Source of the DNA: Euprymna scolopes
Taxonomy: Eukaryota
Assembly: GCA_053919585.1 (NCBI GenBank)
Contig: CM132793.1
Strand: one strand, 5' to 3'
Length of the DNA: 64,000 nt
Shown one piece after another: positions 1 to 64,000 of this stretch (the first letter of the stretch is position 1; each line of letters begins with the position of its first letter). Position numbers and translations under genes: made by a program. The notes under the pieces are model-generated. The model saw only the letters and a list, made by a program, of their open reading frames with translations. It was not told the DNA's origin and ran no database searches.

Positions 1-2962
1 TTTTTACGTATAGAAAGTTGCCTCGTGCATCAACAATAATTTGATTTTTCCACCGGGAGACAAGATCCTTTGAGGTACACTTATTATACAGATATTTTGC
101 CATACTCTATTCAGTAAGCACTGCTATTTTCTGCTTACGGCTGTTCGGTTTTGTAAAAGAATCCCTTGCCAATCCTTTCGCTGCGGAATTTATATGGTGC
201 TCATACTTCAGGCAATTGTTCTCTCTATCCTGTGCTTCTAATGTCTCTAAATGAAATAATCCAGCGATTTTGTTTCCTGTCAAAACTGCTTTTTTTTCGA
301 CGTACAAATTTATCTTCGAAAATGTAATGCCTAAAGAAAAATATGATAGAGGATTTAATATGCAAAATCACTTGTGTTATAACCGCGGGACGATTTTGTA
401 AATCCACTTCTACTACTACTATTCTGTCCTTTTCTCCATCTTTTAGTTGTGATACGGAATGATATATGATCACCATTGAAATAAATATTATGCTGTTTAT
501 TAAATGTAAACAAAACATTAATAATAAGCTGGTGTTTATAAATTCGTATAATATTGCTAACACACGATTATTTATTATGCATTACTGGGAAGAAACAAAA
601 AACACAACAAAGTGAAAACTTAGACTCGTAAAAGATTCATGCATGTGTCTCAGAAGAAACCCTAATTTATTAGCGTTTCCCGTTGAACCAGTTGACTAAT
701 CAACTATGCATCCAGAGAAAGCACACATTGCATTAACCTTCCAAACTTTATCCTAATTTTTATGTCTTATTGACAAAAAAATCACGATACATGATACAGC
801 AAAATATGAAACACGCTTCTTTATTCATATAACCTAGATTTTAAACCGCGTCCATCTAAATATTCTTTGCACGTCTACATTTACTTCTCCTTCCATTCTA
901 TCTGTTAGACTATCTTACGAATAGTTGAGTTTCTAATCTAAATTACTATAAATCAATTCGTTTTCATCATCGCAAAACAGACTTTACAGAAGTAACATAG
1001 CGTGAACAATTAATTTATTGGGCGTAAAAATAAATGAGTGTTTTCCGTTTCAGAAACATGAAAAATGTTCTCATACTTCTATGAGTCCATACAATCAGCT
1101 TCATATTAAAAACAAATTGCCATCAAGTAAGCTTAATCGATTGACTGTTTTGTTCATTAGATTAATGGCGTCTATTACAATTCCAAGTCAACGTTACCGG
1201 AAAACATAATATTCCACATCGTAAACTGAAAAAAGCATATCCGAGGGTCATCGTATCCCGGGGTCTACTTTAATTTGTTTGATATATTGATTATTCAGGC
1301 TTATTGAAATGTTCGAGATTCTATTTACAATGTTCCAGCCGATATAAATGATTTGAGTTCAACATGAAAAAATTAATTTGTTTTTTTTTTTATAAAGAAA
1401 GTGTAGTATTTGTTATAATGCGGCACTTCATATTGTAAGGTCATCTGTAAGTGAAAGGGGATTTCTTTTCGATTGATATTATTTAAAATTCATCCATTTT
1501 AGGAAACTAAATTTTTCTTACATTAAAAGCTGTTTGTGTTTAAGTCTTTCCTTGTAGGCATCAACGTAAATAAAGACGTAAAGATTTCCAAATTCAGATG
1601 GAATATCCATAAAAAGCTAAACTAAAATAAGAATAGTAATCCTAATGATCTCCAAAAGATACAAATTGATCCAGTAAATAGAATAGTTATTGCAATGCGT
1701 CTAAAGAAAAAAAATAACAACCACCGTCCCTCTTTTGGTTTGTCCTTACGTTTATCCTATATCAATTTGAAATAACAAATGCGTAGATTGATGGAGGAAT
1801 CTTCCCTTAGACGCGTCGAATCATATCCAAAAGGAGTTCCGTCTCTCTGTCGATTAGTCAAATTGATATAGCCCTCTTATCGTGTTTTTCCTTTTTTAGG
1901 TTAAAGTATTATTTTTAGGTTCATTCGATCAATAGGAAAATCACTGAGTACCAGATCCGTCATTCTGAAACACTTATGAAAATTATTTTTCTATCATTAC
2001 TCTTTTATGAACTGGTGGAACTAATTCGTTCAGTCGTACATGAATAAATATAGCGACACAAATAAAGTTAAAATTGATTCAAACACGCCTTTTAAGTATT
2101 AGTGCAGTATCTTGGAAGATGCCCGATACCTCAAGATTGCAACTGATGTTTTACATTCAGTATGCCGCTATGTGTCTCAGAGAGTAGCGGGTTTCGTTTG
2201 TGTCATAAATACATTTTTTCAATCGCTATGGATAAGTTTATAAAATGTAAAAAGTCTGAGTGATGGTTTAACTATTGAACTTCATAATTTTTCCAGTTTA
2301 AAGACAATGATAGTATCATTGCCCTTTAAACAACCTAAAACTAACTATAAATATTTGTTAATTATCTACACCATAAAGGGGTAAGGGCGCACATAGAATG
2401 GTCACATATTAAAAACATTCGTTACGTTATTATTTCTGGATGGTGTTCGAAAACATCTATTGATAATCTATAAAAGATATTATATAATTATATTAAAAAG
2501 TTGTGTTGTTGTCGGATCATGCGTCATTCTTTTACTGGTCCCAAAAGCAAAAAATGTAGAATCTGATCTGTAAAGGGTTTTATTGTGTACAGTTTTGTAG
2601 TAGAATGCCGACATTATCATGATTCACTCAGTTTTATATAAACGATCAGCACTCCAGCCCCCGCTAGAGGCAGCAAACGGAAAATATCTACCCATTTCCA
2701 TCTCCACCCTAGCTCTTTTTAACACTGATTCCATCGGAATCGACAGTTGTCATGCTAAAAATTGTTCCTTTATAGAAGCGACATAGAAAATGCATACTTC
2801 CAGCTAATTGCTTCATATAGATATTTTTTCTAAACTTGTCCTTGCGTTCACTACAAAGGTTATGCACGTCCATGTAATAAAAGGAAAATCCTTTTAAACA
2901 ACATCAGAATGTAAGTTTAAAACAAGTAATGCTGTTTTATATTTGAACGTTTTAAACGACCA

Positions 2963-3221
2963 TTGTTATTTTATGGCAAGTGGTCTTCTAGCTTCCGGTT
3001 TAAGGTCCCTCCCTTTGCAAAACTTTCACAAAAAACACTCATCTACCTAATACCACAGTCAATAATTCCCCCCCCACGTTCTAGTTGTGCCGAAACCTAG
3101 ACATGGATTCCATAAACAAATCTTATTTCCTAGAACTGCTTGCCTGTGGAACTCTGTTCCGATGGCCTGCTTATATTTGACTACAATCTGGTCGTCTTCA
3201 AGTCCAACGTAAACAAGTTCA
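2963..3221 (+). mobile_element. Decayed 3' fragment of CR1/L2-group LINE (family A)
   Basis: Aligns by eye to the RT C-terminal region of the copies at 25564-25850 and 41073-41350 (ggattccataaacaaa...gcctgtggaactctgttcc...gtcttcaagtccaacgtaaacaagttc). Confidence 0.8.
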
Positions 3222-3381
3222 CGTTGAACTTTTTAAATACGGCGCAATTAATTTCCAAGAGGAGAAATCAAATTTTAGATGTCCAAACCTCAAGTGATCT
3301 ATCACGTCACAAGCCGGTAAGTTGCATGCGTTATCAAATATGCATGGTTATTTATCTTTATCTAGTGTTGTTAGAGGATGT

Positions 3382-3384
<3 letters not shown>

Positions 3385-3427
<43 letters not shown>
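3385..3427. repeat. (GA)n microsatellite
   Basis: Directly visible. Confidence 0.98.
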
Positions 3428-3429
<2 letters not shown>

Positions 3430-3440
3430 GTAAGTTATAT

Positions 3441-3662
3441 TGTAGACACGCTGACCGGAAGTCCGGGTCAGCTGATCGGATTGCGTGTTAGTCACGTGAT
3501 CAGGTTAGCTAAATCGAAGAGATTGCGTTTGGACTTAGAAGGCGACGTACGGCTTAGCAGTCATCTTCTCCCCTTCACTGATGGGACGGTGACGTGTATA
3601 GAAATGAGACGAAGAGTAAACCACGCAAGCGAAAGAGTCACTTTCCATCCCTCTGCGAGACA
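3441..3662 (+). mobile_element. Possible solo LTR
   Basis: GC-richer island bounded by TGT...ACA with an AGTAAA signal near the 3' end; no TSD seen. Confidence 0.25.
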
Positions 3663-3784
3663 TCTGGAAAAGTGAAATGAATCTTCGTTCAAAACAGGTA
3701 CCCGTCTCCCCTTCAAGACACGAGATGATTCCAAATAGACCAACATCCAGAACGCAGAAGGTATGTCCAAAAATACATGTACCA

Positions 3785-3787
<3 letters not shown>

Positions 3788-3839
<52 letters not shown>

Positions 3840-3857
3840 ACACACACACACACACAC
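3788..3857. repeat. (CA)n microsatellite
   Basis: Directly visible. Confidence 0.98.
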
Positions 3858-4108
3858 AACGGCATATGGACAAATAGACTGGAACAACTAGACGATTACA
3901 CAACGTTAACTCTAATTAGATATAACACACAAAAGCATATGAACAATTAAATAGGAATATACAACGAATAGACTGAACAACTAGACGATCACACGTCGGT
4001 CCCCCTTGTTAGATATGACACCGCAACAGTGTTAATATATCTATAAATATTACCTGTAGTGCCCTGAACATATTTAATTTATAAGAGGAAAACGTTAATA
4101 TTATTTCA

Positions 4109-4150
4109 CTAGGAGGTGTTACCCGGCGTTGTCCGGCGTTGCCCGGAATT
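4109..4150 (-). mobile_element. Helitron-type 3' terminus
   Basis: Minus strand reads CCGGGCAACGCCGG-type hairpin (duplicated) followed by CTAG then T. Confidence 0.65.
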
Positions 4151-5281
4151 GTCCTGGTTTTTAGAGGCGTGTGTGGTTGGGGGTGGTAAAATGAAAACAA
4201 AGCGAAGTCATAACCCTGTTTAAATATTATGAAAATAAACAATGTTAAAACTATTTAAAAACATCGTGTAAAAAATCAATTAAAAAAATGAACGTGATGC
4301 AATACGAACAGTTCGGCGATGCCTGTCTGTTTGAAAAATCCCACACGTTTGAAGGGAATGAGGTGGGGGGTTCGAACTCGAATCATTGAGGCGAAAGCGC
4401 ACCCCCCAAAAAAACGTGATGAATTAACTAAAAAGTGAATTAGGTCAAATATAAATTCCGCGGTTAATTTTTTTTTTTGGTTTAGTTTCAGTAGTCACAT
4501 CACACTTGAGTTCTAAATGAAAGTTTTTGTTTTATCGAATTGTAACTGAATTTATTTTTTTAAATTTTAATTTAAGTGTAATGCAAGTTAATTCACGATA
4601 TCTTTAAGTAAAAATAAATGAAAGTACTAATAAATAACGGTCATAGTTAGATTTCATGGTTAGAGTCGTTAAAACTGGAAGTAAAATCCGGTTAGTCTCG
4701 GAGATTGTGTCTTACACTAATGAAAAAAAGCAAAAAGAAAACAATAATAGTAATCGCGTTTTCGCGTATTTTTAAAATATCCTTTTTATTTCTATTTTAT
4801 TATGGATAAACAGAAAGTATAATTCAGGAGAAAAAGATAAAAAACAAGAAACGGCATAAGTAACCTTGTACGATTCCAAACTGGTGTGTTTCCTTGTAGT
4901 GCTCCTTGTGAACGCATCCGCTGCGGTGTAAATGGGGAGAGGGGAAAAGAGAAATCAAATAGAGAGAAAAGATGTTGCAACTTCCATTGAATCTAAGCGA
5001 TTTTGGCAGTGAACTCTCACCGGAAAAATATATAGGAATGTGCCATTGTCGAGGAACTGTAGAGGTAATAGGCCTATAGCAAACCTCAGATAATGTGATA
5101 CAGTCTGTACGCATTACATTTACATGTAATGTCATGATTTGTAATCCTATTAAGGTCAAAGTTGGAGGGGAAAATGAGTGCATTTTATATATATATATAT
5201 ATTCAGTAATGTGATTGATAATTTAAAATTCAAATTAGAATTAAATTAAAAATCCGTTTCACAAGAAGGAAAACAACAAAA

Positions 5282-5397
5282 TCAATAATTTGTACGATCG
5301 TTTCGGAAAACAATGTTTTTATTGTGGTATATATTAAGCCACGTTTTTACATATAGTATTTTTAACAAACAAAGTTTCCTCATCAGCAAAGTATTGA
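5282..5397 (-). ncRNA. Type I hammerhead ribozyme, canonical core, long loop II
   Basis: Minus strand: TCAATAcTTTG CTGATGA GGAAA...TTTCC GAAA CGATCG TA CAAAtTATTGA; stems I and II pair, palindromic stem III, GUA cleavage triplet. Confidence 0.85.
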
Positions 5398-5583
5398 GAA
5401 GGGTTTTTAATATATGTAAAATACACCATAAATAAAGCTAGCATTAAAAATATAGGCAGATGTATCTGGAAAAAATTAAAATAAATGTATGCATTTACTT
5501 GATAAGAAAATTGATATGGGTTAAAGATAGAAATATAATAACATTATAAATCTGAATTTGGTTTAAATATAATATTATAATAT

Positions 5584-5750
5584 NNNNNNNNNNNNNNNNN
5601 NNNNNNNNNNNNNNNNNNNNNNNNNNNNNNNNNNNNNNNNNNNNNNNNNNNNNNNNNNNNNNNNNNNNNNNNNNNNNNNNNNNNNNNNNNNNNNNNNNNN
5701 NNNNNNNNNNNNNNNNNNNNNNNNNNNNNNNNNNNNNNNNNNNNNNNNNN
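5584..5750. other. Assembly gap
   Basis: Run of N. Confidence 1.
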
Positions 5751-7559
5751 GCCTTTTGAAATCAGCAACTAAGGTCAAAGTATTGATATGGATGTTTATT
5801 GTAGCTTTCCAACTTATGAAATGATAAATTTTCAAAAAGAACGCTAATGGAATATTTTATATCGGTTAGCATACGTTTCATTAAAACGCTAAATTTAAAA
5901 CTGGAGAAAGAAAAGGGAAGATAATCTTATTTCTTTAATTAAACAATGCAAGGGAGATAATTAGTGTTTAACTTAATCTATTAAGGATTAATAAATCAGG
6001 CAAACAATATATTATAATCCATTTTGACATTATTGAATTTAATATTTGATAATTTATTTATTTATTGAAATTAAAAATATATCATAGGTTAAGGTTAAGA
6101 ATATATTTTAATAATATATAATAATGGTCGATATATCAGATTAATTAATAATAACAATAATATTGATGATCCAAAAAATTTTATTAATAAGTATGTCAAG
6201 TTATAGTTTAATTTTAATATTGAATATTAATAAGTAACATTTTTAATGATTTAAGGTGGTTTATATTTATTAAATTTAAACCAGCGTTTATGACTGCATG
6301 CGAAAATAAGTTCTTTTCTTGCATTTAATAGGGTGGTTCTATTTTTTATATCTTCATATTTTAAAATTTTTAGGGTCTCTTTTTACACAGTGCACAGAAT
6401 GTATCTCCTGGTTTGTATGCTTTATAAGACCCTATTATTTGCAATTTAAAATTTAATGAAATATTGTTATCCTTAAGTCGCCAAATATGCTTGGATAGGG
6501 TAGTTTGGTTTAACAGGGAGTGATTTTTAAATTAATATTTGTGCGTTGAAATTCTATGTTTTATTAAGCCAGATGTGGAACCAAAATATATTGCCTCTTG
6601 TTTAGTGTAATTATTTTCCGGTAGATTAGGTGTTGGATTATTATATGGTGGGTTGGTTTGTATTTGATTAGTAGATTGGTTAAAGTTGGTGTCATTATTT
6701 AATCGGGTGGTTGAGTTATGGTTGCTATTAAATTCATTTAGATTTGGGGGTTTTGATACTGTGCAGCTATAGACTACATTTTTTATTTTACATGAGCCTT
6801 GTAGGGGGCATTTATTTTTTCTTCCCCATTTACAGCCTGCTATATTTTGTATAATTGTATTTTGTAGTTTATTATTTTTTATTGTTAAAGTAATTATTTT
6901 TTTATGAAGGTTTGGCATAGTAGAGTAAGACATTTTGATTGCATTTTATTGAATATTTTATTATATCTATGGGGGCTTTAAAGTTTCTATCCAATATTTA
7001 AAAAAAATTCTCCGGCTAAGTTTGTCTCAAGATTTTTGGAATATGGAGCGTTGTACCATAGGGTCTCCTTATGTCTGTTTTTACGTTTACCTGTTTTGGT
7101 TTGCTGTTTATTTGTATTAGTATCTAATACTTGTGGTTTGGTTTTATCTTTTCTTGCCTTTCGTTCATTTTTTAACTCGTATACGGGAAGACATTGCCAT
7201 ATTGTAGGTTATTACGCTCTTAGTAGGTTTATTTTCAATGCAGTTTATGTTTCTATCATTTTTATTTCTGAATTTAATTTGTGAATTGTATCCTGAGTTT
7301 TTAAGGGCTTCATTGTAATATTTTTCATTTTTACTAAATATAGATTTGCTTGAAGACAGCCTAGAAAAAATTGAATAGACATTGGGAACTATTGCTCTCA
7401 ATATTGATTTAGGGTGGTTTGATTCATTATGGACATATAGTACAGATTGGTTAGGTTTATGATAGGGTTTAAAGGTAGAGTTCTCAAGATTTAAGGTTAT
7501 GTCTAAGAAATATATATATATATATATATGCCTAAGAAGTATATATATATATATATACA

Positions 7560-8088
7560 TACATATATAAGGAGAGAAAAGATAGCTGTACAAATGCATA
7601 AACATACTCCTGTATGCTTAATTTTGTGTTTAGGTGTGTGTGTGGAAATATGTAGTTTAATCAATACTCAAACAATAGATGTCAATGATATTGGATATGA
7701 GAAAAGCGTATGTCCTTCAGTAACTTCTTATAAACTTTAAATCTGAGATGATGTTTTAAAATCAAAACAATGCAGAAAGGTGGACGTGAAGTTGTCCTAA
7801 AGATATCCATAAAAAGTCAATTTATAAACTAAAAGATCGGTATGCGTCTATCCACACTTAAGCTATTCGTAACCGTCTCTAAGACATGCGATAATGATAA
7901 ACCCATATACTCTTTACTCAAAAATTCTTCATAAGTTTGGAGTTTCGGTTTCGATTATAGCTGATGGCTCATAAGTCATCAATTTCTTTGTAGATAATAT
8001 TATCAAGAATTGTTCATACGAAATCTTCAATAATTTAAATATCATATTTAAGCGTAATTTACGACCGGGATACGGCAGGCGTCCCTAG
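7560..8088 (+). mobile_element. Possible non-autonomous Helitron
   Basis: Degenerate hairpin ACCGGGATACGGCAGG followed by CTAG then T at 8085-8089; 5' boundary uncertain. Confidence 0.4.
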
Positions 8089-10163
8089 TAGCTTAGATAA
8101 ATACTTCTGCAGTTTTAAAAAAGAGCTACAATAATATCAGTGCGTCTTCATTTATACTGAATATCTGCAGATTGCCGACATCAATATATTACGTATGAAT
8201 GAGTCCCCTTCGGAATTTCCACACGTTTCGCTAATTTAATCTGCTAATGATAGAATGAAATAAATATATCAGTTCCTTTCAAAACATGTATGATATGGTT
8301 GTAACTATAAATAGCATTAAGATTTTATCAGTGTTGTCCTCGAAACAGAAATGTATTATCATTCGAAGAAAATAATAGCAAATACAAAAAAAGGATAAAA
8401 TAACGGAAATAGGCTTGTAAAAATAATTGGATCTATTTTGTTCATGACGTTTAAGCATTTTTTATGTTCGAAAATTTTAATTTAGCTATTCAACAGGTTT
8501 ATTGATTTTAATTATCTAAACTTCTATGTGACTCTGAGATACTAATTAAAAGCAGGAGAAACAAAATATCGAAGAGGAAAAAGTAGCATTTTAATGAGAA
8601 ATATTCTGTACCCGAACTTATTCGAGATAAATATTTTTTATAAATCATATGCCCTTAAAAATAAATTAAAATATTAATAAAAATAAATAAGGAAAGAACA
8701 GATGATGTAAGAGACTTAAAACAAATGTTCTTTGTGTGTTCTGTTAATGCCATTATTCTAATCAATCATTTTGTTATAATGGAATTTAAAAGACTTATTA
8801 AGAATGTCCAAATAAAATCGGCCCTAATAAGGGAAAGTATAATTAACGGAAATACTTTGTATTCAGGTAGAATATGTAAAGTATATAACATCAAATAACA
8901 AGTGTAAATATCATGAAAAATATGGCTTCGACGAAATATTTACCTCGCCTAAATAACTGGTGTAAATAAATCGTAATGAAAATAGAATTTAAAATCCCTA
9001 CTTCATTCTTCACTCTTGATAGAGAAGCTGGCGAATCAGAAAAACACTTAAAAACTATAACAGCGAGACAAATTAAGTTATATTTTATACAGAAACATAT
9101 CACGAATTTACCTTTGACTTCATTAAAAATATACGCAAAACACACACAAAAAGACATTCATTTGCATTTAATTGATCCACATTGCCACTACGGTGCGAAT
9201 AAATGAAAATCTATTATCAGTTTAGCATTTCTTACGGCATACTATACAACTTCAATATGATACCAAGTAAATATATACGATATCTTACATTTTACAAATC
9301 GTTTGATTCGGATTTGATTAGTTAGTATCTCAACAACAACATGGCCTCATCTTTCTCGTTAATAACTCTTTTACTAACGCGATGGACATAATAAAGTAAA
9401 CCCCTGAATTAAACATGATGTTCAATATCTACTCGTAAAAATCAAAACAAAAAACAAGTTCAAACATAGCATACTGTTTAATTTTCGATTTTGTTGTGTA
9501 TTAATCAAATCAAGTCATTTATGTTATTTTAACGATCTAGCAGAAACTGACAATATAAGCCCGGACCTTTTGATTGAACCACGACTATAGTTTACCTAAA
9601 ATTTAATCTGGATTTTAGTATTCATAACGTGGTATCAATCAATGCTTAATAAAAATATAAGCAAATTATTACTATTGTCTTGCACAGTATGCAACTATTA
9701 AAATATAACTGCACTATCGATTGATTTCTTTTGCCAGCAAAGCAAATATGCTGATCTTTTACCATGTCGTGTTGGTTGAGTGTTTTCTGCGAACATGCCA
9801 TTCAAAACTGTCTAGAAAAATTTAATAGATATTCTGCTGTTGCGTATTTACACCTTTTATTTGTTAGATTACTGATTAAGTCCAATTTATTTATCAATCT
9901 AGAGTACGTGTTTTTTGTTGAATTGACATTTCCGACATTAGCTAAGTTTGTGTTCTAATTCTTATAATAAAGACTTTCGAACACGAAAGCACCTCCATTC
10001 TTGCGTCGTTTTTCTGTTTGGATTCATATATATGCTAGCAGTCCGCCTAACGCATAAATATTATATCTTAACTGATGGAGAGCTTTTATAACTGTTATTT
10101 CGTCAAAAAATTAAGTAAGAAATAACGGAAAGAAATTGAGACATGTACATGCGAGTATTATAC

Positions 10164-10166
<3 letters not shown>

Positions 10167-10218
<52 letters not shown>
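10167..10218. repeat. (TA)n microsatellite
   Basis: Directly visible. Confidence 0.98.
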
Positions 10219-10220
<2 letters not shown>

Positions 10221-10410
10221 CCAGTTCATTTCTGGTAAGTAAAAATACTTTAGCTGAGAACGAAACCAAAACCTAAAGACAGTAAATCAAGTACGATAAC
10301 AATTAGGCCAGCTGAACGCAATCTTTAAAAAGAGTTTTGAACATACTTATTATTAAAATAGGTATGTATTATTATTCATAGGACTACTGTTCTCATATTC
10401 AGTGTGATTT

Positions 10411-10455
10411 TCACAATGTTTCGGTCGATATAACCTCCGACCTTCTTCAGGTATA
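10411..10455 (-). ncRNA. Minimal PLE-type hammerhead motif
   Basis: CTGAAGA A GGTCGG..TCGACC GAAA CATT GTG on the minus strand. Confidence 0.6.
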
Positions 10456-10791
10456 TATTTTCGAACTCGGGAATGTTTCTGTCGAACTCGGGAATTTAGA
10501 CGGAATTTCCAGCGGAACCCTTTATTTACTTCACACGGGTAACGTGTTTTTGTTCTGTCAGCCGTGACTAGATAGAGGTCCTAAGTAATTCGTGCATCAG
10601 TGCATATCAAGAGGAGATGGACAGTTTCAGAGAAAACTTCCACCGCACCAACTCTCCAGAGAGCATGACATCAGCTCCAAGAAATCTGGACCAAAAGGGC
10701 TTGTCTGAAAAACTTCAACGAATATGTAATCCATATGACATAAGGACAGTATTTAGGAGTGATTGAACCCTCCAAAAACAGCTTGTGAGAG

Positions 10792-11021
10792 CGTTACTGC
10801 TCCCAAATAGCAACAAAAGACCAAAACAACAGAGAACAGTTTAAACATGTATTACATGAAAAACGGAAAGGTTACAAAGGAAAGGTTACAAACGAACGGT
10901 GTAGGTACTTCACCGAGCATGCGAGAGTCGCTCTGGAACTAGACCCCACCCCTGGGACCGTCATATGTAAACCTTATATGGACGATGGATTAGTCGATTT
11001 GGAGGGTGGTTCCCCACAACA
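10792..11021 (-). repeat. 3' LTR of decayed Gypsy
   Basis: Direct repeat of 14528-14743; ends in CAACA on the plus strand. Confidence 0.9.
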
Positions 11022-11741
11022 CCTCCCTCCCAAAATGATTTCTCCGGGTGTGAAATCAGTATATTGTCCTTTTGAGCAGCAGTTTTTTCAATTCAAACTA
11101 AATAGATTTGAAGATTTTTATAACATACGGCCTTAACTTTTTAATAATCCCGTTTTAATCTTACTGATAAAAATATTTCCACAATAAAATCAATTTCATT
11201 TCCAGTCACTGGACGTGCTCACTTTAATGGGGGGGGGGTTCAATTACCTTTGCATAAATTCTCGTCATTCTTTTCGGTAAATATTGTATACATGACTATT
11301 TATTTCCCTGGCGAAGTCTGGAACAGTTCTGACATTAGTTTGCCATTTTCATTTTTCTTGTCATAGAAATAACCCTTTGTTTTATACTGAGATTGGACAT
11401 ATTTTTTTCTCTTTTCCGGAGCCGGCATTTCTCTAATGGCGGTCGCCATGTCCGGATCTCAATGATATGTCCTAGGTACTTGATTTTTTGTAAAAAGAAT
11501 TCACACTTGTCTTATTTAATCTTAAACCCATAATTTTGTATTTGACTGAATATTTGTCTGATATGGTTTGCGTGTTCCTCCCTACTTTTGCTCGCTATAA
11601 GGATGTCGTTTAGATATGCGATGGCATTGTCAAGCTCGCTCAGCATAGTATCCACGACTTGCTGGAATATCGCGGGTGCTACCTTGACTCCAACAGCGAG
11701 CCCTTCGTATCTGTACAAACCCCGATGAGTATTAATACAGA

Positions 11742-12475
11742 TGTAGCAGTATCGTCTCCCCTGGAGGGTTACTTGGTTGAGGAAGGTCTTGGGAACGCAA
11801 CCAGCTGCCCGGGGAATAAACGATATCCAACGATATCTAAAAATAGACACATGCTATAAACATCAACGAAAACGGGTCGATTCGGCGTCGGCTATAACTG
11901 TCTAGCATCGGTCGCATCTTGTGTGGTCATTACAGGCATGTTCCCATCGTCGCCATTAATGGTATGCTGAAATCGAACACTTGTATAAAAATAGCGACAA
12001 ATGCATTTTTATAAAAATATATATAATTTATTTAACAGTTCACAAGTATGAAGCATATCTTGTCGACCCATCGCGTATAGCGAGCAAATCTCAACTGTTT
12101 AAAACAATGAAATTATATTTAATTCTCTCTATCTTCATTGAAAGAGAGAGAAGGGGAGTGAAAGAGAAAATAGAGAAAGAAAGAGAGAGAGCGAGAGCGA
12201 GAGAGAACGAGATAGGGACATAAAAAGAGAGTTTTTGTTTTCAAATGCCTCTTGACGAGTTCCCCTAGTTTGACCTTTCAATCTCTAAGCTTTTATATCG
12301 TTTTGCCTTGATTCAATATTATAAACAAGCTGCCATTCTTAGCTTAAGTCATCACAGAACATTTTCAGAATCACAAACACCTGCTTTACACAGTTGCACC
12401 GCACTAGTAGGCACGAGGTTCATTAATGTAGAACCTCTTAGCCCCCTTAAAAAGGGACTACGTCATTGTGCCACA
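11742..12475. mobile_element. About 735-bp TG...CA-bounded insertion (probable solo LTR) interrupting the Gypsy RT
   Basis: RT peptide PVNDKSANLL..CINTHRGLY is split exactly here; termini TGTAGCA and TGCCACA. Confidence 0.6.
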
Positions 12476-14527
12476 TAGGAGGTTAGCGCTTTTGTCATTT
12501 ACAGGAATTTGTAAGTAAGCGTCGCTAAGGTCGATCTTAGAGAAACACTTTCCGCCATTTAATTTCGTGAACATTTCCTCTGGGCTGGGTAATGGATAGT
12601 GAAAGTCTTCTAACGGCCCGTGGAGTCCGGTCTAGAGGTCAACGCAAACGCAGATTTCTCCGGACCTTTTTTTACGTAGACTACTGGAGCAGCCCACTCA
12701 CTATATTCAATTTTAGGCAGTATACCAATCTTTTCTAATATGCTCAGTTCCTGATTTATCTTGTCCAGAGATGCGAACGGGACATTACGTTTTTTTAAAA
12801 CACCGGCTGTGTGCCCGGTTTTAGCTTAAAATCAGCTGCCATTTTTGTGCATCTCCCGAGGCCAGGAGGAAATACATTTGGGAATTCTTTTTTAAAATTG
12901 GTTCTAAGTTTCTCAGTTTCAGCTGGATGGGGTTCTATTTTTTTTGCAAAATGTGGACATAGGAAGATTCCACAAATGAAATCCATCCATGCTATCGAAA
13001 CCAAACAGGTTCTCACTATTTTTTAAGACATACATTTTTAGTTTTTTCGCCTTTCCCAGCAAGGTGAAGTTGGTGATTAATTCACCCTCAAAATTAATTT
13101 TTGTGCCATTGACGGCCGTCGCCGTTCTGTTGATTCTTAGCGTAGTCGGTTTTCGTAATTTCTTCCATGTTTTGAAACTTATAATTGAAAGATCCGATCC
13201 ACTATCTAACTGAAATTTGATATCCTTGCCGAGAATCTGGACCGTTACGTATTTGCGTAGGTTTTCATCTACGACCTCTCTAATTATTGTTTGATGTACC
13301 CGGCTTTTGTTCTGATTTTCCTGCAGTGAGACCTTTTATGCCCGGTTTTATTACATATCAGACATCTTTTTGTTAAAAATAGGCAATCCTTTACCCAGTG
13401 TTTTCCACCACATCTGAAGCAAGGGCTCTGTGCTTTTGATTTTTCTACTTTGGAGGTAATTCTCTGTGTCCTGTCTCGACGGTTTTTTCTTCGTTATTTT
13501 TTATATTTGCGATGCCTGTTTCGATATTTCTCGCATCTTTTTTTTTTTTAATTATTTCAACTTTTTCACAATCCTCCGTCAATTTTTGCAGTATTAAGTT
13601 TGGTTCGTTTTCTAACTTCGTAAAAACTCTGCGTCTGATTTCCGCATCTTTTCCAAGGTTAAACCTTGTGCAAAAACAAGGCATTTAAATTGTCTGCTCT
13701 TAATTCAGACAACTTAAAGTCATCACAATACTTGTTCACTACTGCTGCGTGCGTGACAAAGTCGTCATCATCGTCTTTGGTCACATTCAAACATCTTCGC
13801 TTATGAAAAAGAGACGTTTTAGGGGAGAACAGTTCTGTTAACAATTTACCAATTTTAGTTCGTCCATTTTGTCTGGTTGAATTTAGCAATTTTAAAACGT
13901 TCGTTGTCTGGTTAGAAAAACGTTTGTCTGGTTGGAGTTAGCAAAAAGTTTTGATTTTTCTATCTCAGAAGAATAAAACAAAGCAAAAAATATATTAATC
14001 TAGGGAAACAGTTAATCGTTCACCCCCTTCCCCCCAAAAAAATCAAGTGTATATTTCCTTTTGAAAAAAATATAAAGCAACGATTTACAATTTAGTAGAG
14101 AAAAACAGCGAGGAACTTTTTTTATTGCTAAGTAACTTTTTAGTAGCGACGACTTTTTTCTTTTTTTACAAAGTAAAGATTTACCTTTTAAGTAGCGACG
14201 AACTTTTTTCCCAACTCTTTTTCGTTCCGTAATTGTCTGCTTTTTAAGGTGAATTAACAGTTGTTAATCGTATTTTTTAACTACCGCGAGTCCTTCAGTC
14301 GCAAGTCTTATACTACACTGTCTTAAGCGCAATAAACATTTTAGTTCAACGTCGTTAATGCATTCAGAACATTATTTCAGATGTGACTATGTTTCTTGAA
14401 TCCAATGTCGTCAGTGTTATGGGAACTCTATTTTAGGCGTGAATATATATCTCAAATCCCATGTCGCCAGAGTTTTTGGTAACACTGTTTTAGACATGAG
14501 TATGTATCTCGAATCCAATGTCGTCAA

Positions 14528-14743
14528 TGTTATGGCTCGCAAGTAGCCACAAAGAAGAACAAAACAAAGGAGAACAGTTTAAACATGTATTACATGAAAA
14601 ATGGAAAGGTTACAAACGAACAGTGTAGGTACTTCACCGAGCATCCGAGAGTCGCTCTGGAATTAGATCCCCCCTGGGACCGTCATGCGTAAAGTATATA
14701 TGAACGATGGATTAGTTCATTTGGAGGGTGGTTCCCTACAACA
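14528..14743 (-). repeat. 5' LTR of decayed Gypsy
   Basis: TGTTA...CAACA; PBS-like sequence adjacent. Confidence 0.9.
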
Positions 14744-15159
14744 GAGAGTCAAACCCCCTACAGAAAAAATCATGACTAAGAACTTTGTATATGAGATCCC
14801 ATATCTGGAAATAAAAGGGAAACGATCTAACATTATGGGACGAAGTAAAAATTATAGACAGAGAGGAACGGTGGAGAGTAAGACGACTGAAAGAAGCAGC
14901 ACATATGCTTGGGAATAACCAACTGCTAAGTAGATCTAGTATAGAATTCAATACGATATGGGAACCAGTAATTATAAACAATAGATAATATATACAAGTA
15001 ATAAGTAAAACCATTAATATATACAAGTAATAAGTATATAGATAGATATACATTAATATATAGTAATGATTGGTAATAAATGGTCATATTTACAACTAGA
15101 AATAAAAAATGTAGGTTTAAGGCTCCTAAAATTCGTATTAGAATTGTTCGCAAGGACCG

Positions 15160-15219
15160 TGGTGCAGTGGAATAGCAATTTTAAAAGTGATATTCTTCTG
15201 AAGGTTGAAGGTTCAATCC
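15160..15219 (+). promoter_or_regulatory. tRNA-like Pol III A and B boxes in PLE tail
   Basis: TGGTGCAGTGG (15160-15170) and GGTTCAATCC (15210-15219) with tRNA-like spacing. Confidence 0.6.
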
Positions 15220-15393
15220 TCAATGTGAGCGACCGAAATATACATTTGCGAATTACTTAGGTCCTCTATCCAGTCAAGAGCACACTAACCCCGTGAAGTA
15301 AATAGAGGGTTCTGCTCGAAATTCCGTCCAAATTCCCGAGTTCGACAGAAACATTCCCGAGTTCGACAGAAACATTCCCGAGTTCGACAAGAT

Positions 15394-15436
15394 ACACCTG
15401 AAGAAGGTCGGAGGTTATATCGACTGAAACGTTGGG
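15394..15436 (+). ncRNA. Minimal PLE-type hammerhead motif
   Basis: CAC CTGAAGA A GGTCGG..TCGACT GAAA CGTT GGG. Confidence 0.6.
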
Positions 15437-15997
15437 AAAATCACTCTCAAGATGAGAGCAGTAGTCCGATGAATAATAATACAAATAACCCATTCTCATC
15501 TAAAAAATTCAGAAACGTCTTAACATATGTAATATGAAAAATTTACGCATGCGCAATAGTTTACAAACAGACACTTAGACACTTATCAACCTTTTTTGTA
15601 GGATGAACACCGATTAAAATGTTTTCCATATGTTTGAATATCCTATATACATAATTTAAAGTCTGTAAAATAAAAATTGTTAAGTAATTAGATTGAGATT
15701 TGTTCTAACACACATTTTCACTTTCATAGATATATAGGCAGATTAAGTTTCTGCTTCCCCATCTTTTCTGCTTTTCCACGTGATATGCTTCATTACAATA
15801 GTGTATTTATTTCCTATATAAATCACTCTGACATAGGCTTTCACTTATTACAAGATAAACTATTGCGTATTATGAGTTTATTTGTCATATTGTTAGAGTT
15901 ATAACCTTCTTCCATTTATTTTCAATAGAAGATTTAATTTGTATTAATTGAATTATTTAAATTATTGTTATAATCTTAAGTGTTATTAAGTGTTATT

Positions 15998-16290
15998 AAG
16001 TCAATGTTTCGCCGTTGTACCCTTCGATCTTCTTTAGTTATATCTTGTCGAACTCGGCAATCTTTCTGTGGAACTCGAGAATCGTCACGAAATTAAGGAC
16101 GAAAGTTTTTATTTAATTTATGGGGCAAGCATGTTCTCGTTCCACTAGCCATTAATGTATAGAATGCTTGAGTAATTCAGAATTGTATTTCTATTGTCAA
16201 CACTGTGAATTGAACTGTCAACATTTAGAAGATTGTCGCAACTAAATTTTACCTAGCACTCATCCGTTATGCCACGGGTCCTTTCGGGGA
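15998..16290 (-). mobile_element. Older diverged copy of the tRNA-like head plus hammerhead tail
   Basis: Same order of motifs as 15150-15440 on the opposite strand (tgtttcg..cttctttag, tcgaactcgg repeats, ccgttatgccacggg). Confidence 0.7.
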
Positions 16291-17408
16291 TCACTTATTG
16301 ATATGATTAATTGCATACAAATCGACGTATATAACACGTGTTTGTGCATGTTATCACATAAATTACAGAATTGCTATAAACTCGCAGATGTCTATCTCAT
16401 ATTCTATGACGCTATCAAATTTTGACAATGGCGAACGATGTACGAATAACATTTAATCATCTGTATTGTGATTTCACTTATTTCATCGCTGTCCAGTGTC
16501 TGGTACAGACATATCATCATAAATATCGCAGAAGCATCGCTTTTAAGCTAACCCAATCCAATAGCTTTCCAATATTAATTATCTTTGAATTACACTATCT
16601 TGTTACAGGTAATCTCAACGGTTGCATGGTGTCAATCGAAAGAAAAACCATCATTTTATGTGTCCATTAATCGTCGGCCCGCTCTATTGTTACATCCACC
16701 CTACTTCTTGTTAAATGTGCGATAGGAGAAATGGGCGCCAGAACTCCTGTGATCTATATCGTCGATGAGAGACGGATTTAATTAAGCGATAGATGCTCAA
16801 ATAGGCTCCTGCCCCATAAGCTGGGGCTTACAACCTGCTTCTGTTTACATATTTAATATAATGTTTCAAAGCCGCCGATGTTTTCGCTATCATTCTGTTA
16901 TGTAGAGTTTGGAAAATTCTAGCTTACTTCTACAGCGTGAGCGAAGTACTGCTTCTCTTCCCTTAGTTTGTCCTCCTTTATATACGATAACTCTTGGCAT
17001 TTGACGTGGCTAATATTGTTCTCCTCTATACGAACACCACACCTCTCGCGTCATTCCTTTCCTGATTTCCCCGTGCTAGTAGCAGAGATTGCGCACGTTT
17101 TGTTTCTTTGAGATTCGATTGTTTGTAGCATGTACACGTGACGGTAGAGTTACTGTGTCTATTCAAAGTGCCATAGAAAAAGGAATCACTTGCATCTATG
17201 CCCAGTGCTTGTTTACTTTGTTTCTGTCCAATTGTCACAAATCTCACATTCTCTGAGGACATGAGAGAACAGACCGGTGGTGGGCCTGTTCTTACTCTGG
17301 CTCGCGGATCTTTCACATAGCGTGACATTTTGTCGACTGATATGTTCTTTTTTACTTAATTTTGGTCACTCGTCATAATCCATCATTTGTAATATATCGT
17401 CTATGTTG

Positions 17409-18899
17409 AGCTGAAAAAGCTCCAACTAGAACTTGCTCCCATACTTACAAAGCTGTTTAAGTGTTGCCTTAAGGAGAAGTGCTTCCCACCACCCTGGAAA
17501 ACCTCATCAGTATTCCCTGTATTTAAAATTCAGGTGGAAAGTCATCTCCCTTTCAGTACAAACCAATAAGTCTCCTTTGTGTCATGAGTAAGTTGTTTGA
17601 ATCCATATTAAATAAAGAAGTAGTCAACCACCTCAACAGAAATAACCTTCTCAGTGACATGCAATATGGTTGGCGCAAGATATACAGCAGATGTGCTGAC
17701 GGTTATATCAAATAGGATTAGTGAATCTCTTGACAAAGATTTCCAGCTACGGTATGCCTGGAAATGTTTTCTCTATCATTAAATAATTTCTCTCTGATAG
17801 GTTCATAAGAGTAGTGGTTGATAGGCAGAAATCAGAGGCCCACAATATTAATCTGGAGTACCCCAGGGTCCATCCTGTGCCCAACTCTCTTCCTGATCTA
17901 CATCAATGATTTCCCAAAACATATACTTAAATCATTCGTTGATATCTATGCTGATGACACGACCATCTATGGCAACACAGCAAAGGCTGTAAATGACAAC
18001 GTTCTCTCTAATTCTCTCTCCTCTGATCTTGAGCGCGTGGTACAATGGGGGAAGAGGTGTCTGGTCACTTTTAATGCATCCAAAACCAAGCTTCTATCTT
18101 TATATCATCAACGCTCTGATCCCCATCTGGCATCAATTGAAATGGATGACTCTCGTCTTGGGGAGGCTGCATGTTTGACAAGCTTCTGGGTTTGACCTTT
18201 ACTACAGATCTGAAATGGAGCACGTACATCAAATCTGTTGCCAGGGATGTTGGGAAAATGATGGGATCCTTCTACCGCTCCAGAAGATATCTCACTACTG
18301 ATGCAATTCTCTATCTGTATAAAAGCCAAGTACGTCCAAGGATGGAGAACTGCTGCCACATCTGGGCAGGAGCTGCTAAAAACAACCTATCCTGCCTTAA
18401 TAGAGTACAAAATAGACTTCGTGGTTTTGTGGGGATGCCCTTTTCTCTTCCCTGCAGCCTGTCTCCCACAGAAGAGACGTTGCGAGCCTGTCTTTGTTTT
18501 ATCGTTATTTTCATGGCAAGTGCTCATCTGAGCCCCAATCTCCCGTCCTCCCTCGCCAATCTTTCACGAGAAACACCCGTCTGGCTGAAACTACTGTCAA
18601 TAATTTTCCTCACTCTCTAAATCAAAACGTAGATTCCATGAGAAAAGCTTCTTTCTCAGAAGTGCACGATTGTGGAATTCTCTTCCGTTCGCTTGTTTCC
18701 CACCTGACTACAACTTGGATGTATTCATATCCAACATAAACAAATTCCTGACAAACCGCCCCCTTAAGTAAGACACTCTATTAAATCTCCAATACTAATG
18801 ATTACTACAATACTATCTCATTGATTACTGTACACGCAATATCCTTATCCCTGATTGGCCTCCGGGCCTTGATAAGTGGTGACCCCCCATGTAAAAAAA
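17409..18899 (+). mobile_element. CR1/L2-group LINE family A, 5'-truncated, decayed RT plus 3' tail
   Basis: PGSIL.PTLFLIYIND, YADDTT, MENCCHIWAGA; tail gataagtggtga..tgtaaaaaaa. Confidence 0.95.
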
Positions 18900-18989
18900 G
18901 CCTTTCCCCACACGCGGTCACCTGTTTGTTGTTGAGTGTGTCTCGCTGCCGATATTCCACTAATTTCTTTCATGCAATAATGATATACC

Positions 18990-19400
18990 ATGTTGGTAGA
19001 ATATGCAGCAGAGGATTCGTCAGCCTTTGGCGTGACGTTGTACCAGAATATTGCTTCCGGTATAGTACATTGTTTTCTAGCTGCGATCTTTTGTTACAGT
19101 TCTATAATATTCCTCGAATATGGCACAGTAAAATCGAAATCTGATCTTACACCCTTCTCAGAATTTTTAAACAAGCTGCTCTGAAAGGCAGTGTTTACAT
19201 CCATCAGAATCTCCGTCGAGGAAGGTGTCGACATATAGTAAATCAAGTTGTGTCGCAGTTAATCGATGTCAGAAAATGGTCACAATAGCAATGGGTAATA
19301 TCGATTACTATTCGGTGCCACGCCTGACACAGATTAGGGGAAATTATTAACTGTAGTTGTAGCTAGTCGAATGATTTGTGAAAATTTTGCAAGAGGGCCA
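18990..19400 (-). mobile_element. Decayed integrase fragment related to the LTR element at 58-62 kb
   Basis: Minus strand gives IAARKQCTIPEAIFWYNVTPK versus IAARKGCTVPEAVYWYNVTPK in the intact pol; also EILMD..TAF and WHRIVIDIT. Confidence 0.8.
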
Positions 19401-21189
19401 ATATAGATTGAAATTGAGTCTACCGACCGCCATAGAAATATCGATAGATAAGACATTTTTATATGCCAAGTACTATTGCTCAAGAGACAAAGTACCCGTT
19501 AATAGATCTACTTATGCTGTTTGATATTACAGTTAGTATATCACTTGTGAATCTCGCACGACAAAAATTTTATCACTTGTCACCTAGTAGGCTAGTTTGT
19601 TGAGATGATTGGAAACCGTCCCTTTTGTCAAGGGTTACAGAAGAGGCACAGGAAACTGATAGGTCTGTACTGAGGTACAGAGGACCGGGCTCCAGTATGT
19701 GTTTTTTAGTATTGGAAAATTAACCAAGTTTAATAGTTGTTGCAAAGCATAACTCATTTATGCAGCGTTTGAAAATCTTTGTAAAGTTATAATCTAATCC
19801 CGCTTTATGAGCATTATTATTGGGATGTAAGCTCCAATGCTTTTCTAGAATTAAAAAAGTCCTTATGAGTTTAGCAACATTCTGAACGAAGACTCTTCTT
19901 GAAATTTTGGCGATAGACCCTGACGACATACATTTTATGCAATTACAGCAATCAGTCTACTTGAATATGTATATTCCTTTGTGATGTTAGAGTCTTCATA
20001 CAAGCCTTACACCAATATTTTTTTAAATATTGAATTGATAATTATAGGGACTTTAAATTAGGAAATATATTCTATAAAAGCAATTGTATGTTTCTATATC
20101 CAACTAAACGTTCCAAACTGCAAGAGAAATATTAAAAAATGAGATATATTCATTATCAGAATAACTCTGGATATATATCTTCAGAATATAAAAAAATATT
20201 AATTGCTTGATCCTAAACTAGTGTAGGGAGTGTTAGGAATATATATTAAATTCTCTGATGATATAAGTAAATATAAGGAGATTTCAATTTTTGCTGAAAT
20301 AAATATACATTAAAATATAATCCGAAAAATTGGTTAATTTACATATTGTAAATAATAAATAACATTCGCGTGGAACTTCACTCGAACGAAAATAGGACTA
20401 TATATTTTCATTCATTATTAAGTGTTACGAGAATAAAACATAACGATGGAAATGTTAATAAGGAGGTCCTTGCATGAAATTCACTTACACTAGGTCTATG
20501 ATGAGTACATCGTTCAGCACTCTATCTAACATTAAACCCTGTAAAATCTATACATTAACATAGAAATAGATAGAATGGCATTATGGGTTTGATGGGAAAA
20601 CCGTTTTCTATTAGATCCAAGCAACATCAGGTCTCTACAAAGTAGTTATACTTTCCCTCATTTGAAATCAACCATAAAATAAAAAACAAAATAGCTGCAA
20701 TCTGTTTAGTTTCACCAATGGTTGTCCTGTTTTCTCTAAATTTAATTGACAGTATTCTGACTCTGCTTTGTATCACATCTTGGCAGTAAAAATAATAAAT
20801 AATGAAAAGGCATATATCCAAATTCTTCAGCATTGTAGAGATAAAACCAAAAGGATATCCTAGCAACAGCTGAGATATAAATCGTCTGCCTGATATTTTG
20901 AAAAAAAAAAACACCACATAATATTGCGTTACTCGATTACGTAGTTCGTGTGTGGAAAACGCGTTTATAATGTTTGATAAATAGACCGCAACAATATTAG
21001 ACACATTCGAACACCTCGAACATTTGTTATGTACTTTCGTTTTCCAATGCATTGAGAATATTGCAATACTATCGATTACGTCCACATTTGTAGTTTATAA
21101 AAATATAATTATATTGTTAACTCTTGAGTATAAATATGTAATTTATTTGTAATTTTTAATTGAAATGATATCATATATCTAAGAATAAG

Positions 21190-22747
21190 CATTAAATGAG
21201 ACCTTCCCTTTACGTACCCATTCCCCTACGGTGTGGAGGTCATTTTCTAAGGATTCGACCATTGTCTTGGATTTGTGTACATCCGTTCCTCCCTCATACA
21301 TGTTATAGAGTAGCAAATATACCCACCTCAGACTCAATATAATCGAAGAGGTCATTGATTAATATCAGGAAAAATATTGATCCAAGGATCGACCCTTGAG
21401 CTTTCCCGAATTAATGTTATGCTGCTTAGATGAACGTCCATCAATGAGAAGCTTGATGGTCCTATTGCCTGAGAAGAATATAATTATATCTAGTATTCGT
21501 TCAGGTTTACAATATTATTTAATTTTTAATTAGCAGTCCTTCATGCCAGACTTTGAAAAAGGCCTTGCAAATATTGAGGGCTACAATCCTGGCTTGACCG
21601 CCTTATCCAGTGTATAGTATATGTGCACAGAGATGACCGTAAAAATATCAGCAGTAGAACGACATTTTCTAAGTCCGTACTGTTTGTCAAAAAGAAGATT
21701 AGCAATTATAAATTTTCCAGAAATCGCAAGTTCCTATCTTCTGTGATGCTGTGCGTTCCTTAGTTATTTCAGCATGCCTTCTTTTGGCTGTGGTTTTTAC
21801 TCTCTGACAATGATTTCTAGTATCTATAATATTTTTCGTTTTTGCAATTGATTTATGACATAAGAGACGGCGGGGTACATGCTGTCTTTGTGCAATGGCA
21901 GCTGCACAATATGTTAACCATGGGGGTGAGTGATGCTTTCCATAATACTTCCGTACGGGCCATGTGCTTCAATGCCCGCGTTGCACCATTCAGTTGTCCC
22001 ATGATCACACTGTTCAGCAAAGAGAGAAAAGATATTGGTTCATGGGGAATCTCTGATATGTTCTCTGATAACTTCCCAGTTATCCTTTTGTAGTATCTTT
22101 TTGTTTTGAGAAATGACTTCTCACCTTGGAGTCGAGACTTGAGTGCGATGTTTACTGATACCACTATATGGTCTGCGTTTCTGGGTGGATTGTGGGAATG
22201 TTTACACAATCCTCAGGTACTGTGGTAAGGAATAGGTCTAGCAAGTGAAGCTTTTTGGTGGTCATGATCTAGGAGGCGTGTTGAGAACATGATTGTCTCT
22301 GTGAGGGAATGGGCTATAGAGACGTTATAAGTAGTATCCTACTGCATCTGTATAACCTGACAAAACAAGCCAATTCTTATGGCCGACTTTACAGTCACTA
22401 CACACATGTATTTGGGCATTACTATCTAAGCAGAATGTTGCATCTATACTATCGGAGGCAGAATCGATTAGAGTACAGTCTTGACTTGAGGAAGAACGGT
22501 AGAGAAAATATAACCAACGCACTCATAAAAGGCTTATCGAAATCACATAAAGACCTGATCATTCGATTCCAGACGTTGCCTTCTAATAAAGGGGAGGGTG
22601 CTTCGAATATAGACTCCAAGCGAGCACATATATATGTTCGAGTCTTTACGGCAGAGAGGGAAATATCCTGTCATGTTAAAGTAGTTAGAGGGGAATGAGA
22701 AGGATAGGTGTGTTTAACTTTATGCTAAGATATCCGGGGATATATAA
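21190..22747 (-). mobile_element. Heavily decayed CR1/L2-group LINE (APE and RT remnants)
   Basis: QGSILGSIFFLI, VALNICKAF.KVWHEGL, ADHIVVSV remnants; resembles 62784-63790. Confidence 0.8.
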
Positions 22748-23484
22748 TCTATATATCAATAAAAGTGAAATTGTCTGTGTGGGTATCTGTGTGTGTACAT
22801 TTCCCTGCCAAACTACTCTGTCAATTTTCAATCTGCACACTCGAGATTTAACATAAGCGAAATTGCGATTTGGGAAAATCGATTTAATCGGTTTTCGTAA
22901 AGAGGTTCTGCTGCCAAAAGGTCAAAGTTCAATGATTTGACCTTTGAAAACACTTGAAATTTAAGATGTAGGTTACTTGGGCCTGGATCAGACTTTTTCA
23001 TTTGATTTGAACCAAAAACAATAAATGGTTAGGAGTCAAAATTGGGGTCAAAGTTTAAAAAACTTACCACTATGATCACTACCAAATTACTCAGCTTATT
23101 TTTGGTCTAAACATTTGAAATTTAACAGAAAGTTTATTCAGACATAGGGTAAGAGTTCAAAAGATTTAACCTCTGCGGTTTCTAGCAAACTATTCAGATA
23201 ATTTTGGGTCTAAACATTTGAAACTTTACGTAATAGGTATTCAGACATGCAGCAAGCTTTTAATCAACTTTTGCACAAATATTTGGCTGCCAAGAGGTCA
23301 AATTTGAAAGAGTTGACGTTTGCAGACTCTATCAAACTCTTCCGCCAATTTGGGTATAAACACTTGAAATTTTAGACGAAGATTACCTGGACATGAGTGA
23401 AACCTTTTAATACATATATTTATATATACACATAAAGCTATGAGAAGTACATAGGGCCCGAGCAAAATCGGGCTGAACTACTAG
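22748..23484 (+). mobile_element. Non-autonomous Helitron
   Basis: A^TCTATATATC start; GCCCGA..TCGGGC subterminal hairpin; CTAG^T end; internal degenerate repeats of about 110-120 bp (aaacacttgaaattt). Confidence 0.9.
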
Positions 23485-24749
23485 TTTAATAATAAATGTT
23501 TTATATATACAGTTCACTTTTATTGCTATATATTTGCTTTTTATGCAACTTTCTTAGAACATTTTTCTAATATCAGTGTCATTTGCCGGCGAAAATAGTA
23601 TATTCGTATACTATCGTTGAACAAATCAGGACTGCTATAGCTTAAGTGCAGTTCAAAGTATGCGCTAAAACAAGGGTCGGATGCCGACGTCCCGCGAACC
23701 GGATCCGGCTCAGGAACTCGTTTAGATTGACCCACAAGTTTGCTTATTTATGACTTTTTTAAACATGAGAACAGAGGCTTTATAATTCAATAAAATGCCC
23801 GCGTTTATCTTTATTTCTGATCTGCTTTACTAAGTTTGAATTCTATAATCGAAAAATCATGATCAAACCCAAGCATCTTCAATCCTGTGTAAAATAATAA
23901 ACATAAAACAAAAATTAAAACCGATTTAACCGATCAACCAGCGGTTTACATTAGGCGACGATAGCCTCAAAGGGGCAATGTTGTCTCACTCTGTTTTCTA
24001 TTTCTTTCCTCTAACCACGACTCTTCACTTACCCCTGACACCTACTCCATGTAAGTTGCTGGAGTCCTTGTTGTTATCTTATTGTACACCCCATCTTCTC
24101 AAACAAGAATCTTTCTGTATTTTGCTATACACTGCCTCCTATGCTATCTCATCAAATTGTTTGGCCTAACTATCTCTCGCTCTCTCTCTTTCTACCCTCT
24201 CTCTCTCTCTCTCTTTCAACATATATTCTTGTAAGTACGAGGGAAAAATGTCTGACGGTACAATTTTATTTTTCATACCACCATTGTTCAAAATAAATCC
24301 CCCACACTAGAATGTGTTATATATTTTTATGAAACTAAATAAAAAATTAGTGTTCTATTTAATTATTAAAACAATCAACTGCGCTTTTTTCATAAAATCT
24401 CCCCTTAGGGCCAGTCGACGGCCTCGGTAAAAATCACTTATTGTACCTTGTAGAGTTTTACTACTCATGTGAACAAACCTTAAAACATATTTATTCAATT
24501 CAACCTGTATCTTGTTTTGATTTGCTTGCATATATTATTTATGAACAGATATCTATTTTGATTATCTGGAAAGATTGCTGAAATTTATAATTCATTTAAA
24601 AGGTATTTCAGCTCATTAACTCATGGATTTATTTTTATGTAGTGAATCGTAATATTTTTCTATTATAATCGATAAGAGCAAAAACTACACAACTTGCTGT
24701 CTTTGTTCGATTATTGACTTTTGCTTTTTATCTTTTTAAGGGTTCATTC

Positions 24750-27135
24750 AATTAATCTCCATTAAGGGAACTGCGACCGGAGCGGATTTTTAGAAGCTTT
24801 GTTAGAAATTATGACAGAAACTGAGTTTGATTTCCCGAAGCTAATTACAATCACAACTGATTGTGTTCCAGCAATAATAGAAAAAAGGCTTTGTACAATA
24901 CGATAGGAACACGTAAAAAGCCTTGTAAACATTCATAAGAATATCCATAACAAAACAGTGTGTGCCAACATATTAAAGTATTAAAACGTTATAGATGTTG
25001 TAAAACTGTGTATTTGATTCTGTCTTTTAGATTGAATTATCGACAATTTAAAAATTTCTCATTTGATACTCATTCCTAATATGGTGACCTTGCTTATTTT
25101 AGCTATGTACGGTGGCTTAGTTGAGAATAGATGTTAAAATAAATACTTGCCTTACATAAAAAGTGACGATTTTCCTCTAAGGTAAATGTGTGGATAATTT
25201 TTAAGTTCTACATAATGTTTGGTTCGCAAATTTAACAGTCACTGTAGACACACTGACTTATTTTTTTTTTACATGGGTATCACCACTTATCAAGGCCCAG
25301 AGGCCACTCGAGGATAAGGGTTAATAGGTATACATTAGTCATTGTGATTTTAGCATAGTAAACAGTGGGAATTTTGTAACTTGGATTACTGAGAGGGACG
25401 ATTCAATTAGAACTTGTTCACATTGGACTTTTTCTTTTTTTTCATAGGTATCAACACATTATTAAGGCTAAGAGGCCACTCAAGGATAAGGGTTAAAGAG
25501 TGTACAGTAGAAATTGGACAATATAATAATCATTGGTAATGAAAATTTGTTAAATTTGATAACTTATATGGAACGGCTCATCAAGAACTTATTTACGTTA
25601 GACTTGAAGACAACCATATTGTAGTCAGCCGGAAAGCAGGAAAACGGAAGACAATTCCACAGGCGTGCAGCTCTAATAAAAAAAACTTTGTTCATGGAAT
25701 CTACGTTTAGGTTTAGGCACAGATAAAGAGTGGGGGAATTATTGATAGTGTTTACAGCTAGACGAGTGTTTCTTGTGAAAGTTTTGCGAGGGGGGACCAT
25801 AGATTGAAGCTCATTCGAACACTTTCCATGAAAATAACGATACATCAGATACAAACTCACAACATCTCGTCTGTGAGATAGAGGTTGCAAGGAAGATAAA
25901 AGGACATCTCCTACGAGGCTACGAAGTCTATTTTGAACTCTATCAAGGCAGGACAAGTCCTTTCTAGAAGCTCCTGCCCAGATGTGGCAACAGTATTCCA
26001 TCCTTGGACGTACCTGGCTCTTATATAGATAAAGAATTGCATCGGCAGTGAGATATCTACTGGATCGATAGAAAGATCCCACCATTTTTCCAGCGGCCTT
26101 GGCAACAGATTTGATGTACGTGTTCCATTTAAGATCAGGAGTAATGGTCAAGCCAAGAAGCTTGTCAAAACTTGAGGCCTCCTGAAGACGAGAGCCATTC
26201 ATTTCAATTGATGCCAGATGGGGATCAGAATGTTGATGATGTAAAGAGAGAAGCTTGGTTTAAGATGCATTAAAAGTAACCAGCCACTCCTTTCCCCATT
26301 GTACATGCTCAAGATCAGAGGAGAGAGAATTGGAGAGAACTTGGTCGTTTACTGTCTTAGATGTGCTACCATAAATGGTAGTGTCGTCAGCATAAATGTC
26401 TACAAATGATGTAAGGATGTGATTTGGAAGATCATTAATGTAGATCAGGAAAAGAGTTGGCCCAGGATGGACCCTTGTGGGACACCGGCATTAATACTGT
26501 GGGCTTCTGATTTTTGCCCCTCAACTACTACTCTTATGAACCTATCAGAAAGAAATGATTTAATAATTGAGAAGACATTTGAAGTATATTTGAATCATTT
26601 ACATTTTCCACTTTGGGGTTATAATGAGCTTATAATCATATTGATTTCGTAAAATAAAAAAAACATATGAGAACTAAGAAATAAAAAAATAACTTATTTC
26701 TCGTCATTCCAAACAGAAAATCACATGATTTCAATTATTTGTGAATGTAATTCAGGATTTGTGAAATTAATTTGTAGACATTCACTTGCATAAATATGAT
26801 TTCAAATTATTTGCTACGCCATTTGATGTGGGAGTGGAGACAGCATCGAAATGTTTTTAAATAGATATCATAGAAACGCAATCTACAAAGTTCCGAATTT
26901 AATTCCAAAGATAGTTCCTTAATTGTTTTTTACACCAAATATATTTTTCCAAAGACAAAATATTTTGAATTAATGATCGGCGCAAAAATATTTGTCTGGA
27001 CATAGCAATCAATGCGAACAGTTTTTTTTCCAAAATTGAAGCAAACTTATAACAAATTAAGAACAAGTTTGCCTGATGACCATCTTGATATAATCTTGTT
27101 CCTAACCTAAACAAGTTTGAAACCAAATATTGTGA
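24750..27135 (+). pseudogene. hAT transposase remnant interrupted by a LINE
   Basis: GTATGADF, KLITITTD..PA, LNYRQFK, YGDLAY..VRWLS, HFP, LFATPFDV, and CEQFF..LRTSLPDDHL (dimerisation domain). Confidence 0.88.
25261..26580 (-). mobile_element. CR1/L2-group LINE family A (RT half) with a second short 3' tail in tandem
   Basis: ORF 25564-26202 with MEYCCHIWAGA; GVPQGSILGP and YADD upstream; two tails beginning at 25261 and about 25430. Confidence 0.95.
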
Positions 27136-30100
27136 AAGTCTCCATCAATAAAAATCACCAACTTTTCTATTACTTCTTTTATTGTTGATAAAATAACGCC
27201 GCTGCTACATATTTATAAACAAATGCTTTTTAAAATATTTTCAGTTAAATAAATATTAGTTTTTAACTATTATCTTCATGCGTTTTAATATAGATTATTT
27301 TATTCAACACCTATAATTAAATGTGAATATGTCAATATTTCTCAATTTAACTATGTCGTCAATCTTTTGATGACATTTATATTATATGTTATTTTTTCAT
27401 CGCTATCTACATATCTCAGTACATTTAAAATATTAGAATATCTAATATTATGTTTATAAGACTTGTATAACCTTTAACGTTTTACCACGTCGCGTTGATT
27501 ACGTTTGATGTAAAATAATAAGCGATGAGAGAGGGACTGACGTACAAAATCGAAGAAATCTAAAGACAGTTATACATACGCGCATAATACATAACTGCCT
27601 CATGAATGTGTGGCTTATGCAGCCTGTATATTTTCGTAAGTGTATAGGTTTTCAACTATTTCTACTTGTATGCATAGTTATATGTGTTTTACTTAGTGTG
27701 GGTGTTGTTAGTTTGTAGTGCAATTTTCAATAACAGTTCAATACTACATGTAATAATATTATCTATTTTTCTTTCGGTAGATTTATTTTAAAGTATTTTG
27801 ATGTTCCATAAGGAAAACTAATTTTTCTTGGTTATTTTTTAATTTTAAATTTCTTGTATTGCTGATTTCTCAATTTTTATGTTCTTATTTTTAAATGTTT
27901 AGTTTGAGATCGGTCCGCATTTGTAATTAAAAAAGAATATTGATTGCCTTCATCCAGTCCACGATCAGTTATTATAAGACGATCCGGCCTGCGAGTTGAA
28001 TGAGTTTTCGAACCCTTGTACTAAATTCCGCCACTTAGTTTGCAAAATACCAACAAGATCCGCTGTACTTCATGACGGTCACAGAGAAAATTGAATTACT
28101 GTTTTAATAAACATCATATTTATATTGGAAAATATTAATGTATCCTGTTGTTTATTTGTATATACTCTATAGAAATATCTTTTCTCTACGATACGTTCTT
28201 TTGGTTAATGTAAAAGGATATATTTCCTACTAGTGGATTCTGCATAATCGAGAATTAAATTATAGTGATAAACTTTATAGAATATTTCTGCTTATAACGT
28301 AACATATCTTTTCTCTCGAAAATGTAAGAGACATTTATTGCTCTGAAATGTTTTGGTTTTAGAGACCTCACATTCTATGCACGTTTGATAACTTTGAAGG
28401 CATACAATACATTAACTTCGTTATGGTTCACTGAATTACTTCATGAAGTCTTCATCTAAACACGGAAATGTGTGTATGTGAAAAGTAATAAACGATTTAC
28501 TTGTCACTTAAAGTAGGCCAGAGGAGCATGAAAGCAAATCAAAACTAAAGAAGCTTTAGCTAAGTAAACTAATAGTAATAATGCTTGATTAATAATGTGG
28601 CATCAAACTATATATTAAACAGAATATACTACTCTATTTCTTTTTTATGTATGATAAGGATAGGAGCAGGTTTGAAATAATCATGTAAGACACGAATAAC
28701 CACGCGTATAATTTAACGCCGACTTTGAATTATTTGAAAGGTCAACGATGCATTAAATATCAAACAACGTACTCGCATTCGTTCTTTTTTAATTTTTGGC
28801 ATTTATTGTGGAAGCTTAATTTTCTAAATCAGTGGAAACTTCAAGCAACGCCATGAAGCATGCGAATCACATAATCTGTAAATGTGATTTCTATAAAATA
28901 GATATTTCTGGAAAAACACTTTATATTATCTATATTAATAAAATTGAATACATTTTCATACAAGTTTCAACATTATATGATAATAAACACGTATGCACAA
29001 ATTATACAGTTTCCATTTCCATTTTCTTTAGGTTGGTGAAAAAAATAATATCGTTTTTACATATAGTTGAACGTCAAAAAAAGAAATTATGTTTACCCCA
29101 ACCTAATACTAAACCGTGTTATTATCTCACACACATAGAATTAGTTGTCGTTTAATTATTCTTATTTTTATCCTAGTGGATGTAATTTCTCAAATACATA
29201 ATCAAATTGAGAGAGTAGCAAAAGCTACACGCTGTTGCAATGCACCCCTCATCCGTAAAACAAAATCACTGCATTCTGTTTACTAATGAAGTAAGTTTCA
29301 TGAGATGTAGCCGACTATTTTTTACCTTTTACACGTCACAGTTTAATACATACGCCATTACGCTTACGGTTTTATTTAAGGAATGTTCCCTTATTCTTCC
29401 TGATTTAATGTAATGAAATAATGGAACGAAACATAGTGTTCACAATACCTGCATGTTATTGCTTTAGGAGATCGTATAAAACAAGCAGATCGCTTTGTAC
29501 TAATATAGATGACTTCGCTTACTAATAACAGACGCGCTATTAATTATTTTCGATATTCAAGTTATATTCAGTTTTGACATATTTCGCTTATTATTGTTAG
29601 ATCAGTGTAAAATACTTATATAAAGTCCACACTCCATAGGAGAATATGCTTCTACACATTTTGAACTTTACTACACTGTATTTTTTCAAACTAATCTTAA
29701 ACAAAACTTACGATAAGTTTACACTTAGAGTTAAAAAAAAATGATTTAAATTCTTTTGAATTAGTCATCTCCAGAACAGAATAAAATAGAAAGGATGTGC
29801 ATCTACAGAATTTAACTAATTTGAGTTTTTTTAACACTAAACATAAACCCAAGTTAGAGTTGGTTTTCATTTCAGTTAACAATATCATTCCGGTTCAAAG
29901 TCTGTAAAAGTAGCCCTTAACGATTATCGACTTTTATCAAAATAAGCTTAAACTAAATTTACGATTAATTTACTGATTAGTGTTAAAAATAACATACTGG
30001 TCCAAATTCTGAAGAAGAACCCCGATTTTATTTCCTACTTCTATATTTTGTTTAAAACTATTTTAATGCTTCAAATTCTTATTCATTACAAATCACAAAC

Positions 30101-32047
30101 TTTTAGATAAAACTGATTCATCGGTTTTTACAATAGAAAACTATTAATACTATTTAAGGCAATATCATAATTACAAATAATAAAAACTGTAGTAATGATA
30201 TTGGAGATTCTAACAAGTAAATTGACATTTTATTCGATCATTTAAAGACTTTCAATTTCACTTCTAATTTAGAACAATCGCAAAATAATTGTTTTTATAC
30301 CGTTAACTGAATATAAAAATGAATGACTCATTTGTGAAAACATCGGCATGCATTATAACGGATTTAATCTGATAATTATATTTTAATCTATTGATTTTTA
30401 CTTTTATTATAATTGGAAAATAATATCAGGTTCACAGAATAAAACACATAGAAAAATCGATTTTATTGTCTTTGAAGCTATAGTACACCTATTTGAAGGT
30501 GAGGTTATTATTTAAAAAGTATACCTACCCAAAAACGGTTCTAAAATCTATTTTCACTCGATTTGTATTCCATAATTGTATAAATTGCTTAATTTTCTTA
30601 AATTGCCCTTTTTCCCGTTGTCAAATTCCCCAGGCAACGACACAACTCAAATGTTCTTAATGAATACAACATTTTTTCAGTACAATTACCAAAGTCTAGA
30701 ACGATTTCTCATTCATGGAACAGTATAGAAAACGAACAACCAATGATTACAGTGCTGTCCAATACTGATTCGTTATCATTTTTATAGCTTTATGTGTGAG
30801 GTGCGAGATTAATTATTTACGGAAACCTCGTGTACCAGCGTTTTTGGTTATATTCAATAATTTCCCTTTTTAAGCCTTTCTATAAAACATGTATGCCAAG
30901 AGAAGTTTTATTTGATTTTTTCAAAATTTATTTTATGGTGTGAGAAGAGATTTATTTCACGAATTACTGCCACGAAATACTTCCAAAACGCACCATGAGA
31001 TAGTTATAATATCCTTCGAATTTTTCAAAAGAAAGAGTCTAAAATACACTGCTTATAATATTTAAAAAATACCAGATTAAAATCGTATTTACAATATCGA
31101 CACCTTAAAACAATATCCTTATGCAATGGCTACATATAATGCGCATTATGTATTAAATAAATCTACCAAAAATCAAATGATCTTCAGATTTTAACAAAAC
31201 CATCGGCATTTATTGAATTTCAAATTAATTTATAAATAAAATGCAGTATCAAAATATGTGTGAGGAGAAGAATGCTCTATGATTTAATGTAATAACTCGT
31301 TCGAGGTCTATTTTACGTTTATTGGTAAATAAAATGTATTTTTTGTTTAATAAACTTTTTGTACTTGATAACACTCATATTTCATTTAACGCAATCTGAA
31401 GAAAATATATTGCAATCCTTCGAAATGTTAACATTATATATGGTGAGTTTATATTTAGTTTATATGTTTACCATGCATTCGTATATAAAAATGCAAATAA
31501 ATGCAATATTATTATATCTTGATACAAATTTTAATTAATATAAGCGATAATATGTTGAATTGCGGGGATGAGAAACATTCTGGAAAATTTTAAATTTATT
31601 AAAATTTCACTTTTTGGCAATGTCTTCTTTAAACCAGAGAAATGTGAGTAAACGGAGCATATTTATTTCTAATTATTATAATTTAGTTTCATTATTCATA
31701 TTGTACTTTCTATCGACTCGTAAATATAAAATGCTTATAAAAAGATTCGTGAAGTATACAAAAGTTATGAAATCACCTATGCTATTGCGAGCAATGGACG
31801 TTCTTACTGGCCACTATAAAAATGATTGCATACATTCATTCAAAAGTAAAACTTACTAATATTTTTAGTTATAATGCTCGTATATAACCTCGGGTAATAC
31901 CAGCAAATGGTCCATACTAATGTTATTGTGCTAGACGCATGTTTATCTATACTTTATTGCAGGATATCGTTTTGGCGTTTTGCGATGAAATATGAGCTTA
32001 GGTATAATTAAGACTACTCAGAGTGTTACATTAGGATGTAATTCTTT

Positions 32048-32220
32048 AGTTTTTTTTTACATGCAGTTCACGATTTATCAAAGCCTAACGGTCACTCGGG
32101 GATAAGGGTTATATGTGTACAGTAATCAATGGGATAGTGTAGCAATAGTATTGGAGAATTGGTAATGTCCCATTACTTAGGGGGAGGGCGGTTCATCAGG
32201 AATTTGTTTGTGTTGGACTT
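32048..32220 (-). mobile_element. 3' tail fragment of LINE family A
   Basis: ttttttttacatg..ttatcaa..cactcggggataagggtt..ggcggttcatcaggaatttgtt. Confidence 0.85.
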
Positions 32221-33464
32221 GTATCGCCGTCTGTATATTTTGTAGGTTTTAATCAATATTTGTCAATACGTGTGGTTGTCTATATAATGTGTGTGTACGG
32301 AATATATATTTATAAATGTCTCTTATCGTCTAGTGCGTAAAACAGTTCAACAAATATAAACAATTTACAAACCGTTGCTTAGGAAACAAATGAACCTTTT
32401 TCTGGGGGGTTATCCACGCCAAAAAATAGGGGAGAACATACATTCTTCCGTCAGTTAGTTTTTGCTGATAATCTGTACGCTGATAAACATCTCGATATAG
32501 AATAACAACAATCCAAATCATAATCATCCATATTCTATTGTCCCAACAGTCAATAATTTTACAGATCTTGTTTCATCAACCATAACTGTGTAACGTATTA
32601 AGTAATTCGCAATTGTATTCCTAGTATCTCTAAGGTAAAATACTTAAATTCGGTTGTAAGTGATACTCTTCTTGGGAATGAATGTCAGCTTCTGGTGCGA
32701 GTGATACTGAGCATAAAATTGTGAAATATTGAAGACTTTTACTCGGTTCAGCAGACAGAAAGACATCATGCTAATATTGATAATCAAATATTTAACACAG
32801 CACGATAAAAGCCTGTATAATTATAAGTGAGCAATGGAAAATTATCGTTTAATCATGGTAGACGGCCATATCGGCGAATATTTTGAAAACAACATATATT
32901 GTAGTAGCATATTATAGGTGGTAATTATATACATAAGTGTGTATGTATGTGTGTGCATCAGTGTGTGCATCAGTGTGTTTCTGCGTGTGCTTGTACATGT
33001 GTATGTGTGTATAGTCGTGTGTGTTTTCCTGTGTGTTTCATCTCCATATATAATATTTTGATTACAGAAATTTCCCTCTGGACCAGGCAACAAATAAAAT
33101 TCATTATGTCTAGAATATTAGCCACTATCTTATCTCACTTTAGAACGAAATTTTAGATACATTTACTCGTTATAATAAAATCCGACATTGCATCCTACGA
33201 GTAACAGCATTACAATCGCACCATCTTTAGAGAAAGTAGTTCTTATTTTCCCCTCTAAATATTAAGTCCTTCTACAGCCACATGTCGACATTGAAAATAT
33301 ACACGTTCTATAGATGTACGCTTACACCCCCATAAACTGGCCAAGACAAACACATATATACCATTACCTTTCCCACATCATAGAATCACTAAATAATGAC
33401 ATCTCCTTTTGAAAGCCTGCTGCCTTTGATTCGTCGTTCAATATTTCACTTATTTTATTTGTGT

Positions 33465-33830
33465 CCGTTAAAGCAAACAGGCTACCGTAATACTGTATCG
33501 TTTAATTTTTTTTTTAATTTGCAACAGTTATTCTCTGTTTTTTTGGGGGGGATCTAAAAGTTACTTTTTTTAATTACTGGATAGATATTGTTTCTGTCAA
33601 AACAAACAGCTTTTCGTAACACTGCTTTTCTTTATTTTCTCAGTGGCAACTGTTATTTTCTGGACGTTTTTGTTATAAAACTTTCCTTTCTTTGATTACT
33701 GTACACATATCGTTTCTCTCAAAACAAATAGCCTACCGTAACACTGTTTTTATTTATTTAGTTTCATTACCAACTGTTACTTTTGGTTTCTATTGCTATA
33801 AATATTCCTATTTCTTTGATTTACTGTGCA
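33465..33830. repeat. Degenerate tandem repeat, about 125-bp period, 3 units
   Basis: aaa(g/a)caaa(c/t)ag..cgtaa(t/c)actg..caac(a/t)gtta recurs near 33470, 33598 and 33720. Confidence 0.75.
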
Positions 33831-34134
33831 CAAATATAATTTCTGTTTTGTTTCTTCGATGGAGAGTTAGTTGGTTATTATTTTACGCAGTAACCAGACC
33901 TCATTGAAACCATGAACCATATTTGGTCTGTTTGGCTACTATTGCATACTTTAACAAATTAATTATAGATTTTTACAAATTAATAACATATGCAGCAATG
34001 AAAAACATTCGCTACAGAAGGCAAAAGTACTTAAAAACAAATACAACCATAATAAATCGCCAAAAACAGAAATTTAACTACTAGTAACCTTAATATTATT
34101 CTATTGTTCCCATTTATTTGCCTACCCATCGAGA

Positions 34135-34306
34135 GCAGAGTTACACACAAGGTCGGTTTTTATAGTGGGAAAATCAACCAGCTCCCCACAAAAGGCCACT
34201 CTGGATAGGAACAAATTTTTAAAAAAATGTCCCAGCCATGGACGATTTCTCTTTCGCTGACCAAGGACAGAAAATTTTAAGTGCAGCATCAGGTTAGAAA
34301 GCATAC
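34135..34306 (+). repeat. Dispersed repeat, second copy at about 48365-48531
   Basis: Shared gagtta(c/g)acacaag, cactctggata.gaacaaa, gatttctctttc, ttaagtg(c/t)agcatca. Confidence 0.75.
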
Positions 34307-34689
34307 AAATATAGCAACTTTTCTAACTACACATAATCGCACACAGATATAAAAATAAATCAACTTTTACACATAATGCCATTCTGCCAAAAAATATTTA
34401 CAACCTCTTTGAATTATTGATGATCGCTCACCTATATTAACATTACATACGGGAACACTTAAAATTTTGCTACGCGGAGATCTAACAAAAGATTCAGAAT
34501 TATTGGCATTTTAACACGCATTGCTAATTCTTTCCTTCCGCACACGTAACTGACATTAGTTTTGAATATTTTTTTCAACCTAAGAATGATTTGATTGAAA
34601 GCTCTATTCTGTGCTCTATGGATTATATGTTTGTCGAATATATCTTCCCTTCATGCAGTGCTGTTCTGATTTTAAGAGTTTGTCGTTGC

Positions 34690-34690
<1 letters not shown>

Positions 34691-34750
<60 letters not shown>
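34691..34750. repeat. (TA)n microsatellite
   Basis: Directly visible. Confidence 0.98.
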
Positions 34751-34753
<3 letters not shown>

Positions 34754-35928
34754 AGGGTGTAAGAGAATTTAAATTATGCAAATTATGACTGACAACATTT
34801 ATTGTTCGTACACAAGGAATACAACTTGAAATTAATCATTTCTTCATAAAGATAAAACGCCATAATATGTTCGATCACACTCGACTTACTTTACATTTCC
34901 TAAATTATTTTTTTAAATATTCTTACCATTTCACTAAATCTAATCGTATCAAATAGGCAATAATTATTTCTTCTGTACGCTTATTGTCTTTCCCATTTTT
35001 TATTTTGCTCTAAAGAATATTGAACAAAATCAGAGAACACCTTGCAGTGAAAATGTAAACTATGGCGTGCTTTTGTCTTGTCGACATTTGTTATTTAAAT
35101 CACGTATCTAGTTGTAGTGTGTCAGCGACATTCTTATGACATTGTTTGGCACGTTTTTAATCGTTCAACTCATACATTTTCAACTAGCCTTGATGAAATA
35201 AAAATATGTTCCATTAAAATACCTCGAATCACTTTATGCATTTTAGTAACTTTTAGTACAAAACATCACTATCTATAGTAGTATCATATGAAGAATTGGT
35301 AAGAAAAATTATTTCAAGCAAGAAAGACAATCCAAGAACACTATTTACTAATAGTGAGTTAAGTAAAAAATATAATTTAATAATTTGCTTTAGAACTAAC
35401 CTTATTTTGTAATTAGTAATCGCAATTGTAATTAGTAATACATTTTTAAATAAATATAAATATAAAAAAAGTGAAAAATATTAAAATAAATAGAAAACGT
35501 AGTATTGAAGTCATAATAATAATATTAAAAAATAAACATCTCGTATGATTAACGCAAATCATTAAAAATAAACAGCAAAAGAACGAAGGAAAGGAGAAGG
35601 AAGGGAGACGAAGAGTTAAAGAATATAGAAATGGTAGTGGCAACTGCAAATAAGAAATACGGAAATACATAAAGTAAGAAAAACTTATATGTAAAAAAAG
35701 CCAAGAAAAAAGGAAATAAAACGGAGGAAAGAACAAACATTGTAAGACATCTACAGTAATATCTTTAAATACTTCAATATTTTATATGAGATGAAAAGAA
35801 AAAAATTAAGAGAAAAAAATCGTTGTAATTAAAAAAGTTGGAAGTTAAATACTTGGAAAATCCTATAAATTCCTGGTAAAGCCCTGCGTTTTTATTGAGT
35901 AACTTACCTTATATTTTGTATAATACTT

Positions 35929-35981
35929 GTCTTGTATTCTGATGAGAAGCATTCAGCCCCGAAATGCCATAGCCTAAAGAC
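35929..35981 (+). ncRNA. Degenerate hammerhead-like motif
   Basis: CTGATGA GaaGC attca GCccC GAAA TGCCATA; stems partly decayed. Confidence 0.4.
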
Positions 35982-36144
35982 GTTTTTCCCGCCTATGCTT
36001 TTCTATTTTTCTGATAATAAAATAAAGTTATATGGCACTTCTATTCGTATTATATTTAATATATTTAATAGCTTTTCACAATAGTGGTGAGTTTTATCTT
36101 GATAAGTTTGCAATGTTAAAATATATTATTTGTTACTCTCATTA

Positions 36145-36199
<55 letters not shown>

Positions 36200-36269
36200 G
36201 CTGTTAATAACTTTATGTGAATATTTATATATACACATTACAAAGTAAGACCCATGTTCAGGTAACCTA

Positions 36270-36800
36270 GAGCTATAATTTCAAATGTTTAACCCCCAAA
36301 TTTAATGAGGGGTTTGACAGATTCTGCAAACATCAACTTTTTCAACTTTTACCTCTTGGTAGCCAAATTCGCTCACAAAACTGAGTAAAATTTCAAATGT
36401 GTAGACCCAAAATTGGTTGATTAATTTGCTTGAGACCTCAAAGGTCAAATCTTTAGAACTTTGCCCTTTAAGCAGCCAAATTTTCGTCCCAAAACCAACT
36501 AAAATGCTTTCCCTATGTCTGAATACACTTTATGTAAAATTACAAATATTAAGACCATAAATTGGCTGAGTAATTTAGCAGAGGTCAATTTTTTTTAAAA
36601 ACTTTGAGCCCAATTTTTACCTCTTAACATTTTATGTTTTGGGTTAAATCGAATAAAAAGCTTGTACCATGTTCAATAAACTTTTATCTAAAATTTCAGA
36701 TGTTTATACCACAAAATTGGCAGAAGAGTTTGGTAGAGTTTTAAAAAATCAAGTTCTTAAAGTTTGACCCCTTGGCAGCCACATTTCTGGCCGAAAATAA
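36270..36800 (-). mobile_element. Fragment related to the Helitron at 22748-23484
   Basis: Reverse-complement internal repeats aatttcaaatgt(g/t)ta.accc and ttggcagcc. Confidence 0.7.
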
Positions 36801-36855
36801 AGGCGTTAAATGTACGGCATTGAAACGTAGAAATTTCCAAACCGGTATTTGGGAG

Positions 36856-36888
<33 letters not shown>

Positions 36889-36892
<4 letters not shown>

Positions 36893-37020
36893 TCCACATA
36901 TAATACTCTTTCGCTGTATTACAGCTCATCAATGCGGCTAGACAGGCAACTTCCTCAAGTTAGGATTGAAACTTGACCGCCGGTACAGTCAAAGCATTGG
37001 ACCATTACACCGATTAGCAG
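36889..37020 (-). mobile_element. Short element: tRNA-like head followed by degenerate hammerhead (retrozyme/SINE-like)
   Basis: Minus strand: TCGGTGTAATGG (A-box-like), GTTTCAATCC (B-box-like), then CCGCA TTGATGA GCTGTA A TACAGC GAAA ..TA TGTGG; ends at (TA)n. Confidence 0.6.
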
Positions 37021-38486
37021 CTGCAATGCGAGCAGTGAATTAACGATGTTTTGGCATCGTCCGAATACCAGAGCTCGATTTGTTTACACAAAGAGCATTG
37101 TTTAATACGCCAATGATATATTATATATCACTTCCCAATATGGTCAACGCAAGAGAAGGAGCATTAAAGATGTCATGAAGTTGCAACAAAATCATCTATG
37201 TATATGAATTCGTATTATTGTGTTTGTTTGTTCGTTCACAATTTGATTAATATATACAAAACGTGTCTTACTTTAATCTTTCATTTATTTCTATATATAG
37301 TATGATATATGAAAAATATACAATTAAGAGATCACCTTATTTGCATATGATATTAAGAAAAATTGATTTTACTAAATAGTGGCATTTCTGTTAATGTTTT
37401 TAGCGAGAGAATAATTTAACGTATTCTATTTAAAATTGTTATTTAATAAATTTTAAACAATTATATTCACAATATATTTAATTTAATTTATTTTTGAATT
37501 AATATTTCCAACAGCGACCTTTTTTTAAACATTTTTTCAGAGTAGGTTGCCCCTAGATGCTATGCATGAAAAAAAAAAACAAAAACGTTCACTAAATATC
37601 ATTTTGGAACGTTTGTAGCTGGAAAAATAACTCCGTGTAGATAGAAAAATGTTTGGATTTTATTGTTTTTTTTTTAAATATTAAAACAACAACAACAAAA
37701 AGAACCACAAAAAAATCCGAAAAGATTTCATTTGTTTTATGTTATTGCTTAAACGGCAATACAGAAATCGGTAATTTTTTACCATGCAATCTAGTGTCGT
37801 TTAATACCTAAAAAAATGAAGATCTATAAATTCCACAATTTACACTTTTTTCTTTTTTTTGCGTGATATTTCATCGATTACAAACTTAATTTTCTAATTA
37901 AAAAATAACTTTATATGACGTGACCCAGCGGCGTTTAACCCCTAAAAAATGGAGATCTACTTTTTTCAGTTTAATACATTTAAACAGCCTTTATAAATAT
38001 TATGATAGAAGACATTTTTAAAAATATATAATATGCTATTGTGGGATTACTTTTCTATATAAATTTAATGTAAAATGAGCACCCAATTTTTGGCCACCAA
38101 ACGTTCAACGAGACATTTCATCTCTAGCATTTTTCAAGTTTGGCGATTGAGGGGGAGGGTAAAATATGACAAATATAATTTGTATATAATTTTTATAATT
38201 TGCTTTTTTCTGGTGGAGGTGGGCGGGATTTACACTGGAAAGATAAAATAACGATACATTTAATTATTTTTTATGAGGCCATTCTCTACTTTCACCTAAC
38301 AATTTAATAAACAAAACAAACCCCAAAATATGAAAAATTAAATTTTTGTGGGGGGGGGTATATTAGAGACATAAAAAGACAAATAAAAAGCAAGTCGGAA
38401 AGTCCCTCTTAAAAAGCAAATCGAAAATTTCCTTTTATTACAAAAAAACAGCCAGTAAAAAAAGTGCCCTTACAAAAAATAAAGGT

Positions 38487-39003
38487 AAATGTGTAGTTTA
38501 GCGCCGTAAATTATTTGACAGACAAACAAATTATAGAAACTATTTATTTTTATATAAAATATTATTAGACCCAAAGGCTGAAATAAAACAAAAGAAAATT
38601 CATTTTTACGTTTTTTTTTTTCATTTTTATTAGACTAAATGTGCACGCCTTACACGTTTAAAATTTGGCCTTTTTTAGATTTGCCAGATTGGCTTTTTTA
38701 AGGCCAAATTTGGCCTTTTTAGGCTCTTTAATTACAAAAAAATATGGCGACCAAAAACAGTTCATGAAAGAGCTTAAAAAGGCCAATCTGATAAACCTTA
38801 GAAAGGCCAAATTTTAAAAGCAATATCGCGGCATTGAATGATAATCATAGAAAAATCATGAATCATTAAAAACTAATAATAAATGACATTTTTCTGGTTT
38901 TATTTCAGGCTTTGGGTCTAACGATGTGTTTTATATAAAAATAAATAGTTTTTATATCTTTTTTTTGTCTGGCAAATAATTTACGCCGCTAAACAACACT
39001 TTT
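38487..39003. mobile_element. Fold-back / MITE-like element
   Basis: About 120-bp imperfect inverted repeats (38487-38605 / 38881-39003) plus an inner inverted pair (about 38658-38702 / 38773-38818). Confidence 0.75.
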
Positions 39004-40389
39004 ACCAAAAGAAAACATAAACGCACACATAAATTTTACAAACGTTATTTTTTTAGGTTCACAAAATCGTGAGTTTTCTTATGACAGTGATCCCCTCTGC
39101 CGAAATATCTGGGGGGCAGGGTATCAGATACTTCTTTTAGGGGGCGATTAATTTTACGTTTTTATCCGTTCTTTTATTTTTGAAATTGTTGTGGGGGTAT
39201 CCACATTACCCATGATAAAATGATTATTATAGCAGGCGTGTTTTAAACTGAACTTTATGTCAACTCAGGCAACGGCGGGTAGCCATGCGTACCAAAGATT
39301 TAACCGACATAACTCCAATTCAACCAGACAGAAGTTTATAGAAGCTAGAAATAATTGTAAGAAAGAAATAGCGAGAGCTAAGAGAGAATTTACTGAAACC
39401 ACTAGAAAACGCATCGAAGCACAGAAATTATGAACCGTGATTGTTAGAAAATCTATAACCGTTTGGTAAATAATGGACAATCAACAATTCCCCCACTATC
39501 CAACAATCATGAGGTTAGGTGCACGGCAACCGAAAAGGCTAACATGCTTGCCAGTCGGGTTGCCTCAAACTCCACATTGGACCCTGCAAACCAACCTCTC
39601 CCTGACTTTCCTTTGTGGACAGACGCTACACTGGATGATCTGAAAATCACCTTTCTCAGATGCATGATATCGTAAAAACCTTGACACTTTAAAACATGCG
39701 GACCCGATCTCATCACGGTTGTGCTATTAAAAAATGCTCTGCCGAGGTAGCTCCGGTTCTTAGCAAGCTAGACAACAAATGCCTTAACGAATCTTGATTT
39801 CTTGTCTGTTGGGAAACTGCTTCTTTGTAACCAGTTTACACGAATTCTGGAGAAAAAACTGACCCAAAAAACTATCGCCCTATTACCCTCCTCACACTTT
39901 TCGCCAAAATATTTGTGTCCATAATTAACCAAGCTCTAGTCCATCACCTTACAGAAACTGAACTTCTGAGCGACCAACAATATGGATTTTGGTGAACCGA
40001 TTCCACAGCAGATATCCTAACTTTAATCTCCAAACGTATCTACCATTCACTGGACAAAGCAGGGAAGGGGAGAGTGGAAGCCTTAGATATATCTAAGTCT
40101 TTGACAGGGTATGGCACGCTGTTCTTCTTAGAAAAAGCAGATCATACGGTATCACTGGACGAATACGAAACATAATCAAATACTTTTTAAATAAGAGAAA
40201 ATCCAGGTTATCCTCGTATATCTAAACAATATGATCTAACCGCAGGTGTACCCCCAGGAGTCTATTCTTTGACCTTTAATATCCTAATATACATAAATGA
40301 CCTCCATGATTAAATTGCCTCTGAGATGGGTAAATATGCTGATGATACCACCCTCTATAACAGGCAAGACAAGGAAAACAAATGAACAC

Positions 40390-43300
40390 TACTTAGATAT
40401 AAATAAGTCACTTGTACCCATTCCCATCCTCCCCCTTCTTTTTAATGGAGAATAGATAATATAGTTGATGTGTTTTCGGAAGCTCCAGTAACTCTCGCTT
40501 CTCATTTTTTGTCTCTCAGTCCTCATTCATTGAGTGATTTTTCTGACAAAGGGTGAAGAAAAAGCTACTTAAAGGTCGGTAGTACTTGGTGAACAGTAGC
40601 CTGAGATGTCGGAAATTTTTCTGTCTCTATGTCCGTCCTTGTGGCCATGTCACTAGTAAGGGTGCTGGAGTTAATGTTTTGTCTGGGCTGACGTTATCCG
40701 CCTGATAGTCAGGGACCCGTCAAGCTGAATCCACTTTGAAAATTTTCCCCCACTCTTTATTTGTGCCTAAATCAAAACGTGGATTCCATCAACAAAGCTT
40801 CTTTCTTAGAACTGCACGCCTGTGGAACTCTGTTCCGTCTGCCTGCTTCCCACCTGACTACCACTTGGATGTCTTCAAGTACAACGTTAACAAAGTCCAA
40901 CGTTAACAAATTCCTAATGAACCGCCCCCTTAAGTAAACACTTCATCAAATCTCCACACTAACGTAATGTTTTTTTTTTCACAGTGATCACCACTTATCA
41001 AGGCCCGGAAGCCACTCAGGGATAAGGGTTATTGCAAGTACATTACGTTAGTGTGGAGATTTGATGAAGTGTTTACTTAAGAGGGCGGTTCATTAGGAAT
41101 TTGTTAACATTAGACTTGAAGACATCCAAGTTGTAGTCCGGTGGGAAGCAGGCAGACGGAACAGAGTTCCACAGGCGTGCAGTTCTAAGAAAGAAGCTTT
41201 GTTCATGGAATCCGCGCCTTGATCTAGGCACAGATATAGAGTGGGGGAAATTTTTCACAGTGGATTCAGCTAGACGGGTGTTTTTCGTGAAAGATTGGCG
41301 AGGGGGGGACCAGGGATTGGAGTTCAGACGAGCACCTGCCATGAAAATAACGATAAAACAAGAATAGGCTCGCAACGTCCCTTCTGTGGGAGAGGGGTTG
41401 CAGGGTAGGGAAAAGAGCATCCCCCACTAAACCATGAAGTCTATTTTGTACTCTGTCAAGGCATGATAGGCTGTTTTTGGCAGCTCCTGCCCAGATATGG
41501 CAACAGTATTCCATCCTTGGACGCACTTGGCTTTTATATAGATAGAGAATCGCATCAGTAGTGAGATATCTTCTGGAGCGGTAGAAGGATCCCACCATCT
41601 TTCCAGCGACCTTGGCAACAGACTTGATGTACGTGTTCCATTTCAGATCAGGAGTAAAGGTCAAACCCAGAAGCTTGTCAAAACACGGGGCCTCACCCAG
41701 ACGAGAGCCATCCATCACAATTGATGCCAGATGGGGATCAGAGCGTTGATGATGTAAGGATAGGAGTTTGGTTTTGGATGCATTAAAGGTAACTAGCCAC
41801 ATCTTCCCCCACTGAACCACACGCTCGAGATCAGAGGAGAGAGAATCAGAGAGAACTTCGTCATTTACAGCCTTTGATGTGTTGCCGTAGATGGTCGTGT
41901 CATCAGCATAGATGTCAACGAATGATTTAAGTATGTGTTTAGGGAGGTCATTGATGTAGATCAGGAAGAGAGTTGGGCCCAGGATTGACCCCTGAGAGAC
42001 TCCAGCATTTATATTGCAGGCCTCCGATTTTTGTCCATCTACCACTACTCTTATGAGCCTATCGGAGAGAAATGATTTAATGATTGAGAAAACATTTCCA
42101 GTTATACCGTAGCTGGAAATCTTGTGAAGTAGACCCTTATGCCATACCTTGTCGAAGGCCTTTGATATGTCAAGAGCAATTGCCCTAGAAAGGAAGCCTT
42201 TGTCAAGAGATTCACTAATCCTGTGGGATATAACCGTCAGCACATCTGCGGTAGATCTTGCAGAGCGGAAACCATATTGTGTGTCACTAAGAAGGTTATT
42301 CCTGCTGAGGTGGTTGACTATTTCTCTATTTAATATGGATTCCAGCAACTTACTCATAACACAGAGAAGACTTATTGGTCTGTACTGAGAGGGAGATGAC
42401 TTATCACCTGAATTCTTAAATACAGGGCAAACTGATGAGGTCTTCCAGGGAGTCGGAAAGCACTTCTCCTTAAGGCAGCGCTTAAATAGTTTCGTAAGTA
42501 TGGGAGCAAGTTCTGGTTGAAGCTTTTTTAACACTATAATTGGGATGCCATCAGGGCCAGTTGCTTTACTGGAATCTAGGTTTTTTATAAGCTTGGCGAC
42601 CTCATGCACGGATATTTATATGTTACCTAGCTTGTTCTGTGTTATAGGAGGAAATATGGGGAGTTGATGGCCTTCGTCGCATAGGGTAGAATTAGCTGCA
42701 AAGTTCTTTGCAAATAGTTTGGCCTTGTCTGACGCTGACGAGATGACCTCTGGTCCATTGATAATGGTTGGGATAGAACGCACACTTCTGTTCAGGATCC
42801 TATTTGTTATTTGCCAAAACTGGTGGGATCCAAGCCGCTGATCAGCTACCTTGGATTTAACAGACTGGGCATATAGCTCTCTTGCATTTTTGATTACTCT
42901 TTTACAGTGGTTGCTGGCAGTCCTGAAAGCAGCTTTAGTCTCAGTGCATCTATTACGTTGGTAGCTATGGAAAAAGTGATTTCTGTGCGCGATAGCAGCA
43001 GCACATTCTGGGGAGAACCATGGCTGGCTGTTAGGTTTTTGTTGGAATTTTTTAGATGGTATGAATTGGTCTATGCCTACAATTAACCATTCGGTCAGAT
43101 CTGATACTATAGAGGACACTTCCTTTTTAAACATGGAGTGCACAGGTAAATCAGATATGAATGTACGGAAGCTATCCCAGTCAGCCATAGAGTATCGGTA
43201 TACAGTACGGTGGAGGGGTACTCTGGGGGCTTCTTACATTTCGTTTTTATGTTAACTGATACGACGGAGTGGTCGGAGGATCCTAGGGGAGAATGAACGG

Positions 43301-43838
43301 TACATGAACATAGCTCAGGAGAAGTTGAGAGAAAAAGGTCTAAGAGGCTTGCATATTGATTGGGTGTATCGGGCACACGGGTGGGTTCGCGAACAATCTG
43401 AGTGAGGTCATAAGCAATGGCAAAATCATGACAAAACCTCCCCTCATCATCTGTCTTATTTGAATGGGTCAGCCATTCCACGTTATGGACGTTGAAGTCA
43501 CCACAGATGTGGATGTCAGCCGAGGGATGTGAAGACAGTATGTGGTCTATTTTCTCAGATATGCTCTTAAAGATAGTAACTCCGCTGTTGTGGGGCCTAT
43601 AGAGGGCAAATATAAATGCAGTGGTGTTAGCAAGTGCAACGCTGAAGCACATATAGGGTAAATTAGGATCTTCTCTAGAGATATCCCTGCCACATGGGAA
43701 GCCATCCTTAATGTAGGCACATATTCCATGCCCATGGCGATCTTGGGTGTAAGATTTAGCTGTTAAATTGGACTTGCAATAACCCGTATCCCTGAGTGGC
43801 TTCCGGGTCTTGATAAGTGGTGACCACTGTGTAAAAAA
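40390..43838 (+). mobile_element. Insertion with 10-bp TSD: short family-A derivative, itself split by an antisense family-A copy
   Basis: AAATGAACAC at 40380-40389 and 43839-43848; family-A 3' end at about 40723-40970 continues at 43772-43840. Confidence 0.85.
40970..43771 (-). mobile_element. Young 5'-truncated CR1/L2-group LINE family A (APE-RT ORF with about 3 lesions)
   Basis: ORF pieces 43107-43745 (GDFNVH, LDLFL, SDH), 42616-43188, 41266-42609 (ALDISKAFDKVWH, QGSILGP, YADD), 41073-41420; A-rich tail. Confidence 0.97.
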
Positions 43839-44389
43839 AAATGAACACACATCTACGAAAATGGCCAAAACACTAGAGGAAGACCTCCAATTTGCAGTAA
43901 AATGGGAACATAAATGAGTGGTCACATTGAATGCTGCCAAGACTTGTTTCATTCAATAATTACAAGAAAATCTCTCTACCACCATTAACAATAGGTAAAA
44001 CCCCATTACCTGAAAGTGCTTCTTTTAAATTTTTCGGCCTAATGTTCACAGGGAACATGAGTTGGGACGTGCCCCCGCGACGTAAGTATCCCCGACAAAC
44101 ACGACTAGCAACTAAATCCCACCCCTACAGAGTAGAGATCCCTAGATGTAAGATAACTTTCTACCCCAGTAGTTTTTTTCCTCAGAACTGCTAGACTTTG
44201 GAACTCCCTTACGGGTCCCTGCTTTCCAACTGTACTGACATGCAGAAGTTCAAGTGTAATGTGAACAAAACTCTTGCTGCACAACTCCTTACATAGCACC
44301 CCTGTCGCTTTTGTCCCTGATAATAGCCCTTTACATCAAAGTGACAATATGGCTTGTTTGGGGTGAAATATTATTTAAAAAGTGTCTAT

Positions 44390-44935
44390 GTAAGCAATAG
44401 GTCTGGTTTTCCATATTTACAGAAAACTGCCATTGCATCTTGATAAATTGTTTGGAAATTCCAAAGACTTCATGAAAAAGGTGATAGAATACCTGGTACA
44501 CCAAGATCATTACCTTTATTCCTTGCCAAATGATCCATTAAGCCAGAATATTGAGCCGCTCTTAGTTGACTTTGATGGCTTCTAATAAGGTTCAACCTAT
44601 AACCTTCAACTTTCACTAAAGCATCAGCTACATACTGTTAGAATAGATTACCAGATCTATGGATAATAGTATTTGGTTATCTATAATTGCAAGGCGATAA
44701 CTGTAATACTTTTGCATTTTCACTTAATTGCGAACTCCTGGTTGCTGTTCTCGGTTATGTTGCATGCTTATGTGCCAGCCTTGTTCACCATTTGGAAATA
44801 ATATGAAATATATAAGGTTCAAGTGGCAAGACAGATAAGAAATGCATTGTGTTGCTTCACCATGAAGGTGAACGATAATATTTCTGTTAGCAGGTGGACC
44901 ACCATCCTCACCAACAAATACTGATACAGATATTT
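44390..44935 (-). pseudogene. Helitron RepHel fragment (Rep region)
   Basis: Minus strand: ILFPNGEQGWH, QYVADALVKVEGYRLNLIRSHQSQLRAAQYSGLMDHL, YQDAMAVFCKYGKPDLLLT. Confidence 0.9.
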
Positions 44936-46032
44936 TCTATCTTCCTGATTACTTGCGTACAGAATACTGGAATAATGAGAGGGTTGGCTTTGTAAGCGAA
45001 AACAATAACGATCTTTTCCAAGAGGATGGAATATATTTGATCCAAATAATGCAAATGAAAATTATGAGTTGTAATTGCGTATATTAATATTGATATAAAT
45101 TGGCTATTTTATGTTATAATAAAAAAATGTCAGGTTTCTCACCATGTTTTCTGAATAATAACGTTATTATTTCAGCACGGTTCGTTTTAAATTGTCGTTT
45201 TTTATTTTATTATTTTTTTTATTAATTTTATTTTTTTGTTTAATGTAAGAAAAACATTTCCTTTATTCATCTATAAGAAACAATTAAATTAGTTTCGTTA
45301 AAAATGTAATTATTTGTTTGCTTATATTTCTATATAAGCCCAGAAATTTCTTCACTTAACCAGTAAAATTACTGGTAAATTCATTCTATCGTAAACAAAC
45401 GAATTTAACTGACTTTTGGATAATTATAAGCTTATTACTTTAAACAGAAACTAAATATTTGATCCTGAGTAAGTTTTTAATATTTTTTGTTATCTCCTAT
45501 ATTCGGTGCAGAAATCGCCCTCTGGACCAATGTACCGTAGGTTTGCAATAATAGATGCAACATACTAATTCATTACGTATAGGCTATTAGCCACTATCTT
45601 ATATAATTTTTTACCACAATTTTAAACCCATTAAGCCGTTAAATAATATGCTGCATTTCATCTTAAGAGGAACATCATCATAATCGCGATATCTAAAAAG
45701 GAAGAAGTCCCTATTTTGCTCTATGAATATTTAGTCCTTTCACTGGTACCAGCTGACACCCTGACTTTTTCTACATTTTCGTACGATATTTGCATTGAAC
45801 AAATCGTAGTTGCTTACTAGATACATACACATAATATGATCTTTCTATTCCCCGCTTCGAAAATAATAAATTCTCCCTTCTCAAAATCCGCCGCATCTCT
45901 ATACATAACCTACATAAACGAACGCCCAAGAAATTTTATAATATTGCAGCGCTCTCTACGTGCTGAAAAATATTACTAAACATAAAAATTATTAACAGCT
46001 AATAAAGAGAAATTTTCATACTGTTAACCATA

Positions 46033-46110
46033 CGAGGGGCGTGCAATAAGTAATGCCCCTGATCCACTTTCATTTTTCTGATCTAGCTGAAATTTTTCAT
46101 GTGCAATGCT
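46033..46110 (+). mobile_element. Mariner-type terminal fragment
   Basis: TA then CGAGGGGCGTGCAATAAGTAATGC, typical mariner TIR start; no partner TIR found. Confidence 0.55.
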
Positions 46111-46775
46111 TTATATCTTTACGGGTTATGTGGTAAATTACAGCTCTGAACTTATTGTAGTTTCTGTTTTTCTGTTTATTAGTGCTCCATAAATAGCAAA
46201 GATATTTGTTATAGCAGTTTAATCTCTTATTAAATTCAAAACTTACTATTTCCATAAAACTAAGCACGGCAAAAAAAACAACAACAAAAAACAAGTATTT
46301 TTTTAAAATTTAAATCTATTAAAATCTATTATTTTTTAGCAACTCTTTTTCCAAAGAGATTCATTTCCAAATTTTATCACATAATAAGCAGAATACTATT
46401 AAAAAAATTGTACTAATTTTAACAGATGTTTTAATTTTATATCGTAAAAAAACACTATTCACCGCCATTTTTGTATTGTTGTTTAACATAATATCATATT
46501 TTTAAAAGGTTTTTGATCAATTAATTGTTTGTCTAAATAAGCTTTAGAATGATTTGCTATAAGAATATGCAAACCTATTATGACATAAATACCTTAATTA
46601 AAAATAATACACTCGGTTATTTCAATATATAGATTTCACGTGGCGAAATTTAAAAAAATCCAACATTTCACGTTTCTTTCAAACTACGGTAGCCTTTACA
46701 AAACAAAATAAAATTATTTAGTTCTAAATGTGTTTTGACGTTTATTTGAAGAATAAGAGTTTATTTTTTCATAAA

Positions 46776-46777
<2 letters not shown>

Positions 46778-46830
<53 letters not shown>
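46778..46830. repeat. (TA)n microsatellite
   Basis: Directly visible. Confidence 0.98.
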
Positions 46831-46832
<2 letters not shown>

Positions 46833-46834
46833 GG

Positions 46835-47995
46835 AAATAGTATTCCGACAAAATTGAGAAATAAAAAAGAACAAACAGATTTATGTGGTAATCAACGTTT
46901 CGTCTTTATTTCGAGACTTCCTCTGGATGAATGAGATATAAAACAAAAACACCAGTACAAATATTTGAAAATATGTCATGTGCAAGGTGTGGCGCTCTTC
47001 TATTTCGGAAATGGAAAAAGACGTAAGAAATTCAAGTAAAGAAGGGGAGTTTGCGTTTTTAAAGAGAGGGAGATTTTTAATAACATCATATTGTTGTTAA
47101 TATGTTTTTAAAAGATATGAACAGAGTTAATATTCTTTCTGGAAAGAATACGTTCGGTTAAATTCAAATATAGGTGTGCAACAGAAATGAACTGAGTGTG
47201 CTTTGTTATGTAATTTATAAATTGAGATTATATGTATTAAATATTACAGGGGGTGTTTCTATGGCGTGAGAAGGTTAACCTGTGTATACAATTAAATTGT
47301 TCTTTTAATAAAAGTTTACTTATTAATGACGCTACATTATAGAAACCTGCACGTTGTATAATTGTGCTTGAATTTGCGATAAGTGCTGATTCAAGAAGTC
47401 TCTGACGCGGTTTATTTGAAATAAATTTAACTATTTTTTGCTTGTTTAAAGTCAAAGGCGTGATTAGGCTGCAATGAATGAGAGAATAATGCATTAGAGA
47501 ATTGATATTTTTTATATCCCTGTTATGCTCACTACGCCTTTTTCTACCTTACGCTGGGTTTCACTTACGTATTTATGATAGCAATTTTGTCTATGCCTGC
47601 ATTGGAAACCGGATTGTTTTGGAGATGTTTTTAGTTTTAAATATTTGTCTTATAGTTTGTGATGTTGTTTGTATGATTTAAATCCTAGTTTGTTTAGTGT
47701 GTGTCAAATTATTATATTATTAGTGTGTTGGCAAAAAGGTGTCTGTTTACGAGAAAAAGGTTTGGTGTATATGATTTTTGATTATTTATCCTGAAAAACA
47801 TTTGTGAGGCTTTTTGCTTTGCATTCAATATGAAATATGTGCGATATTGCAAGGTTTTCAAAGTGTTTATGAAGTATTTGAATTCTTCATCCAGATATTC
47901 TGGACTGAAAATTCTGAATACGCGTACGAAGAAACCAACTATCATACTTGTTTTTATTTTGTTATTATAGTGTGAATATAAATGTATGTAAAGAT
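46835..47995 (-). mobile_element. Decayed Penelope-like element (RT thumb, GIY-YIG, tail)
   Basis: YIHLYSH, GFFVRVFRIFSPEYLDEEF, YVSET..RRSEH, RRLLESALI-like, GFYN. Confidence 0.88.
46891..46928 (-). ncRNA. Minimal PLE-type hammerhead variant
   Basis: ATC CAGAGGA A GTCT..AGAC GAAA CGTT GAT (U4 replaced by A). Confidence 0.5.
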
Positions 47996-48175
47996 ACAGA
48001 TTTTCGAAAAGGTTTCATACAGGGTTTTAATTCAATCGTAGTTAATCAACCCTATGAAAATGTACTTCCAAGGAGATACATAGATGCAATTGAAACACCT
48101 AGCGAATAACAAGAACATGATTATACCATCAGCTGATAAAGGCGGTGATATAGTATTAATGGAAAAATATGAATG
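47996..48175 (+). mobile_element. Inverted N-terminal fragment of a PLE ORF
   Basis: FRKGFIQG..LPRRYIDA..LANNKNMIIPSADKGGDIVLM (ADKG motif). Confidence 0.85.
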
Positions 48176-49918
48176 TTTGAGGCAGCACCTGCATCTAGTA
48201 TCATGCTTGGTTGTCTTGACGCTATCTTGTCATGAGGACAAAGTGTTTCTGCACTATAGTGTGTAGTAGATGCAAGTCCCCAAACGTGTGACTAAATCAA
48301 GCGCAAGTAACAGCATCATCAGATACTTTACAAACCAACGATGTTCCTATTTACTTGCTTTCCAACGAGTTAGACACAAGATTGATTTTTATTAAGGGGA
48401 AAAGCGGGCGCCCCAAAATAGGGCACTCTGGATAAGAACAAACATAAAAAAATGCCCCAATCAAGAAAGATTTCTCTTTCATTGAACACGGAAAGGATAA
48501 GTTAAGTGTAGCATCAAACAGATAGTATACTCTGATCTTAGTCCCCAAACCAGCGATGTTTGTGTTCTTCATCGAGAACAATGGGTGAAATACTCCCCCT
48601 CATTTGTGGTCCCTTCTACTCTTAAAATTCTTTTATTAGCACCAAACAGGCAAATACTCTTTTTTAAAAATTGAATTTAATTATACTCCCAAAAGCCATT
48701 TATGGTGAAATACCTTCAATATCATGTTATTTTCGCCTTATAGTCTGTCCTTCAAACTAATTTCTATCAAGCTTTATCTTTTTCTTAGTAAATACCTGTA
48801 AATAAAAGCAAATTAAAACTGCTTTTTTCCTGATAGTTTTATTTTACTTCAACTATAAACTATTTTATTTTCAAAAATTGAATGTATTTTCAATTTCATG
48901 ATTACAATCATTTTCCTGTTTCTTTTGTAACCTGTGATATACTTATCCCATAAAACATATAAAATTGTTTTTTTCCATAAATCATATAAAATTCGTTTTT
49001 CTCCAATTTTTCATCGCATAATTTGTGGAAAAGATTTTCATTAGTTGGCCCTAAAAATTGTGTCATCGCGTAGCGGCAACCTTGGATGTAATTTTGGAAA
49101 AGGGGAAGGTAACACTGTTTGTAAATGCATAACAACTATTTGAGACCGTACAGTTTTCCGTAAGTTAAGTAATATCACATAACAAGAAATTGCCGAGAGG
49201 AATCATCGTATTTTTAGCAAAATCTGCGGTTATTTATCGATTTTTCTTTTTTGTATTGATTCTTCAAAGAATTTCCTATATAATAGTATATTAGCAATAT
49301 TGAGCCCACTGAAAGAAAATTATTACTTTTTATTTCAAAGTCGTGTTTTTCGTAAAAATAATGACAATATATAATTTCTTTTCTAATCTAAAAATAAATA
49401 TTTATTATTAACATATCTGACGAATTTCATGCTTCAAAACACAAAGGATGAAAAATAAATCCATTGCAATTTTTGATTTTCAATCTTAAAATCTGATACT
49501 TGCACAGTTGTTTTGTTTGTTTTATTTACAATCCTTACCGTCCCCACAATACAATATATTTTGTTCCATTTCGGCTGATTATTTTAAGCATATTTGTACG
49601 CACAAATAAAGAACGGGTTTTTGTAGGCAAAAAGAATATATAAATATCGGTTATGAAAAAATAACACTAGTATAAAGGTCATTTTTTTACTTAATAATCA
49701 GTGAAAATTTCGTATTGATTGGACAATTACTTGGTTTCTATTAGATTTTTAAACAGAGACCTCGTCAAAAGATACTTACTCCCTCATTCTGTTTTAGCTG
49801 TGCCTACATAAAACTATCATTGTGAGTTTATTTTCAAGATTGTAGAATGTGTTTGATAGAGGTACAAATTATGTTAAGACCTCTATTCTTGTTTAAAAGT
49901 GTATTTGGGACAATTTAA

Positions 49919-52100
49919 NNNNNNNNNNNNNNNNNNNNNNNNNNNNNNNNNNNNNNNNNNNNNNNNNNNNNNNNNNNNNNNNNNNNNNNNNNNNNNNNNN
50001 NNNNNNNNNNNNNNNNNNNNNNNNNNNNNNNNNNNNNNNNNNNNNNNNNTGAATAAATTTGAAAATTTAAACATTTTTCAATAGGAAATTAACTCCGTAA
50101 ATACTCGAATCATTCTCAGATTATAAAGTTAGAGGTGCTAAATCTACTTTCTATTGTTATATTGCTTTTACTTCTTGAAAAAGGTTACATCATTATCATT
50201 ATTTTAAAATGAACTGAGTCTTCTGATATTTAAACATTGAGAATTCGAATTAAATTTGTCATTTTAATATATAGTGTAGTGTATGTATAGTTTGTCATAT
50301 AATATATAGTGTAGAAATATTTATATTTTGTTGTTTTTCTTTTGTTATATTGTGATAAATGTAATAAATAATTTTCGAGTTTAAATATATAATTACATTG
50401 TTGGCAATACGAATGCAATTTCAAGGTCATATGCAAGTGTTGTGTAGTTTTGATTCTTAACTTGATGCTGTCGTCTCAATACTTTCTAAGGAAAGAATAG
50501 ATAAATCATCAACACGAAATAACATATGCAAATCTTGTAAATATATTTAAATATGAACTCATTCCTGATAGAAAGTAAAGATAAGGAAATAAAAATGCAA
50601 AATAGCTGATTTTATTAGAAGCGAATTCGTATCGCGCGTAAATCAAAGGATTTAATATTGGATTCTGTGTGTAAAGAAAACAAGGGATCGACAACGTTAT
50701 TAACGTAATAATAAAACATGTGATTTTAAGCATTTATTACATTGCTATTTATGACTGCATTTCATAAAACTCTCATAAAACCGTGCGGTAAATTGAATAA
50801 ATATGCTTTCTTTAGGCATTATAGAAAATAAAATGAACTCAGGCTTTACAAACTAAAATGTTATTTTTAACTTGTGTGCTACAGGTAAATTACATTTATA
50901 TCTTAAGTGTTATAAAATATTAAATGTTATTTTTAACGTTAAATGCTATAGCAAATTTAAAATGCGATGACAAACGTCTGCATTTAAAAGGTAATAAAAT
51001 GCCACCTAAAACTTAAACGTTGTAAACAAAATTAATGCTATTTCAAAGTGAACCATTGCGAATATATTCTGATTTATAATTTTCATAAATATTCCGACTT
51101 TCAGTATTATAAGGAGTCTGAAGCGTAAGTGTTATGGCTGTAATTTATTCTGTTTTCTAAATAATTTTCACTTCAGATATTTTAATTTAAATAATTTTAT
51201 TTTAAAAATATTTTGTTTTATTTTGTAACAGAATGCGGTGACTACCAGAGACTAATAAGCAAAGGAGATGTAAAGCAAATGATTTGGGTAATTTTTTTGC
51301 ATANNNNNNNNNNNNNNNNNNNNNNNNNNNNNNNNNNNNNNNNNNNNNNNNNNNNNNNNNNNNNNNNNNNNNNNNNNNNNNNNNNNNNNNNNNNNNNNNN
51401 NNNNNNNNNNNNNNNNNNNNNNNNNNNNNNNNNNNNNNNNNNNNNNNNNNNCTACTGGCATTCACTCTGTCAACTCAACCAAATCTTACACATTCCTGAA
51501 CATTTCTTGACGATGACGAAAAACAACAAAATAGCGGCATGCTTCAAATACACAACTCTAACTATGACACATTTATTAATAACTTGGATCCATACACAAA
51601 ACGCTTTGCGAAAAATTAGAAAAATTAAAAAGGTATAACTAAACAAATCCTCTCCGTTGTATTTTACAATGCTTGTTTAAATGAATATATAAATAAATAA
51701 CGTTTCCGCTGTATTCCAAATTCCAAAGTTTATTTATCTTAATAATCAATTTATTCAAATTGAAAATGTCGGTACTTTGTTACAAACTTGTTTTTTTTTG
51801 TGTGAAACAATCAATATGTTCAGGGTAACATTGAATCTTTTCTTACGTATAGTTATAAAAAACAAAAATCTCTTTTGAAATGAAGAATGGTCATGTAATA
51901 TTGAAAATAAACCATATAAACTAACTCACTTCGTCATACAACCTCAATGCAAAGCTAAANNNNNNNNNNNNNNNNNNNNNNNNNNNNNNNNNNNNNNNNN
52001 NNNNNNNNNNNNNNNNNNNNNNNNNNNNNNNNNNNNNNNNNNNNNNNNNNNNNNNNNNNNNNNNNNNNNNNNNNNNNNNNNNNNNNNNNNNNNNNNNNNN
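49919..52100. other. Region containing three assembly gaps (49919-50049, 51304-51451, 51960-52100)
   Basis: Runs of N. Confidence 1.
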
Positions 52101-52199
52101 AAAGTAATGGACTAATGAATTCAACGAGGTTGTTAGATAGTGCTCAATAAAAAGAGCTGATAATACTTGTTTATTGTTATATAAACATGGTTACATCCT

Positions 52200-52252
52200 G
52201 CTGCTACAAATAGCCACTTGTTTCAATCAAACAACAGATATCATCAGGCAGC
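52200..52252 (-). ncRNA. Type I hammerhead ribozyme
   Basis: GCTGC CTGATGA TATC tgttgttt GATT GAAA CAAGTGGCTATTTG TA GCAGC on the minus strand. Confidence 0.75.
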
Positions 52253-54269
52253 GACTTGACTATTCAAAAGTTCAATGAATAATGGATTTTTATTTTAGGT
52301 AGGAACTCTTTAAAAGTTGGAGTTAAAAAACTTAAAACACAGAACTTTAATTATAAGATGTAAAGAGAGAGGGGGCAATTTAAATAAAGTTAAAAGATTA
52401 TAACGGAGAAAGAGTGATTAAGGAGAGAAAAAAGAGAAATAGAGAAAGAAAATAGAGAGAAAAAAGTATAGAGAAAAAAAATACATATAATATGGAGAAG
52501 AAAAAGAAAAAAAATATAAATGGTTATTATAAAGAGAATAAGGACTAGAAGGGAAAACAAAGAATGTTGAGATATAGTTAAAAAGAGAAAGAAAGAAGGT
52601 AAGAATTAATAGGAGGGGAATCTTAAAGGAGTTTCCAGTATATAGAAAAAGAAAGAGAAAAAAAAAGAGAAAAAAAAATCTGCGTGTCAACCAATTTATG
52701 AACAATTATACAATTCAGTAATGAGACAAGATTAGTACAAATACAATCTAAACGTTAGAAATAAACATGTCAAAAAAAAGACAGCGAATGTATCCAACTG
52801 ACATATTTATCATCTAACATACGTCCACGAGTAATATCAACGCAGTTCAAACATACGTCTACAATTAATTAAGCCTTTTATACTAAATGATGCAAGTTTA
52901 AAGTTTTCTCGTTTTAATTAAATGAATATATAAGTGAAAGAGAAAAATAATAATGAAAGAACAATNNNNNNNNNNNNNNNNNNNNNNNNNNNNNNNNNNN
53001 NNNNNNNNNNNNNNNNNNNNNNNNNNNNNNNNNNNNNNNNNNNNNNNNNNNNNNNNNNNNNNNNNNNNNNNNNNNNNNNNNNNNNNNNNNNNNNNNNNNN
53101 NNNNNNNNNNNNNNTATTATCTTTTTAATATAACATATTTAGCCATAAGAGGGGATTAAATAAATTAAATAGAACTAATAAATTATAAATAATAATCTAC
53201 TAATACTTATATATNNNNNNNNNNNNNNNNNNNNNNNNNNNNNNNNNNNNNNNNNNNNNNNNNNNNNNNNNNNNNNNNNNNNNNNNNNNNNNNNNNNNNN
53301 NNNNNNNNNNNNNNNNNNNNNNNNNNNNNNNNNNNNNNNNNNNNNNNNNNNNNAAGGTGTAACACTATACTATTAAGTTGAAAGTTTAAGCTAGTTAAAT
53401 ATAAATATAAAGCCATATTAAAGCGCAAATTAATACATTCAAGACAGTATTACTAAAACATAGATACAAGTACACTTACATATAAATATATAAATATATT
53501 CAGGCCAAAGAAAGTAGTTAAATCAACAGAATACTCAAAAGTAGCGACACACAGGTAGATAGTAACAAAATTAAAAATAGTAAAATACATATGTATATAC
53601 CCACAGAGAACCAACATACATACAAATATACATATATATATATATAATTTTATGTATACACATACATACAAAACAATACACAAACATATGCACACAGTCA
53701 TATACTAATATACAACAACGCACACACACATATATATACGCACACATAAATATGTATAATTCACATAAACCATATACATAGAAATACATATGAATACAAA
53801 TTATTTGGCCAGAGTACAGATAGATGCATATACACATAAAAGCATACAAATGGACTGAATAAACACCACCAGGGGAGCAAACAACAAAGGAGGGTATACA
53901 AAATAATATAGAAATGTATAAATCTAATTACACACGGTCATAAAATAAACACATAGACACATACATATACACATAGACACACAGGTATATAAGATAGGGG
54001 AAATAAAGAATGAAATCAAGCGAGGGGAAAGTATATTAATAGTATTTTAATAAATTATAGAAATCAGTGACAATTTTAAATTATAAATTTTATATCTAAA
54101 TTAAATTACAAATCTTTTAAGTAATTTAATACTTAAAAGATTTGTAATTTAATTTAGATATAAAATTTATATAAATTTCATTCTTTATTAGTTCTATTTA
54201 ATTTATTTAATCCCCTCTTATGGCTAAATATGTTATATTAAAAAGATAATAAATATTAATTTTATTCTG

Positions 54270-54307
<38 letters not shown>

Positions 54308-55071
54308 TTACTATTATTATTATTACTATTATTATTATTATTATTATTAATTTTAATATTGTTCTTTCATTATTATTTTTCTCTTTCATTTATATATTCA
54401 TTTAATTAAAACGCGAAAACTTTAAACTTACATCATTTAGTATAAAAGGCTTTATTAATTGTAGACGTATGTTTGAACTGCGTTGATATTACTCGTGGAC
54501 GTATGTTAGATGATAAATATGTCAATTGGATACATTCGCTGTCTTTTTTTTGACATGTTTATTTCTAACGTTTAGATTGTATTTGTACTAATCTTGTCTC
54601 ATTACTGAATTGTATAATTGTTCATAAATTGGTTGACACGCAGATTTTTTTTTCTCTTTTTTTTTCTCTTTCTTTTTCTATATACTGGAAACTCCTTTAA
54701 GATTCCCCTCCTATTAATTCTTACCTTCTTTCTTTCTCTTTTTAACTATATCTCAACATTCTTTGTTTTCCCTTCTAGTCCTTATTCTCTTTATAATAAC
54801 CATTTATATTTTTTTTCTTTTTCTTCTCCATATTATATGTATTTTTTTTTCTCTATACTTTTTTCTCTCTATTTTCTTTCTCTATTTCTCTTTTTTCTCT
54901 TCTTAATCACTCTTTCTCCATTAGAATCTTTTAACTTTATTTAAATTGCCCCCTCCCTCTTTATATCTTATAATTAAAGTTCTGTGTTTTAAGTTTTTTA
55001 ACTCCAACTTTTAAAGAGTTCCTACCTAAAATAAAAATCCATTATTCATTGAACCTTTGAATAGTCAAGTC

Positions 55072-55124
55072 GCTGCCTGATGATATCTGTTGTTTGATTG
55101 AAACAAGTGGCTATTTGTAGCAGC
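55072..55124 (+). ncRNA. Type I hammerhead ribozyme
   Basis: GCTGC CTGATGA TATC tgttgttt GATT GAAA CAAGTGGCTATTTG TA GCAGC; GUA triplet ends at 55119. Confidence 0.75.
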
Positions 55125-55157
55125 AGGATATAACCATGTTTATATAACAATAAACAA

Positions 55158-55232
<75 letters not shown>

Positions 55233-55234
<2 letters not shown>

Positions 55235-55862
55235 AGGTGACCCTCCCCAATAAACAAAAGATAAATGGAGGCCATCTAGAACATATGCTGTAGAATGGAG
55301 AAAAAAAGGCCAAAGACCATAATGTTTTGATGTGATGTTTTGAATATAATAAACTAGTTATGACCAAAGTTTTATTTCATTTTTTTTTACACAGTGATCA
55401 CCACTTATCAAGGCCCGGAAGCCACTCAGGGATAAGGGTTATTGCAAGTACATTACGTTAGTGTGGAGATTTGATGAAGTGTTTACTTAAGGGGGCGGTT
55501 CATTAGGAATGTGTTAACGTTGGACTTGAAGACATCCAAGTTGTAGTCAGGTGGGAAGCAGGCAGACGGAACAGAGTTCCACAGGCGTGCAGTTCTAAGA
55601 AAGAAGCTTTGTTCATGGAATCCGCGTTTTGATTTAGGCACAGATATAGATTGGGGGAAATTTTTCACAGTGGATTCAGCTAGGGGGGACCAAAGATTGG
55701 AGTTCAGACGAACACCTGCCATGGAAATAACGATAAAACAAGGATAGGCTCGCAACGTCTCTTCTGATATGATATGAAAAAAGTAAATAAGTAAAGGTAA
55801 TAAATGGGAATATGTTCTAGATGGCCTCCATTTAGTTTCTGTTTTTTTGGGGGAGGTCACCT

Positions 55863-55864
<2 letters not shown>
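55233..55864. mobile_element. Tc1/mariner-type MITE embedded in (TA)n
   Basis: About 55-bp imperfect TIRs CAAGGTGACC..AAATGGAGGCCATCTAGAACATAT; (TA)n on both sides. Confidence 0.88.
55380..55762 (-). mobile_element. Short LINE family A 3' copy inside the MITE
   Basis: Nearly identical to 40970-41385 apart from an internal deletion. Confidence 0.95.
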
Positions 55865-55917
<53 letters not shown>

Positions 55918-55960
55918 AATATGATTTACACACACACAATTATTATAGTAGAAAAATAGT

Positions 55961-56002
<42 letters not shown>

Positions 56003-56479
56003 AAAAGAGAAATAAAAGGGGAAACGTAAGATTCATACGTGCAAATATAACCTAAAATAAAATATATAATATTTACACGATAATGAAGTGTTTTGTTAAC
56101 ATTGTTTATGTAAAAAAAAACGAGAAAAAACTTAGATGTGAAAATGGTACATTTTCAATTTTAATTATTGTTAAACCAATATTTCTAGATGATATTTGAA
56201 CGTTTGTACTAGAAATTTTAATATAAAATGCACACTTACATACGAGGTATTAACGAATATTAATTGTTACAATACACGCAGTAATGGTTGATAAGAGGAA
56301 TAGAAAACTATTCTGTATTCTGTATTTTGCAGACAACTTTCCCATTTATTACCTTTACTTATTTACTTTTTTCATATCATTTTTACCGTAGAAGGTTTTC
56401 ACTGGATTGTAAGCAACCCTTTACACATATCAATTTATACGATTATATTTAAAAAAAAAAAACTGTGTTAGAGATTTTT

Positions 56480-58312
56480 TAAATTCCATTTTCACCCTAA
56501 ACAAGACAGTGTCACTTTGATGTAGGGAGCTACTATCGGATGCATAAATCTGGAGGAATAATATGTAGGGAATTGAGCAGCAAAATGTCTGTTCACATTA
56601 CACTTGAACCTCTGCATATCAGTACAGTTGGGAAAGCAGGAACCCAGACGGGAGTACCAAAGTCTAGCAGTTCTGGGAAAGAATCTATTAGAATAGAAGG
56701 CCTCTTACATCTAGATATCTCTACTGCGTAGGGTAGGGGCTTTGCTTCTTACCTGATTTATCAGGGGTATTTACATCGATAGGGGTTACAAGAGCTTGTA
56801 GTTCGTCGGAGCATCCACCATTAAAATAGTTTTAAAACAGGAGGAGAGATGCAACATTTCGTCGATGGAACAGAGGTTGAAGCTTAGATGAGCATTCATG
56901 ACCTATCAGATTGAAACCCTGTTCGGGGGCGAGATACTAGTAGCTAATGCACCAGCCCAAATGTGAGAACAATACACCGTACATGGACAAATGGTAGTCT
57001 TGTAAATGTACAAGATATATTAAGGTGTAAGTAATTTTCTAGCACGGTAGACAAAGCCCACCTTCCTTGCAGCGGCCCTGATAATGCTCTCAATTTATCT
57101 GTTCTAACTCATATTCTTTGTGAACGTTAAGCTGAGGAGTTTGAAAGAAGTACTTTCAGGCAATGTAACTTAAGCCATAGCTATTAGTGGTTGAGAAGGT
57201 TTCTTGGAGTTATTTAAGGAGAAAAGATTAGTCTTTACAGCATTGAATGTAACTTCTATTTTTGTCCCCATTCCACGACAGATTTAATGTCTTCTTCTAG
57301 TGTTTCTGCCATTTCCTTAGGTTTGTGTTCAGTTGTTTCCCCTTGTGCCGGTTACAGAGTGTAGTGTCATCAGCAAATATACCAATCTTTGAAACTATTT
57401 TATCAGGGAGGTCATTTATGAATATTAGGAATAATTATTTACTGAGGTACACCCGCGGTTAGATCATATTGTTTAGATATACGACCGTCGAGGATAACCT
57501 GGATTCTTCTCTTATTTAAGACGGATTGAATTATGTTAATTATTCGTCCTACGATTCCTTATGATCTGAGATTTTGAAGGACAATCGTGTCATACCATGT
57601 CGAAAGCTTTAGATATATCTATGTCTACCGTTCTCCCCTCCCATGCTTTGTCCACTGTATGGTATATACGCTTAGAGATTACAGTTAGGATATCTGATGT
57701 AGACCGAGCTTACAAAATCTATATTGTTGGTCTGTCAGAATTTACCAGCTGCAAGTTAATGGACTAGAGCTTAGTTTACTATGGACTCAGATATTTGGGC
57801 GAAAAGCGGGAGGTAAATTAATACGGCGATAAATTAATGGGTCAGTTTTTACGCCAGAATTCTTGTAAATTAGTACCACAGAACCAGTTTGTCAGCAAAA
57901 AGGAAGGCAAGAGTCGTTAAGGCATTTGTTGTAAAGTGTGGAGAGATCTGGACCAACATCAACCAAGCATTTTATTAATAGCATAGTGGAGATGATCGAG
58001 TCCACAGGATTTTAAAGTGTCTACGTTTTTATGATATCAGTCACCTGAGAAGGGGTGATTTTAATATCATCTAGTGTGACGACTGTCCGCAAAGGAAAAT
58101 TAGGGAAGGGTCCAAAGTTGAGTTTGAGACCAACCTGGACAGCATGATAGCTTTCTCTTTTTCGTGCAAACAACCTCATGATTATTGAATAGTTGTGGAA
58201 TTGTTCATTGCCCACTATTTACTACACTGCTGTCGGTTTTCCAGAAATCACGGGTTCCTAATTTCTGTGCTTCATTGCGTTTTCTAGTGGCTTCGCTATA
58301 TTCTCTCTTATC
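56480..58312 (-). mobile_element. Decayed LINE family B, RT half
   Basis: Homologous to 39265-44381; FADDTT, DISKAFD, ARLWYS remnants. Confidence 0.9.
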
Positions 58313-58674
58313 TGTCAGAGTTTTTTTTCTGTCTGTTTCGATTTACTCAAAACCGCACACACCTCGTCTTCTCATGTATCGTTCTCTTCTTCCTCTTCTA
58401 CTTCTTGCTCTTTTTCTTCTTTTCTCTTCTCAGTCGTCAGAAGCGTTGTCTTTGTCTTGACTACGTTTTTCCTTCTCCCTTCTTGCTCACAGTGACCCGT
58501 TTTTATGCTAAGCTGAACTCTCGTGTGTGCGAGAGAACACGAGATTTTGCGTGATTACTTAGCAATATTAACCGGCCGCCGCCATCTTGCCATTTTTCTT
58601 TGGACGTGCCCGCTTTGCAGAGTCCACACTTCGAGCGTTTGTCAGGTAAGCCCGTCTGTTCGCAATTTATTACA
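58313..58674 (-). repeat. 3' LTR
   Basis: Direct repeat of 62420-62781; outer terminus altered. Confidence 0.95.
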
Positions 58675-61600
58675 CACTCCCCCCTGATCTCATTATCACA
58701 GAAAGAGCAGGGAGGCGGTGGCCTTTTTCTTCGAGTGCTTCTTCGGAGAGGGGGATTCGGGGCTTCATCATCGTCTGAGCTGTCTTCCGTGACACGAAGG
58801 TCGGCGAACCTAAAGCTGAGCATCGCAGTATCACTGTCCGGGCCTTCATCATCAGCAGGAGGGTCACTACTTTGAAGGCTACCACTCTCAGTGTCGCTGT
58901 GCGTTGAAGCCGTCATGAACCAGAATGATGGGTCGCTCGTCACGGATTCAATTTCACTATCTTCGTCAAGCGGCAGCTGCGTTTGGAATACTGATCTTAA
59001 GTCTTTAATATGACGAGGTACTCCATCAACTCGCACCGCCTGCGGGCTGATCACTTCAGTGACATGAACGGTTCCGTAGCGAGTCGTGCACTGGCCTCGG
59101 GGTTTTTTAACCCAGACGACATCTCCCTCTTTTATGTTCTTTTGTGGTGGCTCCGGTTCAGGTAGTGAGCTGCTCTCCAAACCTCTCACCCTGACACGGT
59201 ATGTATGTAGCGCGTTGGCTGGCGCGGTGGAGGGTGAAACATCGTCCTTAGGGGTGACGTTGTACCAATAGACTGCTTCAGGTACCGTACACCCCTTCCG
59301 CGCTGCGATTGTCTTAACAGTTCTGTGATTGCGCTCAATAATCCCGTTTCCACTGGGAACATGGGCACACCGAAAACGCAGATGGACACCCCAGCCATCT
59401 GCAAACTGTTTAAACGGCTCACTAACAAAAGCGGGGCCATTGTCGGTGAGTATCTCAGAAGGAGGGCCACGCTCGAGGAACACACCTTCCAACTCATGGA
59501 TAATGGCAGCCGCGTCCTGCCGGCGAAGGGGCCGCCACAATGAAAACCTAGATGGTCCACAGTCGATAAGCGTAAAAAAATGCCTCCCGTTGTAGTGCGT
59601 TATGTCCATCGCAATCCTATCCCAACTACGCTTCACACTGAGTATTCCCTTCTTCCACCGGACAGGTACTGGCTCGATCGATCGGCAGGTGTTGCAGCTT
59701 CCCACAACAGATTTCACAGCCCTCCGAGACACAGAGGGGTCAACCAATCTGGCGAAGTAAAGCGTTCGGTTTACACCGGGGTGCCCGCTTTGGCAATGGA
59801 CATCATTAATATGCTCCGGGCTGAGTCTATGTCCCACTGCAGCGCAATTTACAGGTGCTGACTCGTTCACTTCTTTTGGCAGGTCTAGCCAACGGCGTGG
59901 CACTCTGGTCAGACGATCCGCCTGATTCAAACAGGACTGCACGAGTGTCACATCTATGACCAAGTCGTATTCCTTAGTGGTTTCGGTACGGGTAGTAAGC
60001 CGCCTCCGGATCAACATTTCGGCCGACGCCTTCGTTGTCAGACGTGCTTTTCCGTTCAAGGCATTGGTCATCCACCGATGCACACACGTGGAATCCGTGA
60101 TGATGTGAAGGATTCTAGCCTGCCACTGAAGCGCTAGATTGACTCCTTTCAGTGTAGCATCGAGTTCAGCTAGGTGTATATGCTTGGCGTCATTCTCCGG
60201 CCGAAGCCAGCAGGCATCTTCTATTATCCTTCCGTCGACCGCCAGAGCAACGCCAAGGGCAAGTGAGCTGGCGTCTACCCAAACTGTAAATTCACTCCCA
60301 TCGACGCACCAGCTCCCCCGTACAGGGTCATCATTGGTCACTCTGGCCACAACTTCCACCAGCATGCTTCGCAGGGCAGGATCATGCACCTCATCGTCCC
60401 ATCCAGTTGACATAGAAGTTGCCCGTCGCTTTATGGCCGCTACAGCCACTCGGAGCCACCCACACACAGGGAAGTGACCCACCAATTTTCCGCAAATGGA
60501 AAACGTGCTCAGACGTGTGATGGTAGATGGGATTTCCGGGATTTCACCACTCCTTCCCCATTGAAGGCCATCTGCACTTCCGCTCACCTGAAGTCCGAGC
60601 ACTTTCGCCCCATCTTGTAGCCGCTCCGGCTCCTTGCACGACAATCCGAAGTGCTCGAAGTGTTCTTTGACCGCCTGGGCAGACAGGAGGCTCTCATTGA
60701 CAAAAATGTCGTCTATATACGACGATGTCGCATGTTGCACCGCTTCATCTTGACGCCGGATCGCCTGCATGATTGCTATCATGATGTTAGGGGCTACATT
60801 CAGGCCGAATCCTAGCCTGGTCAAGCAATAGCGAGCTCCTTTGATCACCACCGTCTGGAACGGCCACAGCGATTTCTCAACACGTATTTGCAAGTACGCT
60901 CTTCGCAAGTCCAGTATGGCTGCTTCCGACCCCTGCCGCCGCCACTTCCGTAGTTTATGAGCACAGACATCAGCCCCCGCAGTGTGTGGGTCAACGTATT
61001 CATTAAGTTCCCGGTAATCAAGAATAGGTCGAACTTTCTGCTTGTCCCCTTGTCTGACAACCATCAGGGGAATTAGCCCCCGCGGGGGCCCGAGCTCATC
61101 CTCTGGGTATGGAACTAACCAGCCATTATCCAGCCACACTTGAAGTTCTGCCTCGTACTGCCCCCTAAGCCACGCAGGAGGGGGATACTCTGTAAGTCGA
61201 TTCCGCAATGACACTGGTGGCTGGTCGCCTGCCCATTTCCAGGACGCTGTCCAAGTGTTTGTGCCCTTATCGTATTCTGCATGGAAGTCGGGCTCATCGA
61301 GAGTGATTGCTGCACACATTTGTTTGTTTGGTCGAGAGAAACTCACATCACCGGCGCCGTTCACAGTAATTCCGTCTAGCTGTGTGATAGCGTCCATTCC
61401 AAGGAGAAGGTCATATCCGAGCAGCTCCCCATCGACCACTAACACCGCCACAGCAACCGGAGAGCCATTGCCAATGCTGATATGAACAACGCTGATCCCA
61501 GAACACACCAATGAGCCTTGGCCGACACTAAGTACAGGGATCCTTCGTTTCTTCCATGTGGCGCAATATTCCTTTCGAAGAAGGGTTTGGGTACAGCCGG

Positions 61601-61727
61601 TGTCAACCAGCGCTGAACGTTCACATCCATCAACTTGAACTGTTACTGCAGGCAGCGCTTTGTTCAATGCCGCGTTGGGGAGGGTGCTAGCGCTGCGGTG
61701 TCCTCCCCTTGCCCGTTTCCCGGACAA
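58503..61727 (-). CDS. pol: Pol polyprotein (protease, RT, RNase H, integrase), probably reached by -1 frameshift
   Basis: ALVDTG, LDLRRAYLQ, LGFGLNVAP, YIDDI, VDAS..ELDA..TDS, HHCC, MDI..TDNG..IERNHR; 1074 codons without a stop. Confidence 0.95.
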   Translation of the reverse strand: MSGKRARGGHRSASTLPNAALNKALPAVTVQVDGCERSALVDTGCTQTLLRKEYCATWKKRRIPVLSVGQGSLVCSGISVVHISIGNGSPVAVAVLVVDGELLGYDLLLGMDAITQLDGITVNGAGDVSFSRPNKQMCAAITLDEPDFHAEYDKGTNTWTASWKWAGDQPPVSLRNRLTEYPPPAWLRGQYEAELQVWLDNGWLVPYPEDELGPPRGLIPLMVVRQGDKQKVRPILDYRELNEYVDPHTAGADVCAHKLRKWRRQGSEAAILDLRRAYLQIRVEKSLWPFQTVVIKGARYCLTRLGFGLNVAPNIMIAIMQAIRRQDEAVQHATSSYIDDIFVNESLLSAQAVKEHFEHFGLSCKEPERLQDGAKVLGLQVSGSADGLQWGRSGEIPEIPSTITRLSTFSICGKLVGHFPVCGWLRVAVAAIKRRATSMSTGWDDEVHDPALRSMLVEVVARVTNDDPVRGSWCVDGSEFTVWVDASSLALGVALAVDGRIIEDACWLRPENDAKHIHLAELDATLKGVNLALQWQARILHIITDSTCVHRWMTNALNGKARLTTKASAEMLIRRRLTTRTETTKEYDLVIDVTLVQSCLNQADRLTRVPRRWLDLPKEVNESAPVNCAAVGHRLSPEHINDVHCQSGHPGVNRTLYFARLVDPSVSRRAVKSVVGSCNTCRSIEPVPVRWKKGILSVKRSWDRIAMDITHYNGRHFFTLIDCGPSRFSLWRPLRRQDAAAIIHELEGVFLERGPPSEILTDNGPAFVSEPFKQFADGWGVHLRFRCAHVPSGNGIIERNHRTVKTIAARKGCTVPEAVYWYNVTPKDDVSPSTAPANALHTYRVRVRGLESSSLPEPEPPQKNIKEGDVVWVKKPRGQCTTRYGTVHVTEVISPQAVRVDGVPRHIKDLRSVFQTQLPLDEDSEIESVTSDPSFWFMTASTHSDTESGSLQSSDPPADDEGPDSDTAMLSFRFADLRVTEDSSDDDEAPNPPLRRSTRRKRPPPPCSFCDNEIRGECVINCEQTGLPDKRSKCGLCKAGTSKEKWQDGGGRLILLSNHAKSRVLSHTREFSLA

Positions 61728-62398
61728 CTCCGCGCTATGTGGCCTGGCTTATTGCATTGGTGACACCGTATTACTTGTCGTGCTCCATAATTAGGGGTGC
61801 GCCTTGTACCGCTTTTGCAGTCTCTGGAAAAGTGGTTGGGGCCACCACAGGTATAGCATCGTAGACCCTTCGTTGGCGAGTCCAGAGTGTCAACAGCTGC
61901 GGAGACTAGTTCTCGATCGTCTTTCAAGATGTTTCGTGCTCTCGCCAATAACTCCTCCAATCCAATCTCAGTGAGTCTTGACGATGCTCGCAGCAGTCGA
62001 CTTGCCTCATCCGGAAGTCCCGACAAAAAGGCGCATGCCAATATGCGATCACTTGCACCGCCGAAGGGAGTGGCAAGCTTTTTCAAGTCGGCCATGTAGA
62101 CATCCACTGTCTCCCCCGGCCCAAGTCGGCGTTCGGAAAACTGCCTCCAGGCGACAAAAGGGTCTGTACCAAATGCCCCGTATAGCGCTTGTGTAATCTG
62201 CTCCATGGTCGGATCCTCCCCTAGCTGCTGGTACACGGCATAAGCCCCTTTAGTGAGTCTCAATTGGATAACCATATCTGGGTCTTTAATCTTGCACAAC
62301 CGGCAAACGCGCTCAGCCTTTCCCAGCCATTCGACCACCGAGGGACCAGTGGGGGAGCCATCGAATTCCGGAATTAATCTGATGTCAAATTTCTCCAT
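61664..62398 (-). CDS. gag: Gag with two CCHC zinc knuckles
   Basis: CYTCGGPNHFSRDC and CHQCNKPGHIARSC; starts 18 nt after the 5' LTR. Confidence 0.95.
   Translation of the reverse strand: MEKFDIRLIPEFDGSPTGPSVVEWLGKAERVCRLCKIKDPDMVIQLRLTKGAYAVYQQLGEDPTMEQITQALYGAFGTDPFVAWRQFSERRLGPGETVDVYMADLKKLATPFGGASDRILACAFLSGLPDEASRLLRASSRLTEIGLEELLARARNILKDDRELVSAAVDTLDSPTKGLRCYTCGGPNHFSRDCKSGTRRTPNYGARQVIRCHQCNKPGHIARSCPGNGQGEDTAALAPSPTRH
61670..61721 (-). promoter_or_regulatory. -1 programmed ribosomal frameshift signal
   Basis: G GGA AAC in the gag frame (61721-61715), 6-nt spacer, GGGGAGG/CCTCCCC stem; pol lies in the -1 frame. Confidence 0.85.
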
Positions 62399-62416
62399 AC
62401 CAAAGCCGAAATAGCT
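62399..62416 (-). promoter_or_regulatory. Non-canonical primer-binding site complementary to the tRNA-Phe 5' end
   Basis: Plus strand ACCA AA GCCGAAATAGCT directly abutting the LTR TGTAATC. Confidence 0.75.
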
Positions 62417-62781
62417 TGTAATCAGAGTTTTTTTTCTGTCTGTTTCGATTTACTCAAAACCGCACACACCTCGTCTTCTCATGTATCGTTCTCTTCTTCC
62501 TCTTCTACTTCTTGCTCTTTTTCTTCTTTTTTCTTCTCAGTCGTCAGAAGCGTCGTCTTTGTCTTGACTACGTTTTTCCTTCTCCCTTCTTGCTCACAGT
62601 GACCCGTTTTTATGCTAAGCTGAACTCTCGTGTGTGCGAGAGAACACGAGATTTTGCGTGATTACTTAGCAATATTAACCGGCCGCCGCCATCTTGCCAT
62701 TTTTCTTTGGACGTGCCCGCTTTGCAGAGTGCACACCTCGAGCGTTTGTCAGGTAAGCCCGTCTGTTCGCAATTTATTACA
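62417..62781 (-). repeat. 5' LTR
   Basis: TGTAAT...ATTACA termini; AGTAAA signal near its downstream end on the minus strand. Confidence 0.95.
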
Positions 62782-63790
62782 CAGTTATTTGTTTCTTACT
62801 ATTACTTCTAGCTTCTATAAGCTGTTGTCTGTTTGTACTGGACTTTAGTCGACTCAATTTGCGGTATACATGCTGTCTTTGTGCATTGGCAGTTGCACAA
62901 GTAGAAGTAAACCATTGAGGAGACTGGGGCTTGCTATAGAAGTTCGGCGTGGGAACATATGCTTCAATATCCGGTTTGAATCATTCAGCGGTTTCATTTG
63001 CGTACTGTTCAGCGGGAAGAGAACAGGTATTTGCCCATGAAGCATCTCTGATGCGTTCCCTGCTGGTTTCCCAGTCAGCCTTTGTATAATACTTTGTCGT
63101 TTACCATAACAGCTCTTCAGATTTTGGCAGCGAATTTATGACGATTTCAACCATTATCACAACGTGATCAGCATTTCCGAGTTGACTATGGACATTCGTT
63201 ACATAATCATTCGGAATTGTGGTCAGAAATAGATATGGAAGTAAGGCATGTTTATGTTGCTTATATGGCAAACCTGTCGGAAACATAACCGCCTCTGATA
63301 GGAAATGATGCTACCAAGGTCTGTATAATAGAGAATCCAAACCAATTTCTGTGGTGGATATTGAAGTCAATAAATACATGTATTTGTGCGCTAGTATCTA
63401 GGGAGAGTGTTGTATCTATGCTGTAATAACTTGGTTGATTGGGGTACAGTCCTGGGTGGAGGGAGAGCGGGAGAGAAAATATAAATAGCTAATGTTATGT
63501 TGCATTTTAAGTCAAAAGCAGATCAAGGTCTGTTCATCTTATTCTAGTTCTGTTTCTCTAGTCAAGGGAAGGGTGTTTTGAATATAGTCCGTTTATATCT
63601 ATGTGTGCGTCCTAAGGCAAAGTGGGGGATAACCAGATATGTTGAAGTGGTTAGAGGGGATAAAGGAGTATAGGTTAGTTTCATTAGCGCTAAGATATCC
63701 GGGATATTTATTAAGAAAAATGACATCAACTAAATTAGTTTTGAGCCCGCGGATATTCGTGAATGCAACCCACAAGGAAGAAGGCAAATT
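62782..63790 (-). mobile_element. Decayed LINE family B, APE half (continuation of 56480-58312)
   Basis: FTNIRGLKTN, ETNL, DFNIHH, LGNADHVVI; joins the RT half across the LTR insertion. Confidence 0.9.
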
Positions 63791-64000
63791 GTTTTTTTTC
63801 TTCTATTTTAAGTCTGGTTTAATCGTGATTTTTGATTGAACTGACATTTTATTTTATTTAAGAATTTCAGTTTTAGGGTGAGAGGGACAGACAAGGTGGT
63901 TGTGCAGAATACTAAATATGCAACAAAGATAGATCATCAACTGTCTCCTCATCTACAAGATCCTGGCCTCGGGAAAGCTAACCAGAGATGGGTGTAGGGT

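What the first reader, a model, noticed from the sequence alone, without database searches (positions are those of the whole stretch)
62399..62423. Intact LTR retroelement whose primer-binding site matches the 5' end of tRNA-Phe plus its ACCA tail
Seen: only 18 nt separate the 5' LTR from the gag ATG, and they do not begin with the usual TGG. The primer-sense (plus) strand reads ACCA-AA-GCCGAAATAGCT then TGTAATCAG (LTR). Established: GCCGAAAUAGCU is nucleotides 1-12 of animal cytosolic tRNA-Phe(GAA), whose 3' end is ACCA; normal PBSs pair with the 3'-terminal 8-18 nt of a tRNA, and the known exceptions are copia/Ty5 (5' half of tRNAi-Met) and Tf1-type self-priming. Inference: the RNA could clamp both tRNA ends like a circularised tRNA, and reverse transcription could start from a 12-nt 5' tRNA fragment ending exactly at the LTR edge, or from A76 with strand displacement. 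This would be an unusual priming system. I cannot tell whether it has already been described for this lineage.
Basis: partly seen in the sequence, partly recalled or inferred. Interest (0 to 1): 0.9.

Follow-up and report, generated by a model that had tools for sequence, protein, structure and literature searches.

The report
LTR element primed from tRNA 5' end
A young, intact LTR retrotransposon carries, where the primer-binding site should be, 12 bases complementary to the first 12 bases of tRNA-Phe, and every relative examined has the same kind of box, which points to an undescribed way of starting reverse transcription.

Summary
A 4,471-bp LTR element lies on the minus strand (58313-62783). 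Only 18 nt (62399-62416) separate its 5' LTR from the gag ATG. The first 12 of them are complementary to nt 1-12 of tRNA-Phe(GAA), as printed in a paper.

The comparison with relatives is the decisive result. Of 49 relatives whose leader could be read, 47 have a complete 12-nt box directly after the LTR, one contig breaks off inside it, and one degraded copy shows none. Their pol is 37-60% identical. The five bases complementary to the Rfam tRNA consensus at positions 8-12 barely vary. The variation lies in the acceptor-stem part. One variant equals the start of tRNA-Lys3. Conservation stops after base 12. The 3' LTR copies lack the box, so synthesis must start at its first base.

Self-priming is excluded.

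Best reading: a host tRNA pairs through its 5' end, is cut after nt 12, and that 3'-OH primes. Host tRNA sets could not be checked. No description of this mode turned up in the open literature. New variant of a known kind; interest is high.

The parts
58313..62783 (-). Whole LTR retrotransposon (4,471 bp), the only copy in the window. Its G+C content is about 49-54%, against flanks of 22-36%.
   Evidence: Direct repeat pair, LTR alignments, exact bounds, self-BLAST, composition.
62417..62783 (-). 5' LTR, 367 bp. It starts TGTGTAAT and ends GATTACA in element sense.
   Evidence: It is 98.9% identical to the 3' LTR.
62405..62416 (-). 12-nt primer-binding box, AGCTATTTCGGC in element sense. It is complementary to nt 1-12 of tRNA-Phe(GAA) and directly abuts the LTR.
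   Evidence: tRNA-Phe letters come from papers. The same position and length are seen in 47 of 49 relatives. The Rfam tRNA consensus at positions 8-12 is UAGCu.
62399..62404 (-). 6-nt spacer, TTTGGT in element sense, between the box and the gag ATG. It is not conserved.
   Evidence: In relatives the spacer is 0-26 nt in 29 of 33 elements and has no shared sequence.
61664..62398 (-). gag ORF, 244 aa, open, with two CCHC zinc knuckles.
61715..61721 (-). Slippery heptamer G GGA AAC in the gag frame, inside the 64-nt gag/pol overlap. pol is in the -1 frame, so a -1 ribosomal frameshift is inferred.
   Evidence: and the ORF coordinates.
58503..61727 (-). pol ORF, 1074 aa, open. Domain bounds: protease 61374-61655, RT 60696-61043 (YIDD motif), DUF7047 60336-60518, RNase H-like 60057-60188, integrase zinc domain 59682-59828, integrase core 59361-59618. 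The ORF runs through the polypurine tract and 174 nt into the 3' LTR.
   Evidence: Profile search against PDB.
58677..58684 (-). Polypurine tract GGGGGGAG, directly upstream of the 3' LTR. The same tract occurs in relatives L002, L003, L005 and L085.
58313..58676 (-). 3' LTR, 364 bp. It is followed by flanking DNA, not by the box.

Best explanation
The 12 nt after the 5' LTR are the element's primer-binding site. It pairs not with the 3' end of a tRNA but with its 5'-terminal 12 nt: the 5' strand of the acceptor stem (1-7), U8, A9 and the first three bases of the D stem (10-12).

In this copy, in its closest relatives and in a barnacle copy, the tRNA is tRNA-Phe(GAA). Other lineages of the family have boxes that fit other tRNA 5' ends.

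Inferred sequence of events:
1. Gag's zinc knuckles help open the tRNA, and nt 1-12 anneal to the box.
2. The tRNA is cut between nt 12 and 13, at the end of the 12-bp RNA duplex. The cut could be made by the element's own RNase H, as in Tf1-type self-priming, or by a host nuclease, as is assumed for half-tRNA primers.
3. The 3'-OH of nt 12 primes minus-strand strong-stop DNA into U5.
4. Later, plus-strand strong-stop synthesis copies the 12-nt RNA primer and runs off at tRNA nt 1. That would explain why the box is exactly 12 nt long and why conservation stops there.

Shown: the anatomy, the family-wide conservation, the tRNA-like pattern of variation, and the absence of a self-primer. Inferred: the identity of the primer in each host, the cut, the enzyme that makes it, and the run-off.
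For: - The window's box is the complement of the first 12 nt of tRNA-Phe(GAA) as printed in two papers.
- Coverage: 41 metagenome or ENA loci with a gag N-terminus all carry a box, although L004 breaks off inside it. Macrobrachium rosenbergii L083, Trichuris suis L084 and Petrolisthes L085 carry one, as do L211 and Amphibalanus L212. The three loci L008, L014 and L032 lack a gag N-terminus on the contig but still show a box. That makes 47 of 49 relatives with a complete 12-nt box directly after the LTR end. Only the degraded Trichinella locus L213 shows none.
- Shares of the commonest base by column across 37 non-redundant contexts: position -1 is 100%; +1 to +6 are 97-100%; +7 is 81%; +8 and +9 are 57%; +10 to +12 are 95-97%; +13 is 54%, and background follows.
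- The near-invariant AGCTA is the exact complement of the Rfam tRNA consensus at positions 8-12 (UAGCu). The variable columns fall in the acceptor stem.
- The box of L054 is the complement of the first 12 nt of the tRNA-Lys3 primer printed in PMC3832253.
- In public viral contigs, tRNAs that start with the complement of the commonest variant plus CAG are all tRNA-Phe(GAA) (10 of 10 called). For the second variant they are Thr, Phe and Met. These are therefore real tRNA 5' ends.
- 3' LTR copies are followed by flank, not by the box (window; L003, L005, L015, L083, L084, L085). L085 has a perfect 5-bp target duplication that fixes its LTR ends. The first base copied is therefore the one next to box position 1.
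- The base before the box is always A and cannot pair with tRNA C13, which is the next base in the Phe and Lys3 primers.
- The box type follows the pol tree but switches several times.
- No canonical TGG site lies nearby. In five relatives the gag ATG abuts the box.
Against: - No host tRNA set could be read. There is no tRNA gene in the window, in 30 metagenome loci or in two of the genome loci. Only the Phe and Lys3 assignments rest on printed (human) tRNA sequences. The other variants have no match in the searchable literature.
- A 3'-OH at tRNA nt 12 needs a cut inside the D stem, and no nuclease is known to make it.
- No experimental data of any kind (strong-stop DNA, small RNA) were available.
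- The column statistics carry an ascertainment bias, because contexts were collected by their box.
- The window copy lacks a clean target-site duplication.
- The literature check covers open-access papers and preprints only.
Confidence: 0.68

Rival explanations
1. The box binds the tRNA 5' end, or another factor, only as an auxiliary site for primer selection, packaging or translation control. The real primer is something else: a different small RNA ending in ...AGCU-3', a site elsewhere, or an unknown mode.
For: Extra tRNA-genome contacts outside the priming duplex are known for Ty1 and Ty3 (review PMC5371799). The nuclease needed for the best explanation is unknown. The box often abuts the gag start codon, so it could also affect translation.
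Against: - The LTR ends exactly at the box in all elements and the 3' LTR lacks the box. That places the first templated base next to box position 1.
- No canonical TGG site is conserved downstream.
- No complement of the box lies in the LTR.
- The variable positions behave like tRNA acceptor stems.
Confidence: 0.15
2. One reading: the leader pairs with both ends of tRNA-Phe (nt 1-12 and the ACCA tail), and synthesis starts from A76 with strand displacement.
For: In the window the spacer TTTGGT contains TGGT, which is complementary to ACCA.
Against: - None of the other eight Phe-box elements (L002, L012, L015, L016, L018, L027, L211, L212) has TGG after the box.
- Among 39 contexts, only the window and L006 have a TGG that is not part of the ATGG of the start codon.
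- In five relatives there is no spacer at all.
- Priming from A76 paired 2 nt downstream of the box would place the box inside U5 and hence inside the 3' LTR. It is not there.
Confidence: 0.03
3. Tf1/sushi-type self-priming: the box pairs with the 5' end of the element's own transcript.
For: The box is 12 nt long, close to the roughly 11 nt I recall for Tf1. There is no TGG. Self-priming is widespread from fungi to vertebrates (PMC4600332).
Against: The longest exact stretch of the box complement in the 450 nt upstream is at most 7 nt in every one of 45 contexts, no better than shuffled sequence. The 18-nt leader has no second match in the window with up to 3 mismatches.
Confidence: 0.02
4. 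Chance, or a deletion derivative of a normal element whose canonical primer-binding site was lost.
For: The window copy has a 3-nt indel at the LTR end and no clean target duplication.
Against: The same box, at the same place, occurs in relatives down to 37% pol identity from nematodes, decapods, a barnacle and many metagenomes. No relative has a canonical site.
Confidence: 0.01

Closest known systems
Half-tRNA priming of copia, Ty5 and the plant Osser/Bryco/Bianca lineages (Pseudoviridae, 'hemivirus' type)
   Same: The primer is a piece of a host tRNA that keeps the tRNA's 5' end, not its CCA end. An internal cut has to create the 3'-OH (PMC5371799; PMC6317226).
   Different: - There the site pairs with the region ending in the anticodon stem-loop, the primer is about half a tRNA, and the tRNA is initiator Met or Ile.
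- Here the site pairs with nt 1-12 only, the cut would be in the D stem, and the tRNAs are Phe, Lys-like and others.
- The gene order also differs. Here integrase follows RT; in copia-type elements it precedes RT.
Tf1/sushi self-priming (Metaviridae)
   Same: A short RNA duplex lies next to U5, formed by the very 5' end of an RNA. It is 12 bp here and, from my recollection, about 11 bp in Tf1. The primer is released by a cut at the end of that duplex, and no CCA end is used (PMC4600332; PMC5371799).
   Different: In Tf1 the RNA is the element's own transcript. Here no complement of the box exists in the LTR, and the box matches host tRNA 5' ends.
Canonical tRNA 3'-end primer-binding sites of retroviruses and most LTR retrotransposons
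   Same: Same position directly after U5, similar length (8-18 nt), lineage-specific choice of tRNA, and a partner polypurine tract before the 3' LTR.
   Different: The canonical site begins TGG and pairs with the CCA end. Standard annotation pipelines search only tRNA 3' ends (for example the methods of PMC13524379), so this family would be scored as lacking a site.
Recently named animal LTR lineages: Odin, Troyka, Kuafuorterviruses
   Same: They are compact gag-pol LTR elements of invertebrates that fall outside the classical Pfam signatures.
   Different: - Troyka has CG..CG termini and 3-bp duplications. Here the termini are TG..CA, and a relative has a 5-bp duplication.
- Kuafuorterviruses have IADD, VADD or LADD in RT and are 5-6 kb long. 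Here the motif is YIDD and the element is 4.5 kb.
- Odin is reported from sea anemones and has a dual RNase H.
- Neither the Odin nor the Kuafuortervirus paper mentions a primer-binding site or tRNA. The Troyka paper was read in outline only.

Membership tests
LTR retrotransposon (Ortervirales type) | Two long terminal direct repeats with TG..CA ends | tested here: met
   LTRs of 367 and 364 bp, 98.9% identical, starting TGTG and ending ACA.
LTR retrotransposon (Ortervirales type) | [quoted passage not shown] | tested here: met
   Pfam hits. Both ORFs are open. A -1 slippery site lies in the gag/pol overlap.
LTR retrotransposon (Ortervirales type) | Polypurine tract before the 3' LTR | tested here: met
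   GGGGGGAG at 58677-58684. The same tract occurs in L002, L003, L005 and L085.
LTR retrotransposon (Ortervirales type) | Target-site duplication of 4-6 bp | tested here: inconclusive
   The window copy has none (flanks ATAAC versus GATAA in element sense). Relative L085 has a perfect 5-bp duplication, ATGTT.
Canonical tRNA 3'-end priming | Site after U5 begins TGG and pairs with the CCA end of a tRNA | tested here: not met
   The leader starts AGCT. No conserved TGG occurs in 39 contexts.
Half-tRNA (copia/Ty5-type) priming | Site pairs with the tRNA region ending in the anticodon stem-loop, usually of initiator Met | tested here: not met
   The site pairs with nt 1-12 of tRNA-Phe. The base before the box cannot pair with nt 13.
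Tf1/sushi self-priming | Site is complementary to a sequence in the 5' LTR at the start of the transcript | tested here: not met
   At most 7 nt of complement in the 450 nt upstream, the same as in shuffles, in 45 contexts.
Ty3/gypsy (Metaviridae) | Order PR-RT-RH-IN, with RT/RNase H and gag of the Ty3 type | tested here: inconclusive
   The order is met. The Pfam families RT_RNaseH and RT_RNaseH_2 are not hit in any of 23 members. Instead the RNase H region hits RVT_3 or RNase_H. Retrotrans_gag appears only weakly in two relatives. No reference tree could be built with these tools.
BEL/Pao (Belpaoviridae) | Pao-type protease/RT and gag signatures (Pfam Peptidase_A17, DUF1758, DUF1759) | tested here: not met
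   None of these families is hit at E up to 1 in 23 members or in four gag proteins.
Troyka | CG..CG termini and 3-bp target duplication | tested here: not met
   TG..CA termini and a 5-bp duplication in L085. The definition is from PMC12440569.
Kuafuorterviruses | IADD, VADD or LADD in place of YXDD in RT; length 5-6 kb | tested here: not met
   The RT motif is YIDD and the element is 4.47 kb. The definition is from PMC11673190.
Odin retrotransposons | Dual RNase H; sister group to lokiretroviruses in RT trees | tested here: inconclusive
   Only about 130 aa lie between the RT motif and the RNase H-like hit, and part of that is the 61-aa DUF7047. No Odin sequence was at hand for a tree, and none was recovered as a named hit.

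The most novel reading that the evidence does not exclude
A whole, widespread family of invertebrate LTR retroelements starts reverse transcription from nucleotide 12 of a host tRNA. The tRNA's 5' end forms a 12-bp duplex with the genome. The element's own RNase H cuts at the end of that duplex, a Tf1-like ruler applied to a host tRNA. The site is rewritten each cycle by run-off copying of the 12-nt primer. The family numbers about 500-1,100 protein clusters at 50% identity and occurs in nematodes, decapods, barnacles and marine and soil metagenomes. This would be a third way of using tRNA as a primer, beside the 3' end and the half tRNA, and it is invisible to current annotation tools.
Probability: 0.45. 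Interest if true: 0.85.

Novelty: new variant of a known kind. Interest (0 to 1): 0.78.

Why it matters
- **A gap in the accepted list.** How reverse transcription is primed is a defining trait of retroelement lineages. The modes listed in the papers read here for LTR elements are the tRNA 3' end, the half tRNA, and self-priming. A site that pairs with the first 12 nt of a tRNA would add a mode that links the last two: a host tRNA used the way Tf1 uses its own 5' end.
- **A concrete biochemical question.** What cuts a tRNA in the D stem?
- **A possible use for very short 5' tRNA fragments.**
- **A practical gap in annotation.** Pipelines that look only for tRNA 3' ends will call every member of this family 'no PBS'.
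- **A simple marker.** The box is an LTR end followed by 12 nt complementary to a tRNA 5' end. That makes it easy to find and classify these elements in invertebrate genomes.

Tried and rejected
- **Self-priming.** I looked for the box complement in the 450 nt upstream of the box in 45 contexts. The result was at chance level.
- **ACCA clamp.** I counted TGG after the box in 39 contexts. It is not conserved.
- **Structured leader.** The 201-nt U5-box-gag RNA folds no better than shuffles (z = 0.13).
- **tRNA genes.** None in the window, in 30 metagenome loci or in L083/L084. Rfam found nothing in the window.
- **Canonical sites for the same tRNAs** (TGG + N + acceptor strand) in the window and loci. 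Only one irrelevant hit.
- **Exact look-up of the window's gag** to identify the host genome. It is not on record. P0001 (98% identical) comes from a single Logan run.
- **Literature.** Full-text searches for the complements of the other box variants, as DNA and as RNA, found no tRNA hit. Searches for a described 5'-end tRNA primer site found nothing relevant. The supplement of PMC13524379 is not held.
- **Classification.**
  - The single-sequence PDB search gives only retroviral integrases.
  - The profile search gives betaretroviral integrase and lentiviral RT as best hits. The PDB is dominated by retroviruses, so this does not place the family.
- **Loci that yielded nothing.** Trichinella locus L213 gave no recognisable box and is probably degraded. 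No DNA was held for P0011.
- **The sigma-70 promoter scan** is not meaningful for a eukaryotic LTR.
- **Script bug.** One of my scripts had a bug for a contig-end case and printed much useless output. The valid lines were used.

Full report
**1. What is at the coordinates**

The window's minus strand carries a complete LTR retrotransposon, 58313-62783 (4,471 bp).
- The two LTRs (62417-62783 and 58313-58676) are 98.9% identical over 362 nt. They differ by a 3-nt indel at the end that faces the leader.
- In element sense they begin TGTG and end ACA. A polypurine tract, GGGGGGAG, sits directly before the 3' LTR.
- gag (61664-62398, 244 aa, two CCHC knuckles) and pol (58503-61727, 1074 aa; protease, RT with YIDD, DUF7047, RNase H-like, integrase) are both open.
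- The two ORFs overlap by 64 nt, with pol in the -1 frame. The heptamer G GGA AAC lies in the gag frame at 61715-61721.
- pol runs through the polypurine tract and 174 nt into the 3' LTR.
- The copy has no clean target-site duplication.
- It is far richer in G+C (about 0.5) than its surroundings (0.22-0.36).

**2. The observation**

Exactly 18 nt (62399-62416) separate the LTR from the gag ATG. In element sense they read AGCTATTTCGGC, then TTTGGT.
- The complement of the first 12 (plus strand 62405-62416) equals the first 12 nt of the Phe(GAA)-tRNA forward primer printed in PMC10505166. It also equals the start of a tRNA-Phe 5' fragment listed in PMC12025293.
- The host's own tRNA-Phe could not be read. 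The window has no tRNA gene and no Rfam match.

**3. Relatives**

pol has hundreds of relatives at 42-62% identity. They come from Trichuris, Trichinella, decapods, a barnacle, and many 4-4.8 kb contigs of marine and other metagenomes. The family-specific stretch around DUF7047 finds 1,132 clusters at E up to 0.001, and 534 at 1e-10, among 1.84 billion representatives.

I fetched 80 metagenome loci, two ENA contigs and five genome loci.
- Every one of the 41 metagenome or ENA loci that contains a gag N-terminus has a 12-nt box directly after the LTR-terminal base. The one partial case is L004, whose contig breaks off inside the box.
- The same holds for L083 (Macrobrachium), L084 (Trichuris suis), L085 (Petrolisthes), L211 and L212 (Amphibalanus).
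- Three more loci (L008, L014, L032) show a box on contigs where no gag N-terminus was found. In all, 47 of 49 relatives have a complete box.
- Only the Trichinella locus showed no box, and it looks degraded.

The boxes as they stand:

| Box | Loci |
|---|---|
| AGCTATTTCGGC | window, L002, L012, L015, L016, L018, L027, L211, L212 |
| AGCTATCTAGGC | 15 loci, including both decapods |
| AGCTATCGCGGC | 10 loci |
| AGCTATCACGGC | L014, L017 |
| AGCTATCCCGGC | L019, L023, L032 |
| AGCTATCGAGGC | Trichuris suis (L084) |
| AGCTATCCGGGC | L054 |
| AGCTATTTCGTC | L024 |
| AGCTATCACGCG | L045, L048 |
| AGCTGTCTAGGC | L049 |
| CGCTATCTGTGC | L059, L065 |
| AGCGAACGCGGC | L061 |

**4. The pattern of conservation**

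The shares of the commonest base across 37 non-redundant contexts are given under the best explanation. In short, the base before the box and box positions 1-6 and 10-12 hardly vary, positions 7-9 vary, and from position 13 on nothing is conserved. These figures carry an ascertainment bias, because contexts were collected by their box. The sharp edges on both sides are real, however, and no locus with a readable leader lacked a box.
- The Rfam tRNA model has UAGCu at positions 8-12, an acceptor stem at 1-7 and a D stem at 10-13.
- So the near-invariant AGCTA is the complement of tRNA positions 8-12, and the variable columns face the acceptor stem.
- The L054 box is the complement of the first 12 nt of the tRNA-Lys3 primer in PMC3832253.
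- In IMG/VR contigs, tRNAs that start with the complement of the commonest variant plus CAG are all tRNA-Phe(GAA) (10 called). For the second variant they are Thr (12), Phe (3) and Met (1). These are phage or prokaryotic tRNAs. They show only that such sequences are real tRNA 5' ends.
- On a neighbour-joining tree of single-frame RT pieces, the box type follows clades but changes several times. The Phe type occurs in two distant clades.

**5. Why the box is the priming site**

- In the window and in L003, L005, L015, L083, L084 and L085, the 3' LTR copy is followed by flanking DNA, not by the box.
- In L085 a perfect 5-bp duplication (ATGTT) fixes both LTR ends.
- U5 therefore ends at the base before the box, and the first base copied by the reverse transcriptase is that base. 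The primer's 3'-OH must then sit on the nucleotide paired with box position 1, which is tRNA nt 12.
- The base before the box is always A, so it cannot pair with C13 of the Phe or Lys3 sequences. The duplex is exactly 12 bp.

**6. What is excluded**

- Self-priming. The box complement is not in the LTR: at most 7 nt match, the same as in shuffles.
- The ACCA clamp. The TGGT of the window's spacer is absent from the other eight Phe-box elements. Spacers are 0-26 nt in 29 of 33 elements, and zero in five. Apart from the window and L006, every TGG after a box is the ATGG of the start codon.
- A specially structured leader.

**7. Mechanism (inferred)**

A host tRNA anneals through nt 1-12 and is cut between nt 12 and 13. 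The new 3'-OH primes minus-strand strong-stop DNA. Plus-strand strong-stop synthesis then copies the 12-nt RNA and runs off at tRNA nt 1. That would give a site of exactly 12 nt, renewed from the tRNA in each cycle.

The cut could be made by the element's RNase H, by analogy with Tf1-type self-priming (PMC4600332; PMC5371799). It could also be made by a host enzyme, as is assumed for half-tRNA primers. Pre-formed 12-nt fragments are an alternative source. None of these steps is shown.

**8. Comparison with what is known**

- Reviews and surveys list three modes: tRNA 3' ends, half tRNAs (Met, Ile; anticodon region) and self-priming.
- A recent large survey searched only the 12 nt at tRNA 3' ends.
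- Ten full-text searches found no paper describing a site complementary to the 5'-terminal nucleotides of a tRNA. The library holds open-access papers and preprints only.
- The family is not BEL/Pao by Pfam signatures. It is not Troyka and not a Kuafuortervirus.
- Its relation to Ty3/gypsy and to Odin is unresolved with these tools.
- Its integrase and RT profiles score best against retroviral structures. This is weak evidence, given the make-up of the PDB.

**9. Verdict**

- I rate it a new variant of a known kind, namely tRNA-fragment priming.
- The main open points are the host tRNA sets and any direct evidence for the cut.

**10. Slip**

All tRNA letters here come from the window, fetched loci, Rfam output or the cited papers.

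Noticed in passing
window 41266-43952 (minus strand): A non-LTR retrotransposon. An endonuclease ORF (Exo_endo_phos_2) and an RT ORF (RVT_1, E 9e-36) lie in series, split over three ORF pieces.
   Followed up: partly
window 55184-55254 and 55843-55913: A 71-nt inverted repeat, 96% complementary, with 588 nt between the arms. It is made of long (TA)n runs plus about 20 nt of unique sequence. It could be the ends of a small foldback or TIR element.
   Followed up: partly
window 58000-62800 compared with its flanks: The element has 49-54% G+C in a region of 22-36% G+C that is rich in microsatellites. The contrast is strong for a young insertion (LTRs 98.9% identical).
   Followed up: no
window 58503-58684: The pol ORF reads through the polypurine tract and 174 nt into the 3' LTR. 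In relatives the pol C-terminus (a basic stretch and a CxxC) also covers the tract.
   Followed up: partly
loci L003, L035, L045, L048, L062 (leaders): In five relatives the gag ATG follows the 12-nt box with no spacer. In most others the spacer is under 27 nt. These elements have almost no leader, so any packaging signal must lie in R-U5 or in gag.
   Followed up: no
window 19024-19103: An 80-nt stretch is 74% similar to the gag-pol junction region of the element (element positions 934-1012). It may be a remnant of a related copy.
   Followed up: no
window 5584-5750, 49919-50049, 51304-51451, 51960-52100, 52966-53114, 53215-53353: Six runs of N (875 bases in all). They were left as they are.
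   Followed up: no
L211:45-54 and L211:4088-4097: The closest full relative (59% pol identity) has LTRs that end in ...AGA rather than ...CA. The Phe-type box still follows directly.
   Followed up: partly
L006 (1228 and 5251), L014 (521 and 4538): In these metagenome contigs the LTR, box and start of gag appear twice. This fits tandem copies or an assembly that wrapped around the LTR.
   Followed up: no
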